64,000 nt of DNA from an uncultured Bacteroidales bacterium. Lineage in GTDB: Bacteria; Bacteroidota; Bacteroidia; Bacteroidales; UBA932. The DNA lies in NCBI GenBank assembly GCA_900317925.1, contig ONIQ01000001.1, forward strand, positions 18,300 to 82,299, written 5' to 3'. Of the stretch, positions 1 to 64,000 are shown one piece after another; position 1 is the stretch's first letter; the number at the start of each line of letters is the position of its first letter. The notes under the pieces were generated by a model. That model worked only from the letters and a program-made list of their open reading frames with translations, did no database searches and was not told the DNA's origin. Made by a program: the position numbers and the translations under genes.

Positions 1-1249
1 CCACGGCACACGCTTCTCCAGCAGGGATTCCAGCTGATTGACAATAAGCCCTGTATCGTTCAAGAATCTGCCGGGCAGGCAGGGCGCGTGGCGTTGTCGG
101 GGTGGCAAAAAACCAGGAAGCCTCCCGCGGGAAATACGGGAAGATGGCTTCCAGGTCCTTGTCGGCCATCACCGCATACACGATCAGCAGACGGTCGTAT
201 GTCCCGTTGCGGAGCAGTCCTTCCAACTGGGCAAAATTGCGCTTCAGGGCCGGTGCGTTGTGGGCGATGTCGCAGATCACGTCCGGATTCGACGCCAACT
301 TTTCCCACCGGGCCCGGAGTCCGGCGCGTTGCGCCGTGTGGATCAGCGCGTCCTCCGTCATCGCGGCATCGGCCAGTCCGGAATAGAACGGATCCCGCCG
401 CAAAATATCCCGGGCCGCCAGCACGGTACGGAGATTATCGGCCTGATAGTCACCGCGCAGATCCATTCTGCGCAGCAAAGCGTCCCGATTGTCCCAGAGG
501 GAAGGGTTTACCCGGGGAGCGAAGGTCAGCGGAGCCTGTTCCGCGGCCGCTTTGGCTTCGAAGACTGGGGCGGTTTCCGCATCGTCCTCGCCACAAAGGG
601 CGGGGATACCCGGTTTGATGATGCCGGCTTTCTCGCCGGCGACGGCCGCCCGGGTATGCCCCAGTAACTGACAGTGATCCAATCCGATGGAGGTAATGAC
701 CGACAAATCCGGCCGGATGATGTTGGTGCTGTCCAGCCGGCCGCCGAGGCCCACTTCGATCACCGCCACGTCCACCTGTTCATCGGCGAACCAGCGGAAG
801 GCCATCCCAGTGGTAATTTCGAAGAACGAAAGGTCCAGTTTCTCAAAGGTTTCGCGCCACCTTGTAATAAATTCATAAACGTATGCTTCCGATACCAGTT
901 CCGGCGAGAGGGTGCCGAGGGTGGCACGGGTTTCAGCCGGTATCCCTGCTGCCGGAAGGATGCGGAGGCGTTCACGGAAATCGAGCAGATGGGGCGAAGT
1001 ATAAAGCCCGGTACGCAGCCCCACAGCCGAGAGCATCGACGCCAGCATCGAGGAGACAGACCCTTTTCCGTTGGTACCCGCCACATGAATCGTCCGGAAG
1101 GTCCGTTCCGGACGGCCCAACAGGTCGGCGAACCGTTCCATGTGGGCGAGCCCTGGTTTATAGGCATTTCCGAACCCGGCCTGCTGGACGGAAGGAAAAC
1201 GGTGGAAGATATCTTCCAAACATTTTTGGTATTCTTCGCAATTTATCAT
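1..1249 (-). CDS. folC: Folylpolyglutamate synthase/dihydrofolate synthase, runs off window edge
   Basis: Not in ORF track; hand translation from ATG at 1249: MINCEEYQKC...TIHVAGTNGKGSVSSMLA...GLYTSPHL...FFEITT...VIEVGLGGRLDSTNII; still open at base 1. Confidence 0.93.
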   Translation of the reverse strand, partial: MINCEEYQKCLEDIFHRFPSVQQAGFGNAYKPGLAHMERFADLLGRPERTFRTIHVAGTNGKGSVSSMLASMLSAVGLRTGLYTSPHLLDFRERLRILPAAGIPAETRATLGTLSPELVSEAYVYEFITRWRETFEKLDLSFFEITTGMAFRWFADEQVDVAVIEVGLGGRLDSTNIIRPDLSVITSIGLDHCQLLGHTRAAVAGEKAGIIKPGIPALCGEDDAETAPVFEAKAAAEQAPLTFAPRVNPSLWDNRDALLRRMDLRGDYQADNLRTVLAARDILRRDPFYSGLADAAMTEDALIHTAQRAGLRARWEKLASNPDVICDIAHNAPALKRNFAQLEGLLRNGTYDRLLIVYAVMADKDLEAIFPYFPREASWFFATPTTPRALPARQILERYRAYCQSAGIPAGEACAV

Positions 1250-1309
1250 CCTGCCGATTTTGAACTGAATCCAAAAATAGTTATTTTTACGGAGATTTAT
1301 ACTATCCTT

Positions 1310-2440
1310 ATGAAGGAAAAATCGTCAGCGCTCTATTCGAAATACGTCATTGACGGAATCCAGCAGTCCCTGTCTCCGGCCGCAATGCTGGATGAATGCC
1401 TGCTGGAGCCCCGCAAGGAGGAACCTGCAAAAGAATGGGAACCCGTCGCGGATGAAACCATCGACCCTTCACCCTCGACCTATCATTACGACAGCGAGCA
1501 GGTGGACAGTTACCTCAAGGGAGTCCTCGCCTGCCCGGAGCGGACCTTCCCGACCATTTTTTCGGCCGCCTTCACCCGCAGCCGGATCGCCCGCACCTTG
1601 CTGGACGCACTGTGGCTGCGCGGACGCTTCCGCCTGGAAGACCTGGCCTTGCGCGCAGAATGGAAATGGAATACCCGCGAGTTGGGCAACCTGGCTGCCT
1701 TTTACGACAGTGCGGCCGCCGCGGCAGACTATATCGACAGCCTGGGACTGGGCCTGAGCCGTTATTCGTTTGCGGAAGCCGATGCCTGTTCGGTGACCTT
1801 TAAGGCAGGCATTTCCCGAGGCGGCGGAGAACCGGCCGTGGACGAAGAGGAAATGGAAGAAGGGTCCGGACCGCGGATGGGCCGCCTGCGGGCCATCCCC
1901 GGCGAAATCGTCCCCGACAAAGACAGCTGGCTCATTTATATTCCCTTCGATACCAGTTCGTTCCGGCTGGGCGGGTCCCTGCTGGCGCAGACCATCGGCA
2001 CCTCCGGCAATGCGTGCCCGGAATTACTGGACGCCGATTACCTGATTGACTGCTACGAAGTGGTGCGCGAACTGGTGGAGGACGGTATCCTGCTGAGCGG
2101 ATCGACCGTTTCAGACGGCGGGATGCTGACCGCCCTTCGGAGAATGTGCACCCCCGAGGCGGGAGCGGACATATCGATCCGGGACATCATGAATGCCTAC
2201 AACGAATCCGGCATGGTACGCATTTTGTTCGCGGAAGTACCGGGCGTGATCATCCAGATCCGCGATTCGGATTACGACTATGTCGATGCCGAACTGCTGC
2301 TGCAGGATGTGGCCTATTACCCGCTGGGACATCCGGTTCCCGGAAAGGAGCAGGTGTTCCTGGATCGGGACGGAGGCAATCCGATTACCGCCATCCTGCA
2401 ATCGCTGCTGGCCGGCGGAGCCTCGGAAGGAGAAGACTAA
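1310..2440 (+). CDS. Stand-alone PurL-like (AIR synthase-related, second PurM-like domain) protein, degenerate
   Basis: True start ATG 1310 (ORF-track extension overlaps folC). RLGGSLLAQ, VSDGGML, ILFAEVPGVIIQI resemble the second half of large PurL; no glutaminase domain. Confidence 0.7.
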   Translation: MKEKSSALYSKYVIDGIQQSLSPAAMLDECLLEPRKEEPAKEWEPVADETIDPSPSTYHYDSEQVDSYLKGVLACPERTFPTIFSAAFTRSRIARTLLDALWLRGRFRLEDLALRAEWKWNTRELGNLAAFYDSAAAAADYIDSLGLGLSRYSFAEADACSVTFKAGISRGGGEPAVDEEEMEEGSGPRMGRLRAIPGEIVPDKDSWLIYIPFDTSSFRLGGSLLAQTIGTSGNACPELLDADYLIDCYEVVRELVEDGILLSGSTVSDGGMLTALRRMCTPEAGADISIRDIMNAYNESGMVRILFAEVPGVIIQIRDSDYDYVDAELLLQDVAYYPLGHPVPGKEQVFLDRDGGNPITAILQSLLAGGASEGED

Positions 2441-2455
2441 AACAATAACATACAT

Positions 2456-3802
2456 ATGGCAAAACCCAAGATTTTCGTACTGGATACCAACATCCCGCTG
2501 CATGACTACAAGTCTATCCGGCATTTTCAGGATAACGACCTGGTGATTCCGATCGCCGTTATCGAGGAGCTCGACAAGTTCAAGAAAGGGAATGACACCC
2601 TGAGTTTCAACGCCAGGGGGTTCCTGCGCGAATTGGACAAGATCACCGACGGACGTCTGTTCGGCAAGGACGGCGTTCCCATCGGCCCCAAACTGGGCAA
2701 TATCAAGATTGAGCCCAACCACCCCTTCCCGGATCAACTGAAAGATCTGTTCCTGGACGATATCCAGGATCACCGGATTCTCGCAACGGCCATCTGGGTA
2801 CGGGACCAGCATCCTGACCGCTTCACCGCCCTGGTCACCAAGGATATCAACCTGCGGATGAAGGCGAAAGCCGCCGGCATGGCGGTGCAGGATTACCTCA
2901 CCGACCGGGTCCAGGACGATCATGTGGAAGTGGCGCAGAAAGAAGTGGAGGTACGGGGCGATATCCCCGCCGATGTTCTCCAGAAACTGGCTTATGGCTC
3001 CGATACCGCCATCGACTGGAAGCTCATTGTCCAAAAGGAGCCCAGACCCAACCAATTATATAAATTCCGCTGGGATGCCCATTCGGACGAAGGGCTGGTG
3101 TGTGCCCGCTACGATGCCCGGCGCAAGCAGGTGGTCCTGGTCAAAAACCGCCAGGCCTATGGAATCCGCCCGCGCAACGAGGAGCAGCGTTTCGCCCTGG
3201 ATGCCTGCCTGAATCCGGACATCCAGCTGGTGTCGCTGACCGGCGGAGCCGGTACCGGCAAGACCCTCCTGGCCCTGGCGGCCGCGCTGGAGCAGGAGAA
3301 AGACTTCGACCAGATTATCCTGACCCGCCCGACCATCGTCCTGGGCAACCAGGACATCGGTTTCCTGCCGGGCGACCAGAAAACCAAGATGTCTCCCTTC
3401 ATCCAGCCGATGCTGGATAACATCAACGTAATCAAAGCGCAGTTCCGCCCTTCCTCAAAGGAGGCGCTGCATATCGAGGCCCTGCTGAAAGAAGAGAAGC
3501 TGCTGATTTCTCCACTGGCCTATATCCGCGGCCGCAGCCTGGGGAAGGTGTTCTTCATCGTGGACGAGGCCCAGAACCTGACGCCGCACGAAGTCAAGAC
3601 CATCATCACCCGCGCCGGAGAAGGCACCAAGATGATCTTTACGGGCGATATTTTCCAGATTGATTCCCCTTATCTGGACCAGTGGTCGAACGGCCTGACC
3701 CATTTGGGTGAAAAGATGAATGGACAGAAGCTTTTCCAACATATCTTCCTTCGGAAAGGAGAAAGAAGTGAATTGTCAGAAATCGCGTCGAAATTATTAT
3801 AA
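2456..3802 (+). CDS. PIN-domain PhoH-family ATPase (PhoH2/YlaK-like)
   Basis: PIN motif FVLDTN, Walker A GGAGTGKT, RGRS, Walker B IVDEAQN, TGD..QID. Confidence 0.9.
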   Translation: MAKPKIFVLDTNIPLHDYKSIRHFQDNDLVIPIAVIEELDKFKKGNDTLSFNARGFLRELDKITDGRLFGKDGVPIGPKLGNIKIEPNHPFPDQLKDLFLDDIQDHRILATAIWVRDQHPDRFTALVTKDINLRMKAKAAGMAVQDYLTDRVQDDHVEVAQKEVEVRGDIPADVLQKLAYGSDTAIDWKLIVQKEPRPNQLYKFRWDAHSDEGLVCARYDARRKQVVLVKNRQAYGIRPRNEEQRFALDACLNPDIQLVSLTGGAGTGKTLLALAAALEQEKDFDQIILTRPTIVLGNQDIGFLPGDQKTKMSPFIQPMLDNINVIKAQFRPSSKEALHIEALLKEEKLLISPLAYIRGRSLGKVFFIVDEAQNLTPHEVKTIITRAGEGTKMIFTGDIFQIDSPYLDQWSNGLTHLGEKMNGQKLFQHIFLRKGERSELSEIASKLL

Positions 3803-3810
3803 TTTTTTAC

Positions 3811-3818
3811 TATCTTTG
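3811..3818 (+). promoter_or_regulatory. Bacteroidetes -7 promoter box for ppdK
   Basis: TATCTTTG matches TAnnTTTG, 36 nt before ATG 3855. Confidence 0.65.
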
Positions 3819-3854
3819 CGATTTCAATTCAGAAATAATTAATTATCAAAGAAT

Positions 3855-6581
3855 ATGTTTGAGAATAAGAAAAGAGTTTACACCTTTGGCGGCAAGAAGG
3901 CCGAGGGTGATGGCCACATGCGTGAGCTCCTGGGTGGAAAGGGAGCCAACCTGGCTGAAATGAGCCGCCTGGGCATGCCGGTACCGGCCGGTTTCACCAT
4001 TACGACGGAATGCTGCGCCGAATACTATGCACTCGGCGGCGGCTATACGAAAGAGTTGAAGGGCGAGGTAGCCGACGCCCTTGCCGCTACGGAAAAGATC
4101 ATGGGCAAGAAATTCGGCGATCCGAACGACCCGCTGCTGGTGAGCTGCCGTTCCGGTGCCCGCTCCTCCATGCCGGGCATGATGGATACCATCCTCAACA
4201 TCGGCCTTTGCTCCGCCACGCTTCCGGGCATGATCAAGAAGACCGGCAACCCGCGTTTCGTGTATGACGCCTACCGCCGTCTGATCATGATGTACTCCGA
4301 CGTGGTGATGGAGAAAGCCGAAGGCATCGAGCCGGCCGACGGCCAGGGCATCCGCCAGCAGCTGGACCGCATGATGCAGGAACTCAAGGACAAGAAAGGA
4401 TACAAGAGCGATACCGAGATCACTGCCGATGAGCTGAAAGAGCTCGCCGAGGCCTTCAAGGTCCGGATCAAGGAAGTGCTCGGCGTGGAATTCCCGGATT
4501 CCGCCGAAGCCCAGCTGTGGGGCTCCATCGGCGGCGTGTTCAAGTCCTGGAACGGCAAACGCGCCATCGCTTATCGCCGCATCGAAAAGATTCCCGATGA
4601 TTGGGGAACGGCCGTTAACGTGCAGTCGATGGTGTTCGGCAACATGGGCGAAACCTCCGCTACGGGTGTGGCGTTCTCCCGCAACCCGGCCAACGGTGAC
4701 AACAAGTTCTATGGTGAATGGCTGATCAACGCCCAGGGCGAGGATGTGGTAGCCGGTATCCGGACCCCGAACCCGCTCAACGAAGCCACCAAGAGCGAGA
4801 AAAACAAAAATCTGGTATCGCTTGAGAAGGCGATGCCCGAAGTATATAAAGAGCTGGATGAGATCCGTCTGAAACTGGAAAATCACTTCCAGGACATGCA
4901 GGATATCGAATTCACCATCCAGGAAGGTCACCTGTGGATGCTGCAGTGCCGTATTGGCAAGCGTACCGGTCTGGCCGCCCTGCAGATGGCGTCCGATATG
5001 GTGGCCGAGGGGATGATCAACGAAAAGACCGCCGTGATGCGGGTCTCCCCTGCCCAGCTGGATGAAATCCTGCACCCGATCCTCGACCCGGCCTCCGAGA
5101 AGAAAGCCACGGTCCTGGCCCAGGGCCTGCCCGCTTCCCCGGGTGGAGCCGTCGGCACCATCGTCTTTACCTCCGAGGCTGCCATGGAAGCTGCCGCTGC
5201 CGGCAAGCAGACCATCCTGATCCGCGAAGAGACCTCCCCTGAAGATATCGAAGGCATGCGTGCCTCGTCCGGTATCCTGACCATGCGGGGCGGTATGACC
5301 TCCCACGCAGCCCTCGTGGCCCGCGGCTGGGGTAAATGCTGCATCGTGGGTTGCGATGCCATGAAGATCGATTTCGAGAACAAGACCGTCACCTTCTCCG
5401 AAGGCGGCAAGGTCTATCGTGAAGGCGACTGGTTGTCGCTGAACGGCACGAAGGGTCTGGTTTACGGCACCAAGATCAGCACGATGGATGCTTCCGAGAA
5501 TCCGCTCTTCATCAAGTTCATGGATATGGTGGACAAGTTCCGCCAGATTGGTGTCCGCACCAATGCCGATACGCCCGAGGATGCCACGAAGGCCCTCCAG
5601 TTCGGTGCCGAAGGCATCGGCCTGTTCCGTATCGAGCACATGTTCTACGGCAAGAATTCCGAGACTCCGCTGGCCAAACTGCGCAAGATGATTCTCTGCG
5701 ACACGGACGAGGAGCGCAAAGCCGCTCTGGCCGACCTGGAGCCTTACATGAAGGCCGCCGTCAAGAGCACGCTGAAGATCATGGACGGTAAGCCCGTCGT
5801 CTTCCGCCTCCTGGACCCGCCGCTCCACGAGTTCGTGCCCAAGACCGAGGAAAAGAAGAAAGAGATTGCCCGCGACCTGGGCGTAACCGTCGAGGAAATC
5901 GAGAAGCGTGGCGAATCCCTGCATGAGGTGAACCCGATGATGGGTCACCGCGGTGTCCGTCTGCACGTGAGCTTCCCGCTCATCGCCGAGACCCAGTACA
6001 AGGCCATCTTCGAGGCAACCGCCGAGCTGCTGATCGAGGGTCTGCACCCGATGCCGGAAATCATGATCCCGGTGACCATCTCCGCCCGTGAGCTGAGCTT
6101 CCAGAAAGCCATCTGCGACCGCGTAAAAGCCCAGGTAGAAGGCATCAAGATGCAGAACATCGACTACAAGTTCGGTACGATGATCGAGATCCCGCGTGCC
6201 GCCCTGACCGCCGACCGCATGGCCCGTGCCGCCGAGTTCTTCTCCTTCGGTACCAACGACCTTACCCAGATGACCTTCGGCTTCAGCCGCGATGATATCG
6301 GAACCTTTATGGGCGACTACCTCGGCAACAAGATCCTGGATGCCGACCCGTTCCAGACCATCGATGTCAAGAGCGTGGGCAAGCTCGTCGAACTGGGTGT
6401 CCAGTCCGGCCGCAGCAAACGTCCCGACCTGAAGTGCGGTGTTTGCGGTGAGCATGGCGGTGATCCCGACTCCATCAAGTTCTTCAACAAGATTGGTGTG
6501 GATTACGTATCCTGCTCTCCTTTCCGGGTGCCGATCGCCCGCCTTGCCGCGGCCCAGGCAGCCATCCAGCAGAACAGCTAA
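3855..6581 (+). CDS. ppdK: Pyruvate, phosphate dikinase
   Basis: LLGGKGANLAEM, GEDVVAG, TSHAA phospho-His motif, FSFGTNDLTQ, CGEHGGDP; 908 aa. Confidence 0.98.
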   Translation: MFENKKRVYTFGGKKAEGDGHMRELLGGKGANLAEMSRLGMPVPAGFTITTECCAEYYALGGGYTKELKGEVADALAATEKIMGKKFGDPNDPLLVSCRSGARSSMPGMMDTILNIGLCSATLPGMIKKTGNPRFVYDAYRRLIMMYSDVVMEKAEGIEPADGQGIRQQLDRMMQELKDKKGYKSDTEITADELKELAEAFKVRIKEVLGVEFPDSAEAQLWGSIGGVFKSWNGKRAIAYRRIEKIPDDWGTAVNVQSMVFGNMGETSATGVAFSRNPANGDNKFYGEWLINAQGEDVVAGIRTPNPLNEATKSEKNKNLVSLEKAMPEVYKELDEIRLKLENHFQDMQDIEFTIQEGHLWMLQCRIGKRTGLAALQMASDMVAEGMINEKTAVMRVSPAQLDEILHPILDPASEKKATVLAQGLPASPGGAVGTIVFTSEAAMEAAAAGKQTILIREETSPEDIEGMRASSGILTMRGGMTSHAALVARGWGKCCIVGCDAMKIDFENKTVTFSEGGKVYREGDWLSLNGTKGLVYGTKISTMDASENPLFIKFMDMVDKFRQIGVRTNADTPEDATKALQFGAEGIGLFRIEHMFYGKNSETPLAKLRKMILCDTDEERKAALADLEPYMKAAVKSTLKIMDGKPVVFRLLDPPLHEFVPKTEEKKKEIARDLGVTVEEIEKRGESLHEVNPMMGHRGVRLHVSFPLIAETQYKAIFEATAELLIEGLHPMPEIMIPVTISARELSFQKAICDRVKAQVEGIKMQNIDYKFGTMIEIPRAALTADRMARAAEFFSFGTNDLTQMTFGFSRDDIGTFMGDYLGNKILDADPFQTIDVKSVGKLVELGVQSGRSKRPDLKCGVCGEHGGDPDSIKFFNKIGVDYVSCSPFRVPIARLAAAQAAIQQNS

Positions 6582-6600
6582 TCAAATGGCTATCCATACG

Positions 6601-6635
6601 AAAAGCCCGCGCGAGGAATCGCACGGGCTTTTTCT
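6601..6635. terminator. Bidirectional intrinsic terminator between ppdK and the DUF4838-like gene
   Basis: AAAAGCCCG-CGCGA-GGAA-TCGCA-CGGGCTTTTT between convergent stops. Confidence 0.8.
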
Positions 6636-7679
6636 TTAGAACGAACGCAGCAAGCTGCCATATTCTTCCACCGGTTCCGTCGAAGGAAAACGGTCGAAAT
6701 AATCCGCATCCATATATACCGCAAAGGATGTCACGTTCCGGATGCCGTAACGGGCGTAGGTAGCCAGGTCGGAACGACACACGTCGGAACGCCAGGGCAG
6801 CTGCACGGCGGGACGTTTCCACCGGCTGAACAGGGACACGTCCAGCCAATATTCCAGCACCACGGCATCTTCGGCAGGGAAAACTTCCAGGTTCTGTTCC
6901 AGCCAGCGAAGGTTGTCTCCGTTGGTCACGGGATAGCCCCGTGGGCAGAGGACGTCCTCCTCGGTCAGTGGCGCATCCCAACTGCGGTAGATGGGTGCGA
7001 ATTCCAGGAAGATTCCTTCCTCGGGCTGCACCTTTCGCGGCGGATCCATGAAGAAAGAATAGGCCAGGTGCGCCACTTTTGCCTGCGGGTCCACTTCGCG
7101 GATGGCACGAAGCATCCGGTTCTCCACGATAAGCGCCTGTTCACTGGGAGAATACGCCCGGCACAGCGGACACTGGCATACGGGAGCGTTGTCGTCCAGC
7201 CAGAGATAGTAGCGGTGATTGTCGGGCCGAAGCGTCCGTGCAAGGGCGGCGGCATTGCCGGCAATAATATCCAGCGCCTTCCCGCTGTGGACGCAACAAT
7301 TGTAATCCGGGGTGCGCCGTCCGCAGGTATCCATCCGGAACAGGGTCGAGTCCTGCGCGAACAACTCGCGCGGAAGGAGTTCACCCATCGCATGCAGCTG
7401 ATGTTCCACACAGATACCGTATCGCCGGCAATCTCGTTGAAAACGAGCACCTTCCGGGGTTGCCAGGAAGGCGGTAACCTCGGAAGGTGTCATGTGCGTG
7501 CCGATGGTGTTGATGCCGACGCGCCCGGCCATCGCAGGCCAATCCACTTCGGAGAGTTCCTTCGTCGAAAGGACGAGGCCCCGCATCTGCCACCACGAAG
7601 ACCCATCGGGAGTCCGGGAGCAGGCGACAACCGTCAGCAGCAGGGCCAGGCAGACGCGAAGGAGACTCCGCGGTTGCAT
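6636..7679 (-). CDS. DUF4838-like lipoprotein
   Basis: Lipobox LTVVAC; WLDD..PVCQCPLC, AHLAY, LEFAPI, LEYWLDVS; start overlaps fumarase stop (TGATG). Confidence 0.65.
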   Translation of the reverse strand: MQPRSLLRVCLALLLTVVACSRTPDGSSWWQMRGLVLSTKELSEVDWPAMAGRVGINTIGTHMTPSEVTAFLATPEGARFQRDCRRYGICVEHQLHAMGELLPRELFAQDSTLFRMDTCGRRTPDYNCCVHSGKALDIIAGNAAALARTLRPDNHRYYLWLDDNAPVCQCPLCRAYSPSEQALIVENRMLRAIREVDPQAKVAHLAYSFFMDPPRKVQPEEGIFLEFAPIYRSWDAPLTEEDVLCPRGYPVTNGDNLRWLEQNLEVFPAEDAVVLEYWLDVSLFSRWKRPAVQLPWRSDVCRSDLATYARYGIRNVTSFAVYMDADYFDRFPSTEPVEEYGSLLRSF

Positions 7680-9307
7680 CAGAGACCGAGTTTCTTGAAG
7701 AAATCGTTCCCCTTGTCGTCCACCAGGATGAAGGCCGGGAAGTCTTCAACCGTGATTTTCCAGATGGCTTCCATACCCAGATCGGGATACTCGACGCATT
7801 CAATGCTGCGGATGCTGCTCTGGGAGAGCACAGCCGCCACACCGCCGATCGTACCCAGATAGAAACCGCCGTGCTTCTGGCAGGCATCCGTGACCACCTT
7901 GGAACGGTTACCCTTGGCAATCATCACCAGGGAGGCGCCATGGTCCTGGAACTCATCGACATACGGGTCCATGCGGTTGGCTGTGGTGGGGCCCATGGAG
8001 CCGCAGGGATAGCCAGCCGGGGTCTTGGCAGGACCGGCATACAGGATGGGATGGTCCTTGAAATAGGCGGGCATGCCTTCGCCGGCATCCAGGCGGGCTT
8101 TCAACTTGGCGTGCGCGATGTCTCGGGCCACGATGATGGTTCCCTTGAGGTTTACGCGGGTGCCTACGGCATATTTGGTAAGTTCTGCACGTACGGCGTC
8201 AATCCCCTTGTCCAGGTCGATCTCAATGCCCTTAGGGCCTTCTCCGGGCCGACGCAGCTCCTCCGGAATCAGCTCCGAGGGGTTGGTGTCCAGTTTCTCG
8301 ATCCAGACGCCGTCCGCATTGATCTTGGACTTGACGTTGCGGTCGGCGCTGCAACTTACGCCCATGCCGATGGGGCAGCTGGCACCGTGCCGGGGAAGAC
8401 GGATCACCCGAATGTCGTGAGCAAGGTATTTCCCACCGAACTGGGCGCCCAGACCAATCTTCTGGGCTTCCTTCAGGAGTTTTTCCTCCAGATCGATATC
8501 ACGGAAGGCACGGCCGGTTTCATCTCCGGTAGTGGGCAGGCTGTCATAGTATTTGATGCTGGCCAGCTTCACGGTAAGCAGGTTCTTTTCGGCCGAGGTA
8601 CCGCCAATCACAAAGGCGATGTGATAGGGAGGGCAGGCCGCCGTGCCAAGCGAGCGCATCTTTTCTACCAGGAACGGAAGGAGGGTGCCTTCGTTCTGGA
8701 TGGTGGCCTTGGTCATGGGGTAGAAATACGTCTTGTTGGCGCTGCCGCCGCCCTTTGCCACCATGATGAAACGGTATTCGCTTCCCTGCACCGCCTCGAT
8801 GTCAATCTGGGCAGGCAGGTTGCACTTGGTGTTAACCTCGTCGTACATGTTCAGCGGAGCGTTCTGGCTGTAGCGCAGGTTCTCCTGTGTATAGGTGTTG
8901 AAGACACCCAGGCTAAGCGCTTCTTCGTCCTCGAAGCCGGTCCAGACGGCCTGGCCCTTCTCTCCGTGGATGATGGCCGTTCCCGTATCCTGGCAGAACG
9001 GGAGGACACCCTTGACGGCAGTCTCGGCGTTCCGAAGGAACTGCAGGGCGACGTATTTGTCGTTCTCGGAGGCTTCGGGGTCCTTGAGGATCTGAGCCAC
9101 CTGCTCGTTGTGCGCGCGGCGGAGCATGAATTCGCAGTCATGGAAGGACTGCTGGGCCACCAGCGTGAGGGCTTCAGGGCTCACTTTGAGCATTTTGCAG
9201 CCCTCGAAATCGGCCGTAGAGACCAGCTTCTCCGACCCGGGAATTTTGTAGTATTCAGTGGTGTCTTCTCCCAACTGAAACATGGGTGCATACTTAAAAT
9301 CAGGCAT
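7679..9307 (-). CDS. fumA: Fumarate hydratase class I (Fe-S)
   Basis: [47 protein letters not shown]; 542 aa. Confidence 0.97.
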
Positions 9308-9337
9308 TATCGTATGAATTAATTTTGATCAAGTTTA

Positions 9338-9386
9338 CAAAGATAGCAAATCTTTTTGCAGATTTCGAAAGGATTTTATACATTTG
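9338..9386. promoter_or_regulatory. Divergent -7 promoter boxes (fumarase on -, kinase on +)
   Basis: CAAAGATA 9338-9345 (TATCTTTG on -) and TACATTTG 9379-9386. Confidence 0.6.
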
Positions 9387-9401
9387 AAAAAACTCGCACA
9401 T

Positions 9402-10247
9402 ATGCTATCATACGAAACCATCAATCTGGACGATTATGCCCGCACCGGAGAAGGTGGGACAGCCGTTTCCTACAAACACAAGACGCAGGACACGCTGGCC
9501 AAGCTATATAACCCGGGCTTCGAAGCAGACAGGGCCGTAGAGGAGTTCCTGACCGCCCGGACCGTGTATGAGATGGGGGTTCCGACACCCAAGCCTTACC
9601 GGCTGGTGACCGACGGAGAACGCTTTGGGGGTGAATATGAGTTTATTCCCGGAAAGCGCTCCTTTGCCCGCATCATTTCGGAAGAGCCGGAACGGCTCGA
9701 GGAGATCTCACGGGAATTCGCCCGGCAAGCCCGTCTCCTTCATACCCAAAAAGCCGACACCACGAAGTTGCGTTCCTACAAAAAGGCGATACAAAAGTTT
9801 TATCAGGAAAAAAATCTGGTACCCGAGGACTTTAAGCAACGTGTACTTCGCTTTTTGGAAGCGGTTCCCGACACGCCGACCCTGCTCCACGGAGACCTTC
9901 ACATCGGCAATATCATTACCGACGGCAAGAAGACCCTATGGATTGATGTCGGAGAATTCAGCTACGGCGTTCCTGAATGGGATTTAGGTATTTTGTGGAC
10001 CATGACCCACAACATGAAGCAAGACAAAGCGGAATATCTTTTCCATGTCTCTTCCGAAACCCTGACCGCCCACTGGGATTACTTCTTCCCGGCTTATCTG
10101 CAGACATCTGACCCGCAGGTCTTAGGATCATACATCCGGCGGTTCCTCCCGTTCTATGCCGCAAAGGTTCCCTACGTTTTTGACATGGCTTACCACCGCC
10201 CGTTCCCGGAGGAGGGTATCGCCAGAATAAGCCCAATGCTACCATGA
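9402..10247 (+). CDS. APH-like phosphotransferase, TIGR02172 (Fibrobacter paralog) family-like
   Basis: GEGG..VSY, KLYNPGF, KRSFARIISEEP, HGDLHIGN, WIDVG, GVPEWDLG; ATG 9402 preferred because TTG 9384 lies inside the promoter box. Confidence 0.75.
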   Translation: MLSYETINLDDYARTGEGGTAVSYKHKTQDTLAKLYNPGFEADRAVEEFLTARTVYEMGVPTPKPYRLVTDGERFGGEYEFIPGKRSFARIISEEPERLEEISREFARQARLLHTQKADTTKLRSYKKAIQKFYQEKNLVPEDFKQRVLRFLEAVPDTPTLLHGDLHIGNIITDGKKTLWIDVGEFSYGVPEWDLGILWTMTHNMKQDKAEYLFHVSSETLTAHWDYFFPAYLQTSDPQVLGSYIRRFLPFYAAKVPYVFDMAYHRPFPEEGIARISPMLP

Positions 10248-11008
10248 TACGGACACACACACTTCCCCTTTTGATCGTGGCCCTTTTTGCCACGTATAGT
10301 TGTAAGACAAGTCCCGTCAGTCCCACCGAGGACAGCAGCCAGTTCGTCACCATCAGCGATGTCATTCCTGACGCGATTCTGGAAATTCGCTATTTCGCCA
10401 CGTACAATTTCGTCGGCAAGCGGATCGACGGCTATGAGGAGCCCACGGCCCTGCTCACCCGGCCGGCCGCTGAAGCCCTGAAGGCCGTGAGCGATGAACT
10501 CATCGAAAAAGGATACCGGCTGAAAATCTACGATGCCTACCGGCCGCAGAAAGGCGTAGATCATTTTGTACGCTGGGCTGCCGATATCGCCGACACCCTC
10601 ATGCGATCCTATTTCTATCCCGACCTGGACAAGAGCGTCCTCTTCGATCAGTTGTACATTATGGAGAAATCCGGCCACACACGCGGTTCCACCGTGGACC
10701 TGACCCTCTTCGACATGCATACGGAGAAAGAAGTGGACATGGGCGGCACCTTCGACTGGTTCGGCCCTGAAAGTCATCCCGACTTCTGCGGGAACCCCGA
10801 GACCGGCGAATACACGGGCGACAACAGCGCCAGTCCCAAAGGCCGCAGCATTACGCCGGAGCAATTTGCCAACCGCATGCTCCTGCGCGACGCGATGGTC
10901 CGCCACGGATTCAAAACCCTTGAATCCGAATGGTGGCACTTCACCCTCAAGGACGAGCCCTTCCCCGACACCTACTTTACTTTCCCGGTCAAGCAACTGA
11001 ACCATTGA
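10244..11008 (+). CDS. D-alanyl-D-alanine dipeptidase (M15, VanX/DdpX-like), lipoprotein
   Basis: IYDAYRPQ, SGHTRGSTVDLT, DMGGTFDWF, EWWHF zinc motifs; lipobox FATYSC. Confidence 0.9.
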   Translation: MIRTHTLPLLIVALFATYSCKTSPVSPTEDSSQFVTISDVIPDAILEIRYFATYNFVGKRIDGYEEPTALLTRPAAEALKAVSDELIEKGYRLKIYDAYRPQKGVDHFVRWAADIADTLMRSYFYPDLDKSVLFDQLYIMEKSGHTRGSTVDLTLFDMHTEKEVDMGGTFDWFGPESHPDFCGNPETGEYTGDNSASPKGRSITPEQFANRMLLRDAMVRHGFKTLESEWWHFTLKDEPFPDTYFTFPVKQLNH

Positions 11009-11015
11009 GAATATT

Positions 11016-12185
11016 ATGACAAAAAAAAGCCGCTGGTTGCTGCCGCTGGCAGCCGTTTTGCTCCTGCTCGCATCGTGCACGCGTGTCATGCCACGCGGGA
11101 ATTGGAACAAAGACGTGTACAAGGCGCTTTGCACCCTGATTGAAGAAAACGGCATCCGCTCGGCCGGGTACGACCCGGACTGCCGTCCCTATGCGGTGTT
11201 CGACTTCGACAACACCACCATTTTCAACGACATCACCCAGAATCTGATGCTCTATCAGATTGAGAACCTGCGCTTTGCCTATCCGCCCGAAACCGCGGCC
11301 GAAGATTTTCTGAACGGCCTGGAGGACAAGGATATCTTCCTGGAAGGTCTGGGCGCCACCACCCGCGAAGTGGGGCGTCAGCTGGCCGGTGACTATGCCA
11401 TCCTACGGGCCCGGCAGGCGGAGGGCGCCACACTGGAAGAGATTCACCAGATGCCCGAATATCTGGATTTCCGGGCGCGCTTCATCAAGTTCTACCACGA
11501 GGTGGCCACGCACTACGACTACGGAACCCTCTGCATGTGGATGCCCTGCACCCTTTCCGACATGACCTACGCCGAAGCCCGCGACCTGATTGTGGAATCC
11601 AATGACTACTGGCTGGCCCAGGACCGGTGCTGGAAAGAAACCTGGACGTCTCCGGACAGCACCCTCACCGTCGAGGTCAGCAAAGGCATGTACTACTGTC
11701 CCGAAATGAAGAACCTCCAGCGGGCCCTCCGGGACAACGGGATCGATATCTATTTCTGCTCGGCATCCATGGAACTCATCCTGGAGACCATGGCCAGCGA
11801 CCCCAAATACGGCATCTGCCTGGATACCGCCAACGTGTTTGCCCTTCGTTTCGGCGGTGGTGACACCGTCCGGCCGATTTGGAAACCGGGGTACCCGCGT
11901 CCCTACCTGGATGGAAAGACAGAGCTGATCCGCGAGCTCATCGCTCCCGCCCATGGGGGAAAATCGCCCATCCTGATTGCCGGAGACAGCGTGGGAGACT
12001 ATGCTATGCTCACCCAGTTCTCCGATCTCCAGCACGGGCTTATCATTGACTGCGGCAACAAAGGAGAAATCCGCACCCTCGTTGAAAAGGCGCACGCCGA
12101 AGGCAACAAAGGCCGTTATCTGGCGCAACCGCGCGATTTTGAAGGGCGGAAATACCTACGAAACAAGGGCGAAAATCCGTTGTAG
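11016..12185 (+). CDS. HAD-superfamily hydrolase lipoprotein
   Basis: Lipobox LLASC; motif I FDFDNT, SAS, GK, AGDSVGD. Confidence 0.82.
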   Translation: MTKKSRWLLPLAAVLLLLASCTRVMPRGNWNKDVYKALCTLIEENGIRSAGYDPDCRPYAVFDFDNTTIFNDITQNLMLYQIENLRFAYPPETAAEDFLNGLEDKDIFLEGLGATTREVGRQLAGDYAILRARQAEGATLEEIHQMPEYLDFRARFIKFYHEVATHYDYGTLCMWMPCTLSDMTYAEARDLIVESNDYWLAQDRCWKETWTSPDSTLTVEVSKGMYYCPEMKNLQRALRDNGIDIYFCSASMELILETMASDPKYGICLDTANVFALRFGGGDTVRPIWKPGYPRPYLDGKTELIRELIAPAHGGKSPILIAGDSVGDYAMLTQFSDLQHGLIIDCGNKGEIRTLVEKAHAEGNKGRYLAQPRDFEGRKYLRNKGENPL

Positions 12186-12914
12186 CGAGGCCGGATCGCC
12201 GGAAGAAAGCAGTTCGATGTCGGGGTGCGCAAGCGCTCCGGCATCTTTTTGATACGGAATTCCCTCCCGTTCCAGCACGTTTACCACCTGCCGGGCAACA
12301 GCGGGCGCCGGATCGATAATCCGCACTTCCGGACCCGCAATACGGCGGATGGGCGCCATCAGGAAAGGATAGTGGGTGCATCCCAGAACGATGATATCGG
12401 CCCCTGCATCCAGCAGCGGCCGCAAACTGCGTTCTACCACCGCCTCGGCCTCAGGGCCGTCCAGCACACCGTTTTCCACCAATTCAACGAAGCCCTCCCC
12501 TACGTGCTCAACAATGGTTACATCGTCCTGGAAACGGCCCTTGGTGTCAAGATACTTCGATGCCCGGAGCGTCCCGGCAGTGGCCAGCACGCCGATTACC
12601 CCGCTTTTCGTGCCCAGGGCTGCCGGTTTTACGGCAGGTTCCATGCCGATAAAAGGAATCGGAAATTCCTCCCGCAGTTGCTTGATGGCGGCGCCGGTGG
12701 CCGTATTGCAGGCCACGACGATGAGGTTGCAGCCTTTCGCCATCAACAGACGGGTGATCTCGCGGGCGCGGTCCTGGATATATGCAGCCGTCTTCTCGCC
12801 ATAGGGACAGTGGGCGTTGTCCGAATAATAGACATATCGTTCTCCGGGAAGCAGTTTCACCACCTCCCGTAAGACGGACAAACCGCCCGAACCAGAGTCA
12901 AACATTCCAATCAT
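12156..12914 (-). CDS. murI: Glutamate racemase
   Basis: MIGMFDSGSGGLSV, PYGEK, VVACNTAT, VLGCTHY; start placed at 12914. Confidence 0.96.
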   Translation of the reverse strand: MIGMFDSGSGGLSVLREVVKLLPGERYVYYSDNAHCPYGEKTAAYIQDRAREITRLLMAKGCNLIVVACNTATGAAIKQLREEFPIPFIGMEPAVKPAALGTKSGVIGVLATAGTLRASKYLDTKGRFQDDVTIVEHVGEGFVELVENGVLDGPEAEAVVERSLRPLLDAGADIIVLGCTHYPFLMAPIRRIAGPEVRIIDPAPAVARQVVNVLEREGIPYQKDAGALAHPDIELLSSGDPASLQRIFALVS

Positions 12915-12924
12915 ATGTACAAAC

Positions 12925-14295
12925 TCAAAAAGTGGATTCCAGATTCCCATTCGCTTCTATACAGAAGACGGCATAGAGAGGAACAGCCTTGATGCCATTT
13001 GCGAACCCGAAATTCTTTCCGGAGATTCTGTAGGCGAAAGGGCAGTTGTAGGTCTTTTTAAAATTGTTCAGGCTGATAGCATCCACCTTCTTACCCTTTT
13101 TAACTTCCACCGGTATCACGTTCATCCCGTCCTGCAGGATGAATTCAACTTCCTGTGTATTGTCGTTCTTCCAATAACGGAGTGCTATGCCATTGGCTGC
13201 AAGCGCCTGTCCCACATAGTTTTCAGCGACAGACCCGAGGAAGGTATTGTCTGTTTCTATAGCGCTGAGCAGCATCTGAACCGGCATCTGCGTCTTGGTA
13301 TTCAGAAGTCCCACGTCGGACATATAAATCTTAAAGTCGCTGTCATCCTCCTGCGCAGAGATGGGGATGAAGCCGTGTGTAATCAGTTTGCACTTATGCA
13401 CGGTGCCGGCAAGGATGAGCCACTCAATGGCTTCTCCGAATATTTTGGCCGTACCGCCTTTCATGGCCAGCTTATATTGGAATTTACGGTTTTCCTTGGC
13501 AAGTTGGGCCGGAATGCTATTAAAACAGGCCCTTATCTTCACGGTTGTTGCGGGTTTGGCATATTTGGCCATATCGGCATTGTAGCCAACCAAAATAGAC
13601 TGCTGAACGGTCCTGCATTCCAGATAGCTGTGTGTGTCCACCCATTTCTGCACGCTCTCGGGCATACCTCCTATGACCAAATACTTTTGATAAAGATCCA
13701 ACGCCAGAGAATGCACCGACGCAGGCATCGCTTCGTTGGCCTCATAGTGGGAACGAATCTCCTGCGAGAGAATGTCATTGCCCGTCGCCCAAAGAAACTC
13801 CTCAAAATCCATGGGAAACAGGTTCAGTTCATCCACCATGCCAACGGGGTATGAGAATTCGTCATCATCCTTTTTGTCTGTCTTTTCATCCTCGTTAGGT
13901 TTGTTCCCCTGGTTCACAGCTACGCCCAGAAGGCTTCCTGCCGCAACAATATCATATTGAGGATAATCCTCTTTGAAGTATTTCAAAGCAAGCAGAGCTC
14001 TTTTACAATCCTGAATCTCATCCAATATGACCAGCGTTTCGTGGGGCAGGATGCGCTGATTGTACAAGGATTCCAGATAGGCAATAATCTCGATTGGGTT
14101 GATATTATCTTTGAGGAAATTGGTCACATCCGTTACCAAGTCCAGACTTACCTTGATATAATTCTTGTAATGATTGCGACCGAACTCCTCCAGGATGTAG
14201 GTCTTGCCCACCTGCCGGGCTCCCTGGAGGATGAGCGGCTTATGGTCTGGCCTGTTTTTCCATTCTGTCAGCTTCTGGGTCAGTTTTCTTTTCAT
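12925..14295 (-). CDS. AAA+ ATPase with DUF4143 C-terminal domain
   Basis: GARQVGKT, LDEIQ, AAGSLLG, PMDFEEFL, IGGMPE, KIYMSDVGLL, EVEFI...PVEVK. Confidence 0.88.
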   Translation of the reverse strand: MKRKLTQKLTEWKNRPDHKPLILQGARQVGKTYILEEFGRNHYKNYIKVSLDLVTDVTNFLKDNINPIEIIAYLESLYNQRILPHETLVILDEIQDCKRALLALKYFKEDYPQYDIVAAGSLLGVAVNQGNKPNEDEKTDKKDDDEFSYPVGMVDELNLFPMDFEEFLWATGNDILSQEIRSHYEANEAMPASVHSLALDLYQKYLVIGGMPESVQKWVDTHSYLECRTVQQSILVGYNADMAKYAKPATTVKIRACFNSIPAQLAKENRKFQYKLAMKGGTAKIFGEAIEWLILAGTVHKCKLITHGFIPISAQEDDSDFKIYMSDVGLLNTKTQMPVQMLLSAIETDNTFLGSVAENYVGQALAANGIALRYWKNDNTQEVEFILQDGMNVIPVEVKKGKKVDAISLNNFKKTYNCPFAYRISGKNFGFANGIKAVPLYAVFCIEANGNLESTF

Positions 14296-14321
14296 TGCAT
14301 TTCCCGACTAGTATTCAAGGG

Positions 14322-14329
14322 CAAATATA
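14322..14329 (-). promoter_or_regulatory. -7 promoter box for the AAA ATPase gene
   Basis: CAAATATA = TATATTTG on minus. Confidence 0.6.
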
Positions 14330-14332
14330 ATC

Positions 14333-14379
14333 AAAAACTGTGAAAAAATCACTTAGATTTTGATTTTTTCATAGTTTTT
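14333..14379. repeat. 19-bp inverted repeat, 9-nt spacer (operator candidate)
   Basis: AAAAACTGTGAAAAAATCA / TGATTTTTTCATAGTTTTT, one mismatch. Confidence 0.8.
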
Positions 14380-14491
14380 CGATTTTTACCTGCAGATGGG
14401 AAAAAGAAATCAGTTCCTAAGGTAAGTAGGGCCTTGACGAGGCCGGGGACCGCGTGAGAATATGGTAATTATTCCACTTGGAGCAAAGTTT

Positions 14492-14522
14492 ACAGGAGAT
14501 CATTCGGTCTCCTGTTTTATTT
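14492..14522. terminator. Probable terminator hairpin at the stop of gene remnant B
   Basis: ACAGGAGA-TCATTCGG-TCTCCTGT followed by T-rich tract. Confidence 0.55.
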
Positions 14523-14634
14523 TTCCGGTATCTATAGCCGTAATACAGTACTGAACCTTGGACTTGTCACTGCGTTTTACACCCACTGTCATTTTTACGC
14601 GACCCACCCCCGGATGAATGCGAATCGTTTTGTA
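14500..14634 (-). pseudogene. Gene remnant B (C-terminal fragment, paralog of remnant A)
   Basis: YKTIRIHPGVGRVKMTVGVKRSDKSKVQYCITAIDTGKIKQETE*; 24/29 aa identical to 16388-16474. Confidence 0.65.
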
Positions 14635-14646
14635 TTAAATCAACTA

Positions 14647-15432
14647 TTACTCTGGAACAGCCACATTATGCTTTTGCATAAAGGCTTCTTTTACCTCCTT
14701 AGGAAACACTTGAGGACCAGCAGCACCACCACCAAACATAAACACAACTCTGTCATTATATGGAATGAAATGCAAGTCAGATAATGCCTCTTGTCTCTGT
14801 TCTTCGTTCATGGGATAATAGAATACTCTATAGGAATATATCCCCATACCTACCCGCTTATAACCAATTTCACAACACTCAGGTGATCTAGTATCGATTG
14901 ATATGCACCGGACACGCTTCAGTTCTTTCTTTATGAATTGAAACTCGTCCTCATCCAAGCCCACTTCAGCCATAAGACTCGTCCTTAACGAATCAGCATC
15001 ACCCCAGTGACATTTGGATGTAGTATGGAACATCGACACTTTTCCATGTTCGAATTCAAGGCGCATCGTCTGACCATCATCCAACGCTGATTGCGCGAAG
15101 GTAACAAGTTCCTCAATTTTGGGCCCTTTTTTATTATAATGGTCAGCCATCGAATCAGGACTACACCTATACATAGGTATCCTTACCACAAAAAACATAA
15201 CAAACGCCAAGACGATAGTCCCAGAGAACACAACAACCGCCTTCTTATGTGTACCACCTATCTTGAAACTATGTATCAGTGCTATTATTGCAATAATTGG
15301 CATGGGTAGCAATAACCACCAAACCATAAATAGACGCCATATGCCTAACCACGGGTCAACATATAAAATGAGTAAAGCAATGGCAATAACTATCAAAGGT
15401 ATGTAATGCCATAAATATTGAATCTTTTTCAT
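14647..15432 (-). CDS. Hypothetical membrane protein (about 3 N-terminal TM helices plus soluble domain)
   Basis: 261 aa ORF in AT-rich DNA; three hydrophobic segments in the first ~85 aa. Confidence 0.75.
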   Translation of the reverse strand: MKKIQYLWHYIPLIVIAIALLILYVDPWLGIWRLFMVWWLLLPMPIIAIIALIHSFKIGGTHKKAVVVFSGTIVLAFVMFFVVRIPMYRCSPDSMADHYNKKGPKIEELVTFAQSALDDGQTMRLEFEHGKVSMFHTTSKCHWGDADSLRTSLMAEVGLDEDEFQFIKKELKRVRCISIDTRSPECCEIGYKRVGMGIYSYRVFYYPMNEEQRQEALSDLHFIPYNDRVVFMFGGGAAGPQVFPKEVKEAFMQKHNVAVPE

Positions 15433-15460
15433 AACTGAAAGAACAACTGATTATCTAGCG

Positions 15461-15697
15461 TTAAACAAATATCTTTCGAGAAGATGTCATAATGATGCCC
15501 TTGCGAATAATGCACTTGTTATTGCGGAAAGGCTTGTCCTCGCTGATTCCATAGTTACGGAGGTAGGCATATCCGACACCCAGAGCGTCTTTGTCCCAGT
15601 GGTCACATAAGGCTTTCAGATTTCCGTAGTAATAATGCTGACCGTCCACCTCTAAATGAACGACCATCCTTTCTTGTTTCCCGTTGATTTCTGCCAT
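15461..15697 (-). CDS. Small hypothetical protein (78 aa), divergent from recombinase remnant
   Basis: MAEINGKQERMVVHLEVDGQHYYYGNLKAL...KPFRNNKCIIRKG; TATCTTTG box at 15719-15726 (-). Confidence 0.65.
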   Translation of the reverse strand: MAEINGKQERMVVHLEVDGQHYYYGNLKALCDHWDKDALGVGYAYLRNYGISEDKPFRNNKCIIRKGIIMTSSRKIFV

Positions 15698-15817
15698 CGT
15701 TAATTCATGAAGTAACGGCAAAGATAAGTAAAAAAGTTGCAAAGATTAAAAATAACCTACAAAACACTTGCATATATTAAATGTTTGCATTAGGTTTGTG
15801 TAGTAAAAGATTTAGGT

Positions 15818-15967
15818 ATGGACAAGGTAGTAATACTAGCTCGTGTGAGCGCTGACAAGTAAGAAGACCAAAGGCAGGTTAATGAACTGACGGACTATTG
15901 TAGCCGCGTAGGTTGGAGCGTTGAGGTTGCGTTTTGTAACAAAATCAGCCGTCTCGAAAAGAATTAG
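15818..15967 (+). pseudogene. Serine recombinase (resolvase/invertase) N-terminal remnant
   Basis: MDKVVILARVSADK*EDQRQVNELTDYCSRVGWSVEVAFCNKISRLEKN*; RVS motif, TAA at 15860; TAGGTTTG box at 15791. Confidence 0.82.
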
Positions 15968-16068
15968 TCGATTATTTCACTTGGGGGTCACCAATCCTTT
16001 TACACCAACTTGCAAAGAATTGCTCCTTCACAAGCTTTCGCGTATCTTTGTAGAAATAGAATTGTGCT

Positions 16069-16390
16069 ATGAGTAGCAATACGCCAAATACTGGAGAGAT
16101 CCTCCTATACCAGACTGCCGACGGCCTTGCCTAGATTGAAGTCACCTTGGTAAACGAGACCGTATGGCTCACGATAGACCAGATGGCTACGCTTTTCCAG
16201 CGTAATTAATCCACCATCTCCCGGCACATCAGGGACGCTTTTGAATGCGGTGAACTGAATCCGGATTCAACAGTTGCATTTTTTGCAACAGTTCAAAAAG
16301 AAGGTGAACGCAATGTGAGCCGCGACATACAGTACTATAACCTAGATATGATTATCAGCGTGGGCTACCGCGTACACAGTCTCCGTGGGT
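16069..16390 (+). pseudogene. RhuM-family protein remnant
   Basis: GEILLYQTADGLA*IEV...ETVWLTIDQMATLFQRN*STISRHI...YYNLDMIISVGYRVHSLRG; TAG 16132, TAA 16207; truncated; TATCTTTG box at 16043. Confidence 0.88.
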
Positions 16391-16600
16391 ATCAATAGCA
16401 GTGATACAATACTGGACTTTCGTCTTATCGCTTTGTTTAACGCCAACCATCATTTTGACCAAACCAATTCCCGGGCAATTGTATGACATTCGTAACATAC
16501 TCTTAAAACCTTTCTGGTTTTTCTTTTTCGGATTTGCCGGCGTAGTTTCCACTACATTATGCCACTCTGCTGCTTTTTTGCAATCACATCCGTTTTCTGC
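16388..16600 (-). pseudogene. Gene remnant A (paralog of remnant B)
   Basis: Open frame ...AAEWHNVVETTPANPKKKNQKGFKSMLRMSYNCPGIGLVKMMVGVKQSDKTKVQYCITAIDT, abutting the RhuM remnant. Confidence 0.65.
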
Positions 16601-16671
16601 TTAGGGCGGCGAGAATGAAATATCTCCTAAGGATTTTGGCTTATTATTTGCAGAGGTAATGGACATATCTG

Positions 16672-18255
16672 ATGAATCATAATCCTCATATCAAGTGCTT
16701 GCCCGGGAGGCTTTTCTTTCCGGGCATAGCATTTTTGATGGGCATTTGCTTGACGCTCTCCTGCAAGCAGCATGGCCAGCAAGTGCAAATGAACGAATCG
16801 GCTTTTGTATTTGGGACGGAGTATATCGACGGGGATGCGGCCGATTATTCCCGCCCGGCGGTGATTACGGGGCATATTTCCCACCGGGAAGTTTATCCGA
16901 ATACCACGGTAATCAACATCGAGATTCCGTTTTATGACCGGGTTTCGGAGAAACAGACATCGGCCATCTATGAAGATGCCTTTGCGTTTTCGTTTGTGCC
17001 TTACGCGCCGAGGACCATCTCGATGCCGCCTTATATTGACCATCTGGTGGTATGTCCCGGCGATTCTATCCACGTGGAGCTGGACTTTGCCGATTTGGCG
17101 AAAGTCGTTTACTCCGGGAAAGGTGCAGAGAACAACGAGAAGTACAATGATTTCCATATGGGGTACTACCTGCCCCAGGATTGGCCGGGGTTCTCCAGGA
17201 TGGATCTAGACGCGCCGGACGGGCCAAAGCGTGAATTTGCACATGCCGATGTATTTGCGACGGCCGCAAAGGAAAAGATGGAGCACCACCTGGCCCGGTT
17301 GGACGATTTTATTGCGGAGAAGCAGCCCAGTCCGGAACTCATTGCCCTGTGCCGGAAGGAGATAGAAGCCGATTATTATTCGGCGCTCATCCAGGCCATG
17401 CTTTCCTATCAGACCCTGCAGGGAGAGGATGTGTCGGATTGCTTCAAGATCCAAGATGCGGAACCCCTGTTCCATGCGGACTGCCTGAGCAGCAATTTGT
17501 TTGAACTTTCATCCAATATCTGTTACTGGCTGCTGCACGGTCTGGACAAGGAAGAAGTCCTCCAATTCGTCAATGATTATCCGGCCCTTGTTGACTTCCT
17601 GAAAAAGTCCACCAAGAACGAACTGCTGCAGCAGATGCTCATCAGCCACTTCTACAACCAGCTGCTGGAGGCCAATGACGTGACCACGTTCGAGGAGTAC
17701 TTTGACAGTTTCAATGAGAATGTGACCTATCCGCTGCTGAAGCTCTCCATTCGGGACCGGTATGTGCTCAAGAAGGCCTATCAGGAGAATCCCAAGACCT
17801 TGTCTGACGCTATTTTGAAGGCCGACCAGCCCCGTGACGGCCAGGCTATCGTCCTGAAGGAGAATGAGGGGCTTAAGTTGCTGCGGTCCATCATTGCCAA
17901 GGAAGAGGGAAAGGTTGTGTATATCACCATTGGGGCCACCTGGTGCCCCGGGGTGATGCATGAGATATCCTTCCAAAAGAGTATGTCCGCCGGCTATCAT
18001 GGAAAGCCGCTCCGCATAGTCAATTTCTACATGGACGATGGGTCCGATGATCCGGAATCTGCTTTGCTGGGGATTGAGACTTTCCATCTTACCGATGCCC
18101 AGCGCTCCGGCCTTGACCCTATCTTACATCTGGGCCGGGGAATCCCGTTCTATATCTTGATTGACAAAGAGGGGGTGATTGTGGATTTTGGGGAGCATTT
18201 GAGGCCGTCGGTTCCGGAGACGAAGGAGAAGATTGATGAGCATATTGAAGAATAA
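16672..18255 (+). CDS. Large lipoprotein with C-terminal TlpA/thioredoxin-like domain
   Basis: Lipobox CLTLSC; C-terminal GKVVYITIGATWCPG...GIPFYILIDKEGVIV. Confidence 0.72.
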   Translation: MNHNPHIKCLPGRLFFPGIAFLMGICLTLSCKQHGQQVQMNESAFVFGTEYIDGDAADYSRPAVITGHISHREVYPNTTVINIEIPFYDRVSEKQTSAIYEDAFAFSFVPYAPRTISMPPYIDHLVVCPGDSIHVELDFADLAKVVYSGKGAENNEKYNDFHMGYYLPQDWPGFSRMDLDAPDGPKREFAHADVFATAAKEKMEHHLARLDDFIAEKQPSPELIALCRKEIEADYYSALIQAMLSYQTLQGEDVSDCFKIQDAEPLFHADCLSSNLFELSSNICYWLLHGLDKEEVLQFVNDYPALVDFLKKSTKNELLQQMLISHFYNQLLEANDVTTFEEYFDSFNENVTYPLLKLSIRDRYVLKKAYQENPKTLSDAILKADQPRDGQAIVLKENEGLKLLRSIIAKEEGKVVYITIGATWCPGVMHEISFQKSMSAGYHGKPLRIVNFYMDDGSDDPESALLGIETFHLTDAQRSGLDPILHLGRGIPFYILIDKEGVIVDFGEHLRPSVPETKEKIDEHIEE

Positions 18256-18276
18256 TCGGCGGCTTCTGCCGCCAGA

Positions 18277-18306
18277 GTAGGGGCGATGCGCAGCATCGCA
18301 TTCCCC
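18277..18306 (+). repeat. GTAG-type REP-like hairpin (single copy seen)
   Basis: GTAG-GG-GCGATGC-GCA-GCATCGC-ATTCCCC. Confidence 0.3.
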
Positions 18307-18316
18307 GGAGGGATGC

Positions 18317-18346
18317 AAAAAAGACAGGCGCTTGCCTGTCTTTTTT
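18317..18346. terminator. Bidirectional intrinsic terminator between TlpA-like gene and tRNA-Arg
   Basis: AAAAAAGACAGGC-GCTT-GCCTGTCTTTTTT perfect stem. Confidence 0.88.
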
Positions 18347-18347
18347 G

Positions 18348-18419
18348 TAGCCCCACGAGGAATCGAACCTCGATTTAAAGTTTAGGAAACTTCCGTTCTA
18401 TCCGTTGAACTATGAGGCC
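18348..18419 (-). tRNA. tRNA-Arg(CCT)
   Basis: GGCCTCATAGTTCAACGGATAGAACGGAAGTTTCCTAAACTTTAAATCGAGGTTCGATTCCTCGTGGGGCTA cloverleaf, anticodon CCT, CCA not encoded. Confidence 0.96.
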
Positions 18420-18436
18420 AGTTCCTTTAGAAAAGG

Positions 18437-18464
18437 AAAGAGCGCGGATTATTCTGCGCTCTTT
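18437..18464 (-). terminator. Terminator-like hairpin over the rpmF stop
   Basis: AAAGAGCGCGGA-TTAT-TCTGCGCTCTTT; pyrimidine tail on minus. Confidence 0.65.
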
Positions 18465-18631
18465 TCAATGATCTGACGGCCGCGATAGTAGCCGCACTCG
18501 GGGCAGACCCTGTGATAGAGCACCGTTGCACCGCAGTTGGGGCAGGTAGCCAGGGTGGGGACGGGAGCGAAATCATGGGTTCTTCTCTTGTCCCTTCTCT
18601 GCTTAGAGAGTTTGTGTTTCGGATGTGCCAT
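18449..18631 (-). CDS. rpmF: 50S ribosomal protein L32
   Basis: MAHPKHKLSKQRRDKRRTH...CPNCG...HRVCPECGYYRG. Confidence 0.97.
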   Translation of the reverse strand: MAHPKHKLSKQRRDKRRTHDFAPVPTLATCPNCGATVLYHRVCPECGYYRGRQIIEKSAE

Positions 18632-18665
18632 TTCGTTTGTATTTAAAATTAATATTATTCACTAT

Positions 18666-19190
18666 TTATTCACTTTCCTTCAAAAGGTTCTTCAGTCCGG
18701 CAAAAGGACTCTCCAAAACAGGAGCGGTTTCCTGTACAGGTTCCTCCGCAAGCAGATAGCGGCTTGCGGCAGGATCGCACCCCCCGTCCGGATGGACCTT
18801 GTGGAGCGGGATCGAGGTGCAAACGTAGTCGTACACGACCTGACCGAGGTCAACACCTTCGGCAAGGGGGTCGTCGAGAACGATCTCGCGCCCATCTACC
18901 TCCTCTCCTTCTTCCTCGCCGCCAGCACCGACCCGAAGCAAGGCGGTTGCCGAAACCGGAAGTTCTACTTCCGCAAGGCAACGGTCGCACGGGACACCGA
19001 CGCGGCCTTCCATGATGCAGTCAATATCCACCGTCCGGCCCGATTTGCGGACCAACACGCGAACGGACACCGAAGCATTCAGGATATCCGGATTACCGTA
19101 ACTGGCAAAGAACGCTTCCCCGACCTCCAGGCGGAACTCGGTTGCGCCTTGGGCCAACCCGTTTACCGGTATGACAAAGGATTCATTCAT
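18666..19190 (-). CDS. YceD/DUF177 family protein
   Basis: CDRCL motif, upstream of rpmF; TACCTTTG box at 19216-19223 (-). Confidence 0.9.
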   Translation of the reverse strand: MNESFVIPVNGLAQGATEFRLEVGEAFFASYGNPDILNASVSVRVLVRKSGRTVDIDCIMEGRVGVPCDRCLAEVELPVSATALLRVGAGGEEEGEEVDGREIVLDDPLAEGVDLGQVVYDYVCTSIPLHKVHPDGGCDPAASRYLLAEEPVQETAPVLESPFAGLKNLLKESE

Positions 19191-19252
19191 AAACCCGATT
19201 CACGGATAAGGGATGCAAAGGTAGGAATTTTTTTTCGAATTACAAGAAAAAA

Positions 19253-20086
19253 CTATCTCTTCTTCTTAGGGAGTATATAGCGCACGTAGCCCACGTGAAT
19301 TGAGAACACTTCGGCGTTCCGATTCAGCCCGAAAGAAGACATGGAAGCCTGATTATTCTCCTTTCCCACACCTTGCTGCTTGTCCTGGTGGGTATGGGTG
19401 TAACCGACACTCACGATTGGGACACTGAGCGTAAGGGCACTGTTGTCGCGCAGGCGCACACAAAGGCCACCGGCCAGTTTGATACCGGCTCCCCACGCGG
19501 TAGTATTACGACGGCGGCCCTCTTTCTCAATGTTATCTTCATCCAAAGGCCAGGACTTCACCCATCCGTAGTTTCCATACAGGCGGCCTTCTCCGAAAAC
19601 GGCAAACATCTTGCTGCCGAAAAAGGACACATAGCGACGGGCCGCGAGAGAGGCGCCGAAGGAATTGCTGTTCATGTGCCGGCACATAAGCCGCAGGTTC
19701 AGTTCCGGATCATCCGAGCCCGTCACCTGACGAATATCCAACTTTAAATCAGAATCAAGCGTATAACCGGTATATTCCAGGCGGACGCCGATGGAAAAAT
19801 CGTCGGCGGCAAACCAGGAATAACTGGGGGCGATGCTATAATAGTGAAGGGATCCGTTGCCGATGTTAAGCATGGATAAAATATGATAGCCGTCTCCATC
19901 CTGCTCGCCACCCGCATTGAAGTAACGATAGGTACCGGAAACGCCGGCGGCCCGGTGTCCTTTGGAGATGAAAACAGTACGACCCTTGGAAGGATCCGTA
20001 AAGCGGTCCAGGATACCGGACTCCTGGGTCTGTGCAAATGCAGACAGGCACAGGAGGGAACACGCTATAACCAAAACACGTTTCAT
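19253..20086 (-). CDS. Putative outer-membrane beta-barrel protein
   Basis: Start MKRVLVIACSLLCLSAFAQ at 20086 (longer ORF-track frame is shadow); alternating aromatic beta strands; TACCTTTG box at 20124-20131. Confidence 0.7.
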   Translation of the reverse strand: MKRVLVIACSLLCLSAFAQTQESGILDRFTDPSKGRTVFISKGHRAAGVSGTYRYFNAGGEQDGDGYHILSMLNIGNGSLHYYSIAPSYSWFAADDFSIGVRLEYTGYTLDSDLKLDIRQVTGSDDPELNLRLMCRHMNSNSFGASLAARRYVSFFGSKMFAVFGEGRLYGNYGWVKSWPLDEDNIEKEGRRRNTTAWGAGIKLAGGLCVRLRDNSALTLSVPIVSVGYTHTHQDKQQGVGKENNQASMSSFGLNRNAEVFSIHVGYVRYILPKKKR

Positions 20087-20179
20087 AGGTCCTGATAATC
20101 GATTATTCAAAAGTAATTGGGCGCAAAGGTATGAAAAAAAACGGGAATTCCGTGAAAAAGCCGTATCTTTACTATTTGT

Positions 20180-20680
20180 ATGAGAAAAGTACTGCTCCTT
20201 GCCGCCTTGTTGCTGCCATTGGCTGCCCAGGCCGGCCCGAAATACTCCCTGCTGGTGGACAAAGGCGCGTTCACCCTCTCGGTGCTGGACAAAGCGGGCC
20301 AGGCCGTCAAGACCTTCCCCGTCGCCACGGGCGAGAACGCAGGCCGCAAACGCAGGGCCGGCGACGCCAAGACGCCCGAAGGGACCTTCACCGTGACCTG
20401 GATCCAGAATACGCGCGGCGTGCTGTACGACTACCACGACGGCCACGGGCTGGTAGAGGCTTACGGGCCGTGGTTCATCCACCTGGAAACGGGCTTCAAA
20501 GCCATCGGCATCCACGGGTCCTGCCCGCATCGCGACGACCGCATCGGAACCCGCGACAGCAAGGGCTGCATCCGCCTGCACAACGCCGACCTCCTGGAAC
20601 TTCTCCCCTATGTAGAAAAGGGGACGAAAGTGATCATCCTCCCGGGGCCGGAAGACGCGCGCGTGGACGAGGATTTGTAA
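20180..20680 (+). CDS. L,D-transpeptidase (YkuD) family protein
   Basis: Signal peptide; TPEGTF, IGIHG...SKGCIRLHN. Confidence 0.9.
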   Translation: MRKVLLLAALLLPLAAQAGPKYSLLVDKGAFTLSVLDKAGQAVKTFPVATGENAGRKRRAGDAKTPEGTFTVTWIQNTRGVLYDYHDGHGLVEAYGPWFIHLETGFKAIGIHGSCPHRDDRIGTRDSKGCIRLHNADLLELLPYVEKGTKVIILPGPEDARVDEDL

Positions 20681-20697
20681 GCCCGCACTTTTTTCCG

Positions 20698-20705
20698 TAT
20701 TTTTG
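20698..20705 (+). promoter_or_regulatory. -7 promoter box for prfB-kinase-nucleotidyltransferase unit
   Basis: TATTTTTG 20 nt before ATG 20726. Confidence 0.55.
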
Positions 20706-20725
20706 TAAGTTATTTGAGTTCCGAC

Positions 20726-21826
20726 ATGACGACCATCGAACAGATAAAAGACCTCCACAAACGAATCGACACCCTCCGGGATTGTCTGGACATTTCCGGC
20801 AAGCGCGCGCAGGTGGAATCCCTGCAGAAAAAGACGGAAGCCGCCGATTTCTGGGACGATCCCAAGGCCGCACAGGCCTTCCTGAAGAACCTGAGCCGCG
20901 TCAAGGCATGGGTCATTGACTATGACAAGGCCCATTCGTCGGTCGAAGACCTGGATGTCCTCTACGAATTCAACGAAACCGAAGACCTGGACGCTTCGTA
21001 CGAAGAAGCCGTCAAACAGGTGGAAAACCTGGAGCTGAAAAACATGTTGGGGGCTGAGGGAGACAACCTGGGGGCCGTCCTCACCATCAATTCGGGGGCC
21101 GGCGGCACCGAAGCCAACGACTGGAGCGCCATGCTCATGCGCATGTACCTGCGCTGGGCCGAGCGGAACGGCTACAAGGCCGACGTGACCGGCCTGGTGG
21201 ACGGCGATGAAGCCGGTATCAAATCCGTTACGGTGGAAATTGAAGGAGACTATGCCTACGGCTACTTGAAGGCCGAAAACGGCGTCCACCGCCTGGTGCG
21301 CATCTCCCCTTTCAATGCCCAGGGCAAACGCCAGACCACCTTCTCCTCGGTCTTTGTCTATCCCCTCGTGGACGACAGCATCAACATCGAAATCAAGGAA
21401 TCCGACCTGGAATGGGACACCTTCCGCAGTGGCGGCCACGGCGGCCAGAACGTAAACAAGGTGGAAACCGGCGTGCGCGTACGCCACGTCCCTACGGGCA
21501 TCGTGGTTGAAAATACCGAAGGCCGCACCCAGATCGGCAACAAAGAAAACGCGCTGCGTATCCTGAAATCCCGTCTGTACGACATTGAGCTCAAGAAACG
21601 CCAGGAAAAACAGGCCGAATTGGAAGGACAGAAGAAACGCATCGAATGGGGGTCCCAGATCCGGTCCTATGTCCTCCATCCCTACAAGATGGTCAAAGAC
21701 CTGCGCACCGGTCTGTCCACCGCCGACACCCAGGGCGTCCTGGACGGTGACCTGGATGCCTTCATGCGCGCTTTCCTGATGCAACAGGGAAGCGGCGTCA
21801 CACCCGTTATCGAAGATATCGACTAA
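20726..21826 (+). CDS. prfB: Peptide chain release factor 2, no frameshift
   Basis: GAGGTEANDW, SPF motif, GGQNVNKVET, WGSQIRSY; single continuous frame. Confidence 0.97.
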   Translation: MTTIEQIKDLHKRIDTLRDCLDISGKRAQVESLQKKTEAADFWDDPKAAQAFLKNLSRVKAWVIDYDKAHSSVEDLDVLYEFNETEDLDASYEEAVKQVENLELKNMLGAEGDNLGAVLTINSGAGGTEANDWSAMLMRMYLRWAERNGYKADVTGLVDGDEAGIKSVTVEIEGDYAYGYLKAENGVHRLVRISPFNAQGKRQTTFSSVFVYPLVDDSINIEIKESDLEWDTFRSGGHGGQNVNKVETGVRVRHVPTGIVVENTEGRTQIGNKENALRILKSRLYDIELKKRQEKQAELEGQKKRIEWGSQIRSYVLHPYKMVKDLRTGLSTADTQGVLDGDLDAFMRAFLMQQGSGVTPVIEDID

Positions 21827-21830
21827 CCGC

Positions 21831-23009
21831 ATGCATATGGAATGTATCGAAAAATTTGAATCCATCTACCGGAAGAGCCCCGAGGATGTCGCCTTCTGCC
21901 CCTACCGGGTCTGCCCCGTAGGTGCTCACAGCGACCACCAGCTGGGCAAGATTACCGGCTTCGCCATCGACAAGGGCATCCACATCGCCTATGGCCCCAA
22001 AGCCAACGGCGTCGTGGAACTGGCCTCCCTGCAATTCGACAAACGCGCCCAGTGGCACGTCCGCGACGTTCCCGAGGTGAAATGCAACGACTGGGCCGAC
22101 TACCTGCGCGGTGCCACCCTCGAACTGAACAACCGCTATACCCTGCGGACCGGCATGAGCGGTGTCATCCAGGGAAGCCTCCCCATCGGCGGCCTTTCCT
22201 CGTCGGCGGCTGTGACCATCGTATTCCTCACCGCCCTGTGCCGGGTGAACGGAATCCGGATTTCGCCCGCCGAGCTCATCGATATCGCCCTCCACGCCGA
22301 AACGGACTATGTGGGCGTGTCCGTTGGCAAACTGGACCAGAGCTGCGAAGTCTATTCGCGCGCGCACCAGCTGCTGTACCTCGACACGAAGGACGACAGC
22401 TATGAACTCATTCCCGAGCAGCCGGGCATCCAACCGTGGAAGATCGCCATCTTCTTCTCGGGCATCGAGCGCAACCTCTCCGGCAGCAAATTCAACATGC
22501 GGGTCGATGAAGTCCGCTCCGCGGCCTATGCCTTGAAAGCCTACGCGGGCATGGAGTACGGAAAATTCAAGGAAACGCACTGCCGCGAAGTCCCGCGCGA
22601 AGTTTACGAACAATTCAAGGACCGCCTGCCCGAAACGTGGCGGCGCCGGGCCGAACATTTCTATTCGGAATTCGCCCGCGTGGAACAGGCCGCCGAAGCC
22701 TGGCGCAAGGGCGATATTGCCGAACTGGGCCGCATTTCAACCCAAAGCGGCGCCTCGTCCATCTACAATTGGGAGACCGGATCGCCCGAACTCAAGGCCC
22801 TGTACGAAATCATGACACACCAGGACGGCGTGTACGGAGGCCGCTTCAGCGGTGCCGGTTTCAAAGGTTGCTGCATGGCCCTGATCCATCCCGATTATGA
22901 AGAGCAGATTGCCCGGAACGTGGAAGAGGCCTACCTGAAGGTCTTCCCCGCCCTGCGTGGCAAATACCTGTATTGCGGTTGTGAATCCTCTGACGGCGTT
23001 ACCCTATGA
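21831..23009 (+). CDS. GHMP sugar kinase, galacturonokinase-like
   Basis: PYRVCPVGAHSDHQ, GGLSSSAA, GKLDQ, RAEHFYSE, GGRFSGAGFKGC. Confidence 0.85.
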   Translation: MHMECIEKFESIYRKSPEDVAFCPYRVCPVGAHSDHQLGKITGFAIDKGIHIAYGPKANGVVELASLQFDKRAQWHVRDVPEVKCNDWADYLRGATLELNNRYTLRTGMSGVIQGSLPIGGLSSSAAVTIVFLTALCRVNGIRISPAELIDIALHAETDYVGVSVGKLDQSCEVYSRAHQLLYLDTKDDSYELIPEQPGIQPWKIAIFFSGIERNLSGSKFNMRVDEVRSAAYALKAYAGMEYGKFKETHCREVPREVYEQFKDRLPETWRRRAEHFYSEFARVEQAAEAWRKGDIAELGRISTQSGASSIYNWETGSPELKALYEIMTHQDGVYGGRFSGAGFKGCCMALIHPDYEEQIARNVEEAYLKVFPALRGKYLYCGCESSDGVTL

Positions 23010-23734
23010 AATGTCTGATCCTCGCTGCGGGCTATGCGACCCGCCTGTATCCGCTCACGGAAAATTTTCCCAAGCCCCTTTTGAAAGTGGGCGATAAAAC
23101 CATTCTGGACTGGCTCATCGACGACATCCGTTCCAGCGGCATTGTGGACGAGTTCGCCGTGGTAACCAACCATCGCTTTGCGCCCATCTTCCGCGAATGG
23201 GCCCCGGTGGGCGTTACCATCGTAGATGACGGAACCTCTACCAACGAGACGCGTCTGGGGGCCGTAAAAGACATCCAGTTCGCCATCGAGTCCCTGGCCC
23301 TGGACGATGACCTGCTGGTCATCGCCGGCGATAACGTCTTGGATTTCAGCCTGGTGAAGTTCATCGACTACGCCCGCACAAAGGGCACGAGTTGCATCAT
23401 GCGCTACTTCGAGCCCGATGAGGCCCGCCTGCACAAATGCGGCATCGTGGAGACCGATGCCGAGGACCGCGTCCTGTCGATGGAGGAGAAGCCAGCCCAG
23501 CCCCGTTCCCACTGGTGCTGTCCACCTTTTTATTATTATACGAAGGCCGGCGCCCGGCTGGTCGCCCGGGGAATCGAAGCGGGTTGCGGCACCGACGCAC
23601 CCGGCTCGTACATTGCCTGGCTCTGCACCCAGACAAGCGTCCACGCCATGGAAATGCCCGGCAGTCGCTACGATATCGGCAACCTGGAAAGCTACCGAAC
23701 CGTTTGCGAAACGTATAAAGGGATTACCCGCTAG
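23006..23734 (+). CDS. Sugar-1-phosphate nucleotidyltransferase
   Basis: ILAAGYATRLYPLT..PKPLL, RLGAVKD, IAGDN, EEKP, DIG; ATGA overlap with kinase. Confidence 0.9.
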   Translation: MKCLILAAGYATRLYPLTENFPKPLLKVGDKTILDWLIDDIRSSGIVDEFAVVTNHRFAPIFREWAPVGVTIVDDGTSTNETRLGAVKDIQFAIESLALDDDLLVIAGDNVLDFSLVKFIDYARTKGTSCIMRYFEPDEARLHKCGIVETDAEDRVLSMEEKPAQPRSHWCCPPFYYYTKAGARLVARGIEAGCGTDAPGSYIAWLCTQTSVHAMEMPGSRYDIGNLESYRTVCETYKGITR

Positions 23735-24271
23735 TTATTTCGACTCAAAAAACGAAAAATGCACCCGCCCGTAAACCTTCTCCTTGACAAAGAAGGGATG
23801 GGCAGCGAAGTTGTGCTCATCGCCGTGCTCCAGGATAAAATAGCAGCCGGGATGCAGGAGATTGCGTGACAGGACCTGGTCGGGCAGGGTTTCCAGTCCT
23901 TCCAAGGCATAGGGCGGATCAGCAAAAACCAGGTCGAACTTCTCCCGGCACAGCGGCAGGAAATCGAAAACATTCGCCCGCACCATGGTCACATTCGCCA
24001 GGCCCAGACGATCGGCCTCCCGCTTGATAAACGTCGCATTTTCCCGTGCCATTTCTACACTATAGACACGGGCGGCCCCCCGGGAGGCAAATTCAAAGGC
24101 AATGGCGCCGGTCCCTCCGAAAAGGTCCAGCACCTTCAAGTCTTCGAATTCGTATTCGTTGTTCAGGACGTTGAAAAGACCTTCCCGGGCAAAATCCGTC
24201 GTGGGACGTGCCTTATAGCCGGAAGGCGGCTGAATCAGCTTGCCTTTCAAGGCTCCTCCGATGATCCTCAT
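23735..24271 (-). CDS. rsmD: 16S rRNA m2G966 methyltransferase
   Basis: MRIIGG...RPTTD..REGLFN, LDLFGGTG, DPPY, EH; start 24271. Confidence 0.93.
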   Translation of the reverse strand: MRIIGGALKGKLIQPPSGYKARPTTDFAREGLFNVLNNEYEFEDLKVLDLFGGTGAIAFEFASRGAARVYSVEMARENATFIKREADRLGLANVTMVRANVFDFLPLCREKFDLVFADPPYALEGLETLPDQVLSRNLLHPGCYFILEHGDEHNFAAHPFFVKEKVYGRVHFSFFESK

Positions 24272-24936
24272 ACCTGCTCGACCGCCTTGAAATACCGATA
24301 CAGCGACAATTCGTCTTCCGTGTCCAGCGGGGTGCGGAAGGTAATGGTCGTCACTTCCGGATTCAGCTGCAACTTTTTCATGGCCAGGAAAATAAAGTAC
24401 TCGGCCGTTGTAAAATCCACCGCATCGTACGTATTGGCCAGCAAGAGGCTCTTGCCCTGGGCGATGGCCAGGTTCAGCAAGCCGTCGTGATACGAGGCCA
24501 GCATCTTGTTGTATTCCTTGCACAAAGGCAGGTCCCGGAGGATATAATACAATTCCGGAAGCACCTCGGCACGATTCCCGGACGAGGTAAAGAGGGTCTG
24601 GGAAAGGACCTTGGAAAGGGACTCGCCGATGGTGTTGGAATAGACCAGCATCGCACCGAATTCCGGGACATCGATCCAGGAAACGGCATCTTCCTCTTTC
24701 AGTTTCACGACATCGGAAAGGATGCTGCGGGCAGCCGCCGACTCAAAACAGGGGGTCGGGACCAGCGCACATTTGGGGGTGAACAGGGATATTTCCACCT
24801 CGTCGTACCGGCGCTGGAGTTCCGGGGTTGTAAAAACACGGTCGGGACCGAGCCAGCCTGAGCCAGTGGTTCCGACCTTGAAAGCGAATCCGCTCAATGA
24901 AACTTGAACAGATATCCTACTCCCAGTTACCGGCAT
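24268..24936 (-). CDS. DUF3822 family protein
   Basis: ISVQVSLSGFAF, ANTY...TAEYFIF, position upstream of rsmD; start uncertain. Confidence 0.75.
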   Translation of the reverse strand: MPVTGSRISVQVSLSGFAFKVGTTGSGWLGPDRVFTTPELQRRYDEVEISLFTPKCALVPTPCFESAAARSILSDVVKLKEEDAVSWIDVPEFGAMLVYSNTIGESLSKVLSQTLFTSSGNRAEVLPELYYILRDLPLCKEYNKMLASYHDGLLNLAIAQGKSLLLANTYDAVDFTTAEYFIFLAMKKLQLNPEVTTITFRTPLDTEDELSLYRYFKAVEQV

Positions 24937-25609
24937 TGTTGTTAGGAGCGGTAACGCTGCCTACCTGCAGGCCCTTGAAATGGCCCTGCGTCTCGCGCTC
25001 GGCGTCGAGGTTGATGCGCAGCTGCTTGTTAACATCGTCCAGGAAAGCACGGTAAGGCATGCGGGCCTCGAAAAGGGGCACATCCACACCGGAGACCTTG
25101 CGGACCGTTGCTTCCATTTCCACAGGCTGCTGACCGGAGAACGGGATATACTTCAAAGAATCTACGACAAAATCGGTGCGATTGTGGAAAAGGGTATCCT
25201 TCACGGCAATCTTGCTCTCAACCGCGAAAACGAGGTTCTTGTCACCTGCCAGATACATCTTGTACAGATCGGCCGGGGTGATCTTGCGGTTGGCCTTCTT
25301 CACAGCCTCGGTATGGGCCATGGCCAGGGAGTCATCCTTGGAACCCACCTGCATGACCACCTTCATTTCACCCTTTTTGTAGAAGTCGCAAAGGGAGTCC
25401 ACGGTGGACACGAAACGACCGGTAACGCTCTTGTAGGCCACCTGCAAATCGCGAATGTCTTTCAGACGCTGGATGGCGACAGCCTCGCGGCGAGCCTTCT
25501 CCTTGTTGAAGTTAACGGGCTCCATGATGCCCTGATAAATGAGATAGACCAGGCCTATGCAGACCAGGAAGAGCACGACGCTCAAAATCTTTTTTGCAAT
25601 TCCGTTCAT
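24917..25609 (-). CDS. Conserved Bacteroidetes hypothetical membrane-anchored protein
   Basis: N-terminal TM, RLKDIR.LQ.AY, LQVGS...NNNAGNWE; TAACTTTG box at 25648-25655 (-). Confidence 0.8.
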   Translation of the reverse strand: MNGIAKKILSVVLFLVCIGLVYLIYQGIMEPVNFNKEKARREAVAIQRLKDIRDLQVAYKSVTGRFVSTVDSLCDFYKKGEMKVVMQVGSKDDSLAMAHTEAVKKANRKITPADLYKMYLAGDKNLVFAVESKIAVKDTLFHNRTDFVVDSLKYIPFSGQQPVEMEATVRKVSGVDVPLFEARMPYRAFLDDVNKQLRINLDAERETQGHFKGLQVGSVTAPNNNAGNWE

Positions 25610-25709
25610 TGGGTATCTTAATTTTTATTTTTATTCAAAAGTTCTGACAAAGTTAAAAAAATGATTTATGAAATGCAATATAATTTGTAATTTTGCACCA
25701 GAAAATAAA

Positions 25710-26753
25710 ATGATGAAACCGTTCAGGAAAGAGGCTATCCGTTTATTAGACAGTTTCTTCGCCCAGGCGAAGAGGGTGACGCTCGTGACCCATACCCATC
25801 CCGATGGAGATGCGGTCGGGTGCACGGTGGCGCTTCAGGCCTTCCTGAAGCGCGTCTATCGGACCGATGTCCGGATCATTTATCCCGATCCGATTGCCGC
25901 CCGCCTGCGTTTCCTGGTCAATCGGGTCCAGCCCATCGTGGCGTCCAGGCAACCCGATGCCGCCCGGAATCGCCTGGCGGAAACGGACTTGCTCGTCTGC
26001 CTGGACTGCAACGGTTTTTCCCGGGTGGAAGGCTTGAAAGACATGCTGGCGGACTCCCCCGCCCGGAAGGTTCTCATCGACCATCATCTGAATCCCGATG
26101 CCGCTTCCTTCGACCTGGTTTTCTCCGAGACGGAAGTTTCCTCGGCCTGCGAGTTGCTCTATCACATCCTGATGGCCCTTCCGGCCGTTGCGGGAAAGGC
26201 TTCCCGGCTGGGACGGCAGGCTGCCCGCGCGCTGATGTCCGGTATGACGACGGACACGAACAATTTTGCCAATTCCGTCTGGCCGACCACCTTCGGCATG
26301 GCCTCCGCCCTGCTCGCCACGGGCGTAGATCGGGATGCCCTCCTGCAGCGCCTGTACCAGACCTATCCGGAAGACCGGATCCGCCTGCAGGGCCTGCTGC
26401 TGAAAGATCTGCTGCGCATCACCCCGAAAGGGGTGGCCTATATGGTCCTGGACCGCCAGACCCAGCGCCACTTTTTCCTTCAGGAAGGGGATACGGAAGG
26501 GTTCGTCAACCTTCCCCTGGCCATCCGGAAAGTGCGGATGAGCCTCTTCCTCCGGGAAGAGAACGGTGTGTTCCGCGTATCGATCCGTTCCAAGAAGGGA
26601 ACATCGGCCAATACCCTGGCCGCCCGGTATTTCTGCGGCGGCGGACACGAACTGGCGGCCGGCGGCAAATTCATCCCGACCCGGGACCGGGACAAGGCGG
26701 CCGAAGCGGAAGCCTTCATCGAACGTATAACCGAAGAATTCCTGTCCGAATGA
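25710..26753 (+). CDS. DHH/DHHA1 phosphoesterase (NrnA-like)
   Basis: HTHPDGDAVG, LIDHH, TDTNNF, SIRS, GGGHELAAGG; TAATTTTG box at 25688. Confidence 0.92.
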   Translation: MMKPFRKEAIRLLDSFFAQAKRVTLVTHTHPDGDAVGCTVALQAFLKRVYRTDVRIIYPDPIAARLRFLVNRVQPIVASRQPDAARNRLAETDLLVCLDCNGFSRVEGLKDMLADSPARKVLIDHHLNPDAASFDLVFSETEVSSACELLYHILMALPAVAGKASRLGRQAARALMSGMTTDTNNFANSVWPTTFGMASALLATGVDRDALLQRLYQTYPEDRIRLQGLLLKDLLRITPKGVAYMVLDRQTQRHFFLQEGDTEGFVNLPLAIRKVRMSLFLREENGVFRVSIRSKKGTSANTLAARYFCGGGHELAAGGKFIPTRDRDKAAEAEAFIERITEEFLSE

Positions 26754-27301
26754 AACCCCTCCATTATATTCTGTCCTGCAGCATCCTGGCTGCCGTCGCC
26801 CTCCTTTCCTGTTCCAAGGAAACGGAGACCCTGTTCGGGAACCAGGAGAAAAAGATTGAGAGCTATGTACAGACGTTGCTGAAAAGCCACGAAGGCGCCT
26901 TTGTCTGCTACCAGGACGGCGTGACCCGCGTCACGGTGAAACGGACGGCCGCAGAAACGGAGGATTCGCTGAATACCGACGGTCTGGCAGCCCTCTGGTA
27001 TGCCGGCTATACCTTTACGGGCAGCGTTTCTGTCTCGAATCTGTTTACGACCAATTATACGGAAGTGACCAATACCTGGGCCGTTTCCGACTCCAGCATT
27101 TTCAAAATCGCCATGGTACGGCCTTCGGAGGGCGAATTGGTAGACGGACTCCGCCGCGGGTTACCGGGCGTAAAAGCCGGAGACGAGTGCTATATCCTCT
27201 TTTCCGGCAAATATGGCTTCGGTGACCGCATTCTCGGCACGATTCCTGCAAATGCTGCATTGGCCTACCATATTTGGGTCCAAAGCATATCGAACGAATG
27301 A
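26750..27301 (+). CDS. FKBP-type PPIase lipoprotein
   Basis: Lipobox LLSC; GLRRGL.GVKAG, YGFG, IPANAALAY; ATGA overlap with DHH gene. Confidence 0.8.
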   Translation: MKPLHYILSCSILAAVALLSCSKETETLFGNQEKKIESYVQTLLKSHEGAFVCYQDGVTRVTVKRTAAETEDSLNTDGLAALWYAGYTFTGSVSVSNLFTTNYTEVTNTWAVSDSSIFKIAMVRPSEGELVDGLRRGLPGVKAGDECYILFSGKYGFGDRILGTIPANAALAYHIWVQSISNE

Positions 27302-27303
27302 GT

Positions 27304-28320
27304 ATGAAAAAATGGCTATATATCGCAGTTTCCGTTTTGCTTGCAGCGGGCTGCGCGCGAGAGAAATCGGTAAATGAAAATGTCGCCGCCAAACGGTATT
27401 TCGATGCCTGGATGCAGGTGAATTATCCCCGTACACCTGCCACGGGAAAGGGGATTTACATCATCAAGGACACCCCGGGAACCGGAATGGAAGTATCGGA
27501 TAATACCGATATGTATGTATTCGTCACCTACACCCAGCGCCTGCTGAGCGGAACGGTGAGCGCAACCACCGACCCCAAAATGGCCCAGCAGCTGGGAAAC
27601 TATAAGACGACCACGTATTACGGTCCCGTTCCCTGGCTGGTCAACAAAGCCACCCTGAACGCCGGTATCCGGGAAACCCTGCGCGGCATGAAGGTGGGCG
27701 GAACGCGCACCGCCGTCATCCCGGGATGGCTGAATGTCATTGCAGACTATGACACGGCGGAAGAATACCTGGACGCCGAAACCGGTACCCACAACATCTA
27801 CACGCTCCACGTTGCAGATGCCACCACCGATATCAAAAAATGGGAGATTGACTCGCTGGAACGTTATTCCAAACGGGTGCTGGACGTGGCCGACTCGGTG
27901 ATTTACGGTTTCTATTACAAATGCCTCAACCCCGAGGCCGTTGCAGACAAGACCGTCATGCCCAACGACACCACCTTTTATATCAATTACACCGGTCGCC
28001 TGCTGAACGGACAGGTCTTCGACACCACGATGGAAGATACCGCAAAATTTTACGGAATCTACTCCGCCTCCAAGACCTACAGCCCCGTCGCCATCAACAA
28101 GAAAGAGAATTACAAGAATATCTCCATGGGTGACGACAGCACCGCCGAAGGAAACCTGGTGGACGGATTTGCCTACTGCTGCTCGATCCTGCGGCCGTTT
28201 GAAAAAGGCACCTGCACCTTCTATTCTACGCGGGGCTATGCCGCCAACGGAAACGGCTCATCCATCCCGGCCTATGCCAGTCTCCGGTTCGATATTGATG
28301 TGGTAGCAAAACCGAAGTAA
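27304..28320 (+). CDS. Two-domain FKBP-type PPIase lipoprotein
   Basis: Lipobox LAAGC; GMKVGG, INYTGRLLNGQVFDT, IPAYASLRFDI. Confidence 0.82.
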   Translation: MKKWLYIAVSVLLAAGCAREKSVNENVAAKRYFDAWMQVNYPRTPATGKGIYIIKDTPGTGMEVSDNTDMYVFVTYTQRLLSGTVSATTDPKMAQQLGNYKTTTYYGPVPWLVNKATLNAGIRETLRGMKVGGTRTAVIPGWLNVIADYDTAEEYLDAETGTHNIYTLHVADATTDIKKWEIDSLERYSKRVLDVADSVIYGFYYKCLNPEAVADKTVMPNDTTFYINYTGRLLNGQVFDTTMEDTAKFYGIYSASKTYSPVAINKKENYKNISMGDDSTAEGNLVDGFAYCCSILRPFEKGTCTFYSTRGYAANGNGSSIPAYASLRFDIDVVAKPK

Positions 28321-28325
28321 CGACA

Positions 28326-29717
28326 ATGGCAGGTCAGGCAGCCCCCTCAGAACTCGGTACCCGGAAAATCAGTTCCCTGTTAAGGCAGTATGCCGTTCCC
28401 GCCATCATTGCGATGACGGCATCCTCCCTGTACAACATGGTGGACAGCATCTACATCGGCCATATCCCCGAAGTAGGTTCGCTGGCCATTTCCGGCCTGG
28501 CCGTCACCTTCCCGCTGATGAACCTGTCCACGGCCATGGGCACCCTTGTGGGCGTGGGCGCAGCCACCATGATTTCCATCCTGCTGGGCAAGAAAAACTA
28601 CACCATCGCCAACAAGGTGCTGTCCAATGAAGTGACCCTGAATGCCATCCTGGGCGTGGTCTTTGCCATCGTTTGCCTGGCCTTCCTGGACCCCATCCTT
28701 ACCTTTTTCGGTGCCAGTGAGAATACCCTTCCCTTTGCCCGGGATTACATGGTCATCATCCTGCTGGGCAACGTCATCACCCATATTTACTTTGGCCTGA
28801 ACGCCGTGATCCGTTCTTCCGGGAATCCCCGGCTGGCCATGGGACTGGCGCTGTTCACCGTTATTTCCAATGCCATCATCGACCCCATCTTTATCTTTAC
28901 CTTCGGGCTGGGTATCCGGGGAGCCGCCCTGGCCACGGTCCTGTGCCAGTTCCTGGCCATGATCCTGACCCTGCGGTATTTCATGGATAAAGGGAAACTC
29001 CTGCATCTGGGCCCCCGCTTTTTCGAACTGGACTGGCCCATCGCCAAGGAATCCCTCGCCATCGGCATGGGACCCTTCCTGATGAATGCGGCGGCCTGTA
29101 TCGTCTCTTTGTTCATCAATCAGCAGTTGTTCAAATATGGAGGCGACCTGGCCATCGGTGGATACGGCATCATCAACCGGATCTCCTTCCTGTTCGTCAT
29201 GGTGATCCTGGGACTCAACCAGGGCATGCAGCCCATTGCCGGCTACAATTACGGGGCACGGCAGTACAGCCGCGTCCGAAGCGTATATCTGATTACGGCC
29301 GCATGGGCTACGCTGATCCTGGTTTTCGGCTTTATTGTCTGTGAATTTTTCCCGGGTCTTACTGTCAGCGCCTTCACCAACGACCCCGCTTTAAAAGAGA
29401 TTGCCACCCGTGGCATCCGCATCATGAACTGCGCCTTCCCCATCATCGGATTCCAGATGGTCGGAACCAACCTGTTCCAGAGCCTGGGTATGGTGAACAA
29501 ATCCATTTTCCTGTCGCTGACCCGCCAATTGATCTTCCTGGTCCCGGCCATTTATCTGCTACCGCTGGAATGGGGCCTGGACGGCATTTGGTACAGCTAT
29601 CCCGTTTCCGATACCCTGGCCTCCATCATCACCGCCATCCTGCTCATCGGCCTGTTGCGCAAACTGAACCGCATGAAAGACGGTGATGACCCTACCCTTT
29701 TAGGCTCAACCCTTTAA
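28326..29717 (+). CDS. MATE family efflux transporter
   Basis: LYNMVDSIYIG, IRSSGNP, GIRGAALAT, QPIAGYNYGA; ~12 TM. Confidence 0.94.
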   Translation: MAGQAAPSELGTRKISSLLRQYAVPAIIAMTASSLYNMVDSIYIGHIPEVGSLAISGLAVTFPLMNLSTAMGTLVGVGAATMISILLGKKNYTIANKVLSNEVTLNAILGVVFAIVCLAFLDPILTFFGASENTLPFARDYMVIILLGNVITHIYFGLNAVIRSSGNPRLAMGLALFTVISNAIIDPIFIFTFGLGIRGAALATVLCQFLAMILTLRYFMDKGKLLHLGPRFFELDWPIAKESLAIGMGPFLMNAAACIVSLFINQQLFKYGGDLAIGGYGIINRISFLFVMVILGLNQGMQPIAGYNYGARQYSRVRSVYLITAAWATLILVFGFIVCEFFPGLTVSAFTNDPALKEIATRGIRIMNCAFPIIGFQMVGTNLFQSLGMVNKSIFLSLTRQLIFLVPAIYLLPLEWGLDGIWYSYPVSDTLASIITAILLIGLLRKLNRMKDGDDPTLLGSTL

Positions 29718-29719
29718 CC

Positions 29720-31006
29720 ATGTCAAAAAAGACCTTCCGATACCTCTTCATCATCGCGGCATCCATCGTGGCGGCCATCGCCCTGGGAAGTTCCTTTCGC
29801 AGCGAAAAAACCGATGAAACGCGCCGCAAACCCCTGAACCTCAACAAAAACCTCACCAACGAAATGTCCGACACCTCCGACCTGGCGGGCCTGGACAAAA
29901 GCATCACCCGGTTCATGCAGGAGTGGAACCTGCAGGGCGTATCGCTCAGCATCATGCGCAACGATTCGCTGCTGTACGCGAAGGGTTACGGGTGGGCCGA
30001 TGAAGAAAAGGACGTGCGGATGTCTCCCGGCATCATCCTGCGGATGGCATCGGTATCCAAACTCCTCACCGCCACCGGCATCATGGTCCTGCAGGAGCAG
30101 GGCCGCCTGAGCCTGCGCGATTCGGTCTTCGGGCCCTCGGGCATCCTCAACGACACTTCCTATACGAGAATCATCAAGGACAAAAACTACTATAAAATCA
30201 CGGTCGAGGACCTGCTGCGCCACAAGGGCGGATTCAAATCCACCTATGGCGATCCGCTCTTCCAGACACGTACCGTGATGATGCAGAACCGGCTGACCAC
30301 CCCGCCGGACCAGGAAACCCTGGTGAAATGCATGATCAAATTCCCGCTGAAGTTCGTTCCGGGCACCTCGCAGTACTATTCCAATTTCGGGTACCTGCTG
30401 CTGTCGATGATTATCGAAAAGGTTTCCGGCGAGTCTTATGAGGAGTTCATGCAACAGAACGTGCTGCGCCCCGCCGGCTGCACCGACTTCCACATTGCCA
30501 ACAATTACTACAAAGAAAAATACAAGAACGAAACGCGGTACCACCTCCAAACCAATGACGAACCCGTTCTGGAGTACAACAACAGCGGCCGCGAGGTGCC
30601 GCGCTGCTACGGCGGTAACAACATCCGCGCCCTGTCCGGCGCCGGGGCCTGGGTGGGCTCCACGCCCGAACTGGCCCGTTTCATCGCCTCCATCGACGGC
30701 CGGCCGGAAGTCCCGGACATCCTCTCGCTCAAGAGCGTTCGCGCCATGACGGAATACCTTGACGACGACACCTACTCCCTGGGATGGAACGATACCCATC
30801 CACTCAAAGGCTGGACCCGCACCGGCACCCTTTCCGGCACCAGCGCCCTCATCAAATACTATCCCGACGGCGAATGCTGGATCCTGATTACCAACACCAG
30901 TACATGGAAAGGGCCCGGACTCACCCGCTATACAGCCGAGCTCTTCCGGACCCTTCGCCAGCGGTATTCGGAGAAACTCCCCGCCCGCGATTTCTTCTGG
31001 GAATAA
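29720..31006 (+). CDS. Serine hydrolase (class C beta-lactamase/PBP-like family)
   Basis: SVSK (SxxK), YSN, LLRH, terminal RTG motif. Confidence 0.85.
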   Translation: MSKKTFRYLFIIAASIVAAIALGSSFRSEKTDETRRKPLNLNKNLTNEMSDTSDLAGLDKSITRFMQEWNLQGVSLSIMRNDSLLYAKGYGWADEEKDVRMSPGIILRMASVSKLLTATGIMVLQEQGRLSLRDSVFGPSGILNDTSYTRIIKDKNYYKITVEDLLRHKGGFKSTYGDPLFQTRTVMMQNRLTTPPDQETLVKCMIKFPLKFVPGTSQYYSNFGYLLLSMIIEKVSGESYEEFMQQNVLRPAGCTDFHIANNYYKEKYKNETRYHLQTNDEPVLEYNNSGREVPRCYGGNNIRALSGAGAWVGSTPELARFIASIDGRPEVPDILSLKSVRAMTEYLDDDTYSLGWNDTHPLKGWTRTGTLSGTSALIKYYPDGECWILITNTSTWKGPGLTRYTAELFRTLRQRYSEKLPARDFFWE

Positions 31007-31009
31007 AGC

Positions 31010-31918
31010 TTATTTCACGCTCATGACCGCCTCGGCGATGGAGTTGAGTTTGGTATCCACCGTGTCGGCGCGGGAGGCGAGGACACAAGGAGCCGTGGTA
31101 CCCACGAGGATACCGGCCTGACGGACACCGTCGCTCATCTTGGAATTGGTCTTCCAGAAAACATTGCCGCTCTCGATATTCGGGAACACCAGGCAGTCGG
31201 CGTCGCCGGCCACCGGGCTCACGAGTTTCTTGATTTCCACGCTCTCCTTGTCGATGGCGACATCCAGGGCCAGCGGACCGTCTCCGATGCAGCCCTTGAT
31301 CTGACCACGGTCGCACATCTTGGCCAGCATGGCAGCCTCGATGCAGGCCGGCATGGAATCCAGCATCTGCTCGGATGCGGCGATAAAGGCCACCTTCGGT
31401 TTCTCGATCCCGAAGGAGCGGGCGATGTTCACCACGAAATTGGCCAGTTTCACTTTCTGGCGGAAATCCGGCAGCGGAATCACGGCCATATCGGTCATGA
31501 AGATCAACTTGTGGTAGTGGGGATTCTCAATCACGCCCACGTGGCTGAGCAAGCCCTTGGCCGGCAGCAGACCCGTCTCCTTGTTCAGGATGGCGCGGAG
31601 GAATTTATCGGTAGAGCAGAGGCCCTTCATGAGCACGTCGCCCTGTCCGTCGTGAACCATCTGGACCGCCTGGGCCACTGCTTTCAGTTCGTTGGGGTTG
31701 TCAATCACCTCGAACTTGTTCACATCCATGCCGTTCTTGGCACAGGTGTCGGCAATCAGTTTGGCGTCGCCCACCAGGGTGGCCGTTACGAAGCCCTTCT
31801 CAACAGCCTTATATGCGGCCTCGATGGAATGCTCATCCACACCCCAGGCCACGACCAGTTTCTTGCAGATACCCTTTTCCTTGAGCTCTGCATACACGTC
31901 GTTAAAAGATGTAATCAT
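31010..31918 (-). CDS. Phosphate acyltransferase, Ptb (phosphate butyryltransferase) type
   Basis: LMKGLCST..LRAILNKE.GL, LSHV, GPLALD.A, PNIESGN, SRAD. Confidence 0.85.
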   Translation of the reverse strand: MITSFNDVYAELKEKGICKKLVVAWGVDEHSIEAAYKAVEKGFVTATLVGDAKLIADTCAKNGMDVNKFEVIDNPNELKAVAQAVQMVHDGQGDVLMKGLCSTDKFLRAILNKETGLLPAKGLLSHVGVIENPHYHKLIFMTDMAVIPLPDFRQKVKLANFVVNIARSFGIEKPKVAFIAASEQMLDSMPACIEAAMLAKMCDRGQIKGCIGDGPLALDVAIDKESVEIKKLVSPVAGDADCLVFPNIESGNVFWKTNSKMSDGVRQAGILVGTTAPCVLASRADTVDTKLNSIAEAVMSVK

Positions 31919-31933
31919 ATTATTGTGAATTTA

Positions 31934-33148
31934 TTAGTCTTCCAAATCCTGTACGATATGCATGGTATCGCGGGCAATGACCAGCTCCTCATTGGTCGGA
32001 ATGAGGGCCACCTTTACCTTGGAGGTAGGCAGGCTCAGCAGGGTCTCCTTGCCGGCAGCGGCATTGGCCTCGTAGTCGAATTCCAGGCCGATGTAGCTGA
32101 AATTCTCGCACACGCGGCGACGGAAACGGCTGTTGTTCTCGCCGATACCACCGGTGAACACAATCAGGTCCACACCGTTCATGGCCGCCACATACATACC
32201 GATATTCTTGATGACATCGTAAGAGAGTTTCTTGAACACCAGCTTGGCCTTGTAGTCGCCGGCATTCGCCAGCTCGTTCAGGTCGCGGGCGTCGGAGGAC
32301 TTCTCCGACAGGCCCAGGAAACCGCTCTTCTTGTTCATCACCTCCGTCATCTGGTCCGGGGTCAGGTTCTCCTTCTTCATGATATACGGGATGATGTTGC
32401 CGTCGATGTTACCGCAGCGGGTACCCATGATCATGCCTTCCAGCGGGGTGAAACCCATGGAGGTATCCACCACCTTGCCGTTTACGATGGCCGTGACGGA
32501 ACTGCCGTTCCCCACGTGGCAGGTAATGATCTTGGAGTGCTCCAGGTCGATCCCGCAGAACTTGGCACCGCGCTGGGCCACGTACTGATGCGAGGTACCG
32601 TGGGCACCGTAACGGCGGACGCGGTACTTCTCATAATAGCTGTACGGCAGGGCATACATGTAGGCGTAATCCGGCATGGTCTGATGGAAAGCCGTGTCGA
32701 AGGTCACCACCTGCGGAACCGAAGGGAGCACCTCCGAAATGGCGTGGATACCCAGCAGGTGGGCGGGATTGTGCAGCGGGGCGAAGTCGCAGCATATGCC
32801 GATCTTCTCGATGACATCGTCATTGACCAGGGCACTGCCGCTGAAGAAATCGGCACCCTGCACGATCCGGTGACCGACCGCATCGATATCGTCAAAAGAC
32901 TTCAGCACGCCCGTCTTCGGATCCACCAGGGCATCCAGGACAAGTTTCATGCCCTCTTTGTGGTCTGCTACCGGCAGTTCCTTTACAATCTTCTCGCGGC
33001 CCGTCGGTGCATACTGGAGGATACCTTCCGGCAATCCGATCTTCTCTACGATTCCTTTGGCGATGAGGGAATAGGCATCATCGCTCTTCATGTCCAGAAG
33101 CTGGTATTTGATGGACGAGCTTCCGCAATTGATAACAAGTATAATCAT
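31934..33148 (-). CDS. ackA: Acetate/propionate kinase
   Basis: INCGSSSIKYQL, GHR, PLHNP, YGAHGTSH, DTSMGFTPLEG, FTGGIGEN; TATATTTG box at 33177-33184 (-). Confidence 0.95.
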   Translation of the reverse strand: MIILVINCGSSSIKYQLLDMKSDDAYSLIAKGIVEKIGLPEGILQYAPTGREKIVKELPVADHKEGMKLVLDALVDPKTGVLKSFDDIDAVGHRIVQGADFFSGSALVNDDVIEKIGICCDFAPLHNPAHLLGIHAISEVLPSVPQVVTFDTAFHQTMPDYAYMYALPYSYYEKYRVRRYGAHGTSHQYVAQRGAKFCGIDLEHSKIITCHVGNGSSVTAIVNGKVVDTSMGFTPLEGMIMGTRCGNIDGNIIPYIMKKENLTPDQMTEVMNKKSGFLGLSEKSSDARDLNELANAGDYKAKLVFKKLSYDVIKNIGMYVAAMNGVDLIVFTGGIGENNSRFRRRVCENFSYIGLEFDYEANAAAGKETLLSLPTSKVKVALIPTNEELVIARDTMHIVQDLED

Positions 33149-33223
33149 TTCTGTAACGTTTTTTCGGTATAATATGCAAATATATGAAATATTATCGTTA
33201 TTTTAGCAGAAAACCAAACTTAA

Positions 33224-34288
33224 ATGGAAGAAGCGAGGTCTTTCGAAGCGATAGCATTCCCTTTTACCGTCGGTCTGGCAGCAGGGCTTCTCCTGCCGGA
33301 GCAACTGTACGCAGTGGGCGGCATCCATCTCCTGGGCGGTCTGGCCTGCCTGGGAGCGGTGTTCCTGTCCCTGTGGATGCTCTGGCGGGGCGGCGGGCGG
33401 CTGGAGCTGGCTTTGCTGATGATCTGCACGGGCCTGTGCTGCACGGCCGCCAACCGGCTGGGAGGGAGCGTTGCGCCGCCCGCCGGAGGGCTGGAGGCCC
33501 TCAAAAACCTACTGGCCGGCCTGCCCTTCCCCCATGAACGCACCGCTCCCCTGCTCACGGCCCTTTTCACCGGCGACCGCTCCTTCCTGGAGCGCGACGT
33601 CCTCCAGGTTTTCCGCAGCAGCGGCGCCTCGCACATCCTGGCCTTGAGCGGTTTGCACCTGGGCATCCTCTACCTGGTAATGACGCGTGTCCTGTCCATC
33701 CTGGGGAACAGTCCCCTTGCCCGGACCGTCCGCAGTGTGGCAGCCATCGTCCCTGCAGGCGCCTTCTGCCTGGCGACCGGCGCCTCCCCCTCCCTCGTAC
33801 GCGCCTTCCTTTTCATCGTGCTGGGCGAGGCCTGCGCCCTGCTGCACCGGCCCCGGAACGCCTGGCACATCCTGCTGGTCGCCCTGACTCTGCAGGCAGC
33901 CATCGACCCCTCCCAGGTGGCCACGGTCGGCTTCCAGCTCTCCTACCTGGCCATGACCGGCATCACCCTCATTTACCCGATACTGGAACGATGGTATCCG
34001 GCCGACGGCCGTTTCGACCCCATCCGCAAGGTCTGGAAAGGGGCGGCCCTGACCCTCTCCTGCCAGCTGACCACCGCCCCCCTGGCCTGGCTGACCTTCC
34101 ACACCTTTCCCCGTCATTTCCTGCTCACCAACCTGCTGGCCATGCCGCTTACCACGGCCCTCATGGTCCTGGGCGTGGCCACGGTCGCCCTGGGCGCCGC
34201 AGGCATCTGCCCGATGCTGCTGATCCGGCTCACGGACCAGGCGGCATCGGCCTTGCTCTTTTGTCTGGAAGTTATTGCAGGAATGTAG
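33224..34288 (+). CDS. ComEC/Rec2 family membrane protein (no MBL domain)
   Basis: SHILALSGLH, PSLVRA, GFQLSYLA. Confidence 0.88.
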   Translation: MEEARSFEAIAFPFTVGLAAGLLLPEQLYAVGGIHLLGGLACLGAVFLSLWMLWRGGGRLELALLMICTGLCCTAANRLGGSVAPPAGGLEALKNLLAGLPFPHERTAPLLTALFTGDRSFLERDVLQVFRSSGASHILALSGLHLGILYLVMTRVLSILGNSPLARTVRSVAAIVPAGAFCLATGASPSLVRAFLFIVLGEACALLHRPRNAWHILLVALTLQAAIDPSQVATVGFQLSYLAMTGITLIYPILERWYPADGRFDPIRKVWKGAALTLSCQLTTAPLAWLTFHTFPRHFLLTNLLAMPLTTALMVLGVATVALGAAGICPMLLIRLTDQAASALLFCLEVIAGM

Positions 34289-35237
34289 AAACCAGCGTGA
34301 AGCCGGGCGAGGCCCAGTCGCGCATGCCCTCCCCGTCGTCAAAGACCAGGTAGCCTTCTACCGAAGGGTCGGAAAGGATGAAGTCGCGTGCCTGGTCCAC
34401 GCCCACCACCATGCAATAGGTCGCCCACGCGTCGGCCGTCAAGGCATCGGGGGCTACTATGGTGGCACTCAGGAGGTTATGCTGTACCGGCCAGCCTGTC
34501 CGGGGATCCACGGTATGGGCATACTTCCGCCCGTCCCGGATGTAAAATTTGCGATAATTACCCGACGTGACGATTCCGCAAGGACCACCGGCCGACTGCC
34601 AGACCGCCGTCATGGCTTTCCCGCGTTCCTGGTTGCCGTCCTCGGGCCGGTCCACCCCAATGTTCCAGCCTTGCCCGGAGGGGTTCACCCCGTCGCAGAA
34701 AATCTCGCCGATGTCCACCAGCATGTCCTTCACGCCCAGCGAATACAGGAAGGCGGCTACGCGGTCGCAACTGTATCCCTGGGCAATGGCGTTGAAATTC
34801 CAGCGGCTGCGGTCTCCCTTCAGGGCGGCCACTTCCTCGGCCGATGGCAACGAATCCGTCTTGAAACCGAAGCCCCAGGCGTCGAACAAGGCTCCGGCCG
34901 CACAGTCCAACGCCCCGCCGGTATGCTCCCGCAGGCTGTCTGCGATTGCGCACATCTGTCTGAACATCAGGTTGTTAATAGATGTATCGCCCGCATTGCG
35001 GCGGCTGAGGACAGACCCCTTGTTATAACCGGAAAGGGTGGTATCGATCTCTACCAGGATGGCATCGATGCTGTCCCGTACCGCCTGGGGTGAAAGACGC
35101 ACCCCGCGCAGGTTGGCCTTTACCGTCCACGTACCGCCCTGGGCAAAGCCCTTCATGGCCACATAACGGTCCCCTCCGGTGCAGCCGTACAAGGCCAGCA
35201 ACAGCAGGATTCCAAAAAGTCGTGCGATTCGTTTCAT
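34272..35237 (-). CDS. apbE: FAD:protein FMN transferase
   Basis: NAIAQGY, DIGE, TSGNYR, HTVDPRTG, ADAWAT; start MKRIARLF at 35237. Confidence 0.92.
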   Translation of the reverse strand: MKRIARLFGILLLLALYGCTGGDRYVAMKGFAQGGTWTVKANLRGVRLSPQAVRDSIDAILVEIDTTLSGYNKGSVLSRRNAGDTSINNLMFRQMCAIADSLREHTGGALDCAAGALFDAWGFGFKTDSLPSAEEVAALKGDRSRWNFNAIAQGYSCDRVAAFLYSLGVKDMLVDIGEIFCDGVNPSGQGWNIGVDRPEDGNQERGKAMTAVWQSAGGPCGIVTSGNYRKFYIRDGRKYAHTVDPRTGWPVQHNLLSATIVAPDALTADAWATYCMVVGVDQARDFILSDPSVEGYLVFDDGEGMRDWASPGFTLVSTFLQ

Positions 35238-35297
35238 TCGGCAAAGTATTTGCACAAAGTTAACTGTTTTTACATAAAAAATGTGCATATTTGTAGA

Positions 35298-36296
35298 ATG
35301 AAACTGACGAGAATACTCTTCCCGGCCCTTTTGGCCGCGGCCATCCTGGCTTCCTGCAAAAAAAGCAGCGATGATGTCACATATAATTACCTGACGGGAT
35401 CCATGCGTTTCGACCTGACCATGTACTCGAAACCGGAAGTTATCTATCATATTGTCCCTTCAGGCGTTACGCATCCAAAAGGAGAGGATTTGGGCTATTA
35501 CTGGCGCGTCTCCTGGAAAACGGTGAATGACACCACCAAGAAGGTAAATGTCGCCGGCGACGGGTCTTATAACATGACGGCACCTGCCAATGTCGGCTAC
35601 TACACGGTCAAAGCCGCAGCCTTCGCCCCGGATTATTCCGAAACGTCCAAGACAGCCGATTTAGTTGTCGTCAAGGACGATATTGACAGTACGGTTTCCA
35701 ATACGGGCATCAAAATCACCGATCCTTTCATGATGGACAACCGCGACGGGAAACGTTATTACCTGACCACAGTGGGCGGCAAGACCTGGTCCAAACAGAA
35801 CAGCGCCTACCAGGGATCCGGAAAGCCGTATTCGAACAGCGAACCCATGTCCTACATCTTTGGACGCTACTATACCTGGGAAGAGGCCAAGACCGCCTGT
35901 CCTTCCGGCTGGCATCTTTCCACCGAACAGGATTGGCTGGAACTGGCCGCTGCCGTGACCGGATCCAAAACCCTGGAAAAATTCAGCACCTTCCCCAACG
36001 TGGCCGGTGCCTTAATGCCGGATGCCAAATTCCTCTCCAACCGGATGTGGACTTACTATCCCAAGGTGGTGAAGACCAATTCTACCGGCTTTTCCGCCAT
36101 TCCGGTCGGTTACGCCATTGAATCGGGCAGTACCCTGTTTTCCGGGAACAGCCTGTATGCCACGTTCTGGACGGCCGATGAAGCCAATGCCACCCAGGCC
36201 TGGTACCGCCTTCTCCGGGACGACAATCCGGATGTTCTGGCCGGGACGGCCGACAAGGCCTCTTTCCGCGCCTCGGTCCGTTGTGTACAAGACTAA
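35298..36296 (+). CDS. FISUMP (Fibrobacter succinogenes major paralogous) domain lipoprotein
   Basis: Lipobox LASC; DNRDGKRY, GRYYTW..A..ACPSGWH, FSAIPVG, FW, ASVRCVQD. Confidence 0.87.
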   Translation: MKLTRILFPALLAAAILASCKKSSDDVTYNYLTGSMRFDLTMYSKPEVIYHIVPSGVTHPKGEDLGYYWRVSWKTVNDTTKKVNVAGDGSYNMTAPANVGYYTVKAAAFAPDYSETSKTADLVVVKDDIDSTVSNTGIKITDPFMMDNRDGKRYYLTTVGGKTWSKQNSAYQGSGKPYSNSEPMSYIFGRYYTWEEAKTACPSGWHLSTEQDWLELAAAVTGSKTLEKFSTFPNVAGALMPDAKFLSNRMWTYYPKVVKTNSTGFSAIPVGYAIESGSTLFSGNSLYATFWTADEANATQAWYRLLRDDNPDVLAGTADKASFRASVRCVQD

Positions 36297-36308
36297 TCAT
36301 ACTATCAT

Positions 36309-36899
36309 ATGAAAAAAGGAATCGTTACCATCATTGTCCTGGCCGTAGTTGCGCTGGGACTGTTCAGTTGGGGAAAGAACGCTTATAACGGCCTCGTCAA
36401 GGGCGAGGAAGGTGTAGAAGCCGCCTGGGCCCAGGTAGAAAATGTTTATCAGCGCCGTGCCGACCTGATTCCCAATCTGGTAGCCACCGTCAAGGGGTAT
36501 GCCGAACACGAGAGCAGCACCCTGCAGGCCGTGATCGAGGCCCGCGCCAAAGCCACCCAGACCAAGATCGATCCGGCCAACCTCAGTGCCGAAGAGATTG
36601 CCAAATTCCAGGCAGCCCAGGGCGAACTGAGCCAGGCACTCGGACGCCTCCTCGTTACCGTAGAGCAATACCCCGACCTGAAAGCCAACCAGAACTTCCT
36701 GGAGCTGCAGGCCCAGCTGGAAGGCACCGAAAACCGGATTACGGTAGAACGCCAGAAATTCAACGAGACGGCGATGGCCTACAATACCCAGGTCCGCACC
36801 TTCCCGCAGAACATCATCGCCAGCCTTTTCAACTTCGAGAAGAAGGGGTATTTCAAGGCTGCCGAAGGGGCCGAAACCGCTCCGAAGGTAGAATTCTAG
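36309..36899 (+). CDS. lemA: LemA family protein
   Basis: YQRRADLIPNLVATVKGYA, YPDLKANQNF, TENRI. Confidence 0.95.
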   Translation: MKKGIVTIIVLAVVALGLFSWGKNAYNGLVKGEEGVEAAWAQVENVYQRRADLIPNLVATVKGYAEHESSTLQAVIEARAKATQTKIDPANLSAEEIAKFQAAQGELSQALGRLLVTVEQYPDLKANQNFLELQAQLEGTENRITVERQKFNETAMAYNTQVRTFPQNIIASLFNFEKKGYFKAAEGAETAPKVEF

Positions 36900-36900
36900 C

Positions 36901-37353
36901 ATGAGAGCACGGGATTTCCTGAGCCGGGAGGAACAGCAGCGGCTGATTGATGCCATCATCGCAGCCGAAAAACGGACTTCCGGAGAAATCCGTATCCATA
37001 TTGAACGGAAATGTCCCGAGGATCCCAAAGAAGGGGCCCTCAGGACCTTCCATAAGCTCCATATGGAGAAAACCGCCCAGCGGAACGCTGTCCTGATTTA
37101 TGTAGCCTGTGAGTCGCGGCGTTTCGCCGTGCTGGGCGACAAGGGCATTGATGCCGTGGTGCCCGCAGGTTTCTGGAAAGATATCTGTGCCGGCCTGAGC
37201 AGTCATTTCTCCCTGGGAACCTACGCCGACGGTCTCGCCGAAGCCATCAACCGGGTCGGGGAGAAACTCAAAACCTATTTCCCCTACCGTTCCGACGACG
37301 TGAACGAACTTCCGGACGAGATTTCTTTCCATGAAAACGATGGCGAAGATTAG
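36901..37353 (+). CDS. TPM domain protein
   Basis: AEKRTSGEIRIHIE, RNAVLIY, GDKGI, NELPDEIS. Confidence 0.9.
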   Translation: MRARDFLSREEQQRLIDAIIAAEKRTSGEIRIHIERKCPEDPKEGALRTFHKLHMEKTAQRNAVLIYVACESRRFAVLGDKGIDAVVPAGFWKDICAGLSSHFSLGTYADGLAEAINRVGEKLKTYFPYRSDDVNELPDEISFHENDGED

Positions 37354-38146
37354 GCACCTGTTCCTCCTGCTGCTTGTGCTGGCATCCGCCCTCCCGGCGG
37401 CTGCCATTCCGCCCAAGCCCTCTCCACAGCGGCTGGTAAACGATTTTGCCGGCCTCTTTACCGCCGGTCAGGTGGATGAACTGGAACGGAAACTGGTCGC
37501 CTTTGACGACTCCACCTCCAACCAAATTACCGTGGTGACGGTGAACGACCTGGAAGGCCGCGCCGCAGCGGACTATGCCGACCGGATCGGCATCGAATGG
37601 GGCGTGGGCAGCAAGGCCCGCAACAACGGCATCGTGGTCCTCGTCAAACCCAAGACCCCGGATTCCGGCGGGCAGGTAACCATCCAGGTCGGCTATGGAC
37701 TCGAAGGAGCCATTCCCGACATCTATGCCTCCCGGATCATCCGGAACGACATGATCCCGCATTTCCAGGTGAACGACTACTATGGAGGTGTCGAGCAGGC
37801 CTGTGAAACCCTCATGGCCCTTGCCAGCGGAGAGATAGCCGAACCGCGCAGCCGGGACGATGAAGAAGACGATGTATTTGAATCTTTGCTGGCCATGCTC
37901 ATCCTCCTCTTCCTGATGATTCTGGTCATCAAGATGATCCATCATTCCGGGGGGAACCACGGCGGCGGAAACGGCACCGGCGGACGGGACCGCCATATCT
38001 GGGTGGGACCCATCGGCGGCAGTCCCTGGGGCGGCAGTTCGCGTGGAGGCTCCTGGGGCGGAGGCTTTGGAGGAGGTTTCGGCGGAGGATTCGGCGGTTT
38101 TGGCGGCGGCTCCTTTGGTGGAGGCGGCGCATCGGGTAGTTGGTAA
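37331..38146 (+). CDS. TPM domain protein (YgcG-like) with Gly-rich tail
   Basis: VNDFA, WGVG, QVGYGLEGAIPD, GGSFGGGGASGSW. Confidence 0.92.
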   Translation: MKTMAKIRHLFLLLLVLASALPAAAIPPKPSPQRLVNDFAGLFTAGQVDELERKLVAFDDSTSNQITVVTVNDLEGRAAADYADRIGIEWGVGSKARNNGIVVLVKPKTPDSGGQVTIQVGYGLEGAIPDIYASRIIRNDMIPHFQVNDYYGGVEQACETLMALASGEIAEPRSRDDEEDDVFESLLAMLILLFLMILVIKMIHHSGGNHGGGNGTGGRDRHIWVGPIGGSPWGGSSRGGSWGGGFGGGFGGGFGGFGGGSFGGGGASGSW

Positions 38147-38147
38147 A

Positions 38148-38675
38148 CTACCGCAAATCCGTTACGATATACGATGTAGGCAGCGCCTGTAGTTCCAGCA
38201 CGAACGAAGGCGCTGTTTGGTTTATTTTCCAATCAGAAAAAGAGAAATCGGCCTTTGTCCCGTCGGGGAGCGACAGCATGGCAGAGCAGGGATAATCCCC
38301 CCGGAACTGCAGGCGGACGGGCGCACCTTCTCCGGACTGCTTCAGCCAGGCCACGGGATTGGTGAGCCAATCGGAAGAGGAGGCATCGACGGCTTCGATA
38401 ACCACTTCGCCGGCTGCCCGGTCCACGATCCAGCGGGTTTGGCCGTCGCACCAGATTTCCATCCCGTTTCCATTCACATAATAGCAATCGCCCCGGATAA
38501 CGGCTGTCCCCTCGCCCGATACGGGAACCGCCGCCCGGGTCTGGAAGGAATAGGAAAGGGAGACGCAGTTTCCCGCCAGTTTATCCCAAAAGGCGCGGGT
38601 ACGCACATCCTGTCCGGCAGCGAAAAAGGCTGCCAGGCAAAGCAGGACGCTTATCGTACATACAATCCGTTTCAT
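38148..38675 (-). CDS. LolA-like lipoprotein carrier protein
   Basis: Signal peptide; EIWCDGQTRW, NP, terminal TDLR. Confidence 0.65.
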   Translation of the reverse strand: MKRIVCTISVLLCLAAFFAAGQDVRTRAFWDKLAGNCVSLSYSFQTRAAVPVSGEGTAVIRGDCYYVNGNGMEIWCDGQTRWIVDRAAGEVVIEAVDASSSDWLTNPVAWLKQSGEGAPVRLQFRGDYPCSAMLSLPDGTKADFSFSDWKINQTAPSFVLELQALPTSYIVTDLR

Positions 38676-38708
38676 GTCGTATCCCTTTCTTGCAGAAGCC
38701 GTGCCAGA

Positions 38709-39731
38709 CTATTTCACGCGGATCGAACGGCCGACACGCAAGGTAGATTTCGTCGTAAGCCCATTCCACTCGCACAGCTGCCGTACCGTAACGCCATTTT
38801 TGCGGGCCAGGTGCGTGAGCGTATCTCCCGGACGGATCTTGTAATATTGGGGCTGCGCTTCCTGAACCGGGGTTTCCTCCTGATCCGAAGAAGCTTCGTC
38901 CAACAGAATATCTTCCTCAACATCTTCCGATTCCGGAACATACTTGCTGTCAATACTCAAGTATTTCTTTTTCAAGGTAAAAACCCGTTTACGCAGGTCG
39001 CCCGACTCAAAATCGATCAGCCACTGCGGGTCGAAGGCGAAGCCCTGGTACCGCGTTTCAAAATGCAGATGAGGACCGGTTGATCGGCCCGTAGAGCCGC
39101 CCAAGCCGATGACCTCCCCGGCCCGCACCCAGTCTCCGGGTTCCACCTCCCGGCGGGAGAGATGGCCATAGAAGGTTTCCAGCCCGTTTTCGTGCCGGAT
39201 AATCACCAGGTTGCCATAGCCCCGGTGGTACTTCGACAGCCGGACCTTTCCGTCAAAGGCGGCATAGACCGGATCGCCCGTATGCAGGGGCAGGTCAACC
39301 CCCTGGTGACGGCGGCGGCGCCGGGGACCGAAGGGAGAATAGACCTTGCCCTGCCGGGGGCAGCGATAACTGCTCAGGGTATCTACGACCCAGAAAGATA
39401 TCTCCGCCGGAAGATTGTCCAGCGAAGTATGGTAGGGATCGGGTTCATTGTTGTTCCAGCATTCGGTAAACACCTCCTGGGAAACAAGATAGGCCGGATC
39501 CTTCCAATAATGCCAGGTATTGTCGGTAAAAAGCAGGATCTTGATATGCTCATTCGCAGTAGCAATCGTGTCCATGACGGTTTTTTCGCCCGTATCGGAC
39601 GAATGCAGGGGTTTCATGCCTGGACGGGGAACCAGCATTTCGGCACGCTGCCGGGTCATCCTGGGCAAATCTACCTGCGCATAGGCACTCACTGCCAGCA
39701 ATAGGAACAACAAGGACAGGAATTTCCTCAT
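38709..39731 (-). CDS. M23 peptidase with C-terminal LysM
   Basis: HQGVD, YGHL, STGPHLHFE, IRPGDTL; start MRKFLS at 39731. Confidence 0.92.
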   Translation of the reverse strand: MRKFLSLLFLLLAVSAYAQVDLPRMTRQRAEMLVPRPGMKPLHSSDTGEKTVMDTIATANEHIKILLFTDNTWHYWKDPAYLVSQEVFTECWNNNEPDPYHTSLDNLPAEISFWVVDTLSSYRCPRQGKVYSPFGPRRRRRHQGVDLPLHTGDPVYAAFDGKVRLSKYHRGYGNLVIIRHENGLETFYGHLSRREVEPGDWVRAGEVIGLGGSTGRSTGPHLHFETRYQGFAFDPQWLIDFESGDLRKRVFTLKKKYLSIDSKYVPESEDVEEDILLDEASSDQEETPVQEAQPQYYKIRPGDTLTHLARKNGVTVRQLCEWNGLTTKSTLRVGRSIRVK

Positions 39732-39738
39732 CGGCAGC

Positions 39739-41100
39739 TTATTTGGCATCAAACTTCTCTACCAGCAAAGCGCGGGTTTCCGCCACCTTCTTTGCCAGCA
39801 GTTCCTCCGAAGTAGCCTCGCAGATAAAACGAAGATAAGGCTCCGTATTGGAGGGGCGGATATTGAACCACCACTGCGGGAATTCCAGGCGATACCCGTC
39901 GAAATCCATCACGGCGGTAGGAGTTTCCTGGGCCATGAAGTGGGCTTTGACCGCCTCCATGGCGCCGGCCTTGTCCTCAATGCGGAAATTGATTTCACCG
40001 GAATTCTTGTAATGGGTCAGTTCGTCGATCATGGCGCTGAAGGTCTTCCCCTGGCGTTTCAGGGCAGACACGATGCGCAGCACGATGATGCTGGCCAGCA
40101 TACCGCTGTCCGAGTAGAAGAAGTCCTTGAAATAGTAGTGACCAGCCAGTTCACCGCCCCACAAACCGTCGATTTCACGCAGTTTGGGAGCCGCGAAGGC
40201 GCGCCCCACCCGCCAGGTGTGCAGTTCTGCACCGTACTGCTGCAGATACTCGCCCACCGCCTTGGAAGAACGGATTTCTTGCAGGACACGCGGGTTCTTC
40301 TCGCCGCGCTCGCCACAGAAATACAGGGCCATCATCGCGATGATCAGATCGGGTGCCACGAAACGGGCCTTGTCGTCCACGAACATCACGCGGTCGGCAT
40401 CGCCATCATAAATTACGCCCAGGTCGGCTCCCGTACGGGATACCAGGTCCTTCAGCGGCTGTACATTCTTGGGAATGAGCGGATTGGGCTCATGGTTGGG
40501 AAAACGGCCGTCGATGGTATCGAACAGGTACTCCGCGTTCTCGCCCGCATAGACCTCCTTCGCAAAGAGATTGGCCATGCCGTTGGACAGGTCAAAGGCA
40601 ATCTTCAAGTTCGAGAAATCGCCCTTGTACTTCTTCAGGAAGGCGATATAGTCCGGTTTGATGTCGATTTCGCGCACCGAGCCTTTCTTCGCGGCGGGCG
40701 GCGTAGGTTTTCCCTCGTCGATCCAGGCCTTGATCTGGCCCAGGCCCGTATCCAGGCCCACCGGAAGGGCATTTTCCCGCGAAACTTTCATGCCATTGTA
40801 TTCGGCCGGATTGTGTGAGGCCGTAATCTGCACGGAAGCCTTGTAACCGTAATTCGCCGTCCCGAAATACACCAGCGGCGTACTGCTCAAGCCGATGTCG
40901 TCCACATCCGCACCCGCATCCGTAATGCCCTTGATGAGATAATCATGAATCTCGGGCGAGGAAACCCGGCAGTCACGGCCCACCAGGACCTTGTCGGCAC
41001 CCAGCAGCTCCGGCAGGAAATAACCCACCTTGTAAGCCACCTCTTTATCGAAATCCACGTTGTAGATTCCCCTTATATCATACGCATGAAAAGCTCCCAT
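39739..41100 (-). CDS. Phosphomannomutase/phosphoglucomutase
   Basis: AYDIRG, TASHNP, DGDADR, GELAGH, RPSNTEP. Confidence 0.95.
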   Translation of the reverse strand: MGAFHAYDIRGIYNVDFDKEVAYKVGYFLPELLGADKVLVGRDCRVSSPEIHDYLIKGITDAGADVDDIGLSSTPLVYFGTANYGYKASVQITASHNPAEYNGMKVSRENALPVGLDTGLGQIKAWIDEGKPTPPAAKKGSVREIDIKPDYIAFLKKYKGDFSNLKIAFDLSNGMANLFAKEVYAGENAEYLFDTIDGRFPNHEPNPLIPKNVQPLKDLVSRTGADLGVIYDGDADRVMFVDDKARFVAPDLIIAMMALYFCGERGEKNPRVLQEIRSSKAVGEYLQQYGAELHTWRVGRAFAAPKLREIDGLWGGELAGHYYFKDFFYSDSGMLASIIVLRIVSALKRQGKTFSAMIDELTHYKNSGEINFRIEDKAGAMEAVKAHFMAQETPTAVMDFDGYRLEFPQWWFNIRPSNTEPYLRFICEATSEELLAKKVAETRALLVEKFDAK

Positions 41101-41111
41101 AATGAATCGGA

Positions 41112-41666
41112 TTATTTAATTTTTGTGTTATAATGAGCCGACACCTTCCCGTGGGCGATGTTCAGCAGTTTCTTTGTCAGCATTTTCTTGCGGATAGGAG
41201 CCACGTTGTCCACGAACAGGTTCCCGTCCAGATGGGACAATTCGTGCTGCACCATCCGGCAGCCGAATTTATCGAACGCTTCCTCCACCTTTTCCAGGTT
41301 CTCGTTATAATACGCCACCTTCATGCTCACCGGGCGCAGCACATCGGCATAGATGCCGGGTACGCTCAGGCAGCCTTCATTGTATTCGCATTTTTTCTCG
41401 CTCTCCTCCAGGATTACCGGATTGATGAGGGTGCGTTTGAAGCCCTTCAGGTAAGGATAAACATCTGCCATCACATCCCCATCCACAATGACGACGCGCT
41501 CGCTGACGCCTATCTGGGGCGCCGCCAGTCCGCAGCCTTCCGCCTGGGCAAGGGTATCCTTGAGGTCCTGGACCAGGGATTTGATATGTTCTGCATCGTT
41601 CAGGTCCACCGGTGCCGCCACTTCACGGAGCACCTGGGAGCCATAGACATAAATCGGTTGTACCAT
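41112..41666 (-). CDS. def: Peptide deformylase
   Basis: GLAAPQIG, EGCLS, QHELSHLDG. Confidence 0.97.
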   Translation of the reverse strand: MVQPIYVYGSQVLREVAAPVDLNDAEHIKSLVQDLKDTLAQAEGCGLAAPQIGVSERVVIVDGDVMADVYPYLKGFKRTLINPVILEESEKKCEYNEGCLSVPGIYADVLRPVSMKVAYYNENLEKVEEAFDKFGCRMVQHELSHLDGNLFVDNVAPIRKKMLTKKLLNIAHGKVSAHYNTKIK

Positions 41667-41668
41667 AC

Positions 41669-42091
41669 TTATTTGTTATTAGCCTGACGGTCCAGAAATC
41701 CTTGCAGGATGATCGCGGCGCTGATCTTGTCGACCGAGGCCTTGTCCCGCCGGTCGCTCTTCTTCATGCCGCCGTCAATCATGGCCCGATGCGCCAGCAC
41801 CGAGGTGAAGCGCTCATCCTCCCGGGTGACGGGGACGTCCGGAAAAGCCTTCTCCAGCTGCTTCAGGAAAAGGTCCACATCGCGGGCAGCCTCGGAAGGA
41901 CGATTATCCAGGTTCATGGGATAGCCCACCACGAAACGGACAATCCGTTCCCGGGCGGCATACGCTTTCAGCCATTGTACCAGCCGCGCTCCATCCACCG
42001 TTTCCAGCGGCGAAGCGAAGATGCAGAGCGGATCGCTGACCGCAATGCCCGTCCGTTTCCGGCCGTAATCGATGCCTACAATTCTGTCCAT
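41669..42091 (-). CDS. ruvX: YqgF/RuvX family nuclease
   Basis: GIDYGRKRTGIAVSD, DERFTS, VDKISA.IILQ; start 42091. Confidence 0.94.
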   Translation of the reverse strand: MDRIVGIDYGRKRTGIAVSDPLCIFASPLETVDGARLVQWLKAYAARERIVRFVVGYPMNLDNRPSEAARDVDLFLKQLEKAFPDVPVTREDERFTSVLAHRAMIDGGMKKSDRRDKASVDKISAAIILQGFLDRQANNK

Positions 42092-42096
42092 CGCTG

Positions 42097-42143
42097 CAAA
42101 TATACGGGAAAATCCCGAATTTGCATGAATTTTGCTATATTTG
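42097..42143. promoter_or_regulatory. Divergent -7 boxes for ruvX-def (-) and M23-dxr-rseP (+)
   Basis: CAAATATA 42097-42104 and TATATTTG 42136-42143. Confidence 0.65.
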
Positions 42144-42164
42144 TATTTCCGTAAAAGACAAGGT

Positions 42165-43019
42165 ATGGTTAGGAATAAGGAACAAATCAAGAAAGTGCAG
42201 ACGTACCGGATGACGATGTCCGATGACAAAACGCACCGGCAGTTATGGACCCTCCGTTTTTCCCGGATGGGGCTATTCCTGACCGCTGCTTCCACCCTTT
42301 TCATCATCATCGCCACAATTTTTTCCGCCATTGCCTTTACACCCCTGAAAACCTTCCTTCCAGGCTATCCTGACGCCCATTCCAAACGGGCTGCCATCCA
42401 GAATGCCATCAAGGTGGATTCCCTGGAAAGCGTCATCTACCGCTGGGAACTCTATACCGAGAATCTGAGCCGCATCCTGGAAGGACGCGAGCCCATTCAG
42501 GTCGATAGCATCGTCCGCGCCCATGCCGACTTGCTCGCGCAAGGAAAAGAGGCGCAGGCGCTAGCCCAGCGGGACTCCCTGCTGCGCACCAACGTAGCCC
42601 GGGAAGAGCAGTTTGAGGTGAGCGGCGGCGCTGCCCGCAACCTGCCCATCGAGGGCATGCATTTCTTCACCCCGCTCAAAGGGGTGGTCTCGCAGGGATT
42701 CACCCCGGCCATTCATCCGGCCATCGATATTACCGCCCCGGCGGGGACGCCGGTCATGTCGATACTGGACGGAACCGTCATCAGCGCCGGCTGGGACGAG
42801 AAGACGGGCTATTCCCTTATGATTCAGCACGAAAACAACCTGATCTCCGTTTATCGGCATAACCGCGAACTGCTTCGCAACCAAGGCGATAAAGTCAAGG
42901 CGGGAACCCCCGTCGCCCTCGTGGGCAATACCGGTTCCCAGACTACCGGAGAGCATCTTCACTTCGAGCTTTGGCACGAAGGAGAAGCCATTGACCCCAC
43001 CCGTTATATCAGCTTCTGA
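42165..43019 (+). CDS. M23 family metallopeptidase, membrane anchored
   Basis: HPAID, YRHN, TGEHLHFE; TGATG overlap with dxr. Confidence 0.9.
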   Translation: MVRNKEQIKKVQTYRMTMSDDKTHRQLWTLRFSRMGLFLTAASTLFIIIATIFSAIAFTPLKTFLPGYPDAHSKRAAIQNAIKVDSLESVIYRWELYTENLSRILEGREPIQVDSIVRAHADLLAQGKEAQALAQRDSLLRTNVAREEQFEVSGGAARNLPIEGMHFFTPLKGVVSQGFTPAIHPAIDITAPAGTPVMSILDGTVISAGWDEKTGYSLMIQHENNLISVYRHNRELLRNQGDKVKAGTPVALVGNTGSQTTGEHLHFELWHEGEAIDPTRYISF

Positions 43020-44185
43020 TGAGAAAAAGACACATTGCCATCCTCGGTTCCACCGGGTCCATCGGCCGCCAGACCCTGGATGTGGTCCGGCAGCATCCGG
43101 ACCGTTTCGACGTGGAACTCATTACCGCCAACAACAGCAGTGACCTGCTGATCGAACAGGCGCGCGAGTTTGACGTCAACAACGTCGTCATCTGCAATCC
43201 CGACAAATATGCCCAGGTCCGCGACGGCCTGGCCGATACGGACAGCAAGGTATTCTGCGGCATCGACTCGGCTTGTAGCCTCGCCGCAGCCGACGGGGTG
43301 GATATCGTTGTGGCTGCCATGGTTGGATTCAGCGGCCTGCGCCCCACCCTGGCGGCCATCGAGGCGGGCAAGATCATCGCCCTGGCCAACAAGGAGACCC
43401 TGGTAGCTGCCGGATCCCTGGTGATGGAGCGGTCCCGGGCCTGCAACGCCCCCATCCTCCCGGTAGATTCCGAGCATTCGGCCATCTTCCAGTGCCTGCT
43501 CGCCGCCCAAGGAAACAAACTCGAAAAAATACATCTCACAGCCTCCGGAGGCCCTTTCCGCAATTGGACGAAAGCGCAGATCGCCACCGCCACGAAGGCC
43601 GACGCCCTCAAGCATCCCAACTGGTCGATGGGCGCCAAAATCACCATCGATTCCGCCACGATGATGAACAAAGGATTCGAGGTCATCGAGGCCCGCTGGC
43701 TCTTCGGCACCGGAGCCGACCGCATCCACGTAGTGGTACACCCCGAATCGGTCATCCACTCCATGGTCGAATTTGAAGACGGGGCCGTCCTGGCCCAGCT
43801 GGGCTGCCCGGACATGCGCGAGCCCATCCAGTTGGCGCTCAGTTTCCCCGAGCGCCTGCCGCTCAACAACCGGAAACTGGATTTCGCCGCCCTGGGCGCC
43901 CTGACCTTCCAGGAACCCGACCTGAACCGATTCCCCGCCCTGGGGCTGGCGTTTGAAGCCCTGGAAAAAGGAGGCAATGTCCCTTGCATCCTGAATGCCG
44001 CCAACGAAGCCTGCGTGGCCGCCTACCTGCAAGACCGGATTGGTTTCTACGATATTCCCGCCATCGCCCGCGACTGCATGGCGGCCCTCCCGTTCATCGC
44101 CCGGCCTACGCTGGAAGAGGTGTTCTCCTCCCATGAGGAGGCCCTGGCCCGCGCAAACGAACTCATTGAAAAGATTGCCCGCTGA
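43019..44185 (+). CDS. dxr: 1-deoxy-D-xylulose-5-phosphate reductoisomerase
   Basis: LGSTGSIG, LANKE, PVDSEHSA, TASGGPF, HPNWSMG, NKGFEVIEA. Confidence 0.98.
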   Translation: MRKRHIAILGSTGSIGRQTLDVVRQHPDRFDVELITANNSSDLLIEQAREFDVNNVVICNPDKYAQVRDGLADTDSKVFCGIDSACSLAAADGVDIVVAAMVGFSGLRPTLAAIEAGKIIALANKETLVAAGSLVMERSRACNAPILPVDSEHSAIFQCLLAAQGNKLEKIHLTASGGPFRNWTKAQIATATKADALKHPNWSMGAKITIDSATMMNKGFEVIEARWLFGTGADRIHVVVHPESVIHSMVEFEDGAVLAQLGCPDMREPIQLALSFPERLPLNNRKLDFAALGALTFQEPDLNRFPALGLAFEALEKGGNVPCILNAANEACVAAYLQDRIGFYDIPAIARDCMAALPFIARPTLEEVFSSHEEALARANELIEKIAR

Positions 44186-45480
44186 TGGTTGTGCTGATGA
44201 AAATCCTCCAGGTGGTCCTGGCGCTTTCCGTCCTCATCCTCTTCCATGAGCTGGGGCATTTCCTCTTTGCCAAGCTTTTCGGCATCCGGGTAGATAAATT
44301 CTACCTCTTCTTCGACATCGGCGGGTTCAAGCTCTTCCACTTCCGCATCGGACAGACCGAATACGGCATGGGCTGGCTGCCCCTGGGCGGCTATTGCAAG
44401 ATTGCCGGCATGATTGACGAAAGCATGGACAAGGAATTCCTCTCCCACGAGCCGAAGCCCGACGAGTTCCGGTCCAAACCTGCCTGGCAGCGCCTGCTGG
44501 TCATGGCCGGCGGCGTGCTGTTCAACTTCATCCTGGCCATCGCGGTCTATATTGCCATTTCCGGCATCTGGGGGCAAACCTATATCCAGAACGAAGGCAA
44601 TGCGGTCTATGTGAACAGCCTGGCCCGGGAAATGGGATTCCGCAACGGGGACCAAATCCTGAAGATGGACGACTATGTCCCCCGGGATTTCAGCATGCTC
44701 CAGGCCGACCTGGCCCGGCGCGATGTGGGGAAGGTTACCGTCCTGCGCGGCAACGACACCCTGGATATCTACATTGACCGGAGAATGATCGGCAGCGTCC
44801 TCCAGACGCCCGACATGTTCGACCTGGCCGTTCCCTTTACCGTCGATACCGTGCTCAGCGCGGAGAATGCCGCCGTCCTGCAACGCGATGACCGCATCGT
44901 GGGCCTGGATTCGCTATCGGTCCCCTTCCTACAGGACGCCCGCCCCGTACTGGCCGCCCATCCGGACACCTCCCTCACCGCATTCATCCTGCGCGGGAAG
45001 GACACGGTTGCGCTGACCCTGGCGGTAGATTCCCTGGGACACGTGGGGGTTGTTCCCCGGATTCCCGGCCTGGTGCACGAAGAATATACGTTCTTCCAGG
45101 CCATACCCAAGGGCATCAAGCTCACTTTCAGCACCATAGGAGGCTATTTGCGGGACCTGAAGATGGTGGCGACCCCCAGCACCGGCGCATACAAGGGCGT
45201 GGGAAGTTTCATCGCCATCGGTCAGGTCTTCCCCTCCAGCTGGAACTGGTACGCCTTCCTGCAGATCCTGGCCCTGCTTTCCATCATGCTGGGCGTCATG
45301 AACCTCCTGCCCATCCCGGGCCTGGACGGCGGACACATCGTCTTTACCCTTTATGAAATCTTTACGGGCCGGAAACCCAGCGACCGTTTCCTGGAAATAG
45401 CACAGATGATTGGTTTAGTACTGGTCTTGCTCCTGATGTTCCTGGCCTTCGGCAATGATATCGGCAGATTATTCAAATAA
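44185..45480 (+). CDS. rseP: RIP metalloprotease RseP
   Basis: HELGH, PLGGY, NLLPIPGLDGG. Confidence 0.96.
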   Translation: MVVLMKILQVVLALSVLILFHELGHFLFAKLFGIRVDKFYLFFDIGGFKLFHFRIGQTEYGMGWLPLGGYCKIAGMIDESMDKEFLSHEPKPDEFRSKPAWQRLLVMAGGVLFNFILAIAVYIAISGIWGQTYIQNEGNAVYVNSLAREMGFRNGDQILKMDDYVPRDFSMLQADLARRDVGKVTVLRGNDTLDIYIDRRMIGSVLQTPDMFDLAVPFTVDTVLSAENAAVLQRDDRIVGLDSLSVPFLQDARPVLAAHPDTSLTAFILRGKDTVALTLAVDSLGHVGVVPRIPGLVHEEYTFFQAIPKGIKLTFSTIGGYLRDLKMVATPSTGAYKGVGSFIAIGQVFPSSWNWYAFLQILALLSIMLGVMNLLPIPGLDGGHIVFTLYEIFTGRKPSDRFLEIAQMIGLVLVLLLMFLAFGNDIGRLFK

Positions 45481-45486
45481 CGCAAT

Positions 45487-46497
45487 ATGAAACAGCTTTT
45501 TACCCTCGTAATCCTGGCCGTCCTCATCCTTGGATGCGGCCAGTCCGGCAAGACCCTGCTGCCCAACGTGAGCGGCAAGGCCGGTGAAGTGATCGTCGTC
45601 ATGGACAAAGACAATTGGGAAGGGAACCTGGGCGCCCAGACCCGCGACCTGCTCACGCAGGACTGCCCCTTCCTCCCCCAGCGTGAGCCCATGTACAACC
45701 TGGTAAGCATTACGCCCGGCGCATTCGGAGACCTGTTCAAGGTTCACCGCAACATTGTCTTCTTCCACATCGAACCCGCCGTCAAAGACAACGGCATTAC
45801 CTATCGGAACGACGTGTGGGCCCACCCGCAGTGCGTCATCCAGATCAACGCCGCCAACGCCGATTCGGCCCTGGCCCTCGTGAACCGCAGCAGCGAGATG
45901 ATTCTGGGCGCCCTGGAGCAGGCCGAACGGGACCGCATCATCACCAATACGCTGCTGTACGAGGAGAAATCCATCGCCCCGCAGATTGCGGAAATCTTTG
46001 GCGGAGAGGTCCATTTCCCCTCCGGCTACAAATTGCGCAAAAAGACGGACAACTTTGCCTGGGTGGCCTACCAGAAACAGTATTCCAACCAGGTCGTCCT
46101 CATTTATAAGTATCCCGTCGGAGACGATCCCGACCCGTTCTCCTGCGAAAGCCTGGTGGCGCATCGCAACGAAATCCTGAAGGAGAATGTCCCGGGTATG
46201 TTCGAGAACACCTACATGACCACCAGCACCTTCATGACCCCCCAGGTGCGATTCCTGCGTTACAAGGGCCGTGATTTTGCCGAGATGCGGGGACTCTGGG
46301 AAGTTGAAAACGACTACATGGGCGGTCCGTTCGTCCTGCACGCCTTCTACAGCAAGGACGGCCAGGACATCATCGTCCTTGACGCCTTCGTTTACGCCCC
46401 CAAATACGACAAGCGTCACTATCTGCGTCAGGTAGAGTCTCTCCTCTATTCTTTTGAATGGGAAGAAACTGCCGAAAAGGACGAGAAAAAGGGATAA
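45487..46497 (+). CDS. DUF4837 family lipoprotein
   Basis: Lipobox ILGC; GLW...MGGPF, FVYAP; follows rseP. Confidence 0.82.
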   Translation: MKQLFTLVILAVLILGCGQSGKTLLPNVSGKAGEVIVVMDKDNWEGNLGAQTRDLLTQDCPFLPQREPMYNLVSITPGAFGDLFKVHRNIVFFHIEPAVKDNGITYRNDVWAHPQCVIQINAANADSALALVNRSSEMILGALEQAERDRIITNTLLYEEKSIAPQIAEIFGGEVHFPSGYKLRKKTDNFAWVAYQKQYSNQVVLIYKYPVGDDPDPFSCESLVAHRNEILKENVPGMFENTYMTTSTFMTPQVRFLRYKGRDFAEMRGLWEVENDYMGGPFVLHAFYSKDGQDIIVLDAFVYAPKYDKRHYLRQVESLLYSFEWEETAEKDEKKG

Positions 46498-46503
46498 AAA
46501 TAT

Positions 46504-46534
46504 TTTGCGGAGTAAAAAATAATATATACCTTTG
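46504..46534 (+). promoter_or_regulatory. Canonical Bacteroidetes promoter (-33/-7) for tRNA-Glu/rpsT
   Basis: TTTG 46504-46507, 19-nt spacer, TACCTTTG 46527-46534. Confidence 0.8.
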
Positions 46535-46570
46535 CAATCCGATTCGTCGAAATGACAATCGGACCGGTAT

Positions 46571-46642
46571 GGTGGGTTCGTATAACGGCTAGTACTCGGG
46601 ATTTTCATTCCCGCAATAGGAGTTCGATTCTCCTACCCACTA
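46571..46642 (+). tRNA. tRNA-Glu(TTC)
   Basis: Cloverleaf; anticodon arm CGGGA-TTTTCAT-TCCCG. Confidence 0.96.
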
Positions 46643-46666
46643 CTAAAAATATAAAAAAGTTACATA

Positions 46667-46921
46667 ATGGCAAATAACGCATCTGCTAAGAAGTGCATTC
46701 GCCAGAGCGAACGGCACAGACTGCATAACAGGTATTATGCAAAAACAACGCGGAACGCAATCCGCGACATCCGTACCACTACAGACAAGAAGGCCGCTGA
46801 GGAGCGTGCACCGAAAGTCTATGCAATGATTGACAAGCTTGCCAAGATTGGCCTGATTCACAAGAACAAAGCCTCCAACCTCAAGAGCGGTATCCAGGTC
46901 TACATCAACAAGCTCGCCTAA
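46667..46921 (+). CDS. rpsT: 30S ribosomal protein S20
   Basis: [13 protein letters not shown]...[14 protein letters not shown]. Confidence 0.97.
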
Positions 46922-46941
46922 GAGAATTCGCCTTCGGGCAT

Positions 46942-47014
46942 CGGGATGTAGCGCAGTTGGTAGCGCACTACGTTCGGGACGTAGGGGTCGCTCGTTCGAG
47001 TCGAGTCATCCCGA
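46942..47014 (+). tRNA. tRNA-Pro(CGG)
   Basis: Cloverleaf; anticodon arm CTACG-TTCGGGA-CGTAG. Confidence 0.96.
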
Positions 47015-47020
47015 CTACAT

Positions 47021-47053
47021 AACAAAGAGTCCGGCATCGCGTCGGACTTTGTT
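47021..47053 (+). terminator. Terminator-like hairpin after tRNA-Pro
   Basis: AACAAAG..AGTCCG / CGGACT-TTGTT imperfect stem. Confidence 0.55.
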
Positions 47054-47084
47054 GTATGAACAGAAACACAAAAACAACACCGCC

Positions 47085-47714
47085 ATGAGCCAATTGCACG
47101 TTATCAACCACCCGATGATCCAGCACAAGCTGACCATCATGCGAATGAAGGAAACCGGTTCCAAGGATTTCCGCGAACTGCTCAAAGAAATCGCTCTCCT
47201 GATGGGTTATGAGGTCCTGCGTGACCTCCCGCTCACCGATATCGAGATTGAAACCCCGATTTGCAAGACCATGGCCAAGACCATCAGCGGCCGCAAACTG
47301 GCCATTGTCCCGATTCTCCGGGCCGGCCTGGGTATGGTGGAAGGGCTGCAAAGCCTGGTTCCCGTTGCCAAAGTGGGCCACATCGGTCTCTACCGCAACG
47401 AGGAAACCCACAAGCCGGTTGTCTACTACTGCAAACTTCCCAAGGACATCCAGAAACGCACGGTCATCATCACCGACCCGATGCTCGCCACCGGCGGCAG
47501 CGCCTGCGACGCCCTTGCCATGCTGAAGGAGCGCGGTTGTACGGATGTCCGCCTGATGTGTCTGGTAGGTGCCCCGGAAGGCATTGCCAAGGTTCAGGCA
47601 GAACACCCGGACGTGGACATCTTCCTGGCTGCGGTGGACGACCACCTCAACGAAAACGCCTACATCGTCCCGGGTCTGGGAGACGCCGGAGACCGCATCT
47701 TCGGAACCAAGTAA
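47085..47714 (+). CDS. upp: Uracil phosphoribosyltransferase
   Basis: [27 protein letters not shown]; start MSQLHV at 47085. Confidence 0.97.
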
Positions 47715-47724
47715 GACGGAACGG

Positions 47725-48177
47725 CTACACCCGCTTATGCTGCAGGCGGGCAGTGATATCCTTCCGATGGTAATAGAGACGCTGGTTGGTACCAGTTTGA
47801 TTGAGCGGGCCCCTTTCAGGAATGAAAGGGCCTGTTTTTATATAATCAAAGGCCTCATAAAGAGCGTCTTCCACGGTATCCCGTCCGGAGTAGAGCGCCG
47901 TCTCCAGCCCCAGCGAACGGGCATGTCGGGCCAGGCGCAGAAGCGCCTCGGGATCTCTCCCCTCTCCCAGGAACAGGAAACAATTCACCCCGAAATTATC
48001 CTCCACCATGGCCGAAATGGCCGCTTCGGTAAGCTCTTCTCCGATATCCTTGCGCAGGAAGGGAGAGTGGCACCCAACACAAGAACCCTGGCATTGGGTA
48101 ATCTCCACTGCCAGGGATACTTTGTCAGGAATCTCTTCCAGAACCACGGAGGTCAACTCCGGGAGGTACTTGATCAT
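47725..48177 (-). CDS. nrdG: Anaerobic RNR activating enzyme (radical SAM)
   Basis: CQGSCVGC, YSG, IKTGP, TNQRLY; start MIKYL at 48177. Confidence 0.92.
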   Translation of the reverse strand: MIKYLPELTSVVLEEIPDKVSLAVEITQCQGSCVGCHSPFLRKDIGEELTEAAISAMVEDNFGVNCFLFLGEGRDPEALLRLARHARSLGLETALYSGRDTVEDALYEAFDYIKTGPFIPERGPLNQTGTNQRLYYHRKDITARLQHKRV

Positions 48178-48182
48178 GGGAG

Positions 48183-50426
48183 CTACGCCTCCTTGTCCAC
48201 GGTTACGGTTTCCGCCTGCGGAACCTCCACTGCGCTGTCGTGCACATAGTACCGTTTGCCGGCCTCGATCTGGCGGTCTTCGCTGAAGGAAGAGACGCGT
48301 TTGAGGTATCCGATCACCCGCGTGAGGTAATCCAGGTTCTTGCTGCCGCACTTCGGGCATTCGGTCAGCGTATCCTTGCTGATATAACCGCACTTATTGC
48401 AGACTGTGTTCCGGCAGTTAAAGGTGAAGTAGTTCGTCCCGTAATGCGCCGCCGTCTTCAACAGCGTACGATACTGATCCTTGCTCAGGTGCTCGGAGAT
48501 ATTCATATGCAGGGCGGAACCGCCGTCCAGGTGCTTCACGTAATCGTTTCCGTGCAGTTTGAACTTGTCAATCATGGACAGGCTGTCGTCCTCGGGATTG
48601 TAGAAATACGAGGAGTACATGTTATGGCGCGGCGACACGAAGAAACCGTCCTTCTTGTCCCACTTGTAGTTCTTGCCGGAGAGGTTCTCGCCCGGAACGA
48701 ACTCGGTGTTGAACATGGCCTCGGCCGTCTTGTCGGCACGGTTCACCACGTTGATGGTCTCCAGGATCGTGTTCACGAACTCGTTGTACTCGGCATTCGG
48801 GCTGATTTCCAGGCCCAGGAACTCGGCCGCGTCGGTAAGGCCGTTCACGCCGATGGTGAGGTACTGGCGGCGCATGTCGATAAAGCCGGCACGATAGACA
48901 TCCAGCATGTCGGCCTTCAGGAAGTCTTTGATGATCTCGTTGAACGCGATCTGGTATTTATGGACGCGCTCGGTCTCCTCGGTGATGGCCTTGCGGATGC
49001 AGGCATACACGGCTTCCTTGTCGTAGGAACCCTTCACCAGCGGTTTGGCAGACTCCAGCATCGTCCCCTTCTGCTCCATGAAATACTGGCGGACGGCGAT
49101 TTGGATCAAGCGGTTCAGGTTGATGGTCATCACGCTCTTGGAGCCCGTCGAAACGGAGGCCGTTCCCATGGAATACTGGTGCGTGGTATGGTTGTGGTTG
49201 CCATCGGCCTTGTCCAGATCGGTGAGCGAGTTGCGCAGACGGCAGCAGCTGGCCAGCGAGTCGGCGCTGTCGGACAGGTAGCAGAAGAAACTGTGTCCCT
49301 TGGACCACATCTCGGCCGTGAAATCGGCATACTCCTTGTCCACGAAATCATCCTTGCCGTCGGTCAGCAGGGCCATGGTCTCTACCGGGAAGGTCAGGAT
49401 GTAGTGATTGCGTTCCTCATTGAACCACTGCATGAAATGCTTCTGCAGCCAGGAAAGGGTCTCCCACTTGGGAGCTGTTCCGTCCGGGAAGCGGAAATCG
49501 CCGAACACGCCGCGGAAATAGGCCTCGTCGAAGTAGCTGATGTTCCAGAATACGGTCTGATAGCCGCGGTTGCCCGCCGGCATGTTCATGGAGTGCACCA
49601 CCTGCTGGAAGTAGTTGTCGATCACCTTCACCAGCGTACGCTGTTTGATGTTGTTCTCCACCACCGTGTCCAGTTTGTCCAGGTAGTCGTCCCCGTAGTC
49701 CTTGCGGATGAAATAGTCCAGGTACATCAGGAACTCGGGCGTTGCCACGGCACCCATGAACTGGGAAGATACGGAATAAACCAGGTTGATGAACTCGCCA
49801 CAGTAGGATTTCAGGTCGGTCGGTGCGATGGAAACGCCGCCCAGATCCTTCAGGCCGCTCACCAGGAAGGGATACATGGTAATGGCCACACAATACGGAT
49901 AACCCGGCGTGCCGCTCTCGTCATGCTTGTACAGGACATGGTCCTCCAGGTCCTTGATGTACTGGCCCGCCAGCTGGCGTCCGTACAGGGCCTTGATCTT
50001 GTCCCGCATGATGTAGCGGTTCTGCTTGATGTTGTTTTCCTTATACAGTTCCTGGCCCAGCGTCACGATATTCTTGCGCGTGACGTTGGCATTGGAATCG
50101 AACTTGGAGCCCGTGGCAGCGTTGGAGGCAGCGATGTAGTCCTTGATGAAGTCACGTTTCTTGCGGAGGTCCACGCCGGCATCGAATTTTTCGATGTAGG
50201 CCACGGCCACCTTCTTGTTAATCGACATCAGGCTCTCTTCAACCTGACGGCGAATCTCGCGGCTGGTAATCTTGTCGTAGATATACAGGTTCTCGACAAT
50301 CGATACCACAACGGCCTCGGGGCATTCCTGCCCGGTCGATTTGTACGCCTCGCGGATACCATTCATCAATTTAACCTTGTCATACTCCTCATAAGACCCG
50401 TTGGTCTTCCGTACTGAAACATCCAT
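48183..50426 (-). CDS. nrdD: Class III ribonucleoside-triphosphate reductase with ATP cone
   Basis: ATP cone VRKTNG, YCV, SCCRLRN, CNKC..CPKC zinc site, TRVIGY glycyl radical motif. Confidence 0.96.
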   Translation of the reverse strand: MDVSVRKTNGSYEEYDKVKLMNGIREAYKSTGQECPEAVVVSIVENLYIYDKITSREIRRQVEESLMSINKKVAVAYIEKFDAGVDLRKKRDFIKDYIAASNAATGSKFDSNANVTRKNIVTLGQELYKENNIKQNRYIMRDKIKALYGRQLAGQYIKDLEDHVLYKHDESGTPGYPYCVAITMYPFLVSGLKDLGGVSIAPTDLKSYCGEFINLVYSVSSQFMGAVATPEFLMYLDYFIRKDYGDDYLDKLDTVVENNIKQRTLVKVIDNYFQQVVHSMNMPAGNRGYQTVFWNISYFDEAYFRGVFGDFRFPDGTAPKWETLSWLQKHFMQWFNEERNHYILTFPVETMALLTDGKDDFVDKEYADFTAEMWSKGHSFFCYLSDSADSLASCCRLRNSLTDLDKADGNHNHTTHQYSMGTASVSTGSKSVMTINLNRLIQIAVRQYFMEQKGTMLESAKPLVKGSYDKEAVYACIRKAITEETERVHKYQIAFNEIIKDFLKADMLDVYRAGFIDMRRQYLTIGVNGLTDAAEFLGLEISPNAEYNEFVNTILETINVVNRADKTAEAMFNTEFVPGENLSGKNYKWDKKDGFFVSPRHNMYSSYFYNPEDDSLSMIDKFKLHGNDYVKHLDGGSALHMNISEHLSKDQYRTLLKTAAHYGTNYFTFNCRNTVCNKCGYISKDTLTECPKCGSKNLDYLTRVIGYLKRVSSFSEDRQIEAGKRYYVHDSAVEVPQAETVTVDKEA

Positions 50427-50487
50427 CGCTGCAGAAAGTTTTAGATTGTATAATATATAGTAAGTAGTAATCGCATTTTGCGCAGAA

Positions 50488-50495
50488 CAAATTTA
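50488..50495 (-). promoter_or_regulatory. -7 promoter box for nrdDG
   Basis: CAAATTTA = TAAATTTG on minus. Confidence 0.55.
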
Positions 50496-50502
50496 GCAAA
50501 TA

Positions 50503-50535
50503 AAAAAATATGCCCGACAGAATCGGGCATAAAAA
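50503..50535 (-). terminator. Intrinsic terminator of DASS-porin unit
   Basis: TATGCCCGA-CAGAA-TCGGGCATA flanked by A tracts. Confidence 0.8.
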
Positions 50536-50536
50536 G

Positions 50537-50570
50537 TTATCAACAGGTTAAGTAACAATCCTGTTAATAA
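50537..50570. promoter_or_regulatory. Two DnaA-box-like 9-mers in inverted orientation
   Basis: TTATCAACA 50537-50545 and TGTTAATAA 50562-50570. Confidence 0.4.
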
Positions 50571-50575
50571 GTCGG

Positions 50576-51826
50576 TTACCAATTGAATTTGGCCATCACA
50601 AGCACGCGGTGGTTGCTTACCCAGTGCAGGTTGTCGGTGGGAATGCCCTTGGAACCGAACTTGTCGCCGTAACGGCAGCTCGTCAGGTCATACTCGATAC
50701 CGAACTGCATCTTGCCCAGGTTGTAGAGCAAAGTAGGGGTTACGCGGAACATCTGCTCGATGGCCTGGAAACCGTTGCCGCTGAAATAGACCGGTCCGGT
50801 GATGTCCTTATAGGAACCCAGGCTCTTCATATAGCCCACCATTCCCAGCACCTGGAGTTTCTTGCCGTACTGGGCGGAAATGAAGTTCACCGTGCTCGTG
50901 AGCGGCGTGTACTCATGGGAAATTCCGTCGGCCTTGGTACCGCAAACGGCATAGCCGCCATTCAGCTGCATGTGTTCGCCGCCCTGGGCATAGGTACTCT
51001 TGGCCTTGACCTGGAAGCGGCCCTTGGTATACTGCAGGAAAACGAAGGGGTTGAAGGTTGTAAACCACTCATCGTACTTCTTGCCCGTCGTAGCATCGTA
51101 GCCATATTGCGGACGGATGGAAAGCATGCTCGCGCCCACGCGGCCCAGGAAACCGCCGTTCTTGTAGGAAACGCCGGCATAGATCTCAGGAATAGCATGA
51201 CGCTGGTATTTGTTCGTGCTGCCGGCAGGGCCAGCGGAACGGTACTGGAGCTGTTCCAGGATACCGGCCGTAAACGTCAGCTTCTTATTGAAGGTGGCAT
51301 TGAACATGAGCTGGGCACTGCGGTTGAACGGAGAGAACGGGGCGCCCGTCTCCAGGTTGATCATGTTCGGCATATCAGCGGCCAGCGGATGCCAGCTCTG
51401 ACCGATACGCAGGCTCAGGTCGGTATTGCCGTTCTTCCCCAGTTCGTCCCAGAGAAGGTCCACATAGGCCTGACGCATACGAAGGGTACCGGTATTGCCA
51501 TTGCTGTTCAAGCAATAGAAGTCGGCTTCAATTTTACCATTGATCTTGGTAGAGCCCACCTGGTAGCCCAGGATATCCAGGCCCAGACGGGTGGTAATCG
51601 CCTGATAGTTAAAACTCGAAACGGCATTTACATCGTTGCCATTCACCATTTTCTCGTCCAGCGGAACAAAGAAGAACACATCTTCGGCCAGGGACTTGGT
51701 AGCCCGGGTGTCGAAGAAAGCATAATTGCGGATAAAACCGTAGGGTTTGAAATGATAGGGTTTATCCTCGGCAGAGGCCAGCACAAAGGTGCAGGCGGCT
51801 GCAAGAAGGAGTACAATTTTTTTCAT
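50576..51826 (-). CDS. DcaP-like outer-membrane channel
   Basis: Signal peptide; TRLG, KIEADF, LRMRQAY, GQSWHP, terminal KFNW; start MKKIV at 51826. Confidence 0.72.
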   Translation of the reverse strand: MKKIVLLLAAACTFVLASAEDKPYHFKPYGFIRNYAFFDTRATKSLAEDVFFFVPLDEKMVNGNDVNAVSSFNYQAITTRLGLDILGYQVGSTKINGKIEADFYCLNSNGNTGTLRMRQAYVDLLWDELGKNGNTDLSLRIGQSWHPLAADMPNMINLETGAPFSPFNRSAQLMFNATFNKKLTFTAGILEQLQYRSAGPAGSTNKYQRHAIPEIYAGVSYKNGGFLGRVGASMLSIRPQYGYDATTGKKYDEWFTTFNPFVFLQYTKGRFQVKAKSTYAQGGEHMQLNGGYAVCGTKADGISHEYTPLTSTVNFISAQYGKKLQVLGMVGYMKSLGSYKDITGPVYFSGNGFQAIEQMFRVTPTLLYNLGKMQFGIEYDLTSCRYGDKFGSKGIPTDNLHWVSNHRVLVMAKFNW

Positions 51827-51830
51827 ATTC

Positions 51831-53279
51831 TTATGCAAAAGGGAAAATCTTGGTAAGCCAGAAGAAACCGAAAACAAAGCCGACGATACCGATGATAATA
51901 CCCACCTTGGCCATATCCTTGGTCTCCACCAGGCCGGTCGAAGCCGCAATGGCATTCGGCGGCGTAGAAATCGGGAAGAGCATGGCGATGGAAGCGCACA
52001 TGGCAATGAATACGATCATGGCCTTGGAGCCGCCGAGCGCCAGGAACTGGGCATTGTTGGCAGCGGCCGGATCGGCCATACCCTCAGCGACCACGATCAG
52101 GATCGGGATCAGCAAGGCCGCCGTAGCGGAATTGGAAATAAAGTTGGAAAGGAAGTAGCACACCAGACCGGCGACTACCAGCACCAGCACAACGCTCATG
52201 GAGCCGAACGGGATGGCATTGATCAGCACCTTGGCCAGGCCGGTTCCCTGCAGGCAGGTCCCCAGGGCGAAACCGCCCGCCACCAGCCAGAGCACGCTCC
52301 AGTTGATTTCCTTGATATCTTCTTTGGTGAAGATGCCGCAGGCCGTCAGGACGCCCAGCGGAATCAGGGCCACGATATTGGAGTTAATCTTGGTGATGCT
52401 CTCCGTCATCCACAGCAGGATGGTGCCGATGAAAGTGATCCACACCACGGTCGATTTCCAACTCTTTTCTTTCTTGTTCTCGGGGATTTCAAGGACGAGT
52501 TTTTCGGTCTTGAACGGGAAGAAAATCTGCAGGAGCACCCAGGCCACCAGGATCATCACAATCACGTACGGGATCATGTGAACCATCCAGTCCATGAAGG
52601 AAATCTCCGCATTGGCCTCGGAAAGGAAGCGGACAGCCGTCGCATTCGGCGGGGTGCCGATGGGCGTACCGATACCGCCCAGGTTGGCGGCAACCGGGAT
52701 GGACAGCGCCAGGCCGATTTTGCCCTTATCGTCCGCAGGCAGGGTTGCCAGCACCGGGGCCAGGAAAGCCAGCATCATGGCGGCGGTAGCCGTGTTGGAC
52801 ATAAACATGGAGAAGATCGAGATCACGATAAGGAAGCCCAGGAGCACGATTTTCGGCTTGGTACCGAAAACAGACAGCAGGCCTCGGCCCATCGTAACGT
52901 CCAGGCCGTATTTCTCGGCCATGATAGCCAGGACGAATCCGCCCATGAACAGCATCACCACCGGGTCGGCGAAGGAGGCCATGATACTCTTGAAACCTAC
53001 CAGCTGACCGAATTTCGGGTCGCAGAAAAGACCGATACCCTTATCGGAAACAGTGAGCAGGGAAATGACGATAACCAGCAGAGAGGTGGTCCAGTTCGGG
53101 ATAATCTCGAAAATCCACATCAGGGCGGCGAACACGAAGAGTGCAATCACACGCTGCTGAACGACGGTAAGGGCATCAATTCCGAAGAAACTGGTCGGAA
53201 CAGCCCACAGGAAGCCTGTAACGAGCAACACAATCGGCAGCAGGACGCAGAACTTCACATTGAGTTTGTTGTTAGCCAT
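51831..53279 (-). CDS. SLC13/DASS family anion permease
   Basis: SMFMSNTATAAM, GGIGTPIGTPPN, SNSATAA, PISTPPNAI; TATATTTG box at 53326-53333 (-). Confidence 0.93.
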   Translation of the reverse strand: MANNKLNVKFCVLLPIVLLVTGFLWAVPTSFFGIDALTVVQQRVIALFVFAALMWIFEIIPNWTTSLLVIVISLLTVSDKGIGLFCDPKFGQLVGFKSIMASFADPVVMLFMGGFVLAIMAEKYGLDVTMGRGLLSVFGTKPKIVLLGFLIVISIFSMFMSNTATAAMMLAFLAPVLATLPADDKGKIGLALSIPVAANLGGIGTPIGTPPNATAVRFLSEANAEISFMDWMVHMIPYVIVMILVAWVLLQIFFPFKTEKLVLEIPENKKEKSWKSTVVWITFIGTILLWMTESITKINSNIVALIPLGVLTACGIFTKEDIKEINWSVLWLVAGGFALGTCLQGTGLAKVLINAIPFGSMSVVLVLVVAGLVCYFLSNFISNSATAALLIPILIVVAEGMADPAAANNAQFLALGGSKAMIVFIAMCASIAMLFPISTPPNAIAASTGLVETKDMAKVGIIIGIVGFVFGFFWLTKIFPFA

Positions 53280-53361
53280 TTGGGTTGAAACTTTATTTAA
53301 TTTTATTCACTTTCCAAATATCCTGCAAATATAACAATTATTCTTCACAAGGCAAGCATAT

Positions 53362-53394
53362 AAAAAGGGGCCAGCTCCATGAGCCAGCCCCTTT
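53362..53394 (-). terminator. Intrinsic terminator after gdhA
   Basis: AAAGGGGC...GCTC-CAT-GAGC...GCCCCTTT, T tract on minus. Confidence 0.7.
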
Positions 53395-53411
53395 CGTTCG
53401 AATATCCGTTT

Positions 53412-54755
53412 TTAGATAATTCCCTGGGCGAGCATGGCTTCGGCCACTTTCATGAAGCCGGCCACGTTGGCGCCCTTGACATAGTTCACGCTGCCATCGG
53501 CCTGCTTGCCATACTTGACGCAGGACTCGTGGATGGAATGCATGATGGTATGGAGTTTCTCGTCCACTTCCTTGGCCGTCCAACTGATGTGCATTGCGTT
53601 CTGGGTCATCTCCAGACCGGAGGTCGCCACACCACCTGCGTTCACGGCCTTGCCGGGAGCGAAGAGGATACCGGCCTTCTGGAACGCCTCGATAGCGCCA
53701 GGCTGGCAGCCCATGTTGGACACCTCGGCGCAAAGCCACGTACCGTTGGCCAGCAGTTCCTCCGCATCCTCGCGGGAAAGCTCGTTCTGGAAGGCGCACG
53801 GCATGGCGATGTCGCACTTCACGCTCCAGGCCTTCTTGCCCGGGATGAACTGGGCATCCGGGAACTTCTGAGCGAACGGTGCCACCACATCATTGTTGGA
53901 AGCACGAAGCTCCAGCATGTAATCGAGTTTCTCCTGGGTCATGCCATTGGGGTTGTAGATGCAGCCATCAGGACCGGAGATCGCGATGACCTTGGCACCC
54001 AGCTGGGTAGCCTTGGTGGCAGCGCCCCAGGCCACATTGCCGAAACCAGACACGGCCACGGTCTTGCCTGCGATGTCCAGGTCGGCGCTCTTGTTCTTCA
54101 GCATGTGCTGCACAAAATAGACGGCACCGAAGCCCGTCGCTTCGGGACGCACCAGCGAACCGCCGAAAGAAAGGCCCTTGCCCGTCAGCACGCCATGGTG
54201 CTCGCGGCGCAGTTTCTTGTACATTCCGTTCAGGAAGCCGATTTCGCGGCCGCCCACGCCGATATCGCCGGCCGGAACATCCATATCCGGACCGATGTTG
54301 CGCCACAGTTCCAGCATGAAAGCCTGGCAGAAACGCATGATTTCCGCATCGGACTTGCCCTTCGGGTTAAAGTCGGAACCGCCCTTGCCACCGCCCATCG
54401 GGAGCGTGGTCAGGGAATTCTTGAAGGTCTGTTCGAAACCGAGGAACTTCAGGATGGAAGGATTCACGGACGGATGGAAACGCAGACCGCCCTTGTAGGG
54501 ACCGATGGCGTTGTTGAACTGGACACGGTAGCCGGTGTTCACCTGTACCTGTCCTTCATCATCGACCCACGTAACGCGGAAGGTGAAAATACGGTCGGGT
54601 TCGACGATGCGCTCGACGATCTTCGCCGCTTCGAATTCAGGATGTTTGTTATACACGTCCTCAATGGACTCGAGAACCTCCTGTACAGCCTGCAGGTATT
54701 CTTTCTCTGTAGGGTACTTCGCCTGGAGGCGGGCCATAATCTCTTGTGTCTTCAT
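53412..54755 (-). CDS. gdhA: Glutamate dehydrogenase (NADP-specific type)
   Basis: GPYKGGLRFH, GGGKGGSDF, DVPAGDIGVG, RPEATG, GFGNV, NAGGVATS. Confidence 0.97.
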   Translation of the reverse strand: MKTQEIMARLQAKYPTEKEYLQAVQEVLESIEDVYNKHPEFEAAKIVERIVEPDRIFTFRVTWVDDEGQVQVNTGYRVQFNNAIGPYKGGLRFHPSVNPSILKFLGFEQTFKNSLTTLPMGGGKGGSDFNPKGKSDAEIMRFCQAFMLELWRNIGPDMDVPAGDIGVGGREIGFLNGMYKKLRREHHGVLTGKGLSFGGSLVRPEATGFGAVYFVQHMLKNKSADLDIAGKTVAVSGFGNVAWGAATKATQLGAKVIAISGPDGCIYNPNGMTQEKLDYMLELRASNNDVVAPFAQKFPDAQFIPGKKAWSVKCDIAMPCAFQNELSREDAEELLANGTWLCAEVSNMGCQPGAIEAFQKAGILFAPGKAVNAGGVATSGLEMTQNAMHISWTAKEVDEKLHTIMHSIHESCVKYGKQADGSVNYVKGANVAGFMKVAEAMLAQGII

Positions 54756-54773
54756 TTGATATGTGGTTTACAA

Positions 54774-55793
54774 TTATTTAACTTCCCAGGTGGCGCCGCT
54801 GCGAAGCAGGTCGTCCACACAATGGATGGTTGATTTTTGCATCACGTCTTTAACCTGGTCGCGGACACCATCGTCATAGGTAATGTCTTTCACGTCGCGG
54901 ATGACACCCAACGCCACCGGATAATCCGGTCCCTTCATGTCCGCGAGGGCCATGTGGATGCCAATATTGTCTGTGTGGGCATCGTGAACCAGGATATCAT
55001 CCTCGGTGAAACCGCCTTCGCCGATGTGGACGGCGCGGATCTTCCGGCCGTCATAAATCAGGCCCCGATCATGGTCTTTGCCGAAAATCATCTTCTCTCC
55101 ATGACGGAGCACGATGGTATGGTCGGCCTTGACCGCGGGATCCGACAGCGTCTTGTGCGCGCCATCATTGAAAATCACACAGTTGGTGAGCATCTCCATC
55201 ACGGAACAGCCATCGTGCAAAGCGGCTGCGGTCATGATTTCCTCGTTCAGCTTCAGTTCCACATCCAGGCTGCGGGCAAAGAAGGTTCCCTTGGCGCCCA
55301 GCACCAGGCTACCCGGATTGAACGGGTGCTCCACCGTGCCGTAGGGCGAGGTCTTGGTAATGGCGCCGAACTTGGAAGTAGGCGAATACTGTCCCTTCGT
55401 AAGACCGTAAATCTGGTTATGGAACAGGATGATGTTGATGTCGATGTTGCGCCGGATGGCGTGAATGAAGTGGTTGCCGCCGATGGCAAGGGCATCGCCA
55501 TCGCCGCAGGCCTGCCATACGGTCAGCCAGGGATTGGCCACCTTGATGCCGGTCGATATGGCCGTTGCACGGCCGTGGATACTGTGGAATCCATAGGTAT
55601 CCATATAATAAGGAAGACGGGAGGAACATCCGATGCCGGACACCACCACGTAGCGTTCCTTCTCGTAGTTCAAGGCGGAACTCACCTTCGGGAGAGCGCG
55701 CTGCAAAGCAGCCAGCACGGCATGGTCCCCGCATCCGGGGCACCAGCGGACTTCCTGGTCCGACTTAAAATCCTTGAAAGATAATGTTGCCAT
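54774..55793 (-). CDS. korB: 2-oxoacid:ferredoxin oxidoreductase beta subunit
   Basis: WCPGCGD, SGIGCSSR, HGR, GDGD, YGLTKGQYSPT; start MATLS at 55793. Confidence 0.93.
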   Translation of the reverse strand: MATLSFKDFKSDQEVRWCPGCGDHAVLAALQRALPKVSSALNYEKERYVVVSGIGCSSRLPYYMDTYGFHSIHGRATAISTGIKVANPWLTVWQACGDGDALAIGGNHFIHAIRRNIDINIILFHNQIYGLTKGQYSPTSKFGAITKTSPYGTVEHPFNPGSLVLGAKGTFFARSLDVELKLNEEIMTAAALHDGCSVMEMLTNCVIFNDGAHKTLSDPAVKADHTIVLRHGEKMIFGKDHDRGLIYDGRKIRAVHIGEGGFTEDDILVHDAHTDNIGIHMALADMKGPDYPVALGVIRDVKDITYDDGVRDQVKDVMQKSTIHCVDDLLRSGATWEVK

Positions 55794-55794
55794 G

Positions 55795-57636
55795 TTACAA
55801 AGCCTCCTTAATTGCATCCACCAGCTCGCTCACGAGGAAGGGCTGGCCCTGCACCTTGCCGAATTTCACGATATTGACCTGCGGGAACAGACCGTGCAGG
55901 TAATTGGCGAAATGGCCGTTGTTGAGTTCACAAACCAAAACTTTCTGGAATCCGGACAGCACTTTCTCCGTATTGCGGGGCACCGGATAAATATAGTCGA
56001 AATGCACGCGGGAAATGTCCAGTCCCTCCTCCCGGGCAGCACTGACGGCGCTGAGGATATGCCCGAAGGTACCGCCCCAGCCCACGACCAGCAATTTACC
56101 GGAAGCAGGACCGTCCACTTCCAACTGCGGGATATAATCCGCAATCTTCTGCACCTTTGCCTCGCGCTCGGCCACCATGAGGGCATGGTTGGCCGGATCA
56201 GACGACAACACGCCGTTATGATTCTTCTCCAGACCGCCTACGCGATGTTCAAAACCTTTCTGGCCGGGAATCGCCCACCTGCGGACCAGGGTCTGCGGAT
56301 CACGCTCGAAAGGATGGAACTTGCCGTCCTCAGGCAGGCTCGTCGCAAACGGCGGTTTGATGGCCGGATAGCTGGACATGGAAGGGATCTTCCACGGTTC
56401 GCTGCCATTGCCCAGGAAGCCCTCGGAAAGCAGCATGACCGGGGTCATGTGTTCCAGGGCGATCTTCGAGGCCTGGAAGGCCATCTCGAAGCAATGGGCC
56501 GGGGAATGCGGGGCCACCACGGGGATGGGGCACTCACCATTGCGGCCATAGAGCGCCTGGTTCAGGTCTGTCTGCTCCGTCTTGGTAGGGATACCGGTGG
56601 AAGGGCCGGCGCGCTGAACATCCACCACCACAAGCGGGAGTTCGGCCATGACGGCCAGACCCAGGGCTTCGGATTTCAGGGAAAGGCCAGGACCGGAAGT
56701 CGTGGTCACCGCCAGGTCGCCGGCATAGGCGGCTCCAATGGCGGTACAGATACCGGCAATCTCGTCCTCTGCCTGCAAGGTCTTGGCGCCCAGGCTCTTG
56801 TGCAGGGCGAGTTCCTCCAGGATAGCGGTAGCCGGCGTAATGGGATAGGAACCGCAGAACAGCGGCAGGCCACTCTTCTCGGAGGCTGCCAGCAGGCCCC
56901 AGGCCACGGCCTGGTTACCGGTGATGTTGCGATAGAGGCCTTTTTCGTGATGCGTCTGTTCTATATGATACGTATCCGGAATCATCTGCAGGTTGGCCGC
57001 ATAGTTGAAACCGTCCTTCAGCACCTTCTTGTTGGGTTCCACCATCTCCGGATGCTTCTTGCCGAACTTCCCTTCCACATACTGGAAGATATAGTCCAGC
57101 GGACGGTCGAAGATGAAGCAAGCCATGCCCAGGGTGAACATGTTCTTGCATTTATGGACGGTCTTGGTATCCAGTCCGCTTTCTTTCAGGCTCTCTTCCG
57201 TAAGTGTGGTCACGGGCGAAACAATCAGCACCCGGTCGTCCACGCCCAGTTCTACGAAGGGATTCTCCTCCTTGAAACCCGCCTTGCGCAGACCTGCCTC
57301 ATCGAAGGCATCCTCATCTACCAGGATCATCGCGGTACGCTTGCACCATTTGGCATTGGCCATCAGGGCGGCGGGATTCATTGCAATCAGCATGTCGCAG
57401 AAATCGCCGGGGGTCGAGACATCCTCGCTTCCGATATGGACCTGGAAGCCCGACACGCCCGCCACGGTGCCTTTCGGCGCACGGATCTCGGCCGGATAGT
57501 CCGGGAAGGTAGAGAGTCCGTTGCCATAGATGGCGGACATATTAGCGAAAAGAGATCCGGTGAGCTGCATGCCATCACCGGAATCTCCTGCGAACCTGAT
57601 TACAACATCTTTCGTGTCAATTACTTTATGTTGCAT
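55795..57636 (-). CDS. korA: 2-oxoacid:acceptor oxidoreductase alpha subunit (gamma-alpha fusion)
   Basis: GDSGDGMQ, PAEIR, YPITPA, QAEDEIA, QRAGPSTG.PT. Confidence 0.93.
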   Translation of the reverse strand: MQHKVIDTKDVVIRFAGDSGDGMQLTGSLFANMSAIYGNGLSTFPDYPAEIRAPKGTVAGVSGFQVHIGSEDVSTPGDFCDMLIAMNPAALMANAKWCKRTAMILVDEDAFDEAGLRKAGFKEENPFVELGVDDRVLIVSPVTTLTEESLKESGLDTKTVHKCKNMFTLGMACFIFDRPLDYIFQYVEGKFGKKHPEMVEPNKKVLKDGFNYAANLQMIPDTYHIEQTHHEKGLYRNITGNQAVAWGLLAASEKSGLPLFCGSYPITPATAILEELALHKSLGAKTLQAEDEIAGICTAIGAAYAGDLAVTTTSGPGLSLKSEALGLAVMAELPLVVVDVQRAGPSTGIPTKTEQTDLNQALYGRNGECPIPVVAPHSPAHCFEMAFQASKIALEHMTPVMLLSEGFLGNGSEPWKIPSMSSYPAIKPPFATSLPEDGKFHPFERDPQTLVRRWAIPGQKGFEHRVGGLEKNHNGVLSSDPANHALMVAEREAKVQKIADYIPQLEVDGPASGKLLVVGWGGTFGHILSAVSAAREEGLDISRVHFDYIYPVPRNTEKVLSGFQKVLVCELNNGHFANYLHGLFPQVNIVKFGKVQGQPFLVSELVDAIKEAL

Positions 57637-57657
57637 CTTGTGGTATGTAGTTATCGC

Positions 57658-58215
57658 TTATTTCTGAGCCTGCTGCTGGGCTTGGATTTCGGCCTGGAGG
57701 GATTCCAGGGTGCGGTCGGCCGGGATACTGAGGGCCTTGCGGGCATCCGGCGTCAGGTCCTTGCTCTGGCCGGCATCAAAGTACAGGAGGGAAGAGACAT
57801 CGAATACATAGATGTATCCACCGGACTTGGCCAGTTTCTCCACCGTCTTCTGGACTTTGTCCACAATAGGGGCCATCAACTGGTTCTGCATCTGCTGAAG
57901 CTCACCGGAAATGCTCTGCTGTGTCTCCTGGATACGGTTCTGGATCTCCATGAGTTCCTTCTCCTTGCTTTCCTTGATGGCGGCGGTCCAGGTGCTCACT
58001 TTCTGCTGATACTGCTGATACTTGGACTGGTATTCATCCATCATCGACTGCAGCGTTTCCTCCGCTTCCTTCTGGGCTGCGGCCAGAGAGGCACGCGCAG
58101 AGTCGGCAGCAGGGGTAAGCTGAACCAGCTCACCATAGTTGACATGAGCGAATTTCTGGGCAGAGGCTGCCACCGAAATCAGTGCCATAACGGCAACAAT
58201 CAAAATCTTTTTCAT
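57658..58215 (-). CDS. OmpH/Skp chaperone
   Basis: Signal peptide, KFAHVN, Gln-rich coiled coil, YIYVFD; downstream of bamA. Confidence 0.9.
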   Translation of the reverse strand: MKKILIVAVMALISVAASAQKFAHVNYGELVQLTPAADSARASLAAAQKEAEETLQSMMDEYQSKYQQYQQKVSTWTAAIKESKEKELMEIQNRIQETQQSISGELQQMQNQLMAPIVDKVQKTVEKLAKSGGYIYVFDVSSLLYFDAGQSKDLTPDARKALSIPADRTLESLQAEIQAQQQAQK

Positions 58216-58241
58216 ATTCTCTGTAATAATTTGTTTATCTG

Positions 58242-60836
58242 TTAGAACTGTTGTCCAATCATGAAGTGGAACTGGCTTCCACCATACCGCGTATCATCGA
58301 AGCCATAGCCCCAGTCGACACCCAGCAGACCGATCATCGGCAGGAAGACCCGCACGCCGACACCGGCGGAGCGCTTGATCTGCAGGGGGTTGAAATCGCG
58401 GATATCGGCCCAGCAGTTACCGCCCTCCAGGAAGCCCAGCACGAAAATCGTGGACTGTGGCTGCAACACCACCGGGAACCGGAGTTCCAGGGTAAGCTTG
58501 TCATAGACGTTACCCGCATAAGAATAACCGTTGGAATTATACTTCGAATGGGACATCGGGGTCAGCGAGTAGTTCTCGTAACCGCGGAGGGCAATCATTT
58601 CCGAACCGTAGTTGTAGTAGCCCGACATGCCGTCGCCACCCACCAGGAAGCCCTCGAACGGGGAATAGCCCCAGTTTCGGTTGTAATAGCCCAGGTAACC
58701 GAACTGCGCCCGCGCCATGAGCACGAAATTGCCCACGATCTGGTTGTAGAAGGCTGCGTTGAGTTTCCACTTGTGGTATTCGATCCATTTGTACCGGTCA
58801 GCGGCCGTCCAGTTATCGTAGTTGATATCGGCATAGCTGTTCACCCGCGTCGGATTCCCGTTGGCATCCAATTTTCCCTTGTCCAGGCGACGGAACAGGG
58901 AGAACGGCGGCGTAAGCTGTACGGATGCGGAGATATCCGAACCCTGACGGGGGAAAATCTGCTGGTCCGTAGAGTTGCGGGACAGGCTCAGGGTATAACT
59001 GATGTTGTGCGAAATGCCATCGTCGAAGATGAAATAATTGGAATACCAGTTCTTCAGGCGATAGGTCTGCCAACTGATGCCATTGTACAGGACGAAGTAG
59101 TTGTCCGGCCATTTCAGCCGCTTGCCGATTCCTCCGGAGAAACCGAAAACTTCCATCACCTTGTCGTTGCTCAGGATACCGATGGCCAGGTAGGAGTTGG
59201 TCTGGCGGGTATAGTAGCCCGAAAGGCTCAGCGAAGTAGGTTTCTTACCAAAGAGCCAGGGCTCCGTAAAACTGGCCGTGATGGCCGTATAATACGTACC
59301 GTTGGTCTGGAAACGGAAAGCCAGGTTCTGGGCATCGCCCAGCGGAACCGGACGCCAGGCGCTCTTGTCGAAGAAGCGGCGCGTAGAGAAGTTGTTGAAA
59401 CTCACACCGACAGTAGCCACGAAAGTATTCATACCCCAACCGCCGGACAGCTCCAGCTGGCTGGACGGCTTCTCCGTCACATTGTAAACAATATCAACGG
59501 TGTTGGTGCTCTGGTTCGGAATCAGGGAATAGCCCTTGGCCGGATCGGTAATGGCTTCCGGGTCAAACTGGCCCAGCGAAGCGATTTCCCGGATGGACCG
59601 CTCGAAATCCGTCTGGCGGAAGAGATAGCCCGGCTTGGTAAAGACCTGGCGGCGTACGACCCGCTCGTTGGTCAGGTCATTGCCGTTGATGATAATGTTG
59701 TTCAAGGTAGCCTGCTTGCCCTCCGAAATCCGCATTTCCACATCGACGGAGTCATTCTGGATATTCATTTCCACCGGGGTTACGCTAAAGAAAAGGTAAC
59801 CGTTGTCCCGGTAGAGTTTGGACACGTCGTAATCGGTCTGTTTTCCGCCGCCGTGCAGGCGTTTCTCCATGGTGACCACATCGTAGGAATCGCCCTTGTT
59901 GATCTGGAGAATCGAATTCAGCTGGTCGGCCGAATAGACGGAGTTGCCCGTCCAGGAAATGTTGCGGAAATAGTATTTGTCCCCTTCCGCCAGGACCAGG
60001 TCAATGCCCAGCTTGTTGGGCTTGACATAATAAATGGAATCCCGGACCAGACGCGCATCACGGTAACCGGCCTCATTGAAGGCGCTCACCAGCCCACGCT
60101 TGTCGTTCTCGAATTCCTTTTCATTGAACTTCTTGCTGCTGAAGAAGTTGTAGAACTTTGCCGACTTGGTCTTCTTCATCGACTTGGCCAGTTTCCAGTC
60201 GGTGACATGCTCGTTGCCGATAAAGTTAATGGTCTTGATTTTGATTTTTTCGCCGCGATCCACCTCGAAATTCACACGGATGGCGCTCTTGATCATGGTA
60301 TCCCGCTTCTGCTCAGGCGTGACCTTGCACTCCAGGAATCCCTTTTCGGCATAGAACCGCTTGATGATATCGACCGATGTCTTCGCGACATAATCGGAAT
60401 ACTCCCCGCCGCGACGCAGTTTCAGGCGATCCATGAGTTCCTTCTTTTCGCCGCTCTTCACCCCGGTAAAGGTCCAGGCAGACACCCTGGGACGCTCTTT
60501 GATGAGAATGACAAACCACGCGGAATCACGCTGGGCGCTCAGGCTGTCCACTGCGATGGCCACATCCTCAAAATAGCGCTGGGCCCACAGACGGGCCACC
60601 ATGCTGGAAATCGCATCGCCGGGGACCGTCAGTTCCATTCCCTTCTGCATGCCGGTAAGCGAAATGATCCGCTCCGCGTCCACGTGTTTGTTTCCTTCCA
60701 CCCGGACACCACCAATGATATATTTCTGTGGATTGTTGTAATCCACCTCGACCCGGCCCTTATCGTCCTGCCCCCGAACGGGAAGGGCGGCCAGCAGCCA
60801 GCCAAGGAGAATCCCCATCCAATATATGTTCTTCAT
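58242..60836 (-). CDS. bamA: Outer membrane protein assembly factor BamA
   Basis: POTRA repeats, LRGYEN, LGVDWGYGFD, terminal F; start 60836 or 60848; TATATTTG box at 60858-60865. Confidence 0.96.
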   Translation of the reverse strand: MKNIYWMGILLGWLLAALPVRGQDDKGRVEVDYNNPQKYIIGGVRVEGNKHVDAERIISLTGMQKGMELTVPGDAISSMVARLWAQRYFEDVAIAVDSLSAQRDSAWFVILIKERPRVSAWTFTGVKSGEKKELMDRLKLRRGGEYSDYVAKTSVDIIKRFYAEKGFLECKVTPEQKRDTMIKSAIRVNFEVDRGEKIKIKTINFIGNEHVTDWKLAKSMKKTKSAKFYNFFSSKKFNEKEFENDKRGLVSAFNEAGYRDARLVRDSIYYVKPNKLGIDLVLAEGDKYYFRNISWTGNSVYSADQLNSILQINKGDSYDVVTMEKRLHGGGKQTDYDVSKLYRDNGYLFFSVTPVEMNIQNDSVDVEMRISEGKQATLNNIIINGNDLTNERVVRRQVFTKPGYLFRQTDFERSIREIASLGQFDPEAITDPAKGYSLIPNQSTNTVDIVYNVTEKPSSQLELSGGWGMNTFVATVGVSFNNFSTRRFFDKSAWRPVPLGDAQNLAFRFQTNGTYYTAITASFTEPWLFGKKPTSLSLSGYYTRQTNSYLAIGILSNDKVMEVFGFSGGIGKRLKWPDNYFVLYNGISWQTYRLKNWYSNYFIFDDGISHNISYTLSLSRNSTDQQIFPRQGSDISASVQLTPPFSLFRRLDKGKLDANGNPTRVNSYADINYDNWTAADRYKWIEYHKWKLNAAFYNQIVGNFVLMARAQFGYLGYYNRNWGYSPFEGFLVGGDGMSGYYNYGSEMIALRGYENYSLTPMSHSKYNSNGYSYAGNVYDKLTLELRFPVVLQPQSTIFVLGFLEGGNCWADIRDFNPLQIKRSAGVGVRVFLPMIGLLGVDWGYGFDDTRYGGSQFHFMIGQQF

Positions 60837-60871
60837 TCGATTCACCATTCAAATGTGCAAATATACGAAAG

Positions 60872-61552
60872 TTATTTGACTTTACCATACCTGCGGTCGC
60901 GACGCGCGTATTCGGCAAGCGCCTCGCGGAAGGCATCCTTCCGGAAATCCGGCCAGAGGATATCGGTGAAATAGAATTCGGAATAGGCCCCTTGCCACAG
61001 CAGGAAATTGCTGAGGCGTTGTTCGCCCGAAGTCCGGATGATGAGGTCCGGATCCGGGAAACCGGCGGTTACCAGGAAGGGCTCCAGTTCATCCGCACCG
61101 GCCTGTGCCATCTTGCGCGCCGCCTGGAGGATGTCCCATTTCCCGCTATAGCTCAGGAAGACAATCAGCGTAAGCCGGCTGCACGAAGCAGTCCGGGCCA
61201 TCAGGTCGTCGATTCCCGCATTCAGTTTGTCCGACAAACGGGCGCGGTTTCCCAAGACCACAAACCGGACATCATTCTTGAGCAGGGTAGGCAATTCGTC
61301 CTGCATCGACTTGAACATCAGCTCCATGAGGGTATTGACCTCCTGATCGGGCCGGCCCCAGTTTTCCTCAGAAAAGGCAAACAGCGACAAATATTTTACG
61401 CCGGTTTCCACGGCGGCCTCGGTGCACGCTCGAACGCTCTCGACACCCTCGAAATGGCCATAAACCCTCTCCTTGCCACGTTCCTTCGCCCAACGGCCAT
61501 TGCCGTCCATGATGATGGACACGTGCACGGGGAGCTTTCCGGTTTCTTCCAT
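60872..61552 (-). CDS. uppS: Undecaprenyl diphosphate synthase
   Basis: IMDGNGRWA, FSEENW.RP, RTSGEQRLSNFLLWQ, RRYG. Confidence 0.97.
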   Translation of the reverse strand: MEETGKLPVHVSIIMDGNGRWAKERGKERVYGHFEGVESVRACTEAAVETGVKYLSLFAFSEENWGRPDQEVNTLMELMFKSMQDELPTLLKNDVRFVVLGNRARLSDKLNAGIDDLMARTASCSRLTLIVFLSYSGKWDILQAARKMAQAGADELEPFLVTAGFPDPDLIIRTSGEQRLSNFLLWQGAYSEFYFTDILWPDFRKDAFREALAEYARRDRRYGKVK

Positions 61553-61561
61553 ACTTTTCCT

Positions 61562-62383
61562 TTAATCAATCGTGTTTCTGACATCTTCGCCCCAAAAGAG
61601 CTTGCTCGTAAGCGCCTTCACGAAGTTCGACTTTCCGAGCCGGATTCTTTTCAGCGAAAAACGTGCCACGGAAATTTCCATCCGCAAAGAAGAAGGGGCG
61701 GACAGCCTCCGGTTGTCCAGCGTCACCAACACTTCCGGGTCCCGAGACTGCACCGTAATGCCGATTTTGGCCGTATCCGGCACGATGAGCGGGCGGACGT
61801 TCAGGTTGTGTGGGGCGATGGGAGCAATAATGAGCACGGGTGCATCGGGCCGGCAGATAGGACCGCCCACGCTCAGCGAATAAGCCGTCGAACCCGAACT
61901 GGTAGCCACCAGCATGCCGTCGGCCCAATAGGTCGGAAGGGCTTCCCCGTCCAGGCTTACATCCACGCCCAGCATCGCGGCGCCACTCCGGTGAACGCTC
62001 ATCTCATTCAGGGAATACGGGCAGAAGGCGGCATCTTTCTCGACCCCCTCCAGTTCCGTATCCAGCAGGATGCGGTCTTCCACCGTCCAATCCCGTTTCC
62101 GAAGTGCCTCCAGGACTTCTTCGGGACGATATTCGGACAGGAATCCCAGCCGTCCCAGGTTCACGCCCAGGATGGGGACGCCGGCATTCTCCACCCGCTT
62201 GGCGGCGGACAGGAAAGTCCCGTCACCGCCGATGCTCAGGAGCATGTCGGTACCCGCACGCAAGTCGGCGTGCGAAGCGATGTCGTACAGTTCCATCCCT
62301 TCGGCCGCCAACGCATCGCATAGGGAGCGGCAGCGGTTATCTTGCCGGAGATCTGGGTTTTTGACGAAAATGGCCAGTTTCAT
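61562..62383 (-). CDS. nadK: NAD kinase
   Basis: GGDGT, GRLGFL, LNE, GSTAYSLSVGGP. Confidence 0.96.
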   Translation of the reverse strand: MKLAIFVKNPDLRQDNRCRSLCDALAAEGMELYDIASHADLRAGTDMLLSIGGDGTFLSAAKRVENAGVPILGVNLGRLGFLSEYRPEEVLEALRKRDWTVEDRILLDTELEGVEKDAAFCPYSLNEMSVHRSGAAMLGVDVSLDGEALPTYWADGMLVATSSGSTAYSLSVGGPICRPDAPVLIIAPIAPHNLNVRPLIVPDTAKIGITVQSRDPEVLVTLDNRRLSAPSSLRMEISVARFSLKRIRLGKSNFVKALTSKLFWGEDVRNTID

Positions 62384-62406
62384 ATTGCTCTTTGCGAAAC
62401 AAAAGT

Positions 62407-62445
62407 CAAAAATAATACTTTATTTATGAATATTAACTATTTTTG
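62407..62445. promoter_or_regulatory. Divergent -7 boxes for nadK (-) and pdxJ (+)
   Basis: CAAAAATA 62407-62414 and TATTTTTG 62438-62445. Confidence 0.6.
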
Positions 62446-62465
62446 TGCACAAATTGTGAAGCATC

Positions 62466-63185
62466 ATGACGAAACTGAGTGTCAATATCAACAAAATAGC
62501 CACCCTCCGCAATGCCCGCGGAGGCAACGTTCCCGATGTAACGAAGGCGGCGCTGGACTGTGAGTCCTTCGGCGCCGAAGGCATTACCGTGCATCCCCGT
62601 CCCGATGAACGTCACATCCGCTATGCCGATGTGCGGGACATCCGCCCCCGCATCCATACCGAATTCAACATCGAAGGGAACCCCATCCCCTCTTTCGTGG
62701 CGCTGGTGGACGAGGTTCGGCCCAACCAGGTAACCCTGGTCCCGGACGCCCACGACGCCATTACCTCGAATGCCGGCTGGGACACCCTCGCACACCGGGA
62801 TTTCCTGACAGACATCTGCGCCCATTTCAAGGCCCTGGGCATCCGGACGTCCATTTTTATCGACCCGGATCCGCGGATGGCGGAAGGGGCCGCACGGTGC
62901 GGAGCCGACCGGGTGGAACTGTACACCGCGGACTATGCCGAGCGCTACCCTTCGGGTGCGGAGGCGGCCATCGCCCCGTATCTAAAGACGGCACAGCGGG
63001 TTCGCGAACTAGGGTTGGGCCTGAATGCCGGACACGACCTGAGCCTGGAGAACCTTGCATTTTATATCCGGACCATCCCCTGGACGGACGAGGTTTCCAT
63101 CGGCCACGCCCTGATCAGCGACGCCCTGTATCTGGGGCTCGAGAAAACTATTGCCGCCTATTTGTCCAAAATTCGGATAATTTGA
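62466..63185 (+). CDS. pdxJ: Pyridoxine 5'-phosphate synthase
   Basis: [35 protein letters not shown]. Confidence 0.97.
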
Positions 63186-63239
63186 GTATATTTGCATATT
63201 ATTGCTCAACCGATAACAATTAAAAAGTAACATAACACA

Positions 63240-63881
63240 ATGAAACAGACATCCACTATCCTCAGTGTCATTGCCCTCGTGGCCGTGGCCGTCCTTGGCA
63301 TCATCATGCTTACCGACAACAGCGGAAAGAAACCCGCCCCTGCCGCCGAAGGCGTAGAAGCCGTCGCCCAGAAAGGCGCTGTCGTGTACTTCAACCTGGA
63401 CCGTGTCCTGAAAGAGTACGACATGGCCAACGACCTCCGCAGCGTTGTCGAGACCAAGGTCAAGAGCATTACCGACGAGGTGAACCGCCGCGGCAACAAA
63501 CTCCAGAGTGACTTCAACGCCCTCAACGACAAGATCAACAAGGGTCTCATCACCCGTAGCGTCGCCGAGGCCCAGGCCCAGCAGATCCAGGACCGTAAGA
63601 ACAAGTTCGATGCCTATGCTGCCCAGAAGGAGCAGGAGATTGCCGAGGAGCAGATGGTGATGCAGAACCAGATCGGTGACGCCATCAAGAAGTTCGTCGA
63701 TGCCTATAATGTAGAGAAGGAGTATGCCGTCATCATCGCTACCCAGGGTGACATCCTGCCCGCCCCCGTCGTGGCCGGCGACCCCAGCCTGGATATCACC
63801 GACGACCTCATCGCCGGCCTGAATGCCGAATACGTCAAGAACAAAGCCAACAATAAGACCCCGGCCGAAAAAGCCGAATAA
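63240..63881 (+). CDS. OmpH family protein
   Basis: N-terminal hydrophobic anchor, VYFNLDRVL, coiled coil, DITD; TATATTTG box at 63187. Confidence 0.85.
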   Translation: MKQTSTILSVIALVAVAVLGIIMLTDNSGKKPAPAAEGVEAVAQKGAVVYFNLDRVLKEYDMANDLRSVVETKVKSITDEVNRRGNKLQSDFNALNDKINKGLITRSVAEAQAQQIQDRKNKFDAYAAQKEQEIAEEQMVMQNQIGDAIKKFVDAYNVEKEYAVIIATQGDILPAPVVAGDPSLDITDDLIAGLNAEYVKNKANNKTPAEKAE

Positions 63882-63883
63882 TC

Positions 63884-64000
63884 TTGAAAATCGCACTGCT
63901 GTCCTGTTTCTACCCCTTTCGAGGAGGAATCGCACAGTTCAATGCGGCCACGCTGGAAGAACTGGGCAAGAAGCACCTTGTCAAAGCGTTCAATTTCACG
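63884..64000 (+). CDS. Glycosyltransferase (GT4-like) N-terminus, runs off window edge
   Basis: Hand translation from TTG 63884: MKIALLSCFYPFRGGIAQFNAATLEELGKKHLVKAFNFT. Confidence 0.7.
   Translation, partial: MKIALLSCFYPFRGGIAQFNAATLEELGKKHLVKAFNFT

What the first reader, a model, noticed from the sequence alone, without database searches (positions are those of the whole stretch)
21831..23734. Candidate bacterial uronic-acid salvage pathway: galacturonokinase-like kinase plus pyrophosphorylase
Seen: two translationally coupled genes (ATGA overlap) right after prfB. The kinase sugar-binding motif is PYRVCPVGAHSDHQ, not the GRVNLIGEHTDY of true galactokinases (Glu replaced by Ala, Tyr by His). 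Recalled knowledge: this motif, plus RAEHFYSE, SGASSIYNWETG and GGRFSGAGFKGC, closely follows plant galacturonokinase (Arabidopsis GalAK). The partner's GT....RLGAVKD and DDLLVIAGD segments resemble the nucleotidyltransferase domain of the vertebrate glucuronokinase/pyrophosphorylase fusion. Inference: free GalA or GlcA (e.g. from pectin) is phosphorylated at C1 and activated to UDP-uronic acid for glycan synthesis, instead of entering the UxaC/UxuA catabolic route. I know of no characterised bacterial version, but cannot confirm novelty without a search.
Basis: partly seen in the sequence, partly recalled or inferred. Interest (0 to 1): 0.82.

Follow-up and report, generated by a model that had tools for sequence, protein, structure and literature searches.

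The report
Bacterial galacturonokinase-like kinase plus nucleotidyltransferase
A rumen-type Bacteroidales genome carries a tightly coupled gene pair, a relative of the plant galacturonic-acid kinase and a small sugar-phosphate nucleotidyltransferase, that most likely turns free pectin-derived uronic acid directly into a UDP-sugar for surface glycans; this route is widespread in gut bacteria and I found no experimental test of it in bacteria.

Summary
The 392-aa GHMP kinase (21831..23009) and the 242-aa NTP_transferase (23006..23734) overlap by ATGA and start 4 nt after prfB.

The kinase is not a true galactokinase. It scores below every NCBIfam GalK cut-off, and the genome has a canonical GalK elsewhere. 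It is 37% identical to database plant galacturonokinase and shares the PYRxCPxGAHxDHQ, RAEHxxSE and RFSGAGF[KR]GC motifs. In trees it sits with plant GalAK, split 100/100 from bacterial and archaeal GalKs.

The pair is conserved in 79 of 80 related loci, at about 70% identity in both Bacteroidales and Clostridia. It often lies beside a UDP-glucuronate 4-epimerase-type SDR and Ugd. The transferase also occurs naturally fused to that epimerase (56 clusters), to Ugd (5), to the kinase (12) and to a mutarotase.

This genome has UxaC and six GH28 matches but no Ugd and no such epimerase. Salvage would therefore be its only detectable route to a UDP-uronate.

GalA versus GlcA is open: Phe221 replaces the plant Tyr250. 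The claimed resemblance to the vertebrate fusion enzyme could not be tested. I rate it a new variant of a known kind, of moderate interest.

The parts
21831..23009 (+). GalAK-like GHMP anomeric sugar kinase, 392 aa. An alternative start at 21837 matches the homologues' N-termini.
   Evidence: Pfam GalKase_gal_bdg/GHMP N/GHMP C; TIGR00131 175.9 bits against a cut-off of 226.65; 37% identity to plant GalAK P0287; in the GalAK clade, separate from GalK.
21900..21941 (+). Sugar-binding signature PYRVCPVGAHSDHQ. Arg26 is kept. Ala32 stands in place of the GalK Glu (equivalent to AtGalAK Ala41). His36 stands in place of the GalK Tyr.
   Evidence: Alignment; residue numbering. The own-genome GalK has GRVNLIGEHTDYNGG.
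22179..22211 (+). GHMP motif II (ATP/phosphate loop), LPIGGLSSSAA.
   Evidence: conserved in all GalK and GalAK rows.
22326..22343 (+). GKLDQS. Asp169 aligns with the Asp of the GalK G-I-M-D-Q motif, which I recall as the catalytic base.
   Evidence: alignment.
22485..22505 (+). SKFNMRV. Phe221 sits at the position of AtGalAK Tyr250 and the GalK Tyr.
   Evidence: It is Phe in 93 and Tyr in 26 of 120 close homologues.
22836..22871 (+). GHMP motif III, GGRFSGAGFKGC. Ala342 is equivalent to AtGalAK Ala368. Lys345 stands where plant GalAK has Arg371 and GalK has Gly.
   Evidence: GAGFKGC in 117 of 120 close homologues.
23006..23009 (+). ATGA stop/start overlap, indicating translational coupling.
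   Evidence: The same overlap occurs in 34 of 79 related loci; the rest have gaps of 2-129 nt.
23006..23734 (+). Short RmlA-like sugar-1-phosphate nucleotidyltransferase, 242 aa. Inferred to be a UTP:uronate-1-phosphate uridylyltransferase.
   Evidence: PF00483, E 7.7e-28; below all NCBIfam equivalog cut-offs; best PDB match is RmlA 1lvw at E 3.6e-16, with the TRL Arg, KxLL Lys, GDN Asp and EEKP conserved; natural fusions to a UDP-GlcA 4-epimerase-type SDR, to Ugd, to the GalAK-like kinase and to aldose 1-epimerase.
20714..21826 (+). prfB (RF2). It is upstream, on the same strand, and ends 4 nt before the kinase. It is context only: it probably supplies transcription and is not part of the module.
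   Evidence: PCRF + RF-1 domains. The adjacency is found only in the 97%-identical locus L001.

Best explanation
This is a two-enzyme salvage module for uronic acids.

Proposed steps:
1. The kinase, a bacterial member of the galacturonokinase (GalAK) branch of the galactokinase family, uses ATP to phosphorylate the anomeric C1-OH of free alpha-D-galacturonic acid. Because Phe221 replaces the plant Tyr250, it may also accept the C4 epimer, glucuronic acid.
2. The translationally coupled RmlA-like nucleotidyltransferase condenses the uronate-1-phosphate with UTP to give UDP-GalA (or UDP-GlcA) plus pyrophosphate.
3. The UDP-uronate feeds glycosyltransferases that build capsule, LPS or other surface glycans.

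In many other genomes the adjacent or fused UDP-GlcA 4-epimerase would equilibrate the salvaged UDP-uronate with the de novo pool made by Ugd.

This genome degrades pectin (GH28, UxaC) but has no Ugd and no such epimerase. The module would therefore be its only detectable source of UDP-uronate and would branch off the same intracellular GalA pool that UxaC catabolises.

What is shown: gene structure, family membership, phylogenetic position, conserved catalytic residues, conserved pairing, and contexts and fusions. What is inferred: the substrate (GalA or GlcA), the nucleotide (UTP) and the fate of the product.
For: Kinase:
- It has the GHMP/GalK fold domains but scores below all five GalK equivalog cut-offs.
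- The genome has a separate canonical GalK that scores 279.5 bits and carries GRVNLIGEHTDYNGG.
- It is 37% identical (E 2e-69) to database plant galacturonokinase and shares its signature motifs.
- In ML trees GalK and the GalAK-like clade are split with SH-aLRT 100 and 100/100, with plant GalAK inside the bacterial clade.
- Arg26, Asp169 and the ATP loop are conserved. Ala32 replaces the GalK Glu, as does Ala41 of AtGalAK. A basic residue (Lys345, plant Arg371) replaces Gly in motif III.

Pair and context:
- The pair is conserved in 79 of 80 loci, with the ATGA overlap in 34.
- In 19 of the 80 loci a 5u4q/BcUGAepi/MoeE5-like SDR directly follows the pair, often followed by Ugd.
- In three same-genus genomes, dehydrogenase genes of the Ugd family lie within about 1 kb of the kinase.
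- Fusions among proteins carrying a homologous NTase domain: 56 clusters of NTase plus the GAE-type SDR (one from the isolate Xylanibacter ruminicola; two named 'UDP-glucuronate 4-epimerase' by JGI), 5 of NTase plus Ugd, 12 of kinase plus NTase, and NTase plus aldose 1-epimerase.
- The NTase keeps the catalytic Arg, Lys, Asp and EEKP of RmlA.

Own genome: UxaC is present and there are six GH28 matches. No Ugd-family gene was found and no GAE-type epimerase.

The known plant route, GalAK plus USP giving UDP-GalA, is described in PMC8636097.
Against: - No biochemical datum exists for any bacterial member that I could find.
- In this window the neighbours are housekeeping genes, so nothing local links the pair to a glycan locus or to GalA uptake.
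- Phe221 replaces Tyr250 of AtGalAK. From my memory of Yang et al. 2009 (paper not held), that residue matters for C4 specificity, so GalA specificity cannot simply be transferred.
- The NTase belongs to a different family from the plant partner USP, and its nucleotide and sugar specificities rest on association only.
- One distant NTase homologue (38% identity) is fused to a canonical GalK (P0525), so the NTase family is not restricted to uronates.
- The genome lacks both GalT types, so the NTase might also, or instead, serve Gal-1-P.
- The genome is a 95%-complete MAG, so the absence of Ugd is not absolute.
Confidence: 0.65

Rival explanations
1. The kinase is primarily a glucuronokinase, or a non-selective GalA/GlcA kinase. 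On this reading the module salvages glucuronic acid (host glucuronides, xylan side chains) into UDP-GlcA, and the 4-epimerase found in other genomes makes UDP-GalA from it.
For: Phe occupies the position of AtGalAK Tyr250 in the window and in 93 of 120 close homologues. As I recall Yang et al. 2009, the Y250F mutant of GalAK gained activity on GlcA. Fusion to a UDP-GlcA 4-epimerase is equally compatible with flow in either direction.
Against: Known glucuronokinases (plant GlcAK, zebrafish GKUP) form a different GHMP branch closer to fucokinase (PMC2823444), not the GalK/GalAK branch. Tyr and Phe alternate among very close relatives: L002 is 77% identical and has Tyr. That argues against a sharp switch of function. 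The organism is a pectin degrader (GH28), so GalA is the abundant free uronate.
Confidence: 0.15
2. The pair activates a neutral galacto-configured sugar (D-galactose, L-arabinose, D-fucose or GalNAc) to an NDP-sugar. One possibility is a Leloir bypass, since the genome lacks GalT.
For: Membership of the galactokinase family. No GalT of type 1 or type 2 in the genome. One distant NTase homologue is fused to a canonical GalK (P0525). A GalE gene lies just upstream of the kinase in some loci.
Against: The Glu that is invariant in the canonical GalKs aligned here is Ala across the GalAK-like clade. The kinase is separated 100/100 from GalKs. The genome already has a canonical GalK. GalK is nearly universal in the genus, whereas the pair is present in only 8 of 19 genomes, so the pair is not the general answer to a missing GalT. 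The dominant fusion and neighbourhood partners are enzymes of UDP-uronate metabolism.
Confidence: 0.12
3. The module is part of a catabolic or regulatory route, not glycan supply. It might be an alternative way of funnelling uronates into central metabolism through nucleotide sugars, or it might make a signalling or storage sugar-phosphate.
For: In this window the pair sits among housekeeping genes directly behind prfB, not in a glycan locus. In several Bacteroidales it lies beside pgi.
Against: The genome has the standard UxaC route. No UXS or other enzyme that consumes UDP-uronate was detected. In many Clostridia and Bacteroidaceae the pair lies inside typical polysaccharide loci with FnlB/WecB-type, DegT, RmlB, Ugd and UpxY-like genes.
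Confidence: 0.05

Closest known systems
Plant galacturonokinase GalAK (Arabidopsis At3g10700, EC 2.7.1.44; Yang et al. 2009 J Biol Chem 284:21526, cited in PMC8636097) acting with UDP-sugar pyrophosphorylase USP/SLOPPY
   Same: The kinase is in the same GHMP sub-branch: 37% identity and a shared clade. It has the same signature changes relative to GalK: Ala for Glu, DHQ for DYN, and a basic residue in motif III. The two-step logic is the same: anomeric kinase, then pyrophosphorylase, giving the UDP-uronate.
   Different: The second enzyme is a short (242-aa) RmlA-like PF00483 transferase encoded in the same operon, not the large promiscuous PF01704 USP. Phe replaces Tyr250. The module is often fused or adjacent to a UDP-GlcA 4-epimerase or Ugd. 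I found no experimental data for bacteria.
Canonical galactokinase GalK (EC 2.7.1.6; TIGR00131; PDB 2cz9, 1s4e, 1pie, 1wuu)
   Same: Same fold and domain set. The catalytic Arg and Asp and the ATP loop are conserved.
   Different: It scores below the family cut-off and lacks the GEHTDY signature. It is in a separate clade. The genome has its own GalK.
Bacteroides Fkp (L-fucokinase/GDP-fucose pyrophosphorylase; PMC11982464) and Tannerella/Pseudomonas AmgK-MurU
   Same: These are bacterial salvage routes in which an anomeric kinase and an NTP-transferase activate an environmental sugar for surface glycans. Kinase-NTase fusions of the present family also exist.
   Different: They act on different sugars and nucleotides (GDP-fucose, UDP-MurNAc). 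Fkp's kinase is in the fucokinase branch, and AmgK is not a GHMP kinase (recalled).
Vertebrate glucuronokinase/putative UDP-GlcA pyrophosphorylase GKUP (zebrafish; Gangl et al. 2014, PMC3938481)
   Same: It combines a uronic-acid anomeric kinase with a short bacterial-type NTP-transferase domain. The paper reports that the closest homologues of that domain are stand-alone transferases of gut Ruminococcus and Firmicutes.
   Different: The kinase domain is GlcAK-type, not GalAK-type. The pyrophosphorylase activity was not demonstrable in vitro. Whether the window transferase belongs to that same sub-family was not testable here.
RmlA glucose-1-phosphate thymidylyltransferase (PDB 1lvw and others)
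   Same: It is the best structural-database relative of the transferase (E 3.6e-16), with the catalytic residues conserved.
   Different: Identity is only about 25%. The window protein lacks the C-terminal tetramerisation part, has AGYATRL instead of GGSGTRL, and falls below all equivalog cut-offs.

Membership tests
GHMP kinase superfamily / galactokinase family (Pfam) | GalKase_gal_bdg, GHMP_kinases_N and GHMP_kinases_C domains above the gathering scores | tested here: met
   42.7, 44.7 and 37.9 bits against cut-offs of 23.1, 22.3 and 21.
Bona fide galactokinase GalK (EC 2.7.1.6) | Score above the NCBIfam equivalog cut-off (TIGR00131 226.65 bits; PRK models 385-509) | tested here: not met
   175.9 bits for TIGR00131, and every PRK model is far below its cut-off; the own-genome GalK scores 279.5.
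Bona fide galactokinase GalK (EC 2.7.1.6) | Signature G-R-V-N-L-I-G-E-H-T-D-Y, including the Glu that I recall as galactose-binding | tested here: not met
   the window has YRVCPVGAHSDHQ, with Ala32 for the Glu and His36 for the Tyr.
Bona fide galactokinase GalK (EC 2.7.1.6) | Groups with characterised GalKs in a tree | tested here: not met
   the GalKs (E. coli, Bacteroidales, Pyrococcus) are one side of a 100/100 branch and the window kinase is on the other side.
Galacturonokinase GalAK (EC 2.7.1.44) | Closer in sequence to plant GalAK than to GalK, and in the same clade | tested here: met
   213 bits and 37% identity to P0287, against 127 bits and 30% identity (tblastn) for the own-genome GalK. 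Searches give the clade.
Galacturonokinase GalAK (EC 2.7.1.44) | Ala at the AtGalAK position 41, in place of the GalK Glu | tested here: met
   Ala32. GAH was found in every GalAK-like sequence where the motif could be read, apart from one GCH.
Galacturonokinase GalAK (EC 2.7.1.44) | Tyr at the AtGalAK position 250 (I recall it as a determinant of C4 specificity) | tested here: not met
   Phe221. It is Phe in 93 and Tyr in 26 of 120 close homologues.
Galacturonokinase GalAK (EC 2.7.1.44) | Ala at the AtGalAK position 368 and a basic residue at 371 in motif III | tested here: met
   Ala342 and Lys345 (GAGFKGC).
Galacturonokinase GalAK (EC 2.7.1.44) | ATP-dependent formation of alpha-D-GalA-1-phosphate | not testable with these tools
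   This needs an enzyme assay.
Sugar-1-phosphate nucleotidyltransferase (PF00483, RmlA-like) | Domain match, with conserved Arg (G-x-G-T-R-L region), Lys (K-x-L-L), Asp (G-D-N) and E-E-K-P | tested here: met
   (98.1 bits). alignment to 1lvw: YATRL, KPLL, AGDN and EEKP are all aligned.
UDP-sugar pyrophosphorylase USP (PF01704), the plant partner of GalAK | UDPGP domain | tested here: not met
   the window transferase has no PF01704 hit; no hit in the genome, but the controls did not ring either, so the genome-wide result is inconclusive.
GKUP-type pyrophosphorylase domain (vertebrate glucuronokinase fusion) | Specific sequence relationship to the DrGKUP N-terminal domain | not tested
   No GKUP sequence could be fetched. 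The fusion search returned none. PMC3938481 reports only that the closest bacterial relatives are gut Firmicutes transferases.

The most novel reading that the evidence does not exclude
The pair is a self-contained, horizontally mobile uronic-acid salvage cassette exchanged between Bacteroidota and Bacillota in gut and rumen. Its transferase would found a dedicated family of UDP-uronate pyrophosphorylases, possibly the working counterpart of the vertebrate GKUP domain whose activity has never been shown. In genomes like this one, which have neither Ugd nor a UDP-GlcA 4-epimerase, surface-glycan uronic acids would come only from dietary pectin, so the cell surface would depend directly on diet.
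Probability: 0.3. Interest if true: 0.7.

Novelty: new variant of a known kind. Interest (0 to 1): 0.55.

Why it matters
UDP-GalA and UDP-GlcA are precursors of many capsules, O-antigens and LPS cores. In bacteria they are described as arising by oxidation of UDP-glucose (Ugd) followed by epimerisation.

A direct route from free uronic acid to the UDP-sugar would link pectin (or glucuronide) degradation in gut and rumen to the make-up of the bacterial surface. It would explain how organisms without Ugd obtain UDP-uronates. It would also supply stable bacterial enzymes for one-pot synthesis of UDP-GalA, which one group found impractical because the plant GalA kinase was unstable and too weakly active in their hands (PMC7984243).

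The family is large: 8000 of the 8000 candidates scored were significant, and 637 50%-identity clusters score below 1e-30. I found no experimental study of it.

Tried and rejected
- Yang et al. 2009 (the GalAK paper) could not be read: DOI and PMC2755877 are not held. Statements about the A41, Y250 and A368 mutants are therefore recalled, not verified. A full-text search for 'Y250F' found nothing.
- The tomato GHMP paper has no held supplements.
- Looking up names of 10 mid-distance representatives did not reveal plant sequences. I then used a from-memory bait only to fish real database GalAKs. All comparisons use the database sequences.
- A search for GalK active-site literature gave nothing usable.
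- The PF01704 genome search is uninformative because the controls did not ring.
- The fusion search did not retrieve vertebrate GKUP, so that resemblance stays untested.
- I rejected prfB linkage as functional: the adjacency is seen only in the 97%-identical locus.
- I rejected the NTase as the general GalT replacement: the pair is in 8 of 19 genus genomes, whereas GalK is in most.
- I did not run structure prediction, because the tools give no access to coordinates for judging which residues lie near the sugar C6.
Full report
**1. Observation**

The window holds two same-strand ORFs. One is a 392-aa protein at 21831..23009 and the other a 242-aa protein at 23006..23734. They overlap in the sequence ATGA. 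The upstream ORF 20714..21826 is RF2 (PCRF + RF-1 domains) and ends 4 nt before the kinase ATG. A second in-frame ATG at 21837 matches the N-termini of homologues.

The first protein has the GalKase_gal_bdg, GHMP_kinases_N and GHMP_kinases_C domains. The second has the NTP_transferase domain.

**2. The kinase is not a galactokinase**

- It matches five NCBIfam GalK equivalog models, but all far below their cut-offs (for example TIGR00131 at 175.9 against 226.65 bits).
- The same genome (2.18 Mb, 95% complete) encodes a canonical GalK on another contig. It scores 279.5 bits and has the GRVNLIGEHTDYNGG signature.
- In the window kinase the signature reads YRVCPVGAHSDHQ. The Arg is kept, Ala32 replaces the Glu, and His36 replaces the Tyr.
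- The motif II ATP loop is conserved (LPIGGLSSSAA).
- Asp169, in GKLDQS, aligns with the Asp of the GalK G-I-M-D-Q motif, which I recall as the catalytic base.

The enzyme therefore looks catalytically competent.

**3. Comparison with plant galacturonokinase**

The original GalAK paper is not in the library. I used a from-memory bait only to fish real database entries. This returned more than 100 plant proteins named galacturonokinase, including an Arabidopsis-type 424-aa sequence (P0287).

BLASTP of the window kinase against P0287 gives 37% identity, 213 bits and E 2e-69 over nearly the full length. For comparison, tblastn against the genome's own GalK gives 30% identity and 127 bits.

The motifs correspond as follows:

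| Window kinase | Plant GalAK (P0287) |
|---|---|
| PYRVCPVGAHSDHQ | PYRICPLGAHIDHQ |
| RRAEHFYSE | KRAEHYFSE |
| GGRFSGAGFKGC | GARFSGAGFRGC |

By the numbering of P0287, Ala32 corresponds to Ala41, Ala342 to Ala368, and Lys345 to Arg371. Canonical GalKs have Gly at that last position.

One difference stands out. The position of AtGalAK Tyr250, which is also Tyr in 10 of the 12 canonical GalKs examined, is Phe221 in the window. Among 120 close homologues it is Phe in 93 and Tyr in 26, while GAGFKGC is nearly invariant at 117 of 120. As I recall the 2009 paper, a Y250F mutant of GalAK gained activity on GlcA. I could not verify this, so GalA versus GlcA preference is left open.

**4. Phylogeny**

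The first tree had 119 sequences: the window family, 85 representatives from an exhaustive search, 6 plant GalAKs and 12 canonical GalKs. It splits the GalKs from everything else with SH-aLRT 100, and the plant GalAKs nest among bacterial representatives.

The second tree was a careful run on 56 sequences, with two archaeal PDB GalKs added (rebuilt from the alignment printed). It gives 100/100 for the same split and 100/100 for plant GalAK monophyly within the GalAK-like side.

**5. The pair is a conserved module**

- Of 80 related genome loci, 79 have the transferase (61-77% identity outside the near-identical L001) directly after the kinase.
- 34 of them have the same 4-nt overlap. The others have gaps of 2-129 nt.
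- The prfB adjacency exists only in the 97%-identical locus L001.
- The loci come from Bacteroidales and from Clostridia (Oscillospiraceae, Acutalibacteraceae, Lachnospiraceae), at about 70% identity in both, and the two phyla are intermixed in the tree. This pattern suggests horizontal exchange.
- The module is accessory. It is present in 8 of 19 genomes of the same genus.
- An even sample of the order finds a homologue (42-48% identity) in only 6 of 300 other genomes.

**6. What the context says about the substrate**

- In 19 of the 80 loci an SDR of about 357 aa directly follows the pair.
- Its best solved relative is 5u4q from Klebsiella (369 bits). I recall 5u4q as the Uge/GlaKP UDP-galacturonate 4-epimerase. 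The next relatives include the Bacillus cereus UDP-glucuronic acid 4-epimerase (6zl6) and MoeE5.
- A UDP-glucose 6-dehydrogenase often follows (574 bits to NF011631).
- In three same-genus genomes, dehydrogenase genes of the Ugd family lie within about 1 kb of the kinase.
- Other frequent neighbours are typical polysaccharide-locus genes: WecB-type 2-epimerase, WbcJ/CapF-type reductase, DegT, RmlA/RmlB, GalE and a NusG/UpxY-like gene.

Natural fusions give stronger evidence. I searched for longer proteins that carry a domain homologous to the window transferase. Local domain assignment by BLASTP on the hits gave the following:

| Fusion partner of the NTase domain | Clusters | Notes |
|---|---|---|
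| Epimerase-type SDR | 56 | SDR domain is a median 68% identical to the L010 SDR; one is from the isolate Xylanibacter ruminicola; two are named 'UDP-glucuronate 4-epimerase' by JGI |
| GalAK-like kinase | 12 | |
| Ugd | 5 | |
| Aldose 1-epimerase | at least 3 | By the precomputed Pfam lists; confirmed for P0410 |
| Canonical GalK | 1 | The NTase here is a distant homologue (38% identity) |

A transferase fused again and again to a UDP-GlcA 4-epimerase and to Ugd most simply makes a UDP-uronic acid. A mutarotase fusion fits an anomer-specific kinase upstream.

**7. The transferase itself**

It is a short RmlA-like enzyme. Its best PDB match is 1lvw (E 3.6e-16). In the alignment the Arg of the TRL motif, the Lys of KPLL, the Asp of GDN and EEKP are all conserved. 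It is below every NCBIfam equivalog cut-off. It is not of the USP/UDPGP family that partners GalAK in plants (plant route per PMC8636097).

Gangl et al. 2014 report that the pyrophosphorylase domain of zebrafish GKUP is most similar to stand-alone transferases of gut Ruminococcus and Firmicutes.

**8. This genome in particular**

| Feature | Result |
|---|---|
| UxaC | present, 633 bits |
| GH28 (polygalacturonase family) | six matches |
| Nucleotide-sugar dehydrogenase of the Ugd family | none found |
| GAE-type epimerase | none found; only GalE and RmlB |
| UXS-like SDR | none found |
| GalT type 1 or type 2 | none found |

The organism releases and catabolises galacturonate, and the pair would be its only detectable route to a UDP-uronate. 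The pathway therefore runs in parallel with UxaC, not instead of it. The immediate neighbours in the window are housekeeping genes (YceD, YkuD, RF2, RsmD, DHH phosphoesterase), so nothing local identifies the acceptor glycan.

**9. Mechanism proposed**

Free alpha-D-GalA (possibly also GlcA) plus ATP gives uronate-1-phosphate, catalysed by the kinase. In this step Arg26 and Asp169 act at the anomeric OH. Ala32 makes room for the C6 carboxylate, and Lys345 may pair with it. The roles of Ala32 and Lys345 are inferred.

Uronate-1-phosphate plus UTP then gives the UDP-uronate plus PPi, catalysed by the transferase. The product goes to glycosyltransferases.

Family membership, conserved residues, pairing, contexts and fusions are shown. 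The substrate, the nucleotide and the fate of the product are inferred. I put 0.65 on this explanation. The rivals are GlcA as the main substrate (0.15), a neutral galacto-sugar or Gal-1-P bypass (0.12), and a non-glycan role (0.05).

**10. Novelty**

Seven full-text searches found no paper on a bacterial galacturonokinase or on this pair. JGI annotation already labels some homologues 'galactokinase/galacturonokinase', so the homology is known to pipelines. Earlier notes of this scan describe the same module in other genomes and reach similar readings. They are not independent evidence.

I rate the finding a new variant of a known kind: plant-type GalAK logic, with a different, dedicated and often fused transferase. 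Interest is moderate (0.55). It is credible, widespread and testable, and it has biotechnological use. It is not conceptually new, and this window is not a unique instance.

Noticed in passing
window 20714-21826: prfB (RF2) reads as one uninterrupted ORF of 370 aa, with LRDCLDISGK where E. coli RF2 has its programmed +1 frameshift site. This RF2 apparently needs no frameshift.
   Followed up: no
window 19253-21865 (minus strand): An 870-aa antisense ORF spans prfB and the YkuD gene. It is almost certainly an artefact of the GC-rich sequence. Only its C-terminal part, about 19256-20089, looks like a real gene: it begins with a signal peptide (MKRVLVIACSLLCLSAFAQ) and has no Pfam match.
   Followed up: partly
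loci L016:3812-4984, L055, L044, L012 and others (cluster c4): A protein of about 390 aa belonging to PF14907 ('Uncharacterised nucleotidyltransferase', NTP_transf_5) recurs near the kinase-transferase pair in 12 Clostridia loci. It has no NCBIfam match and its role is unknown.
   Followed up: partly
P0525 (623 aa): A distant homologue of the transferase (38% identity) is fused to a canonical GalK that carries GRINIIGEHTDYNNGY. This may be a one-protein UTP-dependent route from galactose to UDP-Gal that bypasses GalT.
   Followed up: no
genome G000: The genome has a canonical GalK and two GalM-like mutarotases but no GalT of either type. How Gal-1-P is converted further in this lineage is unclear.
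   Followed up: partly
loci L006, L008, L013, L015, L017-L021 (cluster c6): In several Bacteroidaceae a GSCFA-family gene (PF08885) directly follows the pair on the same strand. No functional link is evident.
   Followed up: no
loci L024, L025, L030, L038, L046, L064, L066, L076, L080: In many Bacteroidales glucose-6-phosphate isomerase (pgi) lies directly upstream of the kinase on the same strand, and in some prfA lies downstream. The pair keeps turning up beside housekeeping genes in this phylum, whereas in Clostridia it lies in glycan loci.
   Followed up: partly
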